DNA from: Mustelus asterias
Lineage: Eukaryota
Direction of reading: 5' to 3'
DNA length: 64,000 nt
Assembly: GCF_964213995.1 (NCBI RefSeq)
Contig: NC_135807.1
Span: 91,884,001-91,948,000 of the forward strand
The translations under genes and the position numbers were made by a program. Shown piece by piece: positions 1-64,000 of this stretch; within the stretch, counting starts at the first letter, position 1; each line of letters starts with the position of its first letter. The notes below the pieces were generated by a model. The model had not been told where the DNA came from. It made no database searches and worked only from the letters and a program-made list of their open reading frames with translations.

Positions 1-587
1 AATAATATCTTCACATTTTCAGCTGAATTTAGCAATTCCAACAAAGCGGTATAATTTAACTTTAATTTTGCAGGAAATCTGCAATTTGACCAGAAAACTG
101 TTTTTTTTTTTCTTTTCACACATCATGAAGCTCATTCTTAAACACTAATTAAAATTCTGCGACCATCTACTGTTCCAAAGTAAAATTACAACTACTGTAG
201 CATCACGTGTGGCTTGATGGAAATGTTTAAACAAGTTTAATTAAAACATTTTTTCTGATTTGTGTATGGATTGAATCTGTCACATGAAACTAATCAAATG
301 ACGCAAAAGCTTCAGAGTATGGAGACATAGAAACCTTGTTTCACAGCACATCAACTACCATATACAAGACTAATCCTTTCACTTGCATCATATAGTTTAA
401 CCAAATAGTTTGGGAATGTTGCCATTTATCTTAAAAAAGACTGTTTGGAACATTATTTGAACAGGGGTAACAAATAAATCTGATGCCCTATAGCATCTTA
501 TGTATCGAAAGTGACAACCAAGGGTAATATTGAACTTGATGTTTGAAATTAATGTAGAAAAATGTTTAAATCACAACACAGGTGATT

Positions 588-1141
588 AATCATAGAATCC
601 CTACAGAGCAGGAGGTGGCCATTCGGCCCATCTTGTCTGCACCAACTCTTACCCAGCTTATCCCTGTATTTACAAAAAGAGAAAACACTGGAAAATCTCA
701 GCAGATCTGGCAGCATCTGTAAGGAGAGAAAAGAGCTGACCTTTCGAGTCCAGATGACCCTTTGTCAAAGCTTGTCCTTTGTCAAAGCCTTTGTCAGCTC
801 TTTTCTCTCCTTACAGATGCTGCCAGATGAGCTGAGATTTTCCAGCATTTTCTCTTTTTGTTTCAGATTCCAGCATCCGCAATAATTTGCTTTTATTCCT
901 GTATTTACCCTGCTAATCCCCCGAACCTAAATACCTTGGGACACTATGGGCAATTTAGCAATGCCAATCCACCTAACCTGCACATCTTTGGACGGTGGGA
1001 GAAAACCAGAACAGACGGAGGAACCCCACACAGACATGGGGAGAACGTGCAAACTCCACACAGTCACCCGAGGCTGCAATTGAACCTGGGTCCCTGGCGC
1101 TGTGAGGTAGCAGTGCTACCAACTGTGCCACCATGCCACCC
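588..1141 (-). mobile_element. HE1-like V-SINE (CR1-type tail), interrupted by a PLE insertion at 674-897
   Basis: tRNA-like head (rc GGTGGCATGGTGGCACAGTTGG...GGTTCAATTG), central core and GGGCCGAATGGCC...ATTCTATGATT tail shared with other copies. Confidence 0.9.
674..897. mobile_element. Penelope-like pLTR fold-back fragment with degenerate hammerhead
   Basis: Inverted arms ~673-740 and ~793-860; flanked by direct repeat cctgtatttac (663-673, 898-908); minus strand TTGACAA-AGGGTC ATCTG GACTC-GAAA-GGTC. Confidence 0.8.
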
Positions 1142-1421
1142 ATTAATTGGATGGGATTTTCTAGTCCTTCCTGCAGGTATAGAAATTGAATATTTTGCAT
1201 GCAAACTCTTTAGTATAAAGAATACCAAAGTTGTATGTAATATGTAATGTGAGTGTAAATCCCCACATAGGAGAATATCTTGTTGAGCTGTTGAAATTTG
1301 CTAAATACATTACAAGAAAAAAAACACACAAACTGCAACTATCATATAATCACAAAATCAGACCAAATGCTGAAGCAAGAGGTTCTGTGGTCACATTACA
1401 GTCAATGCAAAAGAATATTTA

Positions 1422-1712
<291 letters not shown>

Positions 1713-2609
1713 TTATCTTTAAGATACAACAACTTGTGATGGTTTTATTCATAGACAAACTATTCAAAATTATGTTTTATGCTTTTGATTTCCAATATAC
1801 CGTTCACATTATCATCTCAACATCACTGAATCTCATTTTTCTTAAAATCACTGATTCCTAAACATATCACACTTGGATGAAAAATACTGGAGGATATTTT
1901 AAGATTCCAGCATAGAGCTCTGCATGGCTGCAGCACATATCATACATTTCAGCACTGAGGTTAAGCTGCATACCCTGCAAACTTATTCCATTCATTAAAA
2001 TCACAAACCCATTATTTTTGTCAGTTAGCACTGGAACTATTGTGCCTTTCCAGCATTTTCTGCTTTTAGCAACAATATTATTTTTATATAGGAGCTTGAT
2101 GGCATACTTTATTATTCACTCATGTTCTTATGTTCAAATTTTCAAATGGAATAAAAAGAAAAATAAACCTACAATTTCATCTCAGTTAAGGTCAATGAAC
2201 CACATAAGCATTGGCTCAGATGATTTATTGTGGTTTACTGCTTTTTTCTTTACGCCAAACTTTGAAAAGACCTTACAAGATGCCCTTTTGCTTTGATTTC
2301 TCCTGAGAGACTGTTACGTTGCAATGCCATTATTAGCCACTACAATTGCAACCTGTCAACTTCACATTTCATGCTTTTCTCTCAATGGGAATGTAATTGT
2401 CCTCGGCTCATCACCTTCTCGCAACATAGGTCGGGTTATAACACAGCAGCACTTGAATCACTCCTGTGCCCAGTACGTCTAACGTAAGCTGTGCTCTGTC
2501 ATACTGTTTAACTGTTCATTCTGCTCTCGTATGTTTCTGCCTGTTGCAGAATAAATAAGAGACACACAGGCGAGTTTTGCAAAGTAAGATTCTCGTTTGA
2601 CAAAAAAGC

Positions 2610-2935
2610 TTTTTTAAAAATTTGTTCATGGGTCGGGCCTCGCCTCATTTATTGTGCATCCTTGAGGGCAATTAAGAATCAACCTCATTGTTGTGGATCT
2701 GGAATCACATGTAAGCCAGAACAAGGAAGGATGGCAGATTTCCTTACCTAAAGGACATTAGTGAATGGATTTTTATGACAATCGACATGATGGTCATCAT
2801 TAGACCTTTAATTCCAGATTTTTATTGAATTCAAATTTCACTATCTGCCGTGGTGGGATTTGAACTTGGGTCCAGTACATCATGCTGGGTCTCTGGATTA
2901 CTAGTCCAGTGACAATACCAATATGCCATCACCTA
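2610..2935 (-). mobile_element. tRNA-derived SINE (second family)
   Basis: rc head GGTGATGGCATATTGGTATTG...AGTTCAAATCCCACCACGGCAG; similar copies at 29680-29970 and 42285-42415. Confidence 0.75.
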
Positions 2936-4039
2936 CTCTCCCAATTTGAGCGTTGGACATGGTGAACAGCACAATTCATAGAACACCAGATTGTCTGGTC
3001 AATAAAATGAACTGAAGTGGAGCTTCACAAATCAAGAACTCTGGCCTGTACAATCCCATCATCGGCACATTCCCACAAAATGTACCTGCAGTGAGAGCCG
3101 AGATAACATAATTTTTAAATGCTGAAGACTTAATGCACAAGTGTGCTTTTTTTCTCCCCCAGTCCAACAACTTCCCATGTACTTTAACCGGAATACATGC
3201 TAAACTTAATCCCTCCAACTTCATCATAAATGCAAATAAAGATGGAACTCTTTCAGTTTTTCACCAATTCTGCCAAGGTAGAAAGGAATGAGGACAATCC
3301 TTTGCTAATGAATGTTCAGGCAAAGAATGCAGTGGTTCGGCAAAGTTAAATAAATGTTGAAAGAACATGACCTCAAAGTTCAATTCTATTAATTCTGAAA
3401 CCATGACTGTTTAGATAGCAAATGTAATCTTCTTTCTAAATGAACTTGACAAGTAATCAGACAGCAGACTGGGTCACAGTAATCATCATCATACATTTAG
3501 TCTCGTCAGCTGTAAGAGGTGCAGAGTTGTAAATATTTAGTCCCTGCCAAAGTGACGATAAGATTTACAGGATGGGAACTTGTTTTACTAATGAGCTTAT
3601 CGTCCATTACAATATTGATGTTCCAATTTTGTCTTCTGCTGTAATAGCCAGATCTGGTAAAGGCACTTTCATCCTTATTCTGCTCACCATTTAACCTTCC
3701 ATTGTTCCCAGTAACTGGACCATTTTAAAAGCTAGCAATTGTTGATCCCTCTGTTCTTTAGTGTCACTGTGAAATATCCCATTTGTACCATCAAGCATGA
3801 TGGAAAGGAATGTTTCCCCAGGAATTTTTCCAAGACAGCAGTCAGCTGATCCAACATCCTCTCTGAGAACTAAAAACCAAATAGAACCAGTAACTGGTCT
3901 ATGTGAAATCTTAGCACAACCCAGCAATTTCAACCAACCAAGAGGTCACATCAATTAAATGCTATTATCCATGTTATAATCTTCATTCAATGACCGTCTG
4001 TTCCCTAAAATTTATCCAAGTGTACCCATGTTTCAGAAA

Positions 4040-4270
4040 TATTTAATAAAAAGTTTACTTATATAGTGCCTTCAATGTAATCTCAAGGCACTTTACAGGA
4101 ATATCCCCAAATTAGGTATCACACCCAGAAAAGCTTGGGCAATAATATAATTTTACAGAGGGGCTTTTGTCGTAAATCAATGTAGAGAGGCAGAAAGGTG
4201 TAGGGAGAGTTTTCTAGAGCTTGGGGCCTAGTCAACTGAAGGCATTAATTGTGGACCAGTTAACACTGGG
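4040..4270 (-). mobile_element. L2-type LINE 3' end remnant
   Basis: acttatatagtgccttcaatgtaa...aggtgtagggagagttttctagagcttggggccta resembles a reverse-complemented L2 tail. Confidence 0.5.
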
Positions 4271-4324
4271 GATGAACCTCTCTGCTTGACTGTTTAGGGT
4301 TGGTTCAATAGCACATGTGTATCA

Positions 4325-6450
4325 GAACATAAGAAATAGGAGCAGGTGTAGGCACTTCAGTCCTTTGAACCTGCTCTGTCATTCAATACATGGCTGATTT
4401 CATCTCAGCCGCAACTCCACTTTCCTGCCATTACTATCTATCTCCTCCATAAAATTAACTTAATGCTGTAACATCCACCGCACTCTGGGATAGTGAATTC
4501 CACAGATTCACGACCCTTTGAGAGAAGTAATTCCTCCTGATTTCTGTTTTAAATCTGCTACCCTTTATCCGAAAACTATGACCTCTTGTTTTAGCTTGTG
4601 CCACAAGAAGAAACATCCTCTCTACGTCTACCCTGTGAATCCCCTTTATCATTTTATATACCTCAATTAGATCGCCTCTCATTCTTTGGGGAGTATAGGC
4701 TGAAACTGCCCAATCTCTCTTCACAATACAAACCCCTCATCTCTGAAATCAATCTAATGAACCACCTCTGAACTGCCCCCAATGCAACCTCATCCCCCCT
4801 TAAATAAGGGGACCAAAATTGCATACAGTATTCCAGATGCAGTCTCACTAATACCTTGTACAGTGGCAGCAACACTTTCCTACTTGTATACTCTAAAAAT
4901 AAATGCCGAAATTCTATTTCATTTACTTATTACCTGCTGTACCAGCATACTAGTTTTCTGTGATTCATGCACACGAGGACATCCAAATCCCTTTGCACCA
5001 ACACACTCTGAAGTTTCTTTCCATTTAGATAACAAGTTGTTTTCCAAGTTTTCCAACTAAAATGGATAACCCCACACTTATCCACGTTAAACTCCGTCTG
5101 CCAAATTTTGACCCATTTACCGAACCTTTCCATGTCTATTTGTAAATTTCTTATTTCTTTATTGCAACTTACAATCCCACCTATTTTAGTGTCATCTGCA
5201 AATGTGCTGTAGTAGTACCTTCAATCTCTGCATCCAAGTCATTAATATAGATTGTAAATTGTTAAAGTCCTGAGGACTGAATCTGTGGCACACCACGAGT
5301 TCCATCTTGCTAACCAGAAAAAGAAATATTTGATCCCGACTCTCTGCTTTTTGTTGGTTAGCCAGTTCTCTATCCAAGCTAATAAACTACCCCTCATCTC
5401 ATGTGATCTTATCTTGTGTATTAGCCTTTTGTAAGGCACCTTATCAAACGTCTTCTGGAAGTTCAGATGTATCACATCTACAGAATCCCCTTAATCCACT
5501 TTGCTTGTTAGAACTTCAAAAAAATTAGCAAATTAGCCAAACAAACCATGCTGACTCTGATGGATTGTGTTTTGACTTTCCAAATGTCATTACTTCCTTA
5601 ATAATGGATTCTAACAATTTTCCAACAACAGATGGTAAACTAACAGATCCATAGTTTCCTACTTTCTGCCTCCCTCCCTTTTTGGATAAGGGTATTATAT
5701 TAGCATTTTTCAAATCTACTGGAACTTTTCCCACATCCAGTGAATTTTGGAATATTATAATTAATTGACCCACTGTCACCACTGCCACTTCAAGCCCCTC
5801 AAATTTAGGCCATTAGGCCCTTCAAACTTATCTGCCTTCAATCCCAATAGTTGCTCAGTACTTTCTCTTGCCACTCCTGAGTGAAGATGATTGATCTAAG
5901 TTCCTCCCTTTCCATAACCTCGAAATTACCTGTAAATATTTGAATGGTACTAATGTCTGCCATCACAAAAATTGAAGCAAAATACTGATTCAGTGTCTGC
6001 CTTTTTGGTGTTCCTCCCATTAACTCCCCAGTCACACCTCCAAGGGACCAACATTCACTTTAGTTGCTCTCTTTCCTTTCCTCTACTCAGAAACTTTAGC
6101 TACCCTTTTTTATGTTTTGCGCTAGTTTTCTTTCATAATTTACCTTTGCTGCTCTTTTCATTACTTTTTTAGTAACCCTTAGTTGATCTTTAACAGTCTC
6201 CCAGTCTTCCTACAATATGTTGTGTGTCAGTTTTTGTCTTTATATTATTTTTAACTTCCTTGCTTAGCCATGGATGTTTTTTCCTCCTCTCAGTATTTCT
6301 TCCTCTCTGGAAAATATTTTAGTTGGAAGGAATTGAGTATCGCCTTAAACATTTGCCACTGCTCATCCACTGTCCTATCTTTTAGTCTTCCTGCCCAGTT
6401 CACGAGAGCCAAAGCTGTACTCATGCCTACGTAGTTACCTTTGTTTAACT
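4325..6450 (-). mobile_element. CR1/HER1 LINE, decayed ORF2 (RT) plus 3' end
   Basis: Frameshifted ORF pieces FQKTFDKVP, GKVPVDLKNANIIP, RLHLEYCMQFWSP, RGDLIEVYK...VVNLWNSL; CR1 tail at 4325. Confidence 0.92.
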
Positions 6451-7149
6451 CCAAGATGCTGGATGAATAACCCTCATAGCATGTGAGCTCTCTTATGGCC
6501 ACATGTCTTCTGCCCAGCTAACCTAATGCCACACCTTCCCCAGGCTAGTTCCTTGGGACCAAGTGCCACTGCCCATCCATGAAACTGGCAGCACAGCCCT
6601 CGGTGCTGGCAACTTTACCTGCTTCTGCCAAGGTACAACAATGCCCTCAATTTACCATCCTCCCTTCCACCACACATTGACTCTAGATTGCAGGCTGGCA
6701 AAGACTGAAACCATATGTCTCAGCTTCCTTCTTTCACCAGGCAGGCCTTTGAAGACACCTGGCCTCAAGAGCCATTGATAAAATTAGAAATGTGCTGTAA
6801 AAAAGTTTAAATATCTGAATCGATGTCCCCCATATCAAGTCCTTCCTCCATGGAAAAATCCAGAAGCTATATAATGACATTGAACTTCTGACCAAACGCA
6901 GCACCCTGTTACCCCCACCACTTCTAAAGTTGTTGCAAGTTGGCCAGGTCAAATTCCAGCCATTGACTCCGCCGGAGACAACATCACCTTTATCTCCTAT
7001 TGAAGCCAACTCCCATAATGATTCCAGGCTCCTCTGATATACTAACTTTGCTTGTGGAAACCAGGACATAATATCAGAGGGAAACAACAAGACGCACAGT
7101 ATAACTGGGGCAGATCAATAGCACAAAAATAGGGAATAGTAAGTTAATA

Positions 7150-8300
7150 GGTGAGGGTCAGAGGAAGGGAGAAAGTAATAAAGTCAAAATGAGGCTTACT
7201 GTGTCTGTAGGTGAATGCACGGAGTGTGGTAAATAAGATTGGTGAGGTACAGATGCAGATTGCCATATCATAGAAATCATAGAAACCCTACAGTACAGAA
7301 GGAGGCCATTCGGCCCATCGAGTCTGCACCGACCACAATCCCACCCAGGCCCTACCCCCACATATTTTTACCCGCTAATCCCTCTAACTACGCATCTCAG
7401 GGACAATTTTTAACCTAGCCAATCAACCTAACCCGCACATCTTTGGACTGTGGGAGGAAACCGGAGCACCCGGAGGAAACCCACGCAGACACAAGGAGAA
7501 TGTGCAAACTCCACACAGACAGTGATCCGAGCCGGGAATCGAACCCGGGACCCTGGAGCTGTGAAGCAGCAGTGCTAACCACTGTGCTACCGTGCCGCCA
7601 TATGGTGTTGTGTCTATAAAGAGACTTGGCTGAAAGAATGGCAGGACTAGGTGTTAAATATTCCTGGATACAAGATGTTCAGGAGAGGAGCAAAAAGGGG
7701 GAGAGATGGCAGTACAAATTAAGGAGAACATTGCAGTACTGGAGGAAGAGCATGCCCCAGAGGGGTGAACAATCTATTTGGCTGGGGCTAAAGGACAAAA
7801 AAAGCTGTGCGTAGTCTATAGGCCATCTAGCAAGAGTGATATAGAAGAACAAGTTCGTGAGGAAATTACAAAGAGGCTCCAAAAATCAGAGTTGTTATAA
7901 TGGGGGACTTTAATCACTCAAATATAGACTGGAATAGTAGAAGTGTAAAGAGCAGAGCAAAGCAAGAACTTCTGGAGCGTGTTCAGGAAACTTTACTGCA
8001 GTGGTGCCTTTCCAGTCGAATGAGAAAAGAGGCACCACCAGGCCTGGTTCTTGGGAGTGAAGTGTGACCAGTGGATCGAGTGGTGGCAGGAGAACATTTA
8101 TGGACAGTGATCATTGTATGTTTGACCATGGAAAATGACAAAGGACAATCCAGAACAAGAATAATTAACTGAGAAAAAGACAACTTCAGTTGGGTAAGAA
8201 CGCATCTGGGCCAAATAAATTCTAGTCAGAAATTGGCTGCAATAACAATAGCTGAACAATGGGCTACCTTCAAAGAAGAGATAGTCCCTCGAATGGGAAA
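7150..8300 (+). mobile_element. CR1 LINE ORF2 endonuclease-region fragment, split by a SINE
   Basis: Encodes VNARSVVNK, ETWL and IMGDFN motifs of the APE endonuclease, with stops. Confidence 0.8.
7269..7599 (-). mobile_element. Full-length young HE1-like V-SINE
   Basis: A box (TAGCACAGTGG) and B box (GGTTCGATTCC) intact, CpG-rich; TSD gccatat at 7262-7268 and 7597-7603. Confidence 0.95.
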
Positions 8301-8746
8301 AGCAGGGAAAACATCAATCAAAACCACTGAAGGTCTGAAAACCCTCACCCCTTTTGAACATTGCAGCTGTAAGAAGATTTCAACTTACTAAATGGGATTA
8401 CTCCTTGCCTTATTTGGAAGATGGCATTTTGCCCAGATCACATGGTATAGTGACCATCTCAGCTCTCTACTAAATATATAGAGGAACATTCAAACTACAG
8501 TGTGCATAACCCCAGGAAGGATCCTGTAAACAACTTCAGAGAGGCTCTTGACCAAGGAAGGACAAAGAGGAAGGTTTTAAGAAATCAACTGTTGTTTCTG
8601 CTGAAAAAGTTCAGGCAATCTACAAATACGATAAGCAAAAATTAGTGAGGAATAGGAACATTTCTCTCTCTCCTAAAAACCTTCTGACCTCCTAGAACCA
8701 CCTGAAAAAGGCAAAACACTGATTGAACCGTGGCTGACTGGTGTCA

Positions 8747-9065
8747 GGGTGGCACAGTGGTTAGCACTGTTGCTTCACAGCGCCAGAGACCCGGGTTCAA
8801 TTCCTGGCTTGGGTCACTGTCTGTGTGGAGTTTGCACATTCTCCTCGTGTCCGCGTGCGTTTCCTCTGGGTGCTTTGGTTTCTCCCACAGTCCAAAGATG
8901 TGTGGGTTAGATGGATTGGCCATGCTAAATTGCCCCCTAGTGTCAGGAGAACTAGCTAGGCTAAATGCATGGGGTTATGGGGACAGGGCCTGGGTGGGAG
9001 TGTGGTCGGTGCAGACTCAATGGGCCAAATGGCCTCCTTCTGCACTGTAGGATTCTTTGATTCTA
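8747..9065 (+). mobile_element. HE1-like V-SINE
   Basis: GGTGGCACAGTGGTTAGCACTG...GGGTTCAATTCC...TGGGCCAAATGGCCTCCTTCTGCACTGTAGGATTCT. Confidence 0.92.
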
Positions 9066-9166
9066 ATTGTAAAAGCGATTGCAGCTACAAACAGAACCTA
9101 TCCTTCATTTCAGAAAGAAGGAAATTAAGCAATGGATCTTCAATGCTATCTCACAGACTGACTTGA

Positions 9167-9752
9167 AAGCTCCTGAGGCTGTATAAGGAGCTGGTCAGAC
9201 CCCATTTGGAGTATTGTGAGCAGTTTTGGGCCCCGTATCTAAGGAAGGATGTGCTGGCTTTGGAAAGGGTCCAGAGGAGGTTCATAAGAATGATCCCTAG
9301 AATGAAGACCTTGTTGTATGAGGAACAGTTGAGGACTCTGGGTCTATACTTGTTGGAGTTTAGAAGAATAAGGGGGGCTCTTATTGAAACTTACAAGATA
9401 CTGCGAGGCTTGGATAGAGTGGATGTGGAGAGGATGTTTCCACTCGTAGGAAAAACTAGAACCAGAGGGCACAACCTCACACTAAAGGGACAATCCTTTA
9501 AAACGGAGATGAGGAGGAATTTCTTCAGCCAGAGAGTGGTGAATCTGTGGAACTCTTTGCTGCAGAAGGCTGTGGAGGCCAGGTCATTGAGTGTCTGCAA
9601 AATGGAGATAGATAGGTTCTTGATTAATAAGGGGATCGGGGGTTATGGGGAAAAGGCAGAAGAATGGGAATGAGAAAAATATCAGCCATGATTGAATGGT
9701 GAGTGGACTCGATGGGCCGAGTGGCCTAATTCTGCTCCTATGTCTTATGGAC
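9167..9752 (+). mobile_element. CR1 LINE 5'-truncated 3' fragment
   Basis: ORF 9206-9673 LEYCEQFWAP...LERVQRRF...VVNLWNSL; tail GGGCCGAGTGGCCTAATTCTGCTCCTATGTCTTATG. Confidence 0.93.
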
Positions 9753-9854
9753 TCCAATGCAGGGTTGTGGAGAGTTGGAGCCTAACCTGACAAACAATAG
9801 GGAGAGGCAGGGTACACTCAGCAGAGGACCAGTCCATCAAAGGGCACACACTCA

Positions 9855-10040
9855 CACTAAGGGGCAATTTATCATGGCCTATTCACCTAATCTGTATGTC
9901 TTTAGACTGTGGGAGGAAACTGGAGCATCCAGAGGAAACCCAAACAGACACAGGGAGAATGTGCAAACTACACACAGACAGTTACCCAAGGCCAGCATTG
10001 AATCTGAGTTCCTGGGGATGTGAGGCAGCAAAGCTAATCA
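9855..10040 (-). mobile_element. HE1-like SINE partial (head and core)
   Basis: cactaaggggcaattt...gactgtgggaggaaac...tgaggcagca. Confidence 0.8.
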
Positions 10041-10494
10041 CTGTACCGTCATGCTAACCTATCTTGTTAAAAGTAAAGTTAGCCTGCTTGTTTTCTTTTT
10101 AATTGAACTACTCATAAATTGTTGAAGATGGGCTACATACACAAATACAAAAAGATTTAGCTCATGGACCACTTTAAGGAAATTGTTATGTAGGGGCTGT
10201 TATAACATTGTCAAGAGATTTCAGGCTTTGTTCGGAACAAAGGCTATTTATTGCTACAGCTTTTGACTGTCCTGGAGCAGAGCTCCAATTCACATGTTTA
10301 TAACCTGGTTCCAGAAGTAAAATGCCTGGCTCTCTCTCTCTCTGGTGTGATCGCTCACTCTCAGGGTTCTCATTGATCCCTCAAGTCAGGTGACCCTCTT
10401 ATGCTGTACTGTCTTAAAGAGACAGATACCACATCCACATCCACAACAGATATGACTTCGACTTGGTTGTGACACTAAGCATGTCCACCTCATG

Positions 10495-10788
10495 AGGGTG
10501 GACATGTCTGCTACGAGAGGACACAGGTTTAAGGTGCTGGGGGGTAGGTACAGGGGAGATGTTATGGGGAAGTTTTTCACACAGAGGGTGGTGGGCGAGT
10601 GGAATCGGCTGCCGTCAATGGTGGTGGAGGCGAACTCAATAGGGTCTTTTAAGAGACTCCTGGATGAGTACATAGGATGGAGGGTTATAGGTAGGTCTAG
10701 AAGGTAGGGATGTGTTCGGCACAACTTGTGGGCCGAAGGGCCTGTTTGTGCTGTAGTTTTTCTATGTTTTCTATGTTTCTATGTTTCT
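10495..10788 (+). mobile_element. CR1 LINE short 3' end
   Basis: TRGHRFKV...FFTQRVVGEWNRLP; GGGCCGAAGGGCCTG hairpin and (TTTCTATG)n tail. Confidence 0.9.
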
Positions 10789-11087
10789 AAAAATCAGTCG
10801 AGGTGGAGCTGCAGCGGGGTTGGGGGGGGGGGGGGTGGTGGGTTGGTGGTGTGGACACCTCGGCCTTTCCATTTTTCCTCATATATCTATTCTTTTAGCC
10901 CTCTGGTTTGGCCCAAGAATTTTTTCCTTTTGTGTTCAGAGCTCTTTTTGCTCTGTTAGAAATCCCTCATCACTTGTATAAATACTGAAATGGCAACTGT
11001 ACTTCTACATCTGGCCTCACAACCCACACTCCCCCTTCACCCTAACAGGCTTCTTCGTGAAGTGAGAAACGCACATGGTTTATTGGT

Positions 11088-11359
11088 TTATTTATTATTG
11101 TCACAAGTAGGCTTACATTAACATTGCAATGAAATTACTGTGAAAATCCTCTCGTCACCACACTCCAGTGCCTGTTCAGGTACACATGGCCAATGCACCT
11201 AACCAGCACATCTTTCGGACTGTGGGAGGAAACCGGAACACTCAGAGGAACCCCACGCAGACATGGGGAGAACGTGCAGACTCTGCACAGATAGTGAGCC
11301 AAGCCAGGTCCCTGGTGCTGTGAGGCAGCAGTGCTAATCACTGTTCCACCATGCCATCC
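11088..11359 (-). mobile_element. V-SINE variant with alternative (Rex1-like) tail
   Basis: HE1-type head and core, but tail rc ...CAGTAATTTCATTGCAATGTTAATGTAAGCCTACTTGTGACAATAATAAAT. Confidence 0.85.
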
Positions 11360-12269
11360 TGGATGGGAGAAGGTGGAGTCAGAGGGGTGCAGTAGGTGTA
11401 AATGGCAGCTCACCAGAAACCTGCACAAGAAGAATATGAACCCTATTCAGAATCCAGTGTGGGACAAGTTAACAGGACAAATCAGCACCATGAAACAGAC
11501 AGTTTAAAAATATCTTGATTGTGAAATGTGGCAAGGAGCAAATCAGGCACTGAGTGACATCTGGCCTCTTCCATTTCCTGCGGTCCCAACTCATTAAACC
11601 GAGTATCTCAAGTGAAGCATTGCAAAATGTACCCTCGTAAGTTAGCCATCTGAGTGCTATTTTTTCCCTTTCCCTGATTCAACGACTGCTTTTGCTCTGC
11701 TAACATTTTATCTGTGCCAATGAAATAAATTATGGTATACTAGCTGGCACAGAAAGCCTCATATGTCACTCTTATCCTTCTGTCAGATCTGGTATTATAT
11801 CTTGGTTCAATCATGCTCGTTATTCTTCCGTGTCCCAGAAGAAATCTGTCTATTGCTCCTGGCACCTTGATCAATTCAAACCTTTTGGCCAACATCAAAC
11901 TGATTCACTCTCTGGACATGTTAAATTAATGGCACCCTCTTATCATTCCCAAGGTATGTAACTTTGAAGTTACTGCTGGCATATGCCATCTTTTCAATTT
12001 GCCTTTCATTCTTCTACAAAACATGTTCCTGTTCACTAAAGCCTTAGAATAGTAATCCACTTAAGCCTTCCAATTCATCTTTTTTGCCCTTACATTAATA
12101 ATTCTTTAAATGACTTCAGGCTGCTATTAATTGTCAAATTATTTACCACCTTGCAAGTTCCAGTCTGATCTTTTGCATAATTTGTCTGGTGATCATGTTT
12201 CTCTGATGCACACTTCTGGGATACTGCTCTTCAATACTTTGGTTAACTACCTGGCAAGTAGCAGCAGTG

Positions 12270-12548
12270 GCTGCATTGGGAGCATGTTCACTTCTGAATC
12301 ACCAAGTACCAGGTCCACTGCAGGATTTGAGTGCAAAAAACAAGTCTGGCACTCCAGTGCAGCACTGAGGGAGTATTGTATTGTTGGACCTGTTGTCTTT
12401 CCGATAAGATGTTAAACTGTGGCCTGTTCTGTCTGGTTGGGCAGGTGCAAGAGGTTCCATGGCACTATTTTGAAGAAAAGCAGTGGAGTTATCCCAGTGT
12501 CCCAGCAAATATTGATCCCTCAATCAACATCACCAAAACAACATTATT
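12270..12548 (+). mobile_element. DeuSINE (SacSINE1/AmnSINE-like) 5' and central part
   Basis: GCAGCACTGAGGGAGT...GATGTTAAAC...CCATGGCACTATTTTGAAGAAAAGCAG...ATCCCTCAATCAACATCAC matches my recall of the Deu domain. Confidence 0.75.
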
Positions 12549-13142
12549 TTGTGGAATCATGGGGACTCTGTACCTTAGGGCAGACCTCAGGAGACATGCT
12601 GAGATCACATAAAATTCGAAGTATTTGTTACAGACATCGCTATATAAGAAAATTAATTCTCATTCCTAAAAGTCCATTTAATACAATTACATCCCTGAAG
12701 CACTTCAGCGTATCAAAAAACAAACATTTATATTCAAAGACAACTAATTGCTTAATGATCACTTTGAGCTGCCATTCAAACTGTGAATTTGCAGCCCTCC
12801 CCCTCCCCCACCCTCCCCTCCCCCCTTCACTGTGGCGATGGCAGGTTGTGGAAAAAAATAATGAAGTAGTACTTGTTTAATGATAGCACTTGGGTTATAT
12901 CAACAAATAATGAAATTCCAAGCATCATTTTTTTCAATTCACAAACACGGGTAAGATGTTTCAAAATCTAAAGGACAGGGTCGTTAAATAACTTAACAGT
13001 TCCATGCTTTTATCCACCAATTACGAGCATTTACATCCAGCCTGAAAAATAATGTCTCGCATTCTCTGGCCATTCAAGCCCCACCACCGCTGCCAGTGAG
13101 AACAAAGAATTTTGCACTCAACCAAATCTCTGTTCATTAGAA

Positions 13143-13796
13143 CGGGGCGGAGAATCCCTACTGTAGACGCGGTTGGAGAATCCGACCACATAAGACTCAC
13201 ATGGCGAAAGTCCTCACTTGTTTTAAGTAGTTGCATGATTGCTCTAAGAGCAGGTCACGTGATTTGATGGTGCCATAGAGATGTTTCAGAGACTCAACAC
13301 GGAGTTCAAAAGCCCTGGGTATGGGTTTCCCCCACGTGAGAATCCCATCCAGCTGTGTTCCCCGACCAACAAAAATGGGATTTGTTGGAAATGGGAGTGG
13401 GGCTTCCATATCCAGGGTCTCGGTGTCATTTTAGATAAAGTGGATACAGGGTGAATTGGCATGGATGGTATATGGGCAAAGGGTCCTGGGTTGACACAAT
13501 TGGGGCTGGGGACTGGATGGGGGTGAAGGGGATGGAAGGAGTAGTCCTAATATTCAGCAATGCAACTGGAAGAGTCCCCCAGAGAACTGAGATGCCCTTT
13601 TAACCAGCCTGCCTTGACACGAGGCAATCCTGTGGCTGCCTCTGATTTAGTTCGGGAGCCAGTGAGCCTTATCCCAATATGAACCTGTTCTCCTAGAACA
13701 AAGATCCCATCATTTCGATCAGCTTTTCCTTAAGGTAGGTGCAAAGAGCCAGAAAATTGCCTGACTCTGCACGCCTCAGGAACAAAAGTCTGGGCT
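13143..13796. mobile_element. GC-rich non-autonomous DNA element (Harbinger-type MITE)
   Basis: Ends GGGGCGGAGAATCCC / AAAAGTCTGGGC; internal GGCATGG-rich tract shared with 26930-27380, 32820-33240 and 37180-37350. Confidence 0.5.
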
Positions 13797-13814
13797 GTTG
13801 TCTTGTTATATATA

Positions 13815-13985
13815 ACCATTATCACATTGCTGTTTGTGGGAATTTGCACAAAAATGAGCTGTTTGTACTTTCTACTTTACAATAGTAAGTACACTTCCAA
13901 AAAGTACACCATGGGCTGTGAAGTGCTTTACGATATCAGATGATTTGTGAAAAGTCCTGTATAAATGCAAGTCTTTATTTTCTTT
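13815..13985 (+). mobile_element. DeuSINE/L2-derived 3' tail
   Basis: CATTATCACATTGCTGTTTGTGGGA...CACTTCCAAAAAGTAC...GGCTGTGAAGTGCTTT...TATAAATGCAAGTCTTT. Confidence 0.75.
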
Positions 13986-15129
13986 CATTACCTTGAACAT
14001 CTCCAAATCCATTTAAGGGTTTGTCCTAACGCTCCTCCAAGCAATTTTTCATTATGGAAAAACCCACTGTAGCTTTCTTTGTGACTATCTTTCTCTTGCA
14101 TCACTCCATCAGTGCTGCAGCATCAGGTTCCCCCAGTGATGTTTCATTTGTTTCAAATTCTAACCAACTCAAATCTAACCTACAGCTTGTCTTCCACTGA
14201 TGGGATTCTCAGCCTCTCTCTCTTGACTTTGAATGAAACTTCTATTTTCTTCATTGCTGAAACAAAATCAGTTACAATTTAAGTGCCAAACATTGCTGTG
14301 TTCTCGATATTTATATCTTTACAAAGCTCAAATGTATTTGTTCAAGAATTGAATATTAGTTTCATATTTGGGTACATTTTCTACCCTTTTTGGAAAAGAT
14401 AGCAGGAGCGCACCTTCTGATATTTAAATCATTTGCCTCCTCCATGCTCTGTCCTTACATTCCAACATTTTTAATCGTGCTCCTGAATTATTCAAACTTA
14501 TAAAGCCCAGGTTTGATTTACAACTTCCTGAGTGCTTCATCTCTTCTCTCCAAGACTTGGCATTCTAGACATTGGCTCTTCATTTAAAGAAAATTCAGAT
14601 TATCCATTTTCCACTCTGAAAATACCTTACTCCTTATCTTACGTTTGGGTGGTAATGATAATGCTAATGCCACACCTTGCTTCTTTCGGGGTACGGAAGA
14701 ACCCAGGTCCACATTTCTACTTCAGCTTTCCATTGCTGATATGGTTCAGAGTCAGAAAGGAATTGATGGATGGATAAAATTTACAATTTTGTACTGTCCC
14801 TCCACATTCTGCAATTTAATTTGTCAGCAAGAGTACAAATGTTTTCCTCAGAGGACTGAGACAAAAGGCATCACATCACCAAGCTTAAGGCTCATCCTCT
14901 GCCACCATTGTTACTCATATTAAATGGTTGTGGTGGAAGAATCACTTCACATTGGTCTTTAGGTTCCAGATGTTTAAATGTAAACATCTACTTCAGAGCT
15001 GATGGCCCAGAAGGAGCTCAACCCTCAAAGTGTTGCAGCTATTTTGATTTACAATACAATCAATGTTTTATTGGCAATTCGCTTAACAAAGTGATTGCCA
15101 CACTCTGATTAGTAGTACATTGGCAACCA

Positions 15130-15372
15130 CCACCGACAAGTTCCCCTTCAAGTCACACACCATCCTGTGACTCGGAACTATATTGTCAATCCTTCACTGT
15201 CACTTAGTTAAAATCCTGGAACTCTCTTCCTAACACCTCTGTGGGTGTACCTACACCACTGGACAGCAGTGATTGAAGAAGGCAGCTCACCAGCACCTTC
15301 TCAAGGACAATTAGAGACAGGCAATAAATGCTGGTCTTGCCAGAAGCATCAACATCACATGGACAAATAAGT
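15130..15372 (+). mobile_element. LINE 3' end (CR1/Jockey group), likely partner of the 2610-type SINE
   Basis: AAATCCTGGAACTCTCTTCCTAAC (KSWNSLP)...GAAGAAGGCAGCTCACCAGCACCTTCTCAAGGACAATTAG...CAATAAATGCTGG. Confidence 0.7.
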
Positions 15373-15710
15373 TAACAATAGAAGACATGGGATAAAATCT
15401 TAACCACACTCAAGACATTTACCATCGATTTTGTTGCTTTGTTGCTCAAAATGGGCATGCTAATTCAATAGCATTTAATATCTATGGTGTCCAACCTCTC
15501 TTTGACATGTGACAACTATACTTCAAATCATATTTTACATTTCAATGCAATAGCCATCAAGAGCACTACTAAGGTTTGATTTGTTCTTCATGGTTATTCT
15601 CAAGTCCACAACTGGAATTGGTTAAGTAAACCAATATATTACACAGCTCGTTTTAGGTTACACTGCATCTTTTTTTCAAATTATTCACCACAAACAGGTC
15701 TTGTGTTGAG

Positions 15711-15980
15711 AATCACAGTGCAGAATGAGGCCATTTGGCCCATCGAGTCCGCACTGACTCTCTGACAGAGCATCTTACCCAAACCCATCCCCCGCCCTAT
15801 CCCCTAACCCCATGCATTTACTCCACTAATCCTCCTAACCTACACTAAGGGGCAATTTAGCATGGCCAATCCACCTAATCTGCAAATCTTTGGACTGTGG
15901 GTGGAAACCGGAGAACCCGAAGGAAACCCACACAGAGACGGGGAGAATGTGCAAATTCCATACAGTCAGCCAAGGCTGGA
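15711..15980 (-). mobile_element. HE1-like V-SINE, head truncated
   Basis: Same core and tail as other copies. Confidence 0.88.
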
Positions 15981-16224
15981 TTTTTCAGTGTAAATGTTGG
16001 AGATTTTTATTATTTGTAACCTGGGCATGGGTATAATTGGAAAATCAAGCAGTCAAGAGTGCAACGTTCGGTAAATTAATTACTTCTGCATTTCCTATCT
16101 GCCAGTAGTATTAGAGCTGGTCATTTTAATCACCCAGTTCACTTTCCTGTATAGATCCATTGCACATATGGTCGTACAAAGCAGCCACTGAAAGTAGCAT
16201 TTTATGAAGAGTGCGATAAACATT

Positions 16225-17503
16225 GGGTAGAATTTTGACCCCACACCCCTCACCAATGACACAATGAGGTTCCTTCCCAAGAAGGTCAGGATCCTTATTT
16301 ATATAGATTATATAATTAGTGAGCCCTCACCCTGTGAAATGCCAGGCTGCATGGACAGAGTGGGGGACTCTGACAAGGGATATTGAGCAGCTACAGAAGG
16401 TCAAAAGACCATCACACAGTGGGCAGGATGAGTGCAGTCAGAATGAACTGCCAGCCATCAGGCTGCAAATTACATCCTCGGGGCATAAGCTATCTGGGAA
16501 GGAAAAGTCACTGGCTATGGAGGCTCGGTTTCAGGGAATAAAATTTGGGTGGCTGGTTTTTCAGGGTGGGTGCCTTGTTTAATCTGCAACCCATGAGAGC
16601 TGACCGAATTCAAGGATGAAAGTGACTGCAAATTGCTGCCCTAACATTATTCAGGTATGCCTTGCCTGCCACAGGGGGAAGCCCATTTCCTAATCAAATT
16701 CCTGACCCATCCTTGGCAAGTCAATTATGCCAATTTAGTCAGTCCTGCAATGCTTGAGTGTGCCACTGATTGGCGCCCAGTGATTAACTGTGTGTATGCC
16801 GAGTCCACAAGCACTGAATGCCAAGGTTTACACTCACCTCTCCATGACAGAGAGGTCTCACATGTTGCCCTGAATGCAAGGCAGGATGGTAGCAGCACTA
16901 ATCTATCACCCTGCTCTGGACATGAAGGGTGGAAGTAAACTGCCCTCAGTCCTCATCCGGTGGGGTGAGTATGAAGCCTGATGAGGCTCTCAAGGGTCAA
17001 AGCGCTTCCGTTAGGTGAAACTAATAGGGACAATTGTGGGGATACGGCCATTATGTGAGAGAGGAGGGAGTGAGGCTCACTCACATAGGAGACTGTGTAC
17101 GGGTGAACGTCCCAGATCCTGACAGAGCTGTGGATCAAGGCATTGTTAGGACTCCCCATTGCTCACTTTTATGTTCTCCTCCTTTCAGTTATTGATTCAA
17201 GAGAGTCATGGAGCCAGCCGAGCTGGCAGTTCTTTTGATAACTGTGGAGCAGAGGCAGTGACATTAACAGACAGCTGCACATGGCCAGGAACTGCACCCT
17301 GCTCAGGAGAGGGAGACTGGGACCACTGATTGCGGCGGTTAAGTTGTAGCGTGTTGAATGAATTGGAGGCAGGTTGCCATGGGTGCGGTGTGAATCACGT
17401 GGAAGAAAAATGTTCTTAAAGAGGCTGAACATACAAAAGCGTCAGCAGGATTCTCTCCAAATTTCTCGCCAACACTTTTAAAAAATATCGGAAAATTCCA
17501 CCC
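16225..17503. mobile_element. Non-autonomous PIF/Harbinger-like DNA element
   Basis: Terminal inverted repeats GGGTAGAATTTT / AAAATTCCACCC; GC-rich interior with a possible Myb-exon remnant (rc donor at ~16830). Confidence 0.55.
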
Positions 17504-17546
17504 ATCGTCAAGTTTTGCAGCTTTCTACAAAGCTTATACATTAAAC

Positions 17547-17848
17547 AGTTTAAAGTATATTTATTGTCACAAGCAGGTTTACATTAACACTGCAATGAAG
17601 TTACTGTGAAAATCCCCTAGTTGCCACACTCCGGCGCCTGTTCGGACACACTGAGGGAGAATGTAGCATGGCCAATGCACTTAATGAGCTCGTCTTTTGG
17701 AGTGTAGGAGGAAACCGGAGCACCCGGGGGAAACCCACAGACACGGAGAGAATGTGCAGGCTCTGCACACACAGTGACCCAAGCCGGGAATCAAACCCAA
17801 GTCCCTGGCGCTGTGAGGCAGCAGTGCTAACCACTGTGCCACCATGCC
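17547..17848 (-). mobile_element. V-SINE variant with alternative tail
   Basis: Head and core as HE1; tail tttattgtcacaagcaggtttacattaacactgcaatgaagttactgtg. Confidence 0.9.
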
Positions 17849-18395
17849 TATAAACAGTGAATGGAAGCAAGCACAGTACTTTCATCTGCATAAAATATAA
17901 ACAGCAGATACAATGTTGGCTGACTCTTTTAATTTATCGGTTCACGTATCGGTTTACTCCGAAAGTATGAAGAGAAATGGAAATGGGGGAGGTTAACTGC
18001 AATGCAGCTGACATTATAAACCCATTATGTGAAGAAGCCTGCAAATATAGCTGATCCAAATATCTACATATTTTTAAATATTTACTTAAAATCTTACAGT
18101 AGAATAAAGCTTCTCCAAAAAGTTCACATTTAACATGGATATTCCCATTGTATCATTGTTAAATTGCCTTCAAATGTTACAGTGCTATCCAAGCAAGGTG
18201 CCTGCATTAATATACAGTGGGAATTCTCTAACCCAAGACTGTATTTAATTTACCAAAGAGGTGAATTGGTAATACAACATTAGACTTTGCATAAAAAATT
18301 AAACTCAAATATTTGATCTCAGCTACGGCTGCTGTAAGATGCTGCAATTTGTCTCAGTGCAGCCAGATTAAGGAAATAAATATTACTGACCATTA

Positions 18396-18680
18396 GGGTG
18401 GGCGGCACAGTGGTTAGCCAGGGATTTGGGTTCAATTCCGGCCTTGGGAGACTGTACATGTGGAGTTTGCATATTCTCCCAGTGACTGCGTGTGTTTCCT
18501 CTGGGTGCTCTGGTTTCCCCCCCACAGTCCAAAGGTGTATAGGTTACGTGGATTATCCCTTGTAAATGCATGGGGCTTTGGGGATGGGGGGGAATTGGAC
18601 CTGGGTAACGTGCTCCTTTGGAGAATCGGTGCAGACTCAATGGGCCAAATGGCCTTCTTCTGCACTGTCAGAACTCTATG
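18396..18680 (+). mobile_element. HE1-like V-SINE
   Basis: A/B box head, core, TGGGCCAAATGGCC tail. Confidence 0.88.
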
Positions 18681-19523
18681 GTTGGATGATTTGAGGGCTT
18701 TGTTTCCTGATCTCCAAAGAGCAAATGTGCTCAAAGTAGATGTGGAAAGGTCAAAATCCTGCTGACACTCAACATCTATCTAGCCTGGCCAGTGAGAATG
18801 GTGATTTGGAGGTGGTACCAAAGATGCCCATTACCCATTGAATTCCATCTCCAGAAATAGTTTATGGAAAAAGAAAGAAGGAAGAGGAGAAAAATAGAAT
18901 TGATTGCACATCTTAGTAATTTTTTTAAATTTTATGTTTTATGTATGGGACAGTATCCTGTCTAGATTCCTGTTAAAAAATGCATAATAAAGTCCATTAT
19001 GCCATTAAGCACTCAGCATAAAAAGCTTCTCAACTATTATCTGAACAGCTCAGTCTGAAACTATGATAGTCAGCAGACTCTGTTGCAGATGTGGTCACTT
19101 CCAATATGCATTGGCACTTTAGCGTTTAACTGCAGAGCTCAGACCCACTATGACAGCAAGAAGGATTGTTTGTCAAACAACAGCACAAATATATCAATTG
19201 TTTAGTGATCAAATCACCCTGCCCTATATATAAACATTGGCAATTTAATAGACTGTGACCTAATTCCACTAATGAAATTAAGGCTCTTTGATCAGTTTTC
19301 CTGCAAGAGCATTTTGCTCGGATTCTTAAAAAAACAAAAGCAAATACAATTAAGATTACAAAATGTTGTAAATTTCAGAAACATTTTTAGTCCAAATCAC
19401 AAACAAAATAGTAACATGCAGCAGAATTTTCCATTCTGGAGACTAAGTTCGGTGGCAGAAGCAAAATTTGAACTGATTTCTGCTGGAGAGCAAGATGGTT
19501 GAACATGTGAGATCTTGCACGGT

Positions 19524-19781
19524 TAGAATCATAGAGTCACTACAGTACAGAATGAGGCCATTTGGCACATCGAACCTGCACTGACAACAATTCCACCCAG
19601 GCCCGAGCCCTGTAACCCCATGTATTCTCTGCTAATCCCCCTGATACTAAGGGGAAATTTAGCATGGCCCATCAACCTAATCTGCACACCTTTGGATGGT
19701 GGGAGGAAACCGGAGCACCTGGAGGAAACCCGTGCAGACACCGGGAGAATGTGCAAACGCCACACAGACATTGACCTGAGG
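19524..19781 (-). mobile_element. HE1-like V-SINE inserted in a GC-rich DNA element (~19420-20345)
   Basis: Full head, core and tail on the minus strand. Confidence 0.9.
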
Positions 19782-20759
19782 CCGGAATTGAACTCGGGTC
19801 TCCAGCGCTGTGAGGCAGCAGTGCTGACCACTGTGCCACCGTTCAGCTCGTTCATAATGCATCTGTAAGGAACACGTTGAATCACGTTGAATTGGAAACA
19901 CGGGAACTCAAGGTGCCATCTTTGAACGGCACACAGACAGCCATTCACTCTGTGCCTTGACCACCTCCCCTCAGCCCACCCCACGCACACAGCCTCCCTC
20001 AGTCTCACCCCTCTCCTGTGCCCAGCTTTGGCACAGTGGTTGTGCCAGGCAGCTGATTTCTTTCAGTCACGGTGTGAGAAGAAGGTAAAAGCAGTGTCTA
20101 CGGGCCAGGAAGTCCAGGGAGGAGTCTACCTCACTGGGCAAACTCCACTCATCAGTCAGGAAACAGGATGTTTTAAATTCCCATTGGCGGGGCACTAAAT
20201 TTGGAGCCGAGGGCGTTACAATTCCGATGTGTTGGGTTTTTCATGAACATTCACGAAATATATATGGGCTGCCCGATACAGTTGTGCAGGACACTCGACT
20301 GCCATTAACTCACCATGAACGTTGGGAAAACAGGATTCCAAATTAAATTCTCAACACCAGGAAACTGAGTTCTGGACTCCTGTCAAATCTTGCTCTGCTC
20401 GCCCCTGCCCCTGCCGCCCCTCCACCCCCTCACCTACACATCCTCCATGCTTCCTGTTGCTGGGGGAATGGCAAATTCCACCTGGACTTTCCCAACCTAC
20501 TGCTCTTTTTTCGTATCTTCCTATAAGATTGCTCACAATGTATTTGTATTCCCGAAGGGTTAATCATCAAAAAAAATGTGGTTGACTATTTTCAAAAGTG
20601 TTTAGGTGTCTATGTGGATCTATGAGTAATGCTTGAAAATAAGACTAATTATAAAGTGAAGAGGGTCCATTACAGTACAGATCCTTCCGCCCACAGGATA
20701 GAGATCGAAACAGTCCTGAAACTGTTACACTCTCTGAATGGAAAAATTAATGATTGATT

Positions 20760-21550
20760 GGTCTGGATTTTGTAGCAGGCTTTAGCACCCCAATGTCAGG
20801 GTCAATGGAGTTTCTGAATTTGCACTCGGCAGAAAGGAGATGGATGGAGCGATCCTCCAGAGGCAGCTTCCTTAGTGGCCCTCCTGAGCTGGCCAACCTA
20901 TCGCGGACAGTGGGCGGATTCCTCATGCTGCTGGTCCAGAGGGCCAGCTGCTTTCAAGCCTCAGTAGCCCCACCTAGAGAAGTGAGTGCTGATCGGGCAG
21001 ATTGGGGATCGCAAGGGTTTTTCAACATGGAGACACCCTCACCAGCCTACACATCTGGGAATGAAAAAAAGTAGGATCTAGTCTGATACCCCAAGCATAG
21101 TAAAGGGGAATCCCCTGTGCTTGATTGGTCTCAATCACATCCGCAGCCTTTTATAAACATAGCCGCCCACCTTATTGCATGGAGCCTCTGGCTCTTAACA
21201 CAGGGAGGCTTCCTTCAAGGAGATGACAGTCTCTGAACATGGTCGTGGTGGGGGTCTGCCAAGAGCAAATAAATGAGGCTGAAAAATCACCTCTAATTAG
21301 TGCCTTAATGCAAATTGGCGGTATATCTCCATACAGCATGTATCCAAATGCTTCCCAGCCCGCTCCTGGGAAAATTTCCTGGTGGGAGGAATGCATCGAG
21401 TAGCCATCCAGAAGTGGTTTCCTTCCATTTCCCTAGCAAACCCTCACCCATCCCCCCCCCCCACCCCACCCGCATCAACCACACCCCTCCCCACCACCCC
21501 TGCTGACTCACCTCCAAACCTGCCAGCACAGGGCCAGAAATGTTCAGTCC
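20760..21550. mobile_element. GC-rich MITE-like element
   Basis: Imperfect TIRs GGTCTGGATTTT / AAATGTTCAGTCC, same terminal motif family as 16225-17503. Confidence 0.45.
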
Positions 21551-21679
21551 ATTGGCTTTAATAAATTATGTAACTTGCAACAAGCAAATCCATTGGAAGA
21601 TTTCACATATCATTGCTCATAGCAAGTCTGAGTTCTTATTAGAACACAGTTCATCTGGCAAGTAGTATTACCATTCTAT

Positions 21680-21805
21680 TGGAAAAGTAAAATACTGGAA
21701 ATCTGAAATGTAAAAGATCACTGAAAACACTCAGCAGGTCGGACAGAGTCGGTGGAGAGGGATAGAGTTAACATTCAAAGTCAATGGCTCCTTCATTGGA
21801 GTAAG
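21680..21805 (-). mobile_element. Penelope pLTR remnant
   Basis: aaaagtaaaatactggaaatctgaaat...actcagcaggtc...gttaacatt...ccttcatt resembles the 674-897 family; ends at the degenerate HHR. Confidence 0.6.
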
Positions 21806-21883
21806 TGCGGAAGGTTAGAAATACAATTTTCTGAGCCATTGGAAGGGGTAAATGGGGTGTGGGGCAAGTAGTATAAAAGAGAT

Positions 21884-22089
21884 GGGGTGAGATCTTCCAG
21901 CTGTTCACGCCGGTGGGATCTTCAGGTCCCGCTGAGTGCGCACCTCCACTGCGGGTCTCCCGGCGGCATGTGGATTCAATGGGAAATTCCACTGACAGCG
22001 GCGGGATCAAATGATCCCTCTGCTGGCCAATGGTGGGCCACCTCCCACTGCCCAAAAACATGTCACAGGGAAACCAGAGAATCACACCC
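21884..22089. mobile_element. ~205-bp MITE (Harbinger-type termini)
   Basis: GGGGTGAGATCTTCC / GAGAATCACACCC ends; internal inverted motifs TCCCGCTG/CAGCGGCGGGATC. Confidence 0.55.
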
Positions 22090-22649
22090 AAGGCCTTTGT
22101 TAAGGTGAAGCTTAGGAGAGATTAAATAACAAAACATAACAGGGCACAAAAGCCAAAGTTAATGGATACAGTAGAGAAAGAGGAGATGCATCCAGTGTTT
22201 ATATTCACAAATTGTTGTTGCCTTGCAACCTGGGAAGGAGATTCAAAATCTGACAGACAGGCCCCAGAGCCAGATAGCACTGGATGGAGATGTCTGGATT
22301 TGCAAGGATACTCAAAACAGAGTTTCTGGGCATAGTAGGGCAGGTCCTTGGATGTATAATCAAGTGTTACAAAGGGTGTTAAGATCTGGGTGCATAAGCA
22401 AGGATGGTTTAAGGATCTGGGAGCAGTGGGATAGGGAGGCACTGGGAATGCCATCTTGGCTTCAGTTCTAATTAAGAGAAACCCAAATTCTGAAGAGGAA
22501 TGGGGCAATTTCTAGGAGCCTAATATTATAGCTCAGCAGGGCTCGAAAAGTGGCTTCAGAAAAATGAAGCAATTAGACCCAGTGGAACCCTGCCAAATAG
22601 TTGGTGTCGAGTTGGTTTTTAGTGCTCGTCTCCCTATTATTTGAACCCC

Positions 22650-22780
22650 CATTCCACTCACCTGATGAAGGAGCAGCACTCCGAAAGCTTGTGATTCCAA
22701 ATAAACCAGTTGGACTTAACCTGGTGTTGAGGAACTTCTTACTGTGCTTTACCTCAGTCCAATGCTGGCATCTCCACATC
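22650..22780 (+). mobile_element. Penelope pLTR 3' end
   Basis: Same sequence as the arms of 23393-24300 and 25322-25572; AATAAA at 22700-22705; ends CATCTCCACAT. Confidence 0.88.
22658..22694 (+). ncRNA. Minimal type I hammerhead ribozyme motif (PLE type)
   Basis: Stem I TCAC/GTGA; core CTGATGA (22662-22668) + A; stem II GGAG-cagca-CTCC; GAAA (22683-22686); palindromic AGCT stem III; H17=U at 22690. Confidence 0.8.
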
Positions 22781-23392
22781 AGAAAGAATCACAATATTTA
22801 CTATTGCCATAACTCAGCATCATTGGGAGAGGCAAGGCCTTGTGGGGTATGGACTAGGAGAATTGGAAACAAACTGCTGAACCATTTCATTCCAATTACT
22901 CATTATTGTTCTTGCCTGATAGCTTCCTTTGCTAACCATCTGCTTCTGCTTTTGTGCCTTCAGGTACTAACCTGCTTAAACTATTACTTTCCACATTGTC
23001 AATTGGTTCCTGTCTATTAAAGCATTTAATTGTAAAGCTCCTGCTTCATGAAATTAATGGATAGAAAATCGAAGGACACGGGCACATTTTCACAATCTGT
23101 GCGTCATGTGCTTGGACAAATTATTTTATGAACATAAGCTTTTGTAAACTAACACAAATTCATAAAGTATGCAAAACATCCGTTTATATAGTTTCTGGAT
23201 TCAGAGCTATGAGGGGATTTTCTGCTCCCGTTTTTGGGGCAGGATCAGCGGCAGGAGCGGAAAATCCCACGGGAGTCCCAAACGGTGGTTTGCGCTGGAG
23301 GGATTTCCTGCTCGGATTGTTCTCGACTCTCCCCCACCATCCGCCAAATGAATCAGGAAAACAGGAATCCCAACGTTTAACCTGGCAGGGAG

Positions 23393-24320
23393 CAGTAAGA
23401 AGTCTCACAAAACCAGGTTAAAGTCCAACACGTTTATTTGGTAGCAAAAGCCACTAGCTTTTGGAGCGCTGCCCCTTCATCAGGTGAGTGGGAGGTCTAT
23501 TCACAAGCAGGGCATGTAAAAACACAAACTCAATTTACAAAATAATGGTTGGATTGCGAGCCTTTACAGGTAATCAAGTCTTAAAGGTACAGACAATGTG
23601 AGTGGAGAGAGCGTTAAGCACAGGTTAAAGAGATGTGTATTGTCTCCAGCCAGGACAGTTGGTGAGATTTTGCAAGCCCAGGCAAGTCGTGGGGGTTACA
23701 GATAGCGTGACATGAACCCAAGATCCCGGTTGAGGCCGTCCTCATGTGTGCGGAACTTGGCTATCAGTCTCTGCTCAGCGACTCTGCGTTGTCGTGAAGG
23801 CCGCCTTGGAGAACGCTTACCTGAAGATCAGAGGCCGAATGCCCATGTCCAAGGCGGCCTTCACGACACATGACAACGCAGAGTCGCTGAGCAGAGATTG
23901 ATAGCTAAGTTCCGCACACATGAGGACGGCCTCAACCGGGATCTTGGGTTCATGTCACACTATCTGTAACCCCCACGACTTGCCTGGGCTTGCAAAATCT
24001 CACTAACTGTCCTGTCTGGAGACAATACACATCTCTTTAACCTGTGCTTAACGCTCTCTCCACTCACATTGCCTGTACCTTTAAGACTTGATTACCTGTA
24101 AAGGCTTGCATTCCAACCATTATTTTGTAAATTGAGTTTGTGTCTTTATATGCCCTGTTTGTGAATAGAACTTCCACTCACCTGATGAAAGGGCAGCGCT
24201 CCAAAAGCTAGTGGCTTTTGCTACCAAATAAACCTGTTGGACTTTAAACCTGGTGTTGTGAGACTTCTTACTGTGTTTACCCCAGTCCAACGCCGGCATC
24301 TCCATGTCATGACTACCATC
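23393..24320. mobile_element. Penelope-like element with inverted duplication (GIY-YIG C-terminus + pLTR + HHR in each arm)
   Basis: Arms 23393-23810 and 23848-24273 are reverse complements. Right arm encodes QGGLHDT*QRRVAEQRLIAKFRTHEDGLNRDLGFMSHYL*. Direct repeat agggagcagta at 23387-23397 and 24322-24332. Confidence 0.93.
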
Positions 24321-25321
24321 GAGGGAGCAGTACCCAGGCTGTATCAGGGGGAATATGCCTGGGCAGTGCCAGGGGTTCCATGTGCGGGGGGGGGGGGGGG
24401 GTGTTTTGTGGGGAGGGGGGATTGTTGTGTGGTTGGGTTTTCTCTGATGGGGTAGTGCTGCACAAGTGACTGTTTTATGGGATGGGGGTTGGTGCATGGG
24501 TATTCCATGGGGGTGAATTCCATCAGGGGAGATCTCCATGTCGGGGCCGCAATGTTTGCTGGAGAGAAGGTTAGTTCTATTTCTTTATGTTTTATTTCAG
24601 GCGCCCTCCACCATTGTGGCATCATTGGACCCACCTCTTAACTTTCATTTTAACTAAGTCCCTCACAACACAGCGGAGGAAGCTGTCCTAGTGACCAGAG
24701 GCTTCCAATGCCGTTTTTCCCACCTGCTGCACTACACTGTACAAAAAGTGAGAAAGTTCCACCTCATGTATTCTATTAAGCCTCAACACCAATTCAGACA
24801 ACAATTTTTTAGTGATTGGACAGCCAAAGTAAATAGAGACAAGTGACAAAAGAAATACATTCTCAATAAACACGTTTGGTTCTTGATGCTGGTGCCGTCC
24901 ATCTGAACAATTCATTACCAAAATCACCATTGGTCAATAAATGTTATCAGCTGTCTGAAGATTTGAGAATTTAACCTTCAGTTTCTTTCAATGTCAGAAT
25001 TGTTACAGTGCTGGACGAGGCCATTCAGTCCATCGTGTCTGCCTGGCTCGTCTTGAAAGAAAGAAATGATCAGAAAATGTGGTATCTTTCAGCTGCTGTT
25101 GGTGCTCAGACCATGTACTGCATATGCATGGATGTGGTTAAGATGTGAGACAGAAGTCATGGACTGAATGTTCTTGGCAGTCGGACAATGCAGGAAGGCA
25201 TTGTGAGGGAAGACCTAGATCATCTCACTAAATGACAAATTGCCAGTGGTGACAAACTAGGTGGTGACTCAGTTAAGTCCCACATCCTGCCCAACAGGTA
25301 TTTGGCCTGCATTGAGAGGAC

Positions 25322-25572
25322 ATGTGGAGATGCCGGCTTTGGACTGGGGTGGGCACAGTAAGAAGTCTCACAACACCAGGTTAAAGTCCAACAGGTTTAT
25401 CTGGAATCACAAGCTTTTGGACCGCTGTTCCTTTCCTTCATCAGGTAACTCACCTGATGAAGGAGCAGCGCTCCAAAAGCTTGTGATTCCAGATAAACCT
25501 GTTGGACTTTAACCTGGTGTTGTGAGACTTCTTACTGTGCCCACCCCAAGTCCAACGATGGCATCTCCACAT
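25322..25572. mobile_element. 250-bp palindrome of two head-to-head Penelope pLTR/HHR ends
   Basis: ATGTGGAGATGCC...TTCATCAGGT aactc ACCTGATGAA...GGCATCTCCACAT; near-perfect inverted repeat. Confidence 0.93.
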
Positions 25573-27787
25573 TAGTAATAAGGGCAGGTCTTCTGGTGGT
25601 GCCACTAACTTACACTGAGGAGACCCCATTGCATTGGCAAGGTTGGCCTTTTTAGAAGTGAATTGTGTGATCCTTACATGGATTAGGCATTCCAGTAGGA
25701 GCTCAATGTATGGAACTGGGGGTGGGGTGTGCAGTTATGCATAATTGCAACTGGTAACGGTTGCAGTTGCTCTTTTAAAGTCTTTGCAATTTTGCTTGCA
25801 TTCAAATGTTGAAATGACAGGCAGTGATACAGAGCGCCTTCAATTTGTCAGACAGTTTAGGAGCTGCTTGAACAAGAAATGCAACAAAAACAAAATGAGT
25901 TGCCCATTTTAGAACACAGCTCCACCTTCTATCCAGTCTGTTTAGCATAAAATGGCAGGCAGAATCAATGCTGTGCCAAAAAAGTTGAAGGACATGAGAA
26001 CAAATGACAAATGTCTGCTGAGGTGTATTACACTATATCAAACTAGATAACTGCCCCCATGTACATTATAAGCATCTTTCATCACTTTTTTTCCCTCCTC
26101 TTCTGAAAGCACTGACTCATGCTACAGTATAATTATGGCATCTATCTTACACCCTGCCCAGAGTGACTGGCCATACTTCATGTGTGAGCCTAAATATGCA
26201 TGTCACAACAAGCTTCCTTTCAGCTTTGTAACTGCTTTGATTGAAACAGCATCCCAAACCCTCAGGGAACAGAGCTTTGCAAACTTTCTGTCCATGCCTC
26301 TGCCACAGCAAGTAACACTTTATTACTGTTACTCTAAACAGGAGTGGTTATTTTGTTCCATTTTGAAAAAAGTAAGCCAATGCAAAGCAACCACATAGAA
26401 TAATCGAGCTGATTCACTGATGATTCAGAAGGAAATTAGTCCATATATTTGTTTACTCACACACAAGCTGGAACATCTGCCTCTCATTCCTGATGTGCAA
26501 TTCAAATCCCCACCATTGAATTCTGCTTCCATGATGTGGCAGTGTTTAACAAGCAGCACACTTGAACAGGAGAAGGGATATATCAGTCGGTTTGCAGAGG
26601 CTATGTTCAATATTCTGAGGTTTGCGGATGTGGAGAAAGTGATATGCATGCAGTCAATGTCACCTGTATCATCGGGAAGCCCAGACATCCATTTGACTAT
26701 CGAAATAGCCACACTCCAGGGAAAACATTGCTTGACTGAACGCTCCTGCTCTCAATCTATTTTGTCTTAGTCATAAAGTTTATTTACAGAAGGTGAATAG
26801 ATCTCAAGTACTTGCAGTTTCAGCAATTGAATCTTTAAAGTGTTTGGATGACGGACACTTTTATGGGGCTGAAGCACAAAGAGATATTTTAAGAAAGTAG
26901 AATGGGATGAATAAATGGCAGTTTTCTTAAAAATCTTTTTTTTTAACACATCCCATTGTTACGATAGAAGTCACTGGTTTATATAAAATGTATAGTAGGT
27001 GAAGGGACATGGAGGGCACGAGTAGGTAAGTGGAGGGGCATAACTTGGCTATGAAGGGCCATGGGCTGCACAATGAGGCAGCATGAGTTGGTATGGATGG
27101 GCATGGAGAGTGTGAGAGGGAATGATGGGGTTTGGGGTGTGAGGGTGAGAGAGCTGTTCTTTGTTTGCTGTCATTACAGATGAGTTGAAGTCCCAAAGAT
27201 GAGCCTTTTAAACAGCCCGCCTCAACATTTGACAGTCACTGAGGCGGTCTCTGAATCTTTTCCCAGGGGTGACAGCAAGAAACAAAACTCCCATCGTTGC
27301 TGGCACTTTCTCCCAAGGCAGACATGTCAAGCTGGAAATTTCCTGACTTTTGCTATCCACCTATAGGATGAAAACATAGTTCCAAGTCTTTGCTTATTGC
27401 TGAATCACAGAGAAGGACCATAACACTATGGTCACTGTGTAAGTTTGTGCCATTGCAAAATATGAATGGTTGGTTTGAAATATGGTTTGTGAAAGTTTAT
27501 TTTTGAAAATATGGTGTTGCTTTAAAAAGTACTTATTTATGGTTTCTGGAATGTAATGTAAAATATAAATCTAATAAATTGCTGATTTGGTGAAACACCC
27601 AAAAACATCAGAAATTGCCACCGGCCTGTGGTGTTTTTGAAGGCACAGGTGAAGGGACAAAACATATTTCGATTTACATTCATAGATAAATTTTGCTTTT
27701 ACCATATTATCCAATTTGCACACAATTTCTGACCCAGAGATTGCAAGTAAAACTGTGCCCACAATACTGCTGCCAATTTCTCAGAAC

Positions 27788-29060
27788 TAGGGGTGGACTA
27801 ATGCAGGAGTGCAAACGTCATCCTTATGCGTCCCTCCCACCCCATCCCCAACCCTTGAAACCTTGTCAGCATGAAGCTGACCATCTCCATGTCTCTCAGG
27901 CGTGCAGCGATACAGCGCTGTGGGGCTGTTTAATGAGGGTTGAGTGGGATTGTGCTTGCATTGGGGCAGAATTCCCATCTTCTCGAGCTGCCAGCCAATC
28001 TGATAAACTGGCAGCTCCAATAGTCTCAGCAGCGTCAGGAGGGCACATCTGTGGCAGTTGCTGGGACAGCAGCTGAAGACAAGAGTTCAAGGCCTCCAAT
28101 CTCCCAGGAAGGGAAATCCAGGGTCTTGGGCCAGGAGGGTTTGGGAGAGGGACAGTGGCCTTCACACCTCACATCCCATCACTGCCTCACACACTCCCCA
28201 GGCCACCCACACCAACTCATAATACCTCATCACACACTCCACAGACCTTCATATTCTCCATGCCAAGATATGCCCCTCCACTTACCTCTTGCACTCTCCA
28301 TGCCCGTTCACCTACTATACAATGTTTAAAACCAATAGGATGGGTTAAAAAGAGGGAACGAGAAAAAAGGAAGTTAGTGCGGGGGTGGTGGTGGTGGGGG
28401 GGGGGGGGGGGGGGGAATGCAGTTCATGGAGTGGGCCGCCCCATGATTGGCAAAGAACAGCCCCTGATAAGCAACCCCTCCCCCCTTCCTTCCCACATTT
28501 TAACCATTCAAGGTTAAAAAGCGGGCTTCCCATTCCGCCCTGTTTCCCATATAAAACGTATTAAGGCATGGGCAGCACAGTGGCAGTGGTTAGCACTGCT
28601 GCCTCACAACGCCAGGGACCCGGGTTCAATTCCTGGCTTGGGTCGCTGGCTGTGTCGAGTCTGCACATTCTCCACGTGTCTGCGTGGGTTTCCTCCCATA
28701 GTCCAAAAGACGTGCTGGTTAGGTGTATTGGTCATGCTAAATTCTCCTTCAGTGTACCCGAACAGGTGACTAGGGGCATTTCTCAGTAATTTCATTGCAG
28801 TGTTAATGTAAGCCTTATGACTAATAAATAAATAAGCTTTAATATTATTGGGGTAAATGGGCTTGATAACAAAACCTATAGCTGTTTTTTTAATTTGGCA
28901 AGTGGGATGCCAATTTTGGCATCCGCCTGACTCCCTCACCCCCACCCCAGGATAAGGGGGGTGAGCTTGAGGAAGGCAGAAAGGTGGTGGTATGGGCACC
29001 CACCCTACTTTCTGTGCCTTCTGGGAAACAAGCCCGCCAGGGTCAAGTAAAATTCAGCCC
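27788..29060. mobile_element. GC-rich Harbinger-like non-autonomous element(s) hosting a SINE
   Basis: GGGGTGGAC start, AAAATTCAGCCC end; interior similar to other GC-rich elements. Confidence 0.4.
28570..28838 (+). mobile_element. V-SINE variant with alternative tail
   Basis: Head GGGTTCAATTCC; tail TTCATTGCAGTGTTAATGTAAGCCTTATGACTAATAAATAAATAA. Confidence 0.88.
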
Positions 29061-29679
29061 TTGATTTAACCAACATAAATATTGGAGAAAACGGCAGTGA
29101 TTCTCCCAGAACACTGAAGCTAATAAATTCTCCTCAATCAATGGCACAAAAAAAGCAGATTAACTGCTCATTCTTTGCATCTGCTTTCAAGGTATTATGG
29201 GGCAGAGGGACTCTTGTACCTACCTGTCTAAATTGCCATGCTTCTAAACAAAAAGCTTCTATGAAGCATTTCTTGTTTCTTGCTTGTCATATAAATGCAA
29301 GTGCTATTATAATTGAAATCATGCATTTCAAATGTTGCATTGTTTACTTATTTAAATAGATCATTTTCATAGAATTATACAGTGCAGAAGAGGCCCTTTG
29401 GCCCATCGAGTCTGCACTGATATGTGTGAAGCACCTGACCTCCCATCTAATCCTATTTACCAGCACTTGGCTGTTAGCCTTGAATGTTATGATGTACCAA
29501 GTCCTCATCTAGCATCTGCGCATCACATACATGGTCCTTCAATGCTCATCTATCCCACTGAGTTATTTCCCTCATCCCTAACTATAGTAACCTTTGCACT
29601 GTTTTACTTTGCAAGGGGTTCAATGTCGGTGAGGTGATCAAATGTCTTATTTATTTGTATCTACTGGAGAAAAAAAAAT

Positions 29680-29970
29680 ATTCATTGGAAATGGGCATCG
29701 CTGGCTGGGCCAATATTTCTTGTTGCTCCCTAAATGGCCTTGAAGTGAATAGTTTGTTCGGCCATTTAATAGTTGATCACATATAGGCCTGACTTGGTGA
29801 AGAGGACAGATTTCCCTCCCTAAAGGTCATTAGTGAACCAGATGGGTTATTACAACAATCATTTCATAGTCATCATGATGACTTTTAATTGCAGACTAAC
29901 GTTGAATTCAAATTTCATGGTCATGATGGCATTCAAACCCTGGTAGATTCCTATTCCACCATCTCCCCAT
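29680..29970 (-). mobile_element. tRNA-derived SINE (2610 family), decayed
   Basis: gggcatcgctggctgggcc...cagatttccctccctaaagg..attagtgaaccagatggg...ttgaattcaaatttca. Confidence 0.7.
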
Positions 29971-32900
29971 ACAAAATGTAAAAGCAAGAACTGCAGAAGA
30001 GGAATCAATTTTAAAGTTTGAATTCCTAGAAGGACTGCACCAATCGAACCTTGGAATCTGTACCATCAGTCAAGGCAGGCAGAAGCCTCTGGAGAACAAT
30101 ACTGAGGGACTTTCGAATAACACCAGGATTTATTGCAGTGATGTTTGAATAGATGCAATTAGTTTTTGATGCTCACCTTTTAGCTCACTAGAACAGTTTG
30201 TTATTCGATAATTGTAGACATGTTTTATTTCCTCCTTTGTTTTCTCTCTCTCTCTAAGGTATTACAAATGTACACCTTTAACCATGCAGGAAGGAATTGA
30301 AACGCAGATTACATCATGAGAAGGGGAAAAAAATCAAGGAGGCAACAAGAAAAAATGTACGATCACTGTGCAAAGTATCAATTCAAACTGAACAGACTCA
30401 TAGTGACAATCTAAAGGCCCTAATCCCCTTTGTGCCTAAAGGATAGACAAATATTTCAGCTAAATGGTAATTGATTTCTGAAATAAATAACAGGTTCAAT
30501 GAAAAAGGTTTCACCTACATTATTTAATTGGATGATTAGTCACAGCAGACCCTGCCACAGAAAATATCTACCTAATCAAATATTTCTGAATAGCTTTGGC
30601 TGTCTTGTTGCTGCAATTGTATTTTATCAACCTTTTTGATAAATCTGTTTATTGTACAACAATTAAAAATAACTCTTTTCTGTAGTTTCCCGACACAAAA
30701 AAGATAATCACCGTATTCAGAAGGGGAAGGTTGAAATTGGACATGGTGCACTGACACTTGGTTTTGTTGCTTGTTTTCAGTATATCAAAAGTATTAATAG
30801 TTCTTACAAAACAACAGTACTAATTTTGGTTTAATGAAAACAGGCAACAAACCTAAGGATGAAATTGAGATAACATTGTTTTTAAATGCAAGATGGCTTC
30901 CAACCCCAATGGTGTCCAAGTCCTTCCTGTCAGTGCAATCTTTCCAGAGTTGGCCAATTAGTAGGCCGCCTCTGTGTTTGGCATCAAATGGAGAATTTTG
31001 GATAAGTTGCACAGTCAGTCAGGCCACTTGAAGTATAGTGGATGTGAGAGTGCCTCAAGGTGGAGGCACCCTCTGAGGACTTTTGAATTTTAAAAAATGA
31101 AGTGTGGTCACTGTTGGCAGATCATCACTGTGAAGGACCCTTCCACAAGATGGTCTGCAGCCGCAATTATGGCCTTCTGATGCTCACAGCTCAGGGATGG
31201 GGAGAGTAGAAGGGACAGTGGGAGAACAATATTCCTTGGAGCATACACGGCAACTTGACCGGCATTGCAAGATAGCATGCTGTGCTCTCTGACCACTGAC
31301 AACTTACTGGCTTACTTTCTCATGATCATACTGTTATACCATGAAAGTAGGCAGATATGAGAGACTTAGTCAAGAATCAACTGTGTGGGTGCATTCTGAT
31401 AGATGGGTAGCAATAGAATTGGCCAATGACCATGGCAGTATTCATCATCCATCATCGACCCATATCTGCAGAGTACCTTTTCCTGGCAGTGGTGTCAAGG
31501 CAAAGCCATCTCCATGACAGTGTCTTATGAATCCACTCCATGGTTTCAGTGCTTCAGTACAGTACACTGTGAATAGGCATTGACAATGACAAAGTTTTCC
31601 CCCAGAAAAAAAACATTGGAGGGCCATTTGTTTCAGGATCAGCTGAAGGTTGAATGATATTTACAGAGTTTCCATTCACCTGACATCACCTGCAAGGCAC
31701 AAGGCCTACACCATGGACTTCCTTGCTCACAAAGGGGCCTTTTAGAAAGTCCACTTTTTCTATCTGCCTATGTCACTCAAATCATGCCAGACCCACCTCT
31801 GACTCCCACACTATTTCTGGGTCCACCCACCCTGACTCACGTTACAACTCATTCCCCCACCCCCATACCAAACATCGGACATCAGGATTACAGAGCTGGG
31901 AATTCTCCCACTTCTGCACACCTGAATAAAAATTCAGATCAGAGTATTCATTTCCCATGGAGGCCTGAATTTTCATAAATTCAGAGAATGTCTCCAGTTC
32001 AAACAAAATGGGGCTGGAAACCTGATTCTGGAAATCCCATCTCCGAACACAGCACCTGCCATTTTTGCCAAGCAGGCAAAAGGGGCACATTATAATTTGC
32101 ACATCCATAGTTTATGGAGGCAGCTGCACATGTAACTGTGCAATTGTCTTCAAACAGATCCAACTTTAATAACTTTGATGTCCATAACCTGACTTGTGAG
32201 CTTTAGACAATTCAAGTGAAGATCTAAGGCTGCCAAAGTTCTTAGCAGAGGTGGGGTATCCTTTTCAAAACTTGGAATATACTTTTTGAGAGGTAGGCTA
32301 TCCTTTTGCAAAGTTAGTGTACCCTTTGTATAGGTCCATGGAAACCACTGGGAGAGGCCAAGTGCTCTTTGGGATTCATAAAACTCAACATGAATGTATG
32401 TAAACTGGATAAACACATTGGAACTATCAAGCTGAAGGGAACTGTCAAGCTGTCAAGACATTCAAATGTTCTAGTTTCTTTAAAAAAAAACATTCTGGAG
32501 TTAAAAATAAGAGCTTGCTATTTAACTCTCTGTTGACACTAGCCTGAGGATTATCACTATAGAATTTGTGTTGTACAACTGATTTCACAATCTATTATTA
32601 GTAGTGCACTTGTCAGTTCAAAGATTGATTGGCTGCTCCATGTAGTTATGAATTCCTTGATGTAGGGCTATGAAATGATGTGCTTGTTTTATTAGAGATT
32701 ATGTACTTGAACAAAATGTTTGCTTTACTGTGTTATTTAGTTGAAGAAATGTAAATGTAGTGAATCTGTTTTTATGAATAAGGATGTTTCTTTTAATAAA
32801 GTTTGCAGTAGACACTTGGAACTTCATTTCATCTCAGCAAGCGTCTTGACATTGGACCATGGTGAACACTGGGTGAGTTGGCATGGTGGATGTGTGGGTG

Positions 32901-34052
32901 GTGAGTGAGGGCATGGATTAACACGAGTTGGCCCTAAATTGCCACAGGGGCTATAAAGGGCCAGAGGGAGCTGGGCAGAAGGGCAAAGGTTGGCATAGAG
33001 GACATGAGGCTCCATGGAATGTGGGTGGGGGCATGACGTGGCATGGGTTAGCATGGATGGGGCACATGGAGTGTGCAGCAGGAGGTTGAGGGGTAAGAGC
33101 TATTTATTTGTTTTAATGTGTTTTTTAGTTTTGGGAGAAAATCTCAGATCACCAAGATGGATTTTTAAACTGCCACTTCCAGGAGCAGCAGGTCCAACTC
33201 AAACAACCTCCACCACCTGCAAAATCTCAATTTGTTGCCCAAATTGTGCTATGAGCATGCCCTCGTACTGCAGGTCCCAGTCATGGTATTGACCATTATA
33301 TTTGTAATGTAACCACAGCTAGGGATGTCTTGGGAAATCAGTCCAAAAAAAAAAGGTGAGCGTAGTTTGAAAACAAACATCTGCTGTTCTGTAGACAGTT
33401 GAATTTAAAACATACGATAAAGGCTGTGTTAACATCACAAATTCATGAGTGGAGCTGCAAGACTGTATGACTAAGTCAAACAAGTTTCCATAGAGTACTA
33501 AAATAGCATATCTTAATTTTCAGACTTGCATTACCCATTTGGCCAGTTTAATCAACATGTTATGTGATTGAATTTGCCAATCTGTCAGGCCTGAGGGCCA
33601 ATCTTTTATGGGCAGCCACGGAGAAAAAAATATTTGCTCCCCTCTGACACTGCTTTTCTGAAACATTTACCATCATTTACAGCCCACAGCTCTTCCCAAC
33701 TGATTCAAATTTATACCTCACACATCCAATAAACTAGCGTCCGTCATTTAGCACAGCCAAGCCTCTGCGGGTCTCTGTCCATTTTGTTTGTGTTTATTGT
33801 GCAACAGGCCAATTAGTAAATATCTGATTCCCTGGACCAGACAAAAATCTGGAAGGAAACATGACTTTTTGTGCGCTTCTGTGATCATTTGACTTATTTG
33901 TTGAAACTGGTTGCCGCGCCTTAGTTAACAGCGCGGTATGTGAAATCATAAACATAATAATTGGCTATTATCGGGAGCTGCAAAAGAAATCAGTTAATTT
34001 TTAGGACTAATCCACACTAAATATGAAATGCTTCAAGTCTCTAGTCCACTAT

Positions 34053-34380
34053 GGGGTGGCACAGTGGCACAGTGGTTAGCGCTGCTGTCTCACAACACCA
34101 GGGATTCGGGTTCAATTCTAGCCTTGGGTTACTGTCAGTGTGGAGCTTGCACATTCTCCCCCTGTCTGCATGGGTTTCCTCCAAGTGCTCTGGTTTCCTC
34201 CCACAGTCCAAAGATGTGTGGGTTAGGTTGATTGGCCATGCTAAATTGACCCTAGTGTCAGGGGATTAGCAGGGTAATATATGGGGCTATGGGAATAGGA
34301 CCTGGGTGGGATTGTGGTTGGTGCAGACTTGATGGGCTGAATGGCTACTTTCTGCACTGTCGGGATTTTATGATTCTATT
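34053..34380 (+). mobile_element. HE1-like V-SINE
   Basis: Complete head, core and tail. Confidence 0.92.
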
Positions 34381-35111
34381 GTTGAAGAAATCTGAGAGTT
34401 AGTGCTCATCAATCTTATAGCAAGAGACTTTAGTCAACCATGAGGGATAGTATTTTCTGATTTCATCTGGAGCATGGTCTTTTATTCTCAGACAGGTCAC
34501 TGGCAGCTGAGAGCAGATGCTAATTGTCAGTGGGCTAAATAGAAACTTAATCAGAAGAAGTCTGACACAAAGTTAGGTTGACAATTGATTCACTGGCCCT
34601 GATTTCATAGTGCAATCGTGGCACTATGCATTGGCCCGAAATTTGGAAGCAACCCCACCTTGGACAGTTATGGGAGCCCCTGTCTGATTTTACATGAAGC
34701 CCGAGTAAGGAGTTCTGCTCCTTTAATGAGCTGGAATGAATGAAAATCATGTATCAGGCAAATATCAAAATTAAAATTATATGGGCAATGCAAAATTAAA
34801 TCATCCTGCCACAGTACTCACTAAAGCATACAGACTGGCAAGTTAACAGGCAGTAGAATGCAGTGAATCAAGGAACAAAATCTGAACACTGAAGGCTTTG
34901 CTTATTTTTGTGAGGCAACAAATCTAGAAATTGAAAGAGTCATTCTTATTGATTTACACATTTAATCATCATATAATCTCATTTTGTCCCAAATAAATTT
35001 TACTTCCTTCAAGTGCTTATCTCTGCAACTTCAGACGTATATTAAATAAAGTTCAATTTAACCAATTGCCATTTGAATAAAAATATCCCATCAGTCACCG
35101 AATTTCAAGTA

Positions 35112-35300
35112 AATCATAGAATCCTACAGTGCAGGAGGGCATTTGGCCCATCGAGCCTGCACTGATTCTTTGATACAGCACCTAACCCAGGCCCTATCCC
35201 TGTAACTCCACATATTTACCCAGCTAATCCACCCTAACCTACACATCTTGGGACACTAAGGGGCAATTTAGCATGGCCAATCAAACTTACCTAACCTATC
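35112..35300 (-). mobile_element. HE1-like SINE 3' half
   Basis: aatcatagaatcctacagtgcagg...cactaaggggcaatttagcatggccaatc. Confidence 0.85.
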
Positions 35301-35514
35301 ATACATTCACACACAGTTGTCCACCTGATGTCAGGCACTGTGCACAGCTCTGATCAATCATTGTGAAGGCCAAAGGCATTGTCCTTTGCTCATGCCTCAA
35401 GAATTATATCCTTGCCACTGGCTCCATGTTCCCCGTTGCTCCCTAAATTTAATCCCACACTTTTTTTTGTAATTTCTCTCCCAAGTCTTTTCATGATCTC
35501 TTCAATGATATCTT

Positions 35515-36090
35515 GTAAATGCGATCCATTTATTTTTCCCTGAAGCCAATGCCATTAAGTTCTAAATTACTGTACATACAACCTGTATTCAAAACAACCA
35601 TGATCAATCTCTTCCCTCCCAAAGAAACTCATTTTCACCAGTCTTACTCTTTTGACTGCTACCTGACCTCCAACTTCCCTTTCCTCTCCAAAGTCATTGA
35701 GTGTGTTGATGCCTCTCAAATCCATGGGCATTTTCTTTCAAAATTTCCTATTTCAATCTCTCCACTCAGGCTTCCAGCTCTGGGAGATCACTAAAACCAG
35801 CCTAATAAAAGTCACAAATCACATCCAATACAAATATGACCTTGTTATCTCCGCAGGCTTTGGCCATCCTATTCCAATACTTCTTTTCAATTATCCACTG
35901 AAGTGGGACTGCCTACGTTTGACTCCATTCTAACCTGTCCACTCATAGCCAGTGCATCTTCAACTTCTCTTCCCAGTAACTCTTCTAGCATTACCTCAAA
36001 ATTTGTACTGACGACACTCAATTCTACCTGTGTACCATGTCCTGTGATTCTTCCATTGCAACTAATTTGTCAGACTGATCATCTGGCTTT
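35515..36090 (+). mobile_element. L2 LINE RT fragment, decayed
   Basis: SNFPFLSKVIECV...LHSGF...KTSLIKVTNHI, equivalent to the L2 SNLPFLSKVLE / QSGFR / ETALxKVTNDI motifs. Confidence 0.7.
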
Positions 36091-36113
36091 CAGCCTTCAA
36101 TGACTCTTAATTT

Positions 36114-36320
36114 CATAGAATCATTGAATCCCTAGAGTGCAGAAGAGGGCATTCAACCCATCGAGTCTGCACTGACTCCCTGACAGATTATTTTACCCAG
36201 GCCCATTCCCCCACCCTATCCCTACAGCCCCACACATTTACCATGGCAAATCCCCCTAACCTACACATCTTGGGACATTAAGGGGCAATTTAGCATGGCC
36301 AGTCGACCTAACCTGTACAG
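36114..36320 (-). mobile_element. HE1-like SINE 3' half
   Basis: Tail and core match other copies. Confidence 0.85.
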
Positions 36321-36475
36321 TATTGGACATCTTTCCACCAATTACATGGTGAAAATCTAAAGATGGTCCTTGCCACAAACTTTGTAGACATGTCAGTGAT
36401 TCTATTCCCCCTGTAAGACATCATTCCTTCTTTTCGTATGAAGTTTTTCCATGCAAGCACAGAAATGCAACACCT

Positions 36476-36690
36476 TTGATTTGATTTATTATCACATGTA
36501 TTAGCATACAGTGAAAAGTATTGTTTCTTGCTTCCTATACAGACAAAGCGTACCGTTCATAGAGAAGGAAATAAGAGAGCGCAGAATGTAGTGTTACAGT
36601 CATAGCTAGAGTGTAGAGAAAGATCAACTTAGTGCAAGGTCGGTCCATTCAAAAGTCTGACGGCAGCAGGGAAGAAGCTGTTCTTGAGTT
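36476..36690 (-). mobile_element. Rex1-type LINE 3' end
   Basis: Matches 60795-61000; rc encodes TQEQLLPCCRQTFE; (TTTGA)n tail. Confidence 0.8.
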
Positions 36691-36699
36691 GGTTGACAC

Positions 36700-37090
36700 C
36701 TGCCCTTTGCTTCCTTCAACATCACCCTCCAAGGTCCCAGAAAATTCTTCCAGGTAAGACAACAATTTACTTGTATTTCTTTCATTTTAATATACTGCAT
36801 TCGCTGTTCACAACGCCTTTTCTTCAACAGAAACCAAATGCAGACTGGGTGATTACTTGGTGGATCACCTGCATTTTGATCTCAAGCATTACTCCAAGCT
36901 TCCAGTTGGCTGTCATTTTAATTCCCCACCTTGTTCACACAATGACCTTTCTTCCTCACCTTCCTGTGATGCTCCAATGAAGCTCAATGCAAGCTGCTCA
37001 AAGAACGGTAACTTGTCTTTCAACTGGCCACTTTACAGCTTTCTGCACCTAACATTGAGTTCAAAAATTCAATACCAAAACCTCAGACAC
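36700..37090 (+). mobile_element. Penelope-like GIY-YIG endonuclease fragment
   Basis: FQVRQQFTC..LIYCIRCSQ..ETKCRLGD..VDHL..LPVGCHFNSP..LNIEF with frameshifts; homologous to 63415-63890. Confidence 0.75.
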
Positions 37091-38511
37091 CATTTTCTTT
37101 TGAGTTTTGTTTTGTTTTATTGGCTCTCATTTTTTTCTTAATTCCTTTATTTTGCATTTGTATAGCTAATCTGTATAGGAACTCCTGGTCCCTCATATTC
37201 TCCATGCCTCTCTCTGCCCTTGTATATTGACCCCCAGTGTCCATCATACCCTCTATGCCAACCCATGCACCCATCCACCAGTCTTACACCTACCAGGCCA
37301 ACTCACCCAGTATCCACCATGGTCTGACCTCAGGAGCCATGTAGAGATAAGATAAAATAAAGTTCTATAAAGTAAAATTTTAAGGGTCTGTTGCAAACTT
37401 CACTCTTTAAAAAAAAAAATTCTTGTTCCTAAAAATCATTTACAGCATTTACATTCCTTCAATGAACTAAAGCTTTATAACAACACACATTTTATTCAAG
37501 CGCATAATTCCTCATAACAACAAGTATTAGAATTCCATCTGCCATTTCAGAATCTATAACCACTTTTAGCTGTCAATCACATTGTGAAATGGCATATTGA
37601 GATAATGGATGATTGTGAAATCAGCCCATGCAACATTAATCCAGTAATGGAAACCTTCAGACTCATGTCAAAAGATAAGAGTAAAATAGCAAGCAATATT
37701 TTGTTTTAAATATCCAGACATTGTTTTCCAAGATTTAAAAGGCAGGATTTTTAAGTGCCTTGACAGTGCCCTTTAACAGGTAGTTTCGACAGTTCATCTT
37801 GACACCTTTGACAAGTCCCTATGACAGGTCCTCATGACAATTTTGATATGTCCTTTCGACAGTGCTTCCAACAGTTGATTTAGACAGATCTGTTGACATT
37901 TCCACTGAGTGTCAGTTATGCACTTGTTATTCACATTTATGCCTATTTTTACAAATCCAAAGGGCTTCAAAGGACCCAAGTGGTACCTGAAATACTGCAA
38001 AGGGCCTGTGACATCCACCAAACAGCACTTCCCCCAAAAATGTCCTGGGACAAGACCTACAGGGGTATGTGACCTCTCCAAAGAGGTACCCTGACTATCA
38101 AAACAAATGCACAAAGTTCAGACCTGTTCTTAAAGGGTCAAATGTGGACAATTTGGGTTTCCGCGGCTATCAAAATCCGATTTGACTGGAGGCAGCTGAT
38201 GGTTTAAATGGCTTGCTGCCTCTGTAAAATTTGCATGCATGGAACATATCCCACTCCCATTCCTGCTCCTCACAAAAATAGGAATTGCTGTATTTGAGGG
38301 CTGGACTTAGGATTTTCAGCAGTTTCACCACAATGGACGTTGAAATGACTTGACAGTTTGTCGGTTCGCCATCAGGGCAAAAACCGGAGCCAGTTTCTCT
38401 CTCCACAGATGTTGTCAGTGTTGCTGAGTATTTTGGGCATTGATTGTTTTATTCTCCTAAATTCAGCTCCGAGTTCAGCTTCGAACCCCATGTGCATTTC
38501 GACAAAGCACT

Positions 38512-38845
38512 GTGGCACAGTGGTTGGTTTTTAGGTGACACATGGCACAGTGGTTAGCACTGCTGCCTCACAGCTCCGGGAACCTGAGTTCGATTCCTGG
38601 ATTGGGTCACTGTTTGCACATTCTCCCAGTGTCTGCGTGGGTTTCCTCCAGATCCTCTGGTTTCCTCTCAGTCCAAAAATGTGCAGGTTAGGTGGATTGG
38701 CAATGCTAAATTGCCCAGGGTGTGTATGTTAGAGGGATTAGCAGGGTAAATATGTGGGGTTCGGGATAAGGCCTGGGTGGGATTGTTGTCAGTGCAGACT
38801 TGATGGGCCGAATGGCCTTCTTCTGCGCTGTATGGTTTCTATGAT
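38512..38845 (+). mobile_element. HE1-like V-SINE
   Basis: A box, GAGTTCGATTCC B box, core, tail. Confidence 0.9.
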
Positions 38846-38879
38846 ACATTTCATCATTAAGACAGTCTGTTCCCATCTC

Positions 38880-39180
38880 AAAAATTGTTTGTTTCTATCT
38901 AGTCGCATCTATTGTTGAGACTCTCATCCAAGCCCCTTGGTCAACTCTAGACTTAATTATTTCAATGTTGTCCTGGGTGGCCTCTCATCTTTCATGCCCG
39001 ATAATCTTCAGATCATCCTGTGCCAAATCCTGCTCATCCATCACTGATTCTTGCTTCTCTATATTGTCTCTCAGTCACCTAAATCATCTAATCTAAAGCT
39101 CTCATCCTCATGCTCAAAAGCTCCATAGCTCTGCCCCTCCCCAGCACCATAAATTCTTCCAACCTGACAACCAACTTTCA
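38880..39180 (+). mobile_element. L2 LINE ORF2 C-terminal remnant
   Basis: gagactctcatccaagcc..tctagacttaattatttcaatgtt..ctgggtggcctc = ETLIxA..SRLDYxN..LxGL-like. Confidence 0.6.
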
Positions 39181-39334
39181 TCTTTCTAAACACTTTTAGG
39201 ATTGAAAAATGATCCAAGCTGCTCGACAGAAGCATAATGGGACAAAAATAGACACCAAGGCAGAGAAGGAGCGACTGGTAGAGGTAATTTAAAACTTACT
39301 CAAACAGATTTTACAAAGACTCTTAAAGTAAACC

Positions 39335-39930
39335 TGTCCTTGGCTCCATGCCTACGCTTTAGTTAAGAAAGCCCACCAATGCCTCTACTTTCTCAGAAGG
39401 CTAAGGAAATTCAGCTTGTCCACTACGACTGTCACCAATTTTCACAGATGCACCATAGAAAGCATCCTTTCTGGATGTATCACAGCTTGGTATGGCTCCT
39501 GCTCTGACAAGACTGCAAGAAACTATAAAGAATTGTGAACATAGCCCAGCCCAACACGCAAACCAGCCTCCCATCCATTGACTCCCGCTGCATCGGGAAA
39601 GCAACCAGCATAATCAAGGACCCCGCACACCCCAGACATATTCTCTTCCAACTTTGTCCATTGGGAAAAATATATTAAAATCTGAAAACACATACCAACC
39701 AACTCAAGTACAGCTTCTTCCCTGTTGCCATCAGACTTTTGAATGGTCCTATCACATATTAAGCACATATCACATATATCACTCTATTGGTAACTGCAGC
39801 ACTATATTCTGCACCCTATCCTTTCCTTCTCCCCTATGTACTCTATGAACAGTATGTTTTGTCTGTATAGCTCACAAGAAACAATAGTTTTCATTGTATC
39901 CCAATTCATGTGACAATAATAAATCAATTC
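39335..39930 (+). mobile_element. Rex1-type LINE 3' fragment
   Basis: KKAHQCLYFLRRLRKF..CTIESILSGCITAWYGSCS..; ends ATGTGACAATAATAAATCAA. Confidence 0.88.
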
Positions 39931-42284
39931 ACTATCTTAGTGAATGTGATTATTGAGAGAATTTACAAATTATTTGTTTTTGTTTATCATATGATCAGAA
40001 GAAGACCAACACATTTGGTTTGGTCTGGCCCAGAATTATATGAAACCATGTGGTATGTTTTGTAGGTGAAAATGTGGCTATTGAGTTAGTAGCTAATGCT
40101 GTCTTCAATTTTTGCACATGCATTGGTCCAGAGTTTGCACTTTTAAAAATGGTGCAACTATCAATGCATGTTGATAGGAAGGGAATGCACGAAGAGGAGA
40201 CAACGCCAGAGTGACAAGTAGACAAGAGTGTGTGGTTCGTGATTTGGTACTTGTGGTAACTTCTGGTAATTTTGTTCTCAAGTTTATATTTTGATTAATT
40301 GTCACAGAACTGACAAAATGTTCAATCTTCACTCGAGTTAAATAGCCAAGTTAAACAGGGAGTTGCCTGGCAGTGACAGTTACTTGTCAATCAGCTGAAA
40401 GTTAATTACTGTAGCAGGAAACTAAGCTAGTTAGTGGCTCATTAGAGTGATATGGAGACAGTACATAGTTGGGAATTTAGTTCATATGGAAATTCAGGGG
40501 GAAAGACATGAATCCATTTTTAAAAAATTTTCAGCCTCCATTATTTGGTGAGATTTCTTCCCGTCTCCAAGCTAGGAGAATGCAACTCTCTATTACATTT
40601 AGCTGTGTAAATTATTAAGCAATTGGTTAATTAAGTAAATAAGGTTGGGCAGGAACGGCAGGTGTGCCGTGACTGCAGCATATGGGAATCTGTAGAGTGC
40701 ACTGCAATTGTGGGCAACCATATCTGCAGTAAGTGCCTGCAGCTTCGTCAACTTTAGCTTAGAGGTGCTCAGTTTGAGTTGCAGACATTGCAGGACATTA
40801 GGGAGAGATACAGCTCCATGAGCACTTCGTTCCAGGAAATGGCAATACGCGTCAGGCAGAACTTTAGCACTGGCCAATTTTCAGGGACAGGGGGATGTGT
40901 CTGCGAGTCAGGCAGGTATGGGGAATTAACATGTAGTGACGGAGGAACCTCTGCTCTAACTTTGTCCAGTAAGTTCAAGAGGCTGGCTACCTGTGTAGAT
41001 AAGGAGAAGTATTGCAAGGTGGATGAACAGATTGTCTATGGCATCATGTTAAAGGATGCCATTTAAGTGGGGGTAGTGAAGAGGAAAGTGGCAGTGAAAG
41101 GAGACATTGTCAGTGGGAAAGGTTCTATTCGCTGTAGCCATGAGCAGGAGATCTGAAGGTTGTGTCCCCTGCCTTATGTCACAGTTAAAGATATCTCCTC
41201 AAGGCTGGAGAGGAACCTGCAGTGGGATGAGGAAGAGTCAGTTGTTGTGGTCCACATGAAAACCAATGACATAGCACAACATCATTTCAGGTTCTACCAA
41301 AGAGAAGGTGAGGAATTAGGGTCCAAAGTAAAATGCAGAATATTCTTTCTCCTCTCTGGATTGCTGCCTGAGCCATTCACCAATTGACATTGGATCAAGC
41401 AGATCTGAGAAATAAATATGTGGCTCAGAGAGTGACGTGGAAAGTAAAGATTTCATTCATGGGTCACTGGCATCTGTTGGGATGGACCTCATTTGAATTG
41501 GGCTGGGAGCAGTGGTCTGGCGAATTATATAACAATAGATGTCAACATGACTTTAACCTATAGGGGAGGGGCTGGGTGAAAGGTAGATGGTGGGGAGGGA
41601 GGGTTCAGGTGAAGTGAGGTTAAGAAATCCAAAGAGGAAGGCAAGGCATCAGAACACTATGGCAATGTGGGTAAAGATAAGCAGAATGGAGCAGGGAGGG
41701 ACAGGAAGTTTTTTAAAAGTGTACATCAGTGAATCAGGTGATTGCAGGGATAGAAGTATAACAATGAAATTAAAGGATCTTTATTGAAATGCATGCAAAA
41801 TCTGAAATAAGATAGATTAACTAGTGGCAGAAATAAAGATAAAAGAAGAGTATATAGGCCCCCTAATAATAGTTACATAATTGGACTGAACATTAAACAA
41901 AACATTATTGGAGAAATTATTGGGACAAAGGCAATATAATGATTGTTGGTGACTTTAATCTTCATATAGACAGGACAATCAAAATGGCAAGAATGGAGTG
42001 GTCTAGAAGATGAATTTGTAGAATGTTTTCTCTGACAGTTTCTTGGAACCATTGTGGAACCAACTAGGGATTAAGCTATCACTGATCGAGTATTGTGTAA
42101 TGAAACAGGGTTAATTCATGTCACAGTAAAAGATTCACTGGGAAAGAGTGATCCTAATACCATGTTAAGTTTGAAAGTGGCATACTCCAATCACAAACAA
42201 GAATATTACACTTAAACAAAGCCAATTGCACAGCTATGAGGGGAGAACATTTTTAATCTTAATTGGGTAAGGTTATTAAGGGGG

Positions 42285-42415
42285 AGACGATGGGGTAGTG
42301 GTAATATCACGAGACTAATAATTCAGAGACCCATGTTAAGGCTCGAGGATATGGGTTCAAATCCCACCATGGCATCTGTTGGAATTTGAATTCAGTTAAT
42401 AAATCAGGAAATTAA
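42285..42415 (+). mobile_element. tRNA-SINE head fragment (2610 family)
   Basis: GATGGGGTAGTGGTAATATCAC...GGGTTCAAATCCCACCATGGCA...GGAATTTGAATTCA. Confidence 0.75.
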
Positions 42416-43934
42416 GAATAGTATTAGATTAAAAAAAGAGGTTTACCATATTGAAAAAAGCAATATGTCTGAGGATAGCAAGTGGTTTAGAAACCAGAAA
42501 GGGCCACCAAAAAGTTGATAAAAATGGAAAAATAGAATGAGCGTGGACGAGGCAGGAATATAAAAACAGATTGCAAGAGTTTTTAAAGTATGTGACAAAG
42601 AAGAGAGTATCTAAAGTAAATATTAGTCCCTTAGAAGCAGAAACGGGAATAATTATCATGGGGAATGAGGAAATGGCAGAAGCATTGAACAAGTATTTTG
42701 TATCTGCATTCACAGTAATAAACAGAAATAGAGAGCAACATAGGAGGTAAAAATGAGGAAATTAGGTAAATTAATATCAACAGAGAAAAAAAAATTGGAG
42801 AAACTTAAGGAACTAAAATCTGACAAATCCTTGGAATCTGATAGTCTACATCTTATAGTTCTAAAAGACTGACTGCAGAGACAATGGATCTGCAAACTAT
42901 TATATTTTAAAATGTAGATTTGAGAATGGTCAAATCAGACTGGAAGTTGGCAAATGTTACATTGCTCTTCATGAAAGGAAGGAAAGAGAATACGGGAAAT
43001 TAAAGACCAATTGGCCTAACATCAGAGATTGGGAAAATACTGGAATCTATTATTAAAGTCTTAAGAATGCACGTTAAAGAACATGAAATGAGTAGAACGA
43101 TTTAATGTGATTTTACTAAAGGGAGATCCTGTTTGGCAAATTTATTGGAATCTTTTGAGGATGTAATTAGTAGGGTAGATAAAATGAACTAGATTTACTG
43201 TATCTAGATTTCAAAAAGGCACACAATAGATTAAGAGGCAAAATAAGAGTTCATGGAGTTCGGGGTAATATTTTAGCATGGATAGAGGATTGTTTTAATA
43301 GAGAGCAGAGAGTGGGCATAAACAGGGCTTTCTCAAGTTGGCAGGCAGTAAGTATGTGGTGCCTCAGTGGACCACTGTTGGGGCCTCACCTATTTATGAT
43401 TTATATCAATGGGGTAGATGAAGATATAAAGTGCAATGTATCTAAATATGTTGATGATACCAAACTAGGTGGAAAGGTGAGCTGTGAAGGGGACAGAGAG
43501 ATGCTGTAAAGAGATATAGACAAGTTAAGAGAGGGTGCAACAAGATGGTAATGGACTATAATGTGGGCAAGTGTGAAGTTATTAACTTTGATCAGGAAAA
43601 GATAAAAGTAGAATAGTTTTTACAAAATGCGAAACTTGTAAGTGTTGATGTTCAAAGAGACATGAATGTGCTTGTACAAGGAATGTGAAAAGTTAGCATG
43701 AAAGTGCAGCAAGCAATTAGGAAGGCACATTGCATGTTGGCCTTTACTGCAAGTATTGGAAAAAATAATACTTGCTATAATTGTACAGGGCTATGTTTAG
43801 ACCAGATCTAGAATACTATGTACAGTTTTGGTCTCCACATTTATAAAATTATATAAGTGCATGTTGAGGGAGTTGTCCAATGATGAGAGGCTGAGTAAAT
43901 TGGGCTTAGATTATCTGAAGTTTAGAAGAATGAG

Positions 43935-44543
43935 TATTGAGGGGCATTTAGTTTAAAAATTGGCAAGCCATGTTGCAGATTTATAGAACCTTCATTAGGC
44001 CACACTTGGAATATAGTGTTCAATTCTGGTTGTCACACTACCAGAAGGATGTGGAGACTTTGGAGAGGGTACAGAAAAGATTTACCAGGATGTTGCCTGG
44101 TATGGAAGGCATTAGCTATGAGGAGAGCTTGGAGAAACTTGGTTTGTTCTCACTGGACCAACGGAGGTTGAGGGGCGACCTGATAGAAGTCTACAAGATT
44201 ATGAGGGGCATGGACAGAGTGGATAGTCAAAAGCTTTTTCCAGGGTGGACGAGTCAATTAGTAGGGGGCATAGGTTTAAGGCGCGAGGGGCAAGGTTTAA
44301 AGGAGATGTACGAGGCAAGGTTTTTACACAGAGGGTGGTGGGTGCCTGGAACTCGCTGCCGGGGGAGGTCATGGAAGCAGATACGATAGTGAGTTTTAAG
44401 GGGCGTCTGGACAAATAGATGAATAGGATGGGAATATGGTCCCCAGAAGGGTAGGGGGTTTTAGTTCAGTTGGGCAGCAAAGTCGGTGCAGGCTTGGAGG
44501 GCCGAAAGGCCTGTTCCTGTGCTGTAATTTTCTTTGTTCTTTG
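43935..44543 (+). mobile_element. Younger CR1 3' fragment nested in the older CR1
   Basis: ORF 43970-44389 RPHLEYSVQFW..ERVQKRFTRMLPG; GGGCCGAAAGGCCTG hairpin; TTCTTTGTTCTTTG tail. Confidence 0.9.
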
Positions 44544-44562
44544 AGAGTTCATCTCATTGAAA

Positions 44563-44869
44563 TGATATGTGTCTGTATGATGTAATGGCATTATGATGTA
44601 AAGTTCTTGGCAAAACAAGGTTAACGTGGCACTAGAGAGTGGCGCCGTCCACAGTGTGATGTATGTAGGCACAGGTTAAAAGAATAATTTGGAAGAACCC
44701 TGTAAGTAGCTAGCCTGCATGGTTGGAGCAACACCATGCAAGGTCATACTTGGAACTTTAAACATTTAAAGCCTATCAATAAAGGTGTTTCTGTTTAAAC
44801 ACACAGGCCATAAGATCTCGTCAATAACCACTGCAGAATAAAGAACCCATATTACATAATAATATGACA
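44563..44869 (+). mobile_element. Probable solo LTR
   Basis: TG...CA ends and an AATAAA; interrupts the CR1 motif ATCTCATTGAAA|CCTACAAAATT; no clear TSD. Confidence 0.45.
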
Positions 44870-46386
44870 CCTACAAAATTTTGAAGGAGCTTGATAAGGT
44901 TTGTGCAGATTGGGGAGTCTAAAACATGGGGGCAAAGTCTTAGGATAAGGGTCCAATCATTTAGGACTGAGATGAGGAGAAATTATTTCACTCAAACGGT
45001 TGTGGAACTTTGGAATTCTTTCCCTCAGAGGGTTGTGGATGTTTCATCGCTGAATAATTTAAGGCTGGGATGGATAGATTTTTCACTTTTCGGGGAATCA
45101 AGAAAGTGGAGTTGAAACCCAAGATCAGCCATGATTGTATTGGATGACAGAGCAGGCGATATGATCTATTCTTGCTTCTATTTCTTGAGTTCTTCTTGTG
45201 CGATCATATGGTGTAATACTGACAGCAAACATTGGCACAAGTGCAGCTAATAAGAAAAACAAGAAGCTGCTGTCGGTGATACCTTGCTCCTCCGTAACGG
45301 GTATGTTGTTTCAGTCTTTGCAGATGCATTATGCACATTATCAGTGTGCAGGATTTCTGGCCACCCATGGGCTGGAAAGTAGGGAAGTGGACCCATTAAA
45401 TAGGGCAACAGTGGCAAGTGCACTGGTGGCCCACCTACCCCTTCCCTGCTGCGGCTTTGGGAGCAACAGTTGTCAGCTCAACTCCCCAATTGAGGCTCTT
45501 AAGTGGAGTGAGAAATTAATGCCTGCTTAAGGGCCTCATCCCATCACTGCTCCAATTTAATAGGTGGCGGGAGAGGCCTGCTCCCAAGATGCAGCCCAAC
45601 AGTTTGAACTTGTTGGCTGCTAGCCAGTGAAAGGCCCTGTAAAGATACTGAATTAAATTGAGTTGTAACAGGGAAAATCAGCACCACAAAGCTTGCTAGA
45701 TCTTTGGGAACAGTTTTCTCAATGGTCAGTAGTGACTGTTGTCCTTTTATCACTCAGCAAACAATTTAGCCCAATATATCTGGATTCCAGCTCTCTTACG
45801 TGCCAATCGTGGAAAGTGGCAGCTCTTTAGTTAGACTCAGCGCTGCAAGCTGCTCCCAAGAATGCGCCACAGAGGGACTATATTGTCAAATATCCAGGCA
45901 CAAAAAGTGAGAGTAGCCAGATGGAGAACAGAGATCCAAGACCTGTGAGACTGAGAGAAACAGAAGGTTGTTCTCAAATAGAGAATTCTTGACAAGGTAG
46001 GATTGAGATATTCAACTGCACCAAAAAAGGCATTATATTGAGTTGGGTCTTCCTTTTCCTGCCAATTCAACAGTGGCCATTAGAGAAGAAATCACTTTTA
46101 AAGTAATTGCTTCCAGAAAGTACACCAAAAGATGAGTGTCACTATTCTCTCAAACAATTAAGTGGTTAACAGACTTAGTTCCACAGCACCACAATTTGTG
46201 TCGGCAAAGGGAGAAGTAATGGACCAGCACAACCATTAGTGAGATGAGATTTGTACCACATAATTGGTGTAAATCCCATTATAAATGCTGACGAAATAGG
46301 ACAAAAATAATGCACCTGCGAGGGGCCTCAGACCATCCATTTAAAGCTCACCAGTTAGACCTTAACAACTGAAGGAATTAGTCTGG

Positions 46387-46708
46387 CCAATCTTTTTTGC
46401 AAATCAAATAAATCAAATCAAATAAACTAAGGGGCAAAGTAAAAGTGGCAACCCCTTGAAAGGAGGAGGGGGGGGAAACAAAAAACGGAGTGTAAAGCAA
46501 ACTTAAAACATCAAACCAAAATGTGATTAAAGGGGTCAATAGTACCCTAGCCCCTGCGTAGCCCAACAGGCACAGAAGGGCTCAACGACGTCTGTGGACT
46601 CCACATGCCCCCTCTCCAACGAACCGGCTGCAAATGTAGCTGTGGCAGAGGGGCAGATAGTCAGGTCAGATGACCCTCTCGGTCGCTCCTTCCTTGGACT
46701 TGTTTATG
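46387..46708 (-). mobile_element. Tx1-like LINE 3' end
   Basis: 14-bp TSD aggaattagtctgg (46373-46386, 46709-46722); rc encodes SLERGHVEST..PFCACWATQGLG..DPFNHILV*, resembling Tx1 ORF2 C-termini. Confidence 0.65.
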
Positions 46709-46889
46709 AGGAATTAGTCTGGGCTAGGCTATGCAAATTGATCTTTGAAAGTTCCAATTAGGGTCCTAGACCAAACATAGAATCACACACCTAAATAGCC
46801 TTTTGCCTGTTTTAGAGGTTTTGCTGGGATCATTTGAGGTTGTCTGAAAATTGATTCAGGCAGGCAAATTGATGCATCCGCCCTCATAT

Positions 46890-47008
46890 TTGCACTGTGG
46901 TGTCAGTTAGGATTTTGTAGTCAAGTCCCTGTAGTGGGACTTAGATCTACAACAACATTTTAACTGAAGGGGCAAGTGTGCTATGCATTTGGCCATGGCT
47001 GACACTGA
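46890..47008 (-). mobile_element. DeuSINE head remnant
   Basis: gcactgtggtgtcag..tcaagtccctgtagtgggactt..gccatggctgacac. Confidence 0.55.
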
Positions 47009-47749
47009 AGTAGTTATCCATTCTATGAAATTGTCGAATGCTGACTTCGTGTATCCTGGAGCCAGCCCTATTTCATAGTGATAGGAAGCTAAGACTGTGC
47101 CTGTTTGTAGGTTTGCATCATCAGCGGAGGTCTGAAAGTTGCATGAAACAGTAACTCTTTAAGATCATGATGGCTATTTAATAGAGTGGACACGAGTAAA
47201 TTGCTGGCTGGCTTTGCAAAAAAAAAACAATGATATAAGAAGATGCCAAAGCCTCCATTTCCAGGTGGTCTTGCAGGAAGTATATGGTGTTTCTCTCTCC
47301 ACAGATGCTGCCAGACCTGTTTACCCAGCATTTTGTTTTTTATTTCAGATTTCCAGCATTCACAGTATTTTGCCTTATTTACCCAGCATGATGCATCTGT
47401 ATATCACATATTGACTGATGTTGATATTTCCTCGAGTTTCTTGGAATAAGCCTGAAGCACAAAATAAACAATCAGTGCTGCAGTGACTTTGCCTACCGTT
47501 GGCATTCTGTACTTGTGGTACAAAATAAAAAGTTACACAATGCTTTTATGTTGGCTTTGAAAGCATAACAGTTACTTGAAAAACTTACAACAAAATTGTA
47601 CTTCATCCTTGACAGATGCAATTGAGCACTGAAAATACTCAAGAATTTTGTTTCCAATTCTACATTCTTCCACAGGTCATATGTCAGCGATATCACACAC
47701 AGGAAAACAATGAAATTCTTTTCTTATAGCAGCACCGTTAACAGCCAAT

Positions 47750-48670
47750 CAACATAAGTATGTCTGTGTTGTCTCACAATCAGGGCCCAAGCCATTCCCT
47801 CACTGTGCAAGCATGACCCCGAAATAGGACATGTCAAATCTATCCAGTGGGATAATGGTTATTCCGATCCGAACATTGCTTGCTGTGTATCAAGCAGACT
47901 CTTGAGTGGGTCTAAGGCCACACGATCAAACTTGAAAAGTGTCCAGTCTACCACAGATTACCCTGGAAGAGCAAGTTATCACAAAAATTTGAGCAACAGG
48001 TGAAGCTAGCCATTTCACGCCACTATTATACAGCAGCAACATGAGTGGTAGTTTACACGAACAGGATGCTGTCATCAAGCCAAAATGACATTCTGCCTAC
48101 CGTACAAATGAATAATCTGGTTTAGGAATTTTACTGTCAGTATGATGCCAGGTGCATAGGCAGTACATCTCAACGATTGGCAGATCCTATCAACTAGAAC
48201 ACCCTTTTGGCTGTTTTCAATAGGCCGAGTACTGACCGTATTCAACTAGTGTGTGTTTGCAACGTTCAGAACATAATATTTAACATTAGATGTGATTGTG
48301 TGATTGGATACCATTTGCTGAACAATCCAGAGTATGTTAAGAATGACACTAACAGCCAATTTAAGATCATTAGTCAGATTCACAAGCTGGCTCACTTATG
48401 CTGGCTAGAAACCACATTTATACATAGCGACCTGCTTTCTGCAGGCAAAAAGATCTGTGTACCTTTTTTCGAATTAAAACACAGCATGGGGATAATAATT
48501 CACTGGTGCATTCTCCATAACAATGTCTTGACCAGAGTTAACTTGCCAACCAATCAACATCCTTTTCTCAATTCACATCAATTTTGCTCCCTTTGAAATT
48601 TGGCATTCTTGCATTTGTCCTGATGAGTGCAAGGTGTAAAGCTTCAACAACATGTTCCTTTTTACAGCAA
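47750..48670 (+). mobile_element. Penelope-like element 3' part (RT thumb/linker + GIY-YIG + pLTR with degenerate HHR)
   Basis: DNGYS..CPVY.RLPW..KFEQQV..EFYCQYDARCIGSTSQRL; ORF 48207 IGYHLLNNPE..FKIISQ..LETTFI; TGTC-CTGATGA-GTGCAAGGT-GTAAAGCTTC at 48616-48645. Confidence 0.8.
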
Positions 48671-49313
48671 TTCATCTGTATATAGATGCAAAGGTTTATA
48701 TACAAACAAATTTGTTTATCCTGATGAATGTCTCAGCTATGCAAACATTGAACGCAAACTTTTTTTTTTACACCTGGAATTGAAGCCTTAAGAACTCATC
48801 AGAATATGGAGCTAATGGAATGGGATAGTTTATGTTACAAATTGATCCACCAATGAAGCTGGTGCCAAAATTTGATAACATTTTGCAGATATTTTTCTTC
48901 GCCTTATATGTAGTCAAGGAGAAGTATTTTGGCTGACACTTAACTTAATGAACATCAGCTCTCCTGAATGTGAGTGAATCAATAGCTCAGTTACCGAGAC
49001 AAGGAGTTATCAATTTTAATAGTCATTCTCCAATCAGTCTGCACAACAGTTGGTTTCAATTATTGCCCTTAAGATCAGGAAGAGAAAATTGGATGAAGTC
49101 CTCACTTGTGATCACTATCTCATGACCTCTGGCCCCAAGGTGTGTCTCAGTTTAGAATAAAATTAAGCCAATCATCCTTTTTTCATGTGGATTCTTTTCG
49201 GCCAATGCTGATCCAGTGGTCTGATGTACAACCTGTTTTGGGATCTTTGCACTGGATTAGATTCTGACTGTTCAGCTTAATCAAATTGTTGTTGGTCTTG
49301 GGGCCGATAACCA

Positions 49314-49450
49314 TTCATCAGAACTATTCTGATGAAAGATCATTGACCTGAAATGCTAACTTTGTTTTTCTCCATAGATGCTGAGTATTTCCCCATTGTT
49401 CTTTTCATTTTTATTCCAGATTTCAACACCTACAACTCTTTGCTTTTATG
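49314..49450 (+). mobile_element. Penelope pLTR remnant with HHR-like core and short fold-back
   Basis: TTCATCAGAA cta TTCTGATGAA AGATCATTGACCT GAAA TGCTAAC...TCTCCATAGATGCTG...CAGATTTC. Confidence 0.7.
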
Positions 49451-49635
49451 TTGACCTTGGGAGTTGCTTTGACTTCACAGGAATGTTTTCACATGTCAGA
49501 AACCTAAGTTTGTCTTCCTTGCATTTTTTGACATGACTTTATTTTCTGGGAACAGCTTTTCTGGTTGACTGAAGGAAAGCTGGGAATTTCTTGATCTATT
49601 TGTCAATCTAAAAGAACCGGTGATTTCACTCGTAT

Positions 49636-49948
49636 GGGTGGCACGGTGGCACAGTGGTTAGCATTGCTGCCTCGCAGCGTCTTCGACCCGGGTTTGATTC
49701 CTGGCTTGGGTCACTGTCTGAGTGGAGTTTGCACATTCTCCCCGTGTCTGCATGGGTTTCCTCCCACTCTCCAAAGATGTGTGGGTTAGGTGGATTGTTC
49801 ATGCTAAATTGCCCTTTAGTGTCAGGGGGACCAGCTAGGGTAAATGCATGGGGTTATGGGGATAGGGCCTGGGTGGGATTGTGGTCGGTGCAGACTCGAT
49901 GGGGCGAATGGCCTCCTTCTGCACTGTAGGATTCAATGATTCTATGAT
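49636..49948 (+). mobile_element. HE1-like V-SINE
   Basis: Complete head, core and tail. Confidence 0.92.
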
Positions 49949-50294
49949 TTAATTCTTGAATTTGAAAGCATGTTATACTGTCTCATTGCTCATGACATAG
50001 AGATTAGCTTAAGTATGGTTGGCGACTACTATTTCTTCGAAAAAAAAACGATAATATCTTGGACTATGAATAAGGTAATTAACCAATCAGAGCAAAATGA
50101 ATATTCTCACATTGGAATTATATAGTCTGCAAACAACCTAAAGACTTTTCACAATGATGGCAAATGTTTCCAAACATCCTTTCAAAACTGGTGTTCTAGT
50201 CTATTAATAATTTGTAGTTGTAAGTATCCACAGCCACTGTTTGTTCAAAGGATTCTGTCCTATTTCTCCAGTAACTGCACTATCAAAATGAGAT

Positions 50295-50435
50295 AAGATA
50301 AAGTCACCATAGTCCCAGATGACCATAGGCTGCTCTCCCCTTTTGAGGGAGAGGGCTGACTGATGGTGATTTAACCTGAGGATCACCACTCAGGCAAGGA
50401 AGAACAAAGTTGAGAAGGCGGATCTTAATGAATAA
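50295..50435 (-). mobile_element. Unclassified retroposon 3' end
   Basis: rc ends with hairpin CTATGGTC-atctgg-GACTATGG followed by TGACTTTATCTTATCT. Confidence 0.5.
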
Positions 50436-51359
50436 CTTGGGGTTTGAAGGAGAATTTCTAATATTTACAATGGACTAGTTGCTGGAAGGATGGGAAGATG
50501 ATAGGCAACGTTTCAGTAATTTTAATGCGGCGAATAACAGTTTGAAAAATGGTAGAGAAGGAAGGGGAGGACATAATTCCAGCCATACTTGGAAATAATC
50601 TTTACGGTGTCTTAACTGCCACCTTCAGTATGTTCTAAATCTGGTCCTGCAATAATCATACTTAAGTACTCCAGCTCTTCCCTTCCAAAATACAATAAAC
50701 TAAGCTGCAACTATATGCGATATTCCACTACCCTCCTATTCTAAATATCACTCTTCATATGTCATTTGCAACCATTATGTTTCAGCTTGACTAAATCAAA
50801 CTGAAATGTGGCTTGTGACCAAAAATTAATAAAATTCAATGCAATTAAAAATTGTCTTGCAAATGCGATATCCAGCTGTTATTTAACTCTGCAGGTGGGG
50901 GTGGGGGGTGGGGAATCTATATTAGCTTTTGCTTTGAAACAGTTTGTCAACTGTTCCAGGTTTGTTAAATGATATGGACAATGTCCTGAAGAGAAAATGA
51001 AACCCTTGGAAAGCAGATAGTAGCAAAGAGTCAACACTATCACTGTGTCTTTGATGTTACAGAATTGATGAATTACCATTGGAAAGTCTGAGGAGAGAGA
51101 AATTGTATCTTTCTTCAGTTTTTAAATTGTGAGAATTGCCTAAGAGGTTATGAATGGGTAGAAGATGCCAGCACTGACTTGAAGTAATAATCTGGTTGTG
51201 TCATACTTTAAATTATATGGAAAAAGGTCACCAGAGTTATTCTCTCAAATTGAATCAGAATAGTAGGATAAATGAAAGTTAGTAAAATGAAATTTAAAAT
51301 ACATTTGGAAGAATGCCTTTAATCCATAGATGCTTAGGGTTTAGAATAATCATGGGAGA

Positions 51360-51641
51360 GTTTAAGTTTATTTATTAGTGTCACAAGTAGGCTGCAATGA
51401 AGTTACTGTGAAAATTCCCCAGTTCCCCAGCACTTATTTGGGTAAACTGAGGGAGAATTTAGCATGGCCATTGCACCGAACCAGCACGTCTTTCAGGCTG
51501 TGGGAGGAAACCACAGCACCCGGAGGAAACCTATGTAGATACAGGGCGAACATGCAGACTCCGCACAGACAGTGACCCAAGCCGGGAATCGAACCCAGGT
51601 CCCTGACACTGTGAGGCAGCAGTGCTAACCACTGTGCCACC
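51360..51641 (-). mobile_element. V-SINE variant with alternative tail
   Basis: aagtttatttattagtgtcacaagtaggc...ccgggaatcgaaccc...ctaaccactgtgccacc. Confidence 0.9.
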
Positions 51642-54369
51642 TCCAGGAAGACAATAAAAGGAATGACCTGTCTAAATCTTCCATCTTCGAATAACCAAAG
51701 CCTCATGACTTACGTTGTCCTACTGCAGATCACTAAGCTTCAAAATAGTTTATGAACTTCTTTTTAACCAGAATACTTTACTTGCTCAAAATTCAATTAA
51801 CATTTGATTGTCAGGTTCTAATTTTCTTATCCAAGATCGATATTTCTCATGCATGCCTTTGTTTATAAACTACAGTGAAATCAATCTTGTAATTTTAGTT
51901 CCAGCCACTGCGATTGCCAAAGACAGGAAGATTGATGTTATCATAATTTGTAAATAGGTATGCCAGTGAAATATTAATCACAAGGAAGAATCAAAATTTC
52001 TTGAAAATGTAATGCATAACTAATGCAATTTTTGGCATGTGAACTATTTTAATTACATACTTGGGAAATACAAGAGTGTGCATGGGGCAGAACATCTTCA
52101 TAAATTAATAACACGCTTACAGAAAGCTAGTTTTTTGATGCAGTCAGAAGTTTTTTTTTCCTTAAAGCTAAAATTGATTGCAACACTTGGAAAAAGCTTG
52201 AACGCTTTTATTTACATAACTTATGAGCACAGAAATAATATTTATAGAAAGAAAGCGAGTGGGGAGGAGAAAGAGTGACAGAGCAAATGAGAGAGGGGGA
52301 GCAGACAGGGAAGGAAAAAAGAGTGTATTTGCATTTCTACAATTCAGTCCATGTCCTTCAGTTGTCCCAAAGAGTTACAGAGCCAAATAAATTATACATT
52401 AAACGTTTGGAAAATTCTGGTCTTCTAAAATTCCAATATTTTTTTAAAATTCAGAAGTTTAAACTCGCCACGGTAGAACTGGCTGCAACACAAAAGAACA
52501 TATTGGATTCAGATCTAAAGAACTATAAAAAGCATAAATGCCCTGATCTTAAAATCTCTGGAGAGATACAGGCAGCTGCTGAAAGCACCAAGCTCTCTAT
52601 AATGACAGATGTAGTGCATTGTCAAATATAGGCTCATTCACTATTTTAAAAGGGATGAAATTATGCTTTTCATGTTTTTAGGACCAATTGCAAAGGTATA
52701 AAGCAGAACCGTCTTCATGAAGACAATTTCAGAAGATAAAACATGAAACAAGATCATTTAAGCTGATCAGATTCATTTCTAAGAACTGTGTATTATCTAC
52801 CCTTAAAATAAAATGCATCTGTTTAAAAAGTCAATGATCTCCAAAGGTAGTTAAGCAAAGAAAGCATCTCTGGAATATTCACCGATTTTCACATATATTT
52901 CAATCAAACTTTCCATCACCATTTTCTTCCAGCCTTATTCAGCACAGAAGCTATTATATCTGATAGTTTGAATAGTTCAGGCCATAACTACCATTCGCAA
53001 TCACTGATGAGTCAGCTTTTCCTCAAATCAATTAATCATTTCGCACTCACCAGCTTTTGCTGGAAATACATCCACTATTCTACGGCACTTAAGGCATGAC
53101 AACCATCTTGTTTGAGAAGGACAAAAGCCTTCAGGGTGTTTTGTTTGAGTCACTGGCCAGGAAATTATGGGACAGCAATGGCCTTGTCCACAGGCCAGTA
53201 TATTGAGAGCAACCCATGGAAGCTCTGACTGCATTTTATGTTCACCAGGAAATTCACTGCCTGCAGTGAGAGCTCGCATCCCATTAAAGGTTAAGATCCT
53301 GCCCTCAAGAACTGCTGGACAATCAGAGGACTGCAGCTCTTTAGGCCCAATGGCACCAACGAGAAGTGGACACTCTTGGGACTGTAGCTGGCCAGGCTCA
53401 GCAACAATGGAGGATGAGCCAAGGAATGAAAGTGAGTCGGGTCAGGCTCACAAGAGCCCAATCAGATGGGGCAATCGTTGTTTGTGAGGAAGGAGTGTGG
53501 TCAGTCAGCGGCGATGGCCCTTGTCTTTGGGTGGGCATCCATCAATTTTCCACCTCGCAACATGCTCACCGGGGCCTCACAAAACCCTCGTCACTGAGGC
53601 CATTTAGAAATGACAGAAGTTTACTTTGGTCAGCTTGAAAAGAACAGGCTCAGACTTCCAGGTAAGATTTAGATTGCTGGGTTTTTTACTAAAGCATCAC
53701 TAAATTTCAGGGGCTAGTTTTGTGCTCGTCTGATATGCCAGCTGGTGCTGGGAAATTTGTTGGTGTCATCCTCATTTCGATCATTTGTACCAACGCCCCC
53801 TCACCCCCAAAAAATGGGGTTTGTGCCCATGTTGAAGGACCTTTCCTTTGGGAGGAGGAAGCTGGGTGTGTAAAGGTGGGGAAAGGAGAAGGTGAAGAGG
53901 AAAGTCAAGGGAAATGGATGCTTTGGGCTGATGGCACTTACAGAAGCACAGCAGGGCTAGGTGCTTTGATGACAGCTCAAGTGGTAGTTCATTTTGTTAT
54001 CCCAGGATGTTTGAATTTTTAGATCCGAAGAATACAATCTTGTGTTTCTTTAGCTTTTAAAGATAAATTCCTTCCTAACAACATTGTGCAGCATTAATTA
54101 CATACAGATGTTCCTTACATTCAGCGTTGCCATGGCAGTGATAATCTGAAACATGTTGCCATTCAGGCATTGCTGTATGATTTGAATATCTTAGCCTCAC
54201 ATCCAGGTGAAAATCCCAGAAGTGGCAGTGAGGAGCAAGGAACAATTTAGAATGGTTAACAGACTCATCCCATTCTGGTTTACCATCTAATATGAGGCAA
54301 ATTTCCAATAGAAAATATGATGCTATTGATCTGAAGTGATGAAGTGCTTCCTGCGTATTGACAGCTAAT

Positions 54370-55240
54370 GGGCAGAACTTTCCCAAAAAATCACTGAGAA
54401 AACCAATGTAATTCACGTTGGCCTATCCAGCATGAATCAGATTGCGATCATCCTGCACTTAGTGCACTGAACGAACCCCCACATGAACCCTTCCCCCGAT
54501 ATGACCTCACCGGGAAAGATTCTCGCCGGCGAGGAATAGACATGCTTCCCATGAACGGGAAGCAGTCAACTTGGTCTCACCGGTGGAACTGGAGGCGATT
54601 GAGGCCCCCCGGGGAGGCCAAGGGCAAGGGGGGGGTGCCTCTTAGACAATGCCAGTCTGGCAGTGCCACCCTGGCACCTGGGCAATGCCCACCAGGTACC
54701 TGGGCAATGCCCACCAGGCAGTGCCAGGAGGCAGGGCCAATGGGAGAGTGGCCAGTGAAGGGAGGGGCCAGTGGGGGCAGGGCTAATGGGGAAGGGGCTC
54801 ACTGCTGCTCTGCAGTGATTGGTGTGCGGAGTGCAGCAGGGCCGCGATTGATGGGGGAGGGAGGGGGTCCACGACCGGTCTGGGTGGCGGGGGCTGCATC
54901 CGCAGCTGTGGGTCCCAGCGATTGCAAGGGAAGTGCTGCTTCAGGCTGCCTGCAGTAGCAGGGACCTGACAGTTCTCTCTTTGTCTGTCAGACCCCTGCT
55001 ACTGTGAATGCGCATGTGCAGCATCAGAGGCCTGCACATGCGCACTATCTCCCTCTGCAGGCTTTCGGGTGCGTTAAGCCTTGCCCACAAGCTTCTGCAG
55101 CGAGCAACAGGCTCGCTCAGGATTTTGCAGCCAGAGTGCATATTGGGGGGGACCTAAAAAATCAGCCAAAAGTTGGATCTGCAACTCTCCCAGTTTCAAG
55201 TCTGTCCAGCACTTGGACAGAAAATGGTAAAATACCGTCC
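54370..55240. mobile_element. GC-rich non-autonomous Harbinger-like element
   Basis: GGGCAGAACTTTCCC / GGTAAAATACCGTCC termini; GGCAGTGCC/GGCAATGCC internal repeats also seen at 24340-24380. Confidence 0.5.
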
Positions 55241-55386
55241 TATGCCTTGAAAGTTCTTCAATCTTTCCAATTTTATATTGCAGTCGGGCATGTGTTTTGC
55301 TTGAGCTGGCTCACGGCTGTTCAGTTAATAAAGGGGAGCTGCATTTAAACACTCCCTCTGCACTCATAGCAAGTCAAGGCAGGAGG

Positions 55387-55613
55387 ATGGTAGTGCAGAG
55401 AGCAGCTCCACGTTTCATGGAGGCAGACCTGTCAAGGCGTCTGGACACTGTGGGGGAGAGGTGAACCGCACTTTAATCCCGAGTGGGTAGATGACCCAGA
55501 AGCAGGAAGCCAATGCAGCCTGGGATGCAGTGGCTGTGGCAGTCAGTGACCTGCCACTTAGGACTATCATCCAATGCCACAAGAAAGTGAGTGATCTCGT
55601 TCGAGTTGCAAGG
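55387..55613 (+). pseudogene. Harbinger-type Myb/SANT (NAIF1/MSANTD-like) DNA-binding protein exon remnant
   Basis: MVVQRAAPRFMEADLSRRLDTVGER*..(frameshift)..AAWDAVAVAVS..RTIIQCHKKVSDL..R|gtgaat; RF..L..V / W..VA..V / RT..QCxKK..DL signature. Confidence 0.7.
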
Positions 55614-56557
55614 GTGAATGTCCATCTGTCACATCCTAGAATCAGTCCCGTCTGTCGCACCTGGAATGTCCACATCAATCCACTCCCTGACACCCCGCGG
55701 CATTCCAGCACCCGGCTCCTGAGCACCTTCCTCAAATCCCTCTGGCACTCCCTGTCACAACACCTTCCTGTGCCAACATATGCTACCTGCTACACCCCCC
55801 ACGCTGCCGAGATCCATTGCTGAGCGCCCTCACACTATGGTGCAGAAGGTGGTGGGCCTCCAGGACTGGAAGTGCCAGGTAATACAGAGGCTTCTCCAGC
55901 TCACTCCACCTGCCCCTCCATCCCGTGGAGAATCCCAGAGGCCCACAGGCATCACTAGGGAGGAGGAAGCACTGAAGCCTATCCTATGGCGTTCCAACCT
56001 GGTGACTCAGGAAGTCTTTAGCCCTTCTGACTCCCCTCTTCCTGACACCGGTGCATCCCATGGGCAGCAGGCTGAACAGGGTGGCATGGCTACATCAGTA
56101 TCATCCAAAAGTCGGCTGGGGCCCTCCAGGTCCCAACCTCATAGCAATGCACCTGCCAATGACATCATAGGCCATGGGTCGTGGAACACAGCAGGCTACC
56201 TCCATTTCTGATATACATCCTGGAGAGTCACCTAGACTTAGCACCCGGCCATGAAAAATTAAGAAAATTTAGGAGCACCAAGAGGGCATGGATGAAGGAA
56301 GACACCATAGTTAGGGATAGGATAAGTGACACTGTAGGTATTCACCATTAAAGAACATCGCACCTCAAATCCACAACTCCCCTCTCTTTGACCCATTTCC
56401 CACAGAGTGTGGGATGCTCCCTATCGACACTCAGATTCTCCGGCTGGTCCCCAAGCAATCCCAACACATGGAGACTCACAATGACAAGACAGCTTCATCA
56501 CTCACTGAACCCGAGGCCTCGCACCCACCCCCCTCCCCTCGGAGCATTGGATCAAAT

Positions 56558-56720
56558 GATGGTGCTTTTCAAGAAGGAACTAGATATAGCTCCTGCAGCT
56601 AAAGGGATCAAGTGGATCAGGATATTGAATTTGATGTTTAACCATAGTGAAGGAGGAGCCGGCCCAAAGGGCCAAATGGCCTACTCCTTCTTCTATTTTC
56701 TATGCATGTTTCTATGTATG
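56558..56720 (+). mobile_element. CR1 extreme 3' end
   Basis: FKKELDIA; AAGGGCCAAATGGCCTACTCCT..TTTTCTATG tail. Confidence 0.75.
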
Positions 56721-57729
56721 AAGAGAGGTAGAAATATGATGGCTTTTATGCTGTTGAAAAGGATGGAGGGCAGGTGGAGCAAACTAAAAGTTCAGGGACA
56801 GGTTAGAAGGTAGGAGAGAATGAATGACAAGGATATCACAAAAATACAAGAAGTAGAAGCAGGAGTCGGCCACGAGGCCCTTCAAACCTGCCCTGCCATT
56901 CAATAAATATGGCTGATTCAAGTCAGTTTCATTTCCTTTGCTCTACCATTTCCCCATAGCCCTCTATTCCTTGATCTATCAAATATTTATCCACCTCCAC
57001 TCTGAATACTTCTAATGATCCAGCCTCCACCATCCTTTGGGGCAGAGAATTCCAGAAACTCATCACCGCCTGCGAGAAGAAATTTCTATGCATCTCAGTT
57101 TTAAATGACCAGTCTGTTATCTTGTAGCATGTCCCCTTGTTCGAGATTCTCCCACTTGTGAAAACAGCTCACCATCTACTCTGTCAAGCCCCCTCAGGAT
57201 CTTATATGTTAGAATAAGTTCACCCCTCGCTCTTCTGAACTCCAAGGAACACAGACCCAAACTATTTGGTTTCTTTTGATAGGACAACCCTCTCATCCCA
57301 AGAATTAGCCTGGTGAATCTCCTTTAGGCTGCCTCCAATGTTACCATTTTTTTTGGGGTAAGGGGACCAAAACTGTACACAATATTCCAGGTGAGACCTC
57401 AACAACATCTTGTACAATTGCAACAAAACCTCCTTAACCACCCTAATCTGCCCTTTGATCCCTCCTACTGGAATGCATGATCTCACATTTCCTCTATATT
57501 AAACTCCATTGGCCACGTTTCTGCCCAGTCACCCAATCTATCTATAGCCAGTTGCAGAATCATGATATCCTCATCACAACATGCCCTTCCACCTATCTTC
57601 ATATCATCGGCAGATTTGGAAACCTTACATTCTGTTCCTCCTCCAGTCATTAATGTAAATAGTGAACAGTTGTGAGCCAAGAACTGATCCCTGCCGTACT
57701 CCACTGGTGACATCTTCCCACTCTGAGAA

Positions 57730-58505
57730 GGATGCATTTTGGTAGAACTAACGTAGGGGGGAGCTATACGATAAATGGCAGAACCATAAAGGGTGTAGAT
57801 ACGCAGAGGGACCTGGGTGTGCAAGTCCACAGATCCTTGAAGGTGACGTCACAGGTGGAGAAGGTAGTGAAGAAGGCATATGGCATGCTTGCCTTTATAG
57901 GACGGGGCATAGAGTATAAAAGTTGGGGTCTGATGTTGCAGTTGTATAGAACGTTGGTTTGGCCGCATATGGAATACTGCGCCCAGTTTTGGTTGCCACA
58001 CTACCAGAAGGACGTGGAGGCTTTAGAGAGAGTGCAGAGGAGGTTTACCAGGATGTTGCCTGGTATGGAAGGGCTTAGTTATGAGGAGAGATTGGGTAAA
58101 CTGGGGTTGTTCTCACTGGAAAGACGGAGGATGAGGGGTGACCTAATAGAGGTGTATAAAATTATGAAAGGCATAGACAGGGTGAACGGTGGGAAGCTTT
58201 TTCCCAGGTCGGTGGTGACGTTCACGAGGGGTCATAGGTTCAAGGTGAGGGGGGGGGGGGGGAGGTTTAACATGGATATCAGAAGGACGTATTTTACGCA
58301 GAGTGTGGTGGGGGCCTGGAATGCACTGCCGGGCAAGGTGATGGAGGCGGACACACTGGGAACGTTTAAGACTTATCTAGATAGCCACATGAACAGAGTG
58401 GGAATGGAGGGATACATAAGAATGGTCTAGTTTGGACCAGGGAGCGGCGCGGGCTTGGAGGGCCGAAGGGCCTGTTCCTGTGCTGTATTGTTCTTTGTTC
58501 TTTTG
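57730..58505 (+). mobile_element. Young 5'-truncated CR1 with open ORF2 C-terminus
   Basis: Uninterrupted 232-aa ORF 57732-58430 (RDLGV..HMEYCAQFW..RGDLIEVYK..WNALP); GGGCCGAAGGGCC hairpin; (TGTTCTT)n tail. Confidence 0.95.
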
Positions 58506-59794
58506 TTTGACCTATTTATTTCAACTCTCTGTTTTCTATGTGACAGCAAGTTTTCAATCCATGCTAACCACTTCCTCCAATTCCATGGACTTTTACTTGA
58601 TGCAAACCTCTTATGCGGCACTATGTCAAATGCCTTTTGGAAATCTAAACAAAATACACCTGTAGGTTCTCTTCTATCTCACTGTTACATCCTCAAAGAA
58701 TTTGAGCAGATTTATCAAACATGACTTACCTTTCATAAAACCATGTTGTCTCGGTTTGATTATATTCAGCTTTCCTGAAGGATTAGCTATTTCCTCGTTG
58801 ATAATTGACTCCATTGTCTTGCCAAGAATAGATGTTAAACTAACTGGCCTGTAGTTCCCTGCCTATTGCCTTTCTCCCGATTTGAACATGGGAGTAGCAT
58901 TGGCCGTTTTCCAATCTTCTGGTACCTTCCCGGAATTCAGTGAGTAATGAAAAGTTTCAACCAATGGGTCCATTATCTCTGCAGCCACTTCCATTAAAAC
59001 ACAAGCATGCAGTTCATCGGGTCCTGACAACTTGTCTGCCTTTAGCCCCTTGAGTTTCTCTAATATTCTATCTCTTGTGATTGGGATTTTTGTAAGTTCC
59101 ACCATGTTATTTGAAATGAGCCCATCTGATATCTTAGAGATATTTGCAATGTCTTCCACGGTGAAGACTGATGCAAAAATTTAATTAGCATATACATCAT
59201 TTCTTTGCTGTAATCAATTCACCAGCTTCATTCAGTAGGGGTCCCACATTTACCTTAGCCACCTGCTTCCTATTTATAAAACCATAGAAACTCACACTGT
59301 TTTTATGCTGTGTTCAAGTTTTCCCTCAAAATTCATTTTATCCCTCCTTATGAGCCTTTTAGTCTTTTGCTGCTGGATCCTAAAAACTTCCCAGTCCTTT
59401 GGTCTATCAATATCCCTTGCCACTTTGTATTTCCTGCTTTTCAATTTAACGTTATCCTTGACCTCCTTTGTTAACCATGGATTTTGCCTCTTTCTCATGG
59501 AATCCCTCTTTTTAATTGGGATAAATTCATGCTGAGCATTTTGGACCAACTGTTTGAATGTCTGTAACTACTATCTACTGACTTGTATCTTAGCTTGGTT
59601 ACCCAGTTCACCTTAGACAATTCCTCCCTCATTGCATTATAATTGCCCTTATTTAATTTGAAGACACTGGTTATGGACTGATGGCATTCACCCTCAAACT
59701 GTATCTGGAATCCTATAATACTGTGATCACTACCTCCTCGGGGATCCTTAACCCCACAAGATATTTTATTTATCCTTCTTCATTACACAAAACC

Positions 59795-60722
59795 TGGTTA
59801 GGTGGATTAGCAAATTTGCTGATGACACCAAAGTCGGTGGTGTGGTAGACAGTGAGGAAGGGTGTCGTAGTTTGCAGGAAGACTTAGACAGGTTGCAAAG
59901 TTGGGCCGAGAGGTGGCGGATGGAGTTTAATGCGGAGAAGTGTGAGGTAATTCACTTTGGTAGGAATAACAGATGTGTTGAGTATAGGGCTAACGGGAGG
60001 ACTTTGAGTAGTGTGGAGGAGCAGAGGGATCTAGGTGTATGTGTGCATAGATCCCTGAAGGTTGGGAATCAAGTAGATAGGGTTGTTAAGAAGGCATATG
60101 GTGTCTTGGCGTTTATTGGTAGGGGGATTGAATTTAGGAGTCGTGGCGTTATGTTGCAACTGTACACAACTCTGGTGCGGCCGCACTTGGAGTACTGTGT
60201 GCAGTTCTGGTCCCCACATTACAGGAAGGATGTGGAGGCTTTGGAGAGGGTGCAGAGGAGGTTTACCAGGATGTTGCCTGGTATGGAGGGGAGATCCTAT
60301 GAGGAGAGGCTGAGGGATTTGGGATTGTTTTCGCTGGAAAGGCGGCGGCTAAGAGGGGATCTTATTGAAACATATAAGATGATTAGAGGTTTAGATAGGG
60401 TGGATAGTGATAGCCTTTTTCCTCTGATGGAGAAATCCAGCACGAGGGGGCATGGCTTTAAATTGAGGGGGGGTAGTTATAGAACCGATGTCAGGGGTAG
60501 GTTCTTTACCCAGAGGGTGGTGAGGGATTGGAATGCCCTGCCAGCATCAGTAGTAAATGCGCCTAGTTTGGGGGCGTTTAAGAGATCCGTAGATAGGTTC
60601 ATGGACGAAAAGAAATTGGTTTAGGTTGGAGGGTCACAGTTTTTTTTTAAACTGGTCGGTGCAACATCGTGGGCCGAAGGGCCTGTTCTGCGCTGTAATG
60701 TTCTATGTTCTATGTTCTATGT
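59795..60722 (+). mobile_element. Young 5'-truncated CR1 with open RT C-terminus
   Basis: SKFADDTKVGG in frame with the 260-aa ORF 59842-60624, no stops; (ATGTTCT)n tail. Confidence 0.95.
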
Positions 60723-60792
60723 ACAATGTACTTTGCTAATAAGAAATCCCTGATGCACTCCACAATTTCTTCTTCTATGCTGCAGATTAAAT

Positions 60793-62430
60793 ATTGATTT
60801 ATTATTGTCACATGTATTAGTACACAGTGATAAGTATTGTTTCTTGTATGCTAGACAGACAAAGTATGCGTACATAGAAAGGAAAGAAAGCGTGCAGAAT
60901 GTAGTGTTACAGTCATAGCTATGGTGTGAAGAAAGATCAATTTAATATGAGGTTGGTCCATTCAAAAGTCTGATGGCAGCAGGAATAAGCTGAGTCGGTT
61001 GGTACGTGACCCCAGACTGTTGTATCTTTTCCCTGATGGAAGAAGGTGGAACAGAATATGTCCAGGCTGGGCGAGGTCCTTGATTATACTGGCTGCTTTT
61101 CCGAGGTAGTAGGAAGTGTAGACAGAGTCAATGGATGGGAGACTGGTTTACATGATAAACTGGGTTTCGTTCATGATCCTTTGTAGTTTCTTGTGGTCTT
61201 GAACAGAGCAGGGGCCATACCAAGCTGTGATACAACCAGAAAGAATACATTCCGTACTGCATCTGTAGACGTTGGTGTGAGTCATAGCGGACATGCCAAA
61301 TTTCCTTAGCCTCCTGAGGAAATCAAGGCATTGGTGGGCTTTCTTAACTACAGCATCGGCATGAAGGGACCAGAACCGATTGTTGGTGTTTGAACACCTA
61401 GAAACCTGAACCCCTCGATCATTTCCATTTCCTAACCCATTGATGTAGACAGGGGCATGTCCTTCACTACACTTCCTGAAGTTGATGACTATCTCCTTCG
61501 TTTTGCTGACATTGAGGGAGAGATTATTGTTGTTACACCAGTTCACCAGATTCCCTATCGCTTTCCTATACTCTGTCGCATCATTGTTCGAGATCCGACC
61601 CACTACGCTGGTGTCATCAGCAAATTTGAAAATCAAGTTGGAGGGGAATTTGACCACATTGTCATAGGTGTATAAGGAGTATAGTTAGGAGCTGAGGACA
61701 CAGCCTTGTGGGGCACTGGTGTTCGGTGCTGAGGATGATCGTGGAGCAGGCATTGTTGCCTATCCTTACTGATTGCGGTCTGTGGGTTAGGAAGTCTAAG
61801 ATCCAGTCACAGAGGGAGGAGCCGAGCCCCAGGCCATAGAGTTTGGAGATGAATTTTGTAGGAATAATGGTGTTGAAGGCTGAGCTGTAGTCAATAAATA
61901 CGAGTCTGACATAGATGTCTTTGCTATCCAGGTGTTCCACGGTTGAGTGTAGGGCCAGGGGGATGGCGTCTGCTGTGCACCTGTTGCAGCGATAGGCAAA
62001 CTGTAGTGGAACCAGGCAATCAGGGAAGCCGGAATTGATTTGTGTTATGACTAACCTTTCGAAGCATTTCATTATTATAGATGTCTGAGCCACCAGGCGA
62101 TAGTCATTAAGGCATGCTGCCTGGCTTTTCTTTGGCATAGCAATGAGGTTGTCTTCTTGAAGCAGATAGGAACCTCAGATTGGTGTAAAGAGAGGTTGAA
62201 GATGTCTGTGAATACCCCCACCAGCTGGTCTGCGCAGGATCTGACTGCTCATCTGGGTACCCCATCTGGACCAGTCGCTTTTGGTGGGTTGACTTTTGAG
62301 AAGGCTCCTCTGACATCTGCGATGGTGACCTTGGATACCGGTTCAGCCTAGGCTTCCAGGGTGGAAGGCGTGCTCCCGCTGACCTCTTGCTCAAAATGGG
62401 CATAGAATGTGTTGAGCTCATTTGTGCCGA
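60793..62430 (-). mobile_element. Rex1/Babar-clade LINE RT region, 5'-truncated and frameshifted
   Basis: [64 protein letters not shown]. Confidence 0.92.
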
Positions 62431-63414
62431 CAATTCTACATACCTTCAACTTATAGCCTGTTATAGCTCCTATGTTAATTGCAGTTCCCTTCAAACATGC
62501 CGTTGATATTTCCCCATTTAAAGTTTATTAATTCGTGTCACAAGTAGGCTTATATTAACACTGCAATAAAGTTACTATGTGCACTGACTTCCTGTGGGGT
62601 CACATTTTAAGGGTATGTAGACTACTCCTACCCTTGTCTTTTTCCCCTGCTATTCTTGATTTCAATCCAAACAAGTTCTACATCAATGTCCACTGCCTTT
62701 ATATGATGACTCCGCACTGCTCAGAAACCTTCCTTGATTAACAACTCTACCCCAGCTCCTTTCCCCTTTGATCAGCTCTTTTGCAACAATGTACACCCTG
62801 GAATGTTGAGCACCCAGTCCTGGTCACCCTGCAACCATATTTCTGCAATAACTAAGACATCGTACTCATATGTTGCAATTTGTGCTATCAACTCAACTAT
62901 CTTGTTGCAAATGCTTATGCATTCAGATAAAGAACATTTCGCTTTGTTTTTTTTTAAACAGTTGTTTACAACTCTGGATCTGTTCTGTGTTGCATTTTTT
63001 TGTTTATGTTTCCTGCCCCGCCCTGTTGCCCTGTCACGTTCTCACTATCTTGTGCCACCACTCCTTCATATACCACTGATTTTTTTAAACCTTCTATTCT
63101 TGGAACTCTCCCCTTCTCCTAGTAAGGACTCTTGTATGAGTCCTTGGTGTAATATAATGTTCACATGATCTGTCCTTACCTGTAATTTTCTGTTGACACA
63201 TGTCATGGGACCTAATACACTGGGTGTGGTAATGATAGTGTTAAAGACCAAAGCAGATGTTATGAGCAGAATAAAGGCCAGCATTGTCTGAAAGCAAAAT
63301 AACAGAACTTGTTCATAGTATAAAAAAGGGCAGTGCTATCTGAAAGCAAAATGATGAGACTGAAACCTGCAATGGGGAGAGGGGGGAAGGAGGAATCAAA
63401 ATGGAGGACAAGGT

Positions 63415-63890
63415 TCATAGTCTAAAGTTGTAGAACTGAATGTTGAGTCCAGAAAACAGTGACATGCGGAATTTGAAGTCCTGTTCCTTTAACTTGTACT
63501 GGGCTTCATTGGAATACTGTAGAAGGCTAAGGACAGAAATGTAAGCATGAGAGCAAGATGCTGAATTGAAGTGGCAAGTGATGGGAAAGTCGGGGTCATG
63601 AGTGAAGGTGTTCCACAAAGCAGTTACCCAATCTGCATTTCGTCTCCCCAATACGGACGAGACCGTGTTGTGAACAGCGAATCCAGCAGACAAAGTAGAA
63701 AGAAGTGTGAGTGAATTGCTGCTTCACCTGGAAGGATTGTCTGGGGCCTTGGATGCTGAGTAGGAAACAGGCAAAGGGGCAGGTGTTGCACCTCCTGTGC
63801 TTGCATGAGAGGTGCCATGGGAAGGGGACCAGGTGTGGGGGTTCGAGAGAGGCAGACCAGGATGTCACAGAGAGAACAGTCCCTTCCAGA
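63415..63890 (-). mobile_element. Penelope-like (Neptune-type) Cys-rich linker + GIY-YIG fragment
   Basis: CKHRRCNTC..GPRQSFQVKQQFT..IRCSQ..IGETKCRLG..EHL; ITCHFNS..KLKEQ..GLNIQFYNFR. Confidence 0.85.
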
Positions 63891-64000
63891 GTGCTGACAG
63901 TGGAGGTGAGGGGAAGCTATGTTTGGTAAATATATGTTAGTTTAACATTTTGTCAGGTAGTTTGACCTGAAAGGTTGGTTATGTTACAGCATATAGAATG

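What the first reader, a model, noticed from the sequence alone, without database searches (positions are those of the whole stretch)
25322..25572. 250-bp hairpin element made only of two head-to-head hammerhead-ribozyme/pLTR ends
Seen: a near-perfect inverted repeat whose axis (TTCATCAGGT aactc ACCTGATGAA, 25437-25461) sits directly 5' of the HHR core. There is no coding sequence, and both outer ends are pLTR 3' termini (CATCTCCACAT). Both arms share variants absent from the solo copy at 22650 (GAAA->AAAA; CCAAATAAA->CCAGATAAA), so they derive from one template or were homogenised. Established: PLE pLTRs carry minimal HHRs, and the metazoan non-LTR retrozymes I know of are tandem direct repeats. 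Inference: this could be a distinct non-autonomous, MITE-looking ribozyme fold-back retroelement. Transcribed from either strand it would give ~120 bp of dsRNA containing an HHR plus its own antisense, a potential siRNA/ADAR substrate.
Basis: partly seen in the sequence, partly recalled or inferred. Interest (0 to 1): 0.7.

Follow-up and report, generated by a model that had tools for sequence, protein, structure and literature searches.

The report
Penelope stubs joined at RNA start
This 251-base hairpin is two short end-pieces of a Penelope-type jumping gene set head to head, one of thousands in this genome with mostly different centres, likely made afresh at each insertion when two DNA copies that run to the start of the element's RNA are joined, rather than a self-copying ribozyme element.

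Summary
The hairpin is real (arms 90% complementary) and not a one-off: the genome holds at least 2,960 exact head-to-head junctions (control 0). It is not a transposing unit. In a position-ordered sample, 46 of 48 junctions differ, 0 of 48 carry the tail on both arms, and 32 of 48 have their own 9-14-bp target duplication. The parent is a GIY-YIG, Neptune-type Penelope element. Arm 5' ends pile up about 30 nt after a TATA box, 6 nt before the hammerhead core, often with an extra G. Best reading: both cut target strands prime cDNAs that run off the capped RNA 5' end and are joined. This copy is atypical: two tails, no target duplication, shared with orthologues about 10% diverged. Both hammerheads carry G12A, a common CpG decay. 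A 77-bp identical tract hints at arm-to-arm conversion. dsRNA, siRNA and editing are untested. The layout is in print for Penelope elements, and this scan noted the same class in other genomes.

The parts
25322..25355 (-). Left 'tail' (about 34 nt), the optional PLE 3' extension; ends just before the ATG of the parent ORF
   Evidence: tail-less arm ends cluster at 25355-25357 / 25536-25538 in contigs of four organisms (table 7); ORF ATG follows the tail
25356..25446 (-). Left arm body: 5'-truncated pLTR in inverted orientation, stopping about 3 nt short of the inferred RNA start
25407..25448 (-). Left minimal hammerhead remnant: core CTGATGA 25444-25438, stem II broken by a 5-nt insertion, G12->A at 25418; predicted inactive
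   Evidence: G12 as general base is established knowledge
25445..25451 (.). Head-to-head junction; one substitution away from the commonest 9-nt junction class
   Evidence: same junction in L090 and L012
25448..25448 (+). First base of the right arm = inferred transcription start (A of ACTCAC), about 30 nt after the pLTR TATA box, which is absent from the hairpin
   Evidence: inferred; no RNA 5'-end data
25450..25486 (+). Right minimal type I hammerhead: stem I 25450-53/25483-86, core 25454-60, stem II 25462-74, G12->A at 25475, palindromic AGCT, H17 at 25482; predicted inactive
   Evidence: compared with the descriptor in PMC4209133
25448..25537 (+). Right arm body (pLTR from inferred RNA start to the proximal, tail-less end point)
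25538..25572 (+). Right 'tail' (about 35 nt)
25345..25421 (.). 77-bp tract perfectly complementary to 25472-25548; candidate arm-to-arm conversion tract
23393..24321 (+). Longer hairpin of the same family, tail on one arm only, 11-bp target duplication (23387-23397 / 24322-24332), includes the TATA box
22650..22782 (+). Solo 5'-truncated copy of the same pLTR end, starting a few nt before the inferred RNA start

Best explanation
The hairpin is two 5'-truncated ends of a Neptune-type Penelope-like retrotransposon set head to head, likely a dead-end insertion made when both nicked target strands each primed a cDNA on sense element RNA and the two cDNAs were joined at their 3' ends. Shown: parent element, thousands of hairpins, variable junctions, one tailed and one tail-less arm as the rule, 9-14-bp target duplications, pile-up of arm ends about 30 nt after a TATA box, excess G before that base. 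Inferred: the pile-up is the capped RNA start; reverse transcription begun at the 5'-most initiation sites (85-125 nt downstream) runs off there and copies the cap; two such ends anneal through a 4-of-5 self-complementary word, which gives the commonest junction in both orientations. Inferred for this locus: both cDNAs began at the tail site, the target duplication was never made or was lost, both ribozymes later decayed, and part of one arm was converted by the other.
For: Family size: 2,960 exact junctions, control 0; 7,343 exact tail-boundary 29-mers. De novo junctions: 46 distinct of 48, many with fillers copied from nearby element sequence. Tail on one arm: 0 of 48 two-tailed; tail-less ends at 81-88 in 29 of 48, tailed ends at 119-124 in 42 of 48. 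Exact target duplication of 9 bp or more in 32 of 48, usually overlapping both element ends by 1-4 nt. 5' ends: 43 of 79 tailed arms start at -5..+13 of the A in ACTCAC, 3 of 79 at -50..-12, in solo and inverted copies alike. TATA at -28..-32 in 35 of 38 long copies across subfamilies. Base before ACTCAC in the first 100 listed of 2,410 matches (counted by eye): C 59 (template), G 32, T 6, A 3; G is 32 of 41 non-C, p=6e-9 against 1/3; 5 of the 9 G cases fetched have no inverted arm. Against fold-back: the tail-less arm reaches 10 nt or more further 5' than the tailed arm in 9 of 41 adjacent pairs (read); arms do not overlap in L169 and L188, and tail-less solo copies exist; arms of different subfamily in L061 and L067. 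A second PLE family shows the same layout: 820 exact junctions at its hammerhead edge, TATAAA 30 nt upstream in 2 long copies. In vitro a Poseidon protein cuts and extends both strands from two start sites that define the tail (PMC11167929).
Against: No RNA 5'-end data: the start site and cap copying are inferred from DNA only. The pile-up could be an RT stop at hammerhead stem I, and the G a non-templated addition unrelated to a cap. Arms are of the same subfamily in most elements (20 both, 22 neither, 5 discordant at the best site), which fold-back also predicts. This locus does not fit the usual pattern: two tails and no target duplication, so its own origin is less certain than that of the class. 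The junction sample was chosen by a pattern that fixes 10 nt of each arm and comes from the first 45 Mb of one contig. D. virilis Penelope has a TATA-less internal promoter (PMC2377424), so the promoter reading does not hold for all PLEs.
Confidence: 0.72

Rival explanations
1. Self-priming / fold-back: one cDNA (or an antisense RNA template, as proposed for A. vaga) snaps back at the small palindrome at the hammerhead edge and copies itself.
For: Arms mostly share subfamily marks; some junction fillers look like short snap-back copies; model proposed in PMC3846280; a two-tailed, TSD-less copy like this one is what a complete fold-back copy would look like.
Against: A copy cannot extend beyond its template, yet the tail-less arm goes further 5' in 9 of 41 pairs and does not overlap the tailed arm in L169 and L188; solo copies stop at the same base; 2 of 48 elements have arms of different subfamily; the commonest junction has a 1-nt centre facing both ways.
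Confidence: 0.12
2. This two-tailed copy is a secondary product: recombination or deletion between two ordinary one-tailed hairpins (any two are direct repeats through their palindromic body), or loss of a longer ORF-side extension with its target duplication.
For: No target duplication; two-tailed copies are rare and heterogeneous: 105-bp duplication in L008, 11-bp plus filler in L019, flank mirrored in L004; L165 and L166 pair a tail-ended inverted arm with a longer ORF-side arm.
Against: No empty site or second breakpoint was found; both flanks are single-copy and both boundaries are shared by four organisms, so nothing dates a second step. It changes the history of this locus, not the nature of the parts.
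Confidence: 0.1
3. A distinct non-autonomous hairpin retroelement (MITE-like or retrozyme-like) that is transcribed and re-inserted as a unit.
For: High copy number; a preferred junction class, 12 of 48 with a 9-nt spacer; the second family has an even stronger modal junction.
Against: 46 of 48 junctions differ; the modal class faces both ways; arm lengths vary; hairpins lack the TATA box and the ORF stretch that the Poseidon protein needs in vitro (PMC11167929); one hammerhead per strand, paired to its antisense, cannot form the sense-sense dimer that minimal hammerheads need (PMC4209133).
Confidence: 0.05

Closest known systems
Inverted-pLTR insertions of EN+ Penelope-like elements with a one-sided 30-40-bp tail (PMC8557442 passages; PMC3846280 main text; PMC2377424 passages)
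   Same: Inverted 5'-truncated copy next to a direct copy, optional tail, palindromic head-to-head junction, variable target duplication, pLTR running up to or into the ORF start, TATA plus Inr-like word in the pLTR (A. vaga Pen2a).
   Different: Reduced to the last 120 nt of the pLTR on both sides, in thousands of copies; junctions pile up at one base; this copy has the tail on both arms and no target duplication.
Dual minimal hammerheads on opposite strands 100-700 bp apart in Schistosoma mansoni PLEs (PMC4209133)
   Same: Two minimal type I hammerheads in opposite orientation from truncated PLEs.
   Different: Here the cores are about 10 nt apart and both carry G12A.
Poseidon of Anolis carolinensis in vitro (PMC11167929)
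   Same: Both target strands cut and extended; two internal RT start sites that delimit the tail; hammerhead cleavage not needed for insertion.
   Different: Different clade; the paper does not show joining of two cDNAs or run-off at the RNA start.
L1 twin priming (5' inversions; recalled, not read)
   Same: Two target-primed cDNAs joined head to head inside one target duplication.
   Different: L1 arms copy non-overlapping parts of one RNA; here the arms usually copy the same stretch, so the template is reused or there are two RNAs.
Metazoan non-LTR retrozymes (PMC7229834 passages; bioRxiv 10.64898/2026.07.22.740005 parts 1-2 of 5)
   Same: Short, non-coding, PLE-related, hammerhead-bearing.
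   Different: Retrozymes are tandem direct repeats with working type I hammerheads; this is an inverted pair with decayed minimal motifs.

Membership tests
EN+ Penelope-like element, Neptune type (truncated insertion) | Parent ORF with C-terminal GIY-YIG endonuclease | tested here: met
   Pfam PF01541 at its cut-off, E 1.3e-4, in L156; the same element's pLTR is this family
EN+ Penelope-like element, Neptune type (truncated insertion) | PLE-type reverse transcriptase in the same ORF | tested here: inconclusive
   No Pfam family in the N-terminal 524 aa held for L156; RT-like motifs seen by eye in L159 and L164 (motif identity recalled)
EN+ Penelope-like element, Neptune type (truncated insertion) | Cysteine-rich linker before the endonuclease | tested here: met
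   C-x4-C-x2-C motif upstream of the GIY-YIG stretch in L154 and L156; feature as described in PMC3846280; no tree was built
EN+ Penelope-like element, Neptune type (truncated insertion) | pLTR adjoining the ORF start, inverted 5'-truncated copy, 30-40-bp tail | tested here: met
EN+ Penelope-like element, Neptune type (truncated insertion) | Target-site duplication | tested here: inconclusive
   Family: 32 of 48. This locus: none. TSD-less copies are reported in PMC3846280
Minimal type I hammerhead of PLEs | Core CUGANGA and GAAA, extra base before stem II, G10.1-C11.1, palindromic stem III, short stem I | tested here: not met
   Family majority has all of them; both arms here have G12A and the left arm a broken stem II
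Minimal type I hammerhead of PLEs | Self-cleavage as a dimer | not testable with these tools
   needs an in vitro assay
Non-LTR retrozyme | Tandem direct repeats with two or more intact hammerheads | tested here: not met
   inverted pair
Non-LTR retrozyme | Circular RNA | not testable with these tools
   no raw RNA reads available for this stretch
MITE / self-propagating hairpin unit | Constant termini, constant interior and fixed-length target duplication across copies | tested here: not met
   asymmetric, variable ends; 46 of 48 different centres; duplications of 9-14 bp

The most novel reading that the evidence does not exclude
The thousands of short hairpins are a genomic record of an unresolved step of Penelope transposition: a dimeric enzyme primes on both target strands, each cDNA runs off the capped 5' end of sense RNA 6 nt before the hammerhead, copying the cap creates the microhomology that joins them, and no antisense template or ribozyme cut is needed. 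The junctions would then map PLE start sites in any genome without RNA data.
Probability: 0.5. Interest if true: 0.55.

Novelty: new member of a known kind. Interest (0 to 1): 0.3.

Why it matters
How Penelope elements make inverted ends and tails is described as unresolved (PMC8557442). The class gives sharp, testable predictions: RNA start at one base, cap copying, two independently primed arms. These favour two-strand priming over the published antisense self-priming idea. For annotation, these hairpins should be filed as truncated Penelope insertions, not as MITEs, retrozymes or miRNA-like genes. This single locus is a decayed, atypical member and of little importance on its own.

Tried and rejected
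Rfam scan of the window: no hammerhead family at E<=1; the only match over the element is a chance-level miRNA hairpin, E 0.075. A genome-wide count of two-tailed hairpins was not obtained; the frequency rests on 48 sampled loci and 40 best hits. Empty site: both flanks are single-copy in the genome and all four organisms laid carry the insertion. No RNA holder listed. Four guessed-RNA contig sets of other organisms hold family sequence and do not cover this locus's flanks; this is no evidence on expression or editing. Host gene context: 24 of 45 long open frames of the window scanned, two Pfam hits far from the element; intronic or intergenic position unknown. Family-wide homogenisation of arms rejected: within-element difference 7.3% versus between-element 7.9% at non-CpG, non-polymorphic sites. 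A first estimate with an 82-bp identical tract was wrong; the tract is 77 bp. One search's locus table had an offset error and was redone. Two of the 50 junction loci (L081, a second family; L096, unrelated) were dropped before counts. Literature: searches found no paper on hairpins pinned to the PLE start site, cap copying or twin priming in PLEs. Repbase, Dfam, subscription journals and all supplements were not seen and may hold such entries.

Full report
Observation. The window is G000:C7:91884001-91948000 in a 3.68-Gb genome; its repeats look like those of a cartilaginous fish (recalled, not tested). At 25322-25572 two arms align at 90.3% and fold into one duplex of -220 kcal/mol, z -27. 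The left arm has a 5-nt insertion in stem II. There is no target-site duplication. The window also holds a 930-bp hairpin of the same family with an 11-bp duplication and a solo copy.

Family. All 40 places scored by the genome search with the 251-mer match on both strands, as hairpins do. An exact pattern for the head-to-head junction finds 2,960 places, control 0; about 6,700 if 4% decay per site is allowed (rough). An exact 29-mer across the tail boundary finds 7,343. Of the first 50 junction places, 48 belong to the family. They show 46 different junctions; none has the tail on both arms; tail-less arms end mostly at 81-88 nt and tailed arms at 119-124 nt from the hammerhead core. Thirty-two of 48 have an exact duplication of 9-14 bp. 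Twelve have a 9-nt spacer; among these the central base faces one way in 6, the other in 5, and one is unclear (read). A unit copied from one RNA would keep one junction and one orientation, so the junctions form anew at insertion. Two-tailed copies are 4 of the 40 best hits, including this one, each with a different centre and flank pattern.

Parent. Copies that run past the tail enter an ORF whose ATG follows the tail directly. L156 holds 524 open codons and an inverted 3' part with a cysteine-rich stretch and a GIY-YIG domain. That fits the Neptune group as described in PMC3846280. The RT domain was not confirmed by Pfam in the part held.

Where arms stop. In 79 tailed arms from position-ordered loci, 43 begin at -5..+13 of the A in ACTCAC and only 3 at -50..-12; solo copies stop there too. 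Forty-one of the 79 have an adjacent inverted arm. In 35 of 38 longer copies a TATA word lies at -28..-32 of that A, although the spacer differs between subfamilies. The template base before the A is C. Among the first 100 listed matches (counted by eye) it is C 59, G 32, T 6, A 3; G is 32 of 41 non-C, p=6e-9, and 5 of 9 fetched G cases have no inverted arm. I infer a capped RNA start 6 nt before the hammerhead core, with the cap copied by the RT (cap copying by retrotransposon RTs is recalled knowledge). Two cDNAs ending this way can anneal over 5 nt with one central mismatch, which would give the commonest junction in both orientations. The hammerhead cut site lies about 35 nt downstream and is not where arms stop. 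A second PLE family repeats the pattern: 820 exact junctions at its hammerhead edge and TATAAA 30 nt upstream in two long copies.

One cDNA or two. Subfamily marks agree between arms in most elements (p 2e-8 at the best site; 5 of 47 discordant). But the tail-less arm reaches 10 nt or more further 5' than the tailed arm in 9 of 41 adjacent pairs (read), the arms do not overlap in L169 and L188, tail-less solo copies exist, and L061 and L067 join two subfamilies. These favour two target-primed cDNAs over fold-back. In vitro, Anolis Poseidon cuts and extends both strands from two start sites that define the tail, and needs ORF sequence downstream (PMC11167929, parts 1-2 of 4 read). Hairpins lack that sequence and the TATA box, so they are likely dead on arrival.

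This locus. Both flanks are single-copy. Contigs of four organisms cross both boundaries, with about 3% and 10% differences, so the insertion is old and fixed. G12A is present in 29 of 96 sampled arms and is not significantly shared within elements; it is CpG decay. The A->G at 25492 is absent from 95 sampled arms yet present in both arms here. The arms share a 77-bp identical tract; the longest among 39 sampled elements was 56. Such a run has p 0.002 at the family's mean arm-to-arm difference of 9.5% and 0.07 at 5%, and the locus was picked for looking perfect, so conversion is likely but not shown. Across the family there is no general homogenisation (7.3% within versus 7.9% between elements). 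Both ribozymes are predicted inactive. A transcript would hold one hammerhead paired to its antisense, whereas minimal hammerheads need a sense dimer (PMC4209133, parts 1-2 of 4). The dsRNA, siRNA and editing idea stays untested.

What is known. Inverted 5'-truncated copies with a one-sided 30-40-bp tail are standard for EN+ PLEs (PMC8557442, passages). Palindromic head-to-head junctions, and TATA plus an Inr-like word in the pLTR, were described in A. vaga, with antisense self-priming proposed (PMC3846280, main text). Opposite-strand pairs of minimal hammerheads were noted in Schistosoma. Retrozymes are tandem direct repeats (PMC7229834, passages; bioRxiv 10.64898/2026.07.22.740005, parts 1-2 of 5). 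D. virilis Penelope uses a TATA-less internal promoter (PMC2377424, passages). PMC8969392 (passages) lists inverted pLTRs as a curation pitfall. My eight searches found no paper on start-site-pinned hairpins or twin priming in PLEs; supplements, Repbase and Dfam were not seen. This scan's notes hold the same class and similar readings in other genomes (715 notes with these words in at least 54 genomes); I saw them after reaching my reading and they are not independent support.

Verdict. A real, old, decayed and atypical (two-tailed, TSD-less) member of a very common class of minimal Penelope insertions. Not a new self-propagating ribozyme element. The class is of moderate mechanistic interest; the locus is of low interest. 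Interest 0.3.

Noticed in passing
window 672-937: Hairpin of a second PLE family with a 16-bp target duplication (1 mismatch; 658-673 / 893-908), tail on one arm only, junction at its hammerhead edge; at least 820 such junctions in the genome.
   Followed up: partly
second family, L201-L213 and window 740-775: One subfamily has a hammerhead core with U3 and A8 in place of C3 and G8, the covariation reported for Schistosoma PLEs in PMC4209133.
   Followed up: no
window 23393-24321: 930-bp hairpin of the same family, arms 96% complementary over 379 nt, 11-bp target duplication, tail extended 13 nt into the ORF.
   Followed up: partly
L162, L163, L165, L166: Several copies end about 70-100 nt inside the ORF, some paired with an inverted arm that ends at the tail: a likely third, more distal RT start site.
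   Followed up: no
L004:1389-1865: Two-tailed hairpin whose inverted symmetry continues about 110 bp into second-family sequence on both sides, a nested palindrome of two PLE families.
   Followed up: partly
L008:1396-1838: Two-tailed hairpin flanked by an unusually long, about 105-bp direct duplication.
   Followed up: no
window 25442-25449 (+) and family-wide: The antisense strand of the pLTR start reads as a near-perfect splice donor word in most copies, so inverted arms in introns could act as cryptic donors; untested.
   Followed up: no
window 24976-25063: A short high-copy repeat lies in the left flank (depth peak); not identified.
   Followed up: no
window 59752-60621 (+) and 61151-61684 (-): LINE-like remnants: weak RVT_1 and ALKBH8_N Pfam matches.
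   Followed up: no
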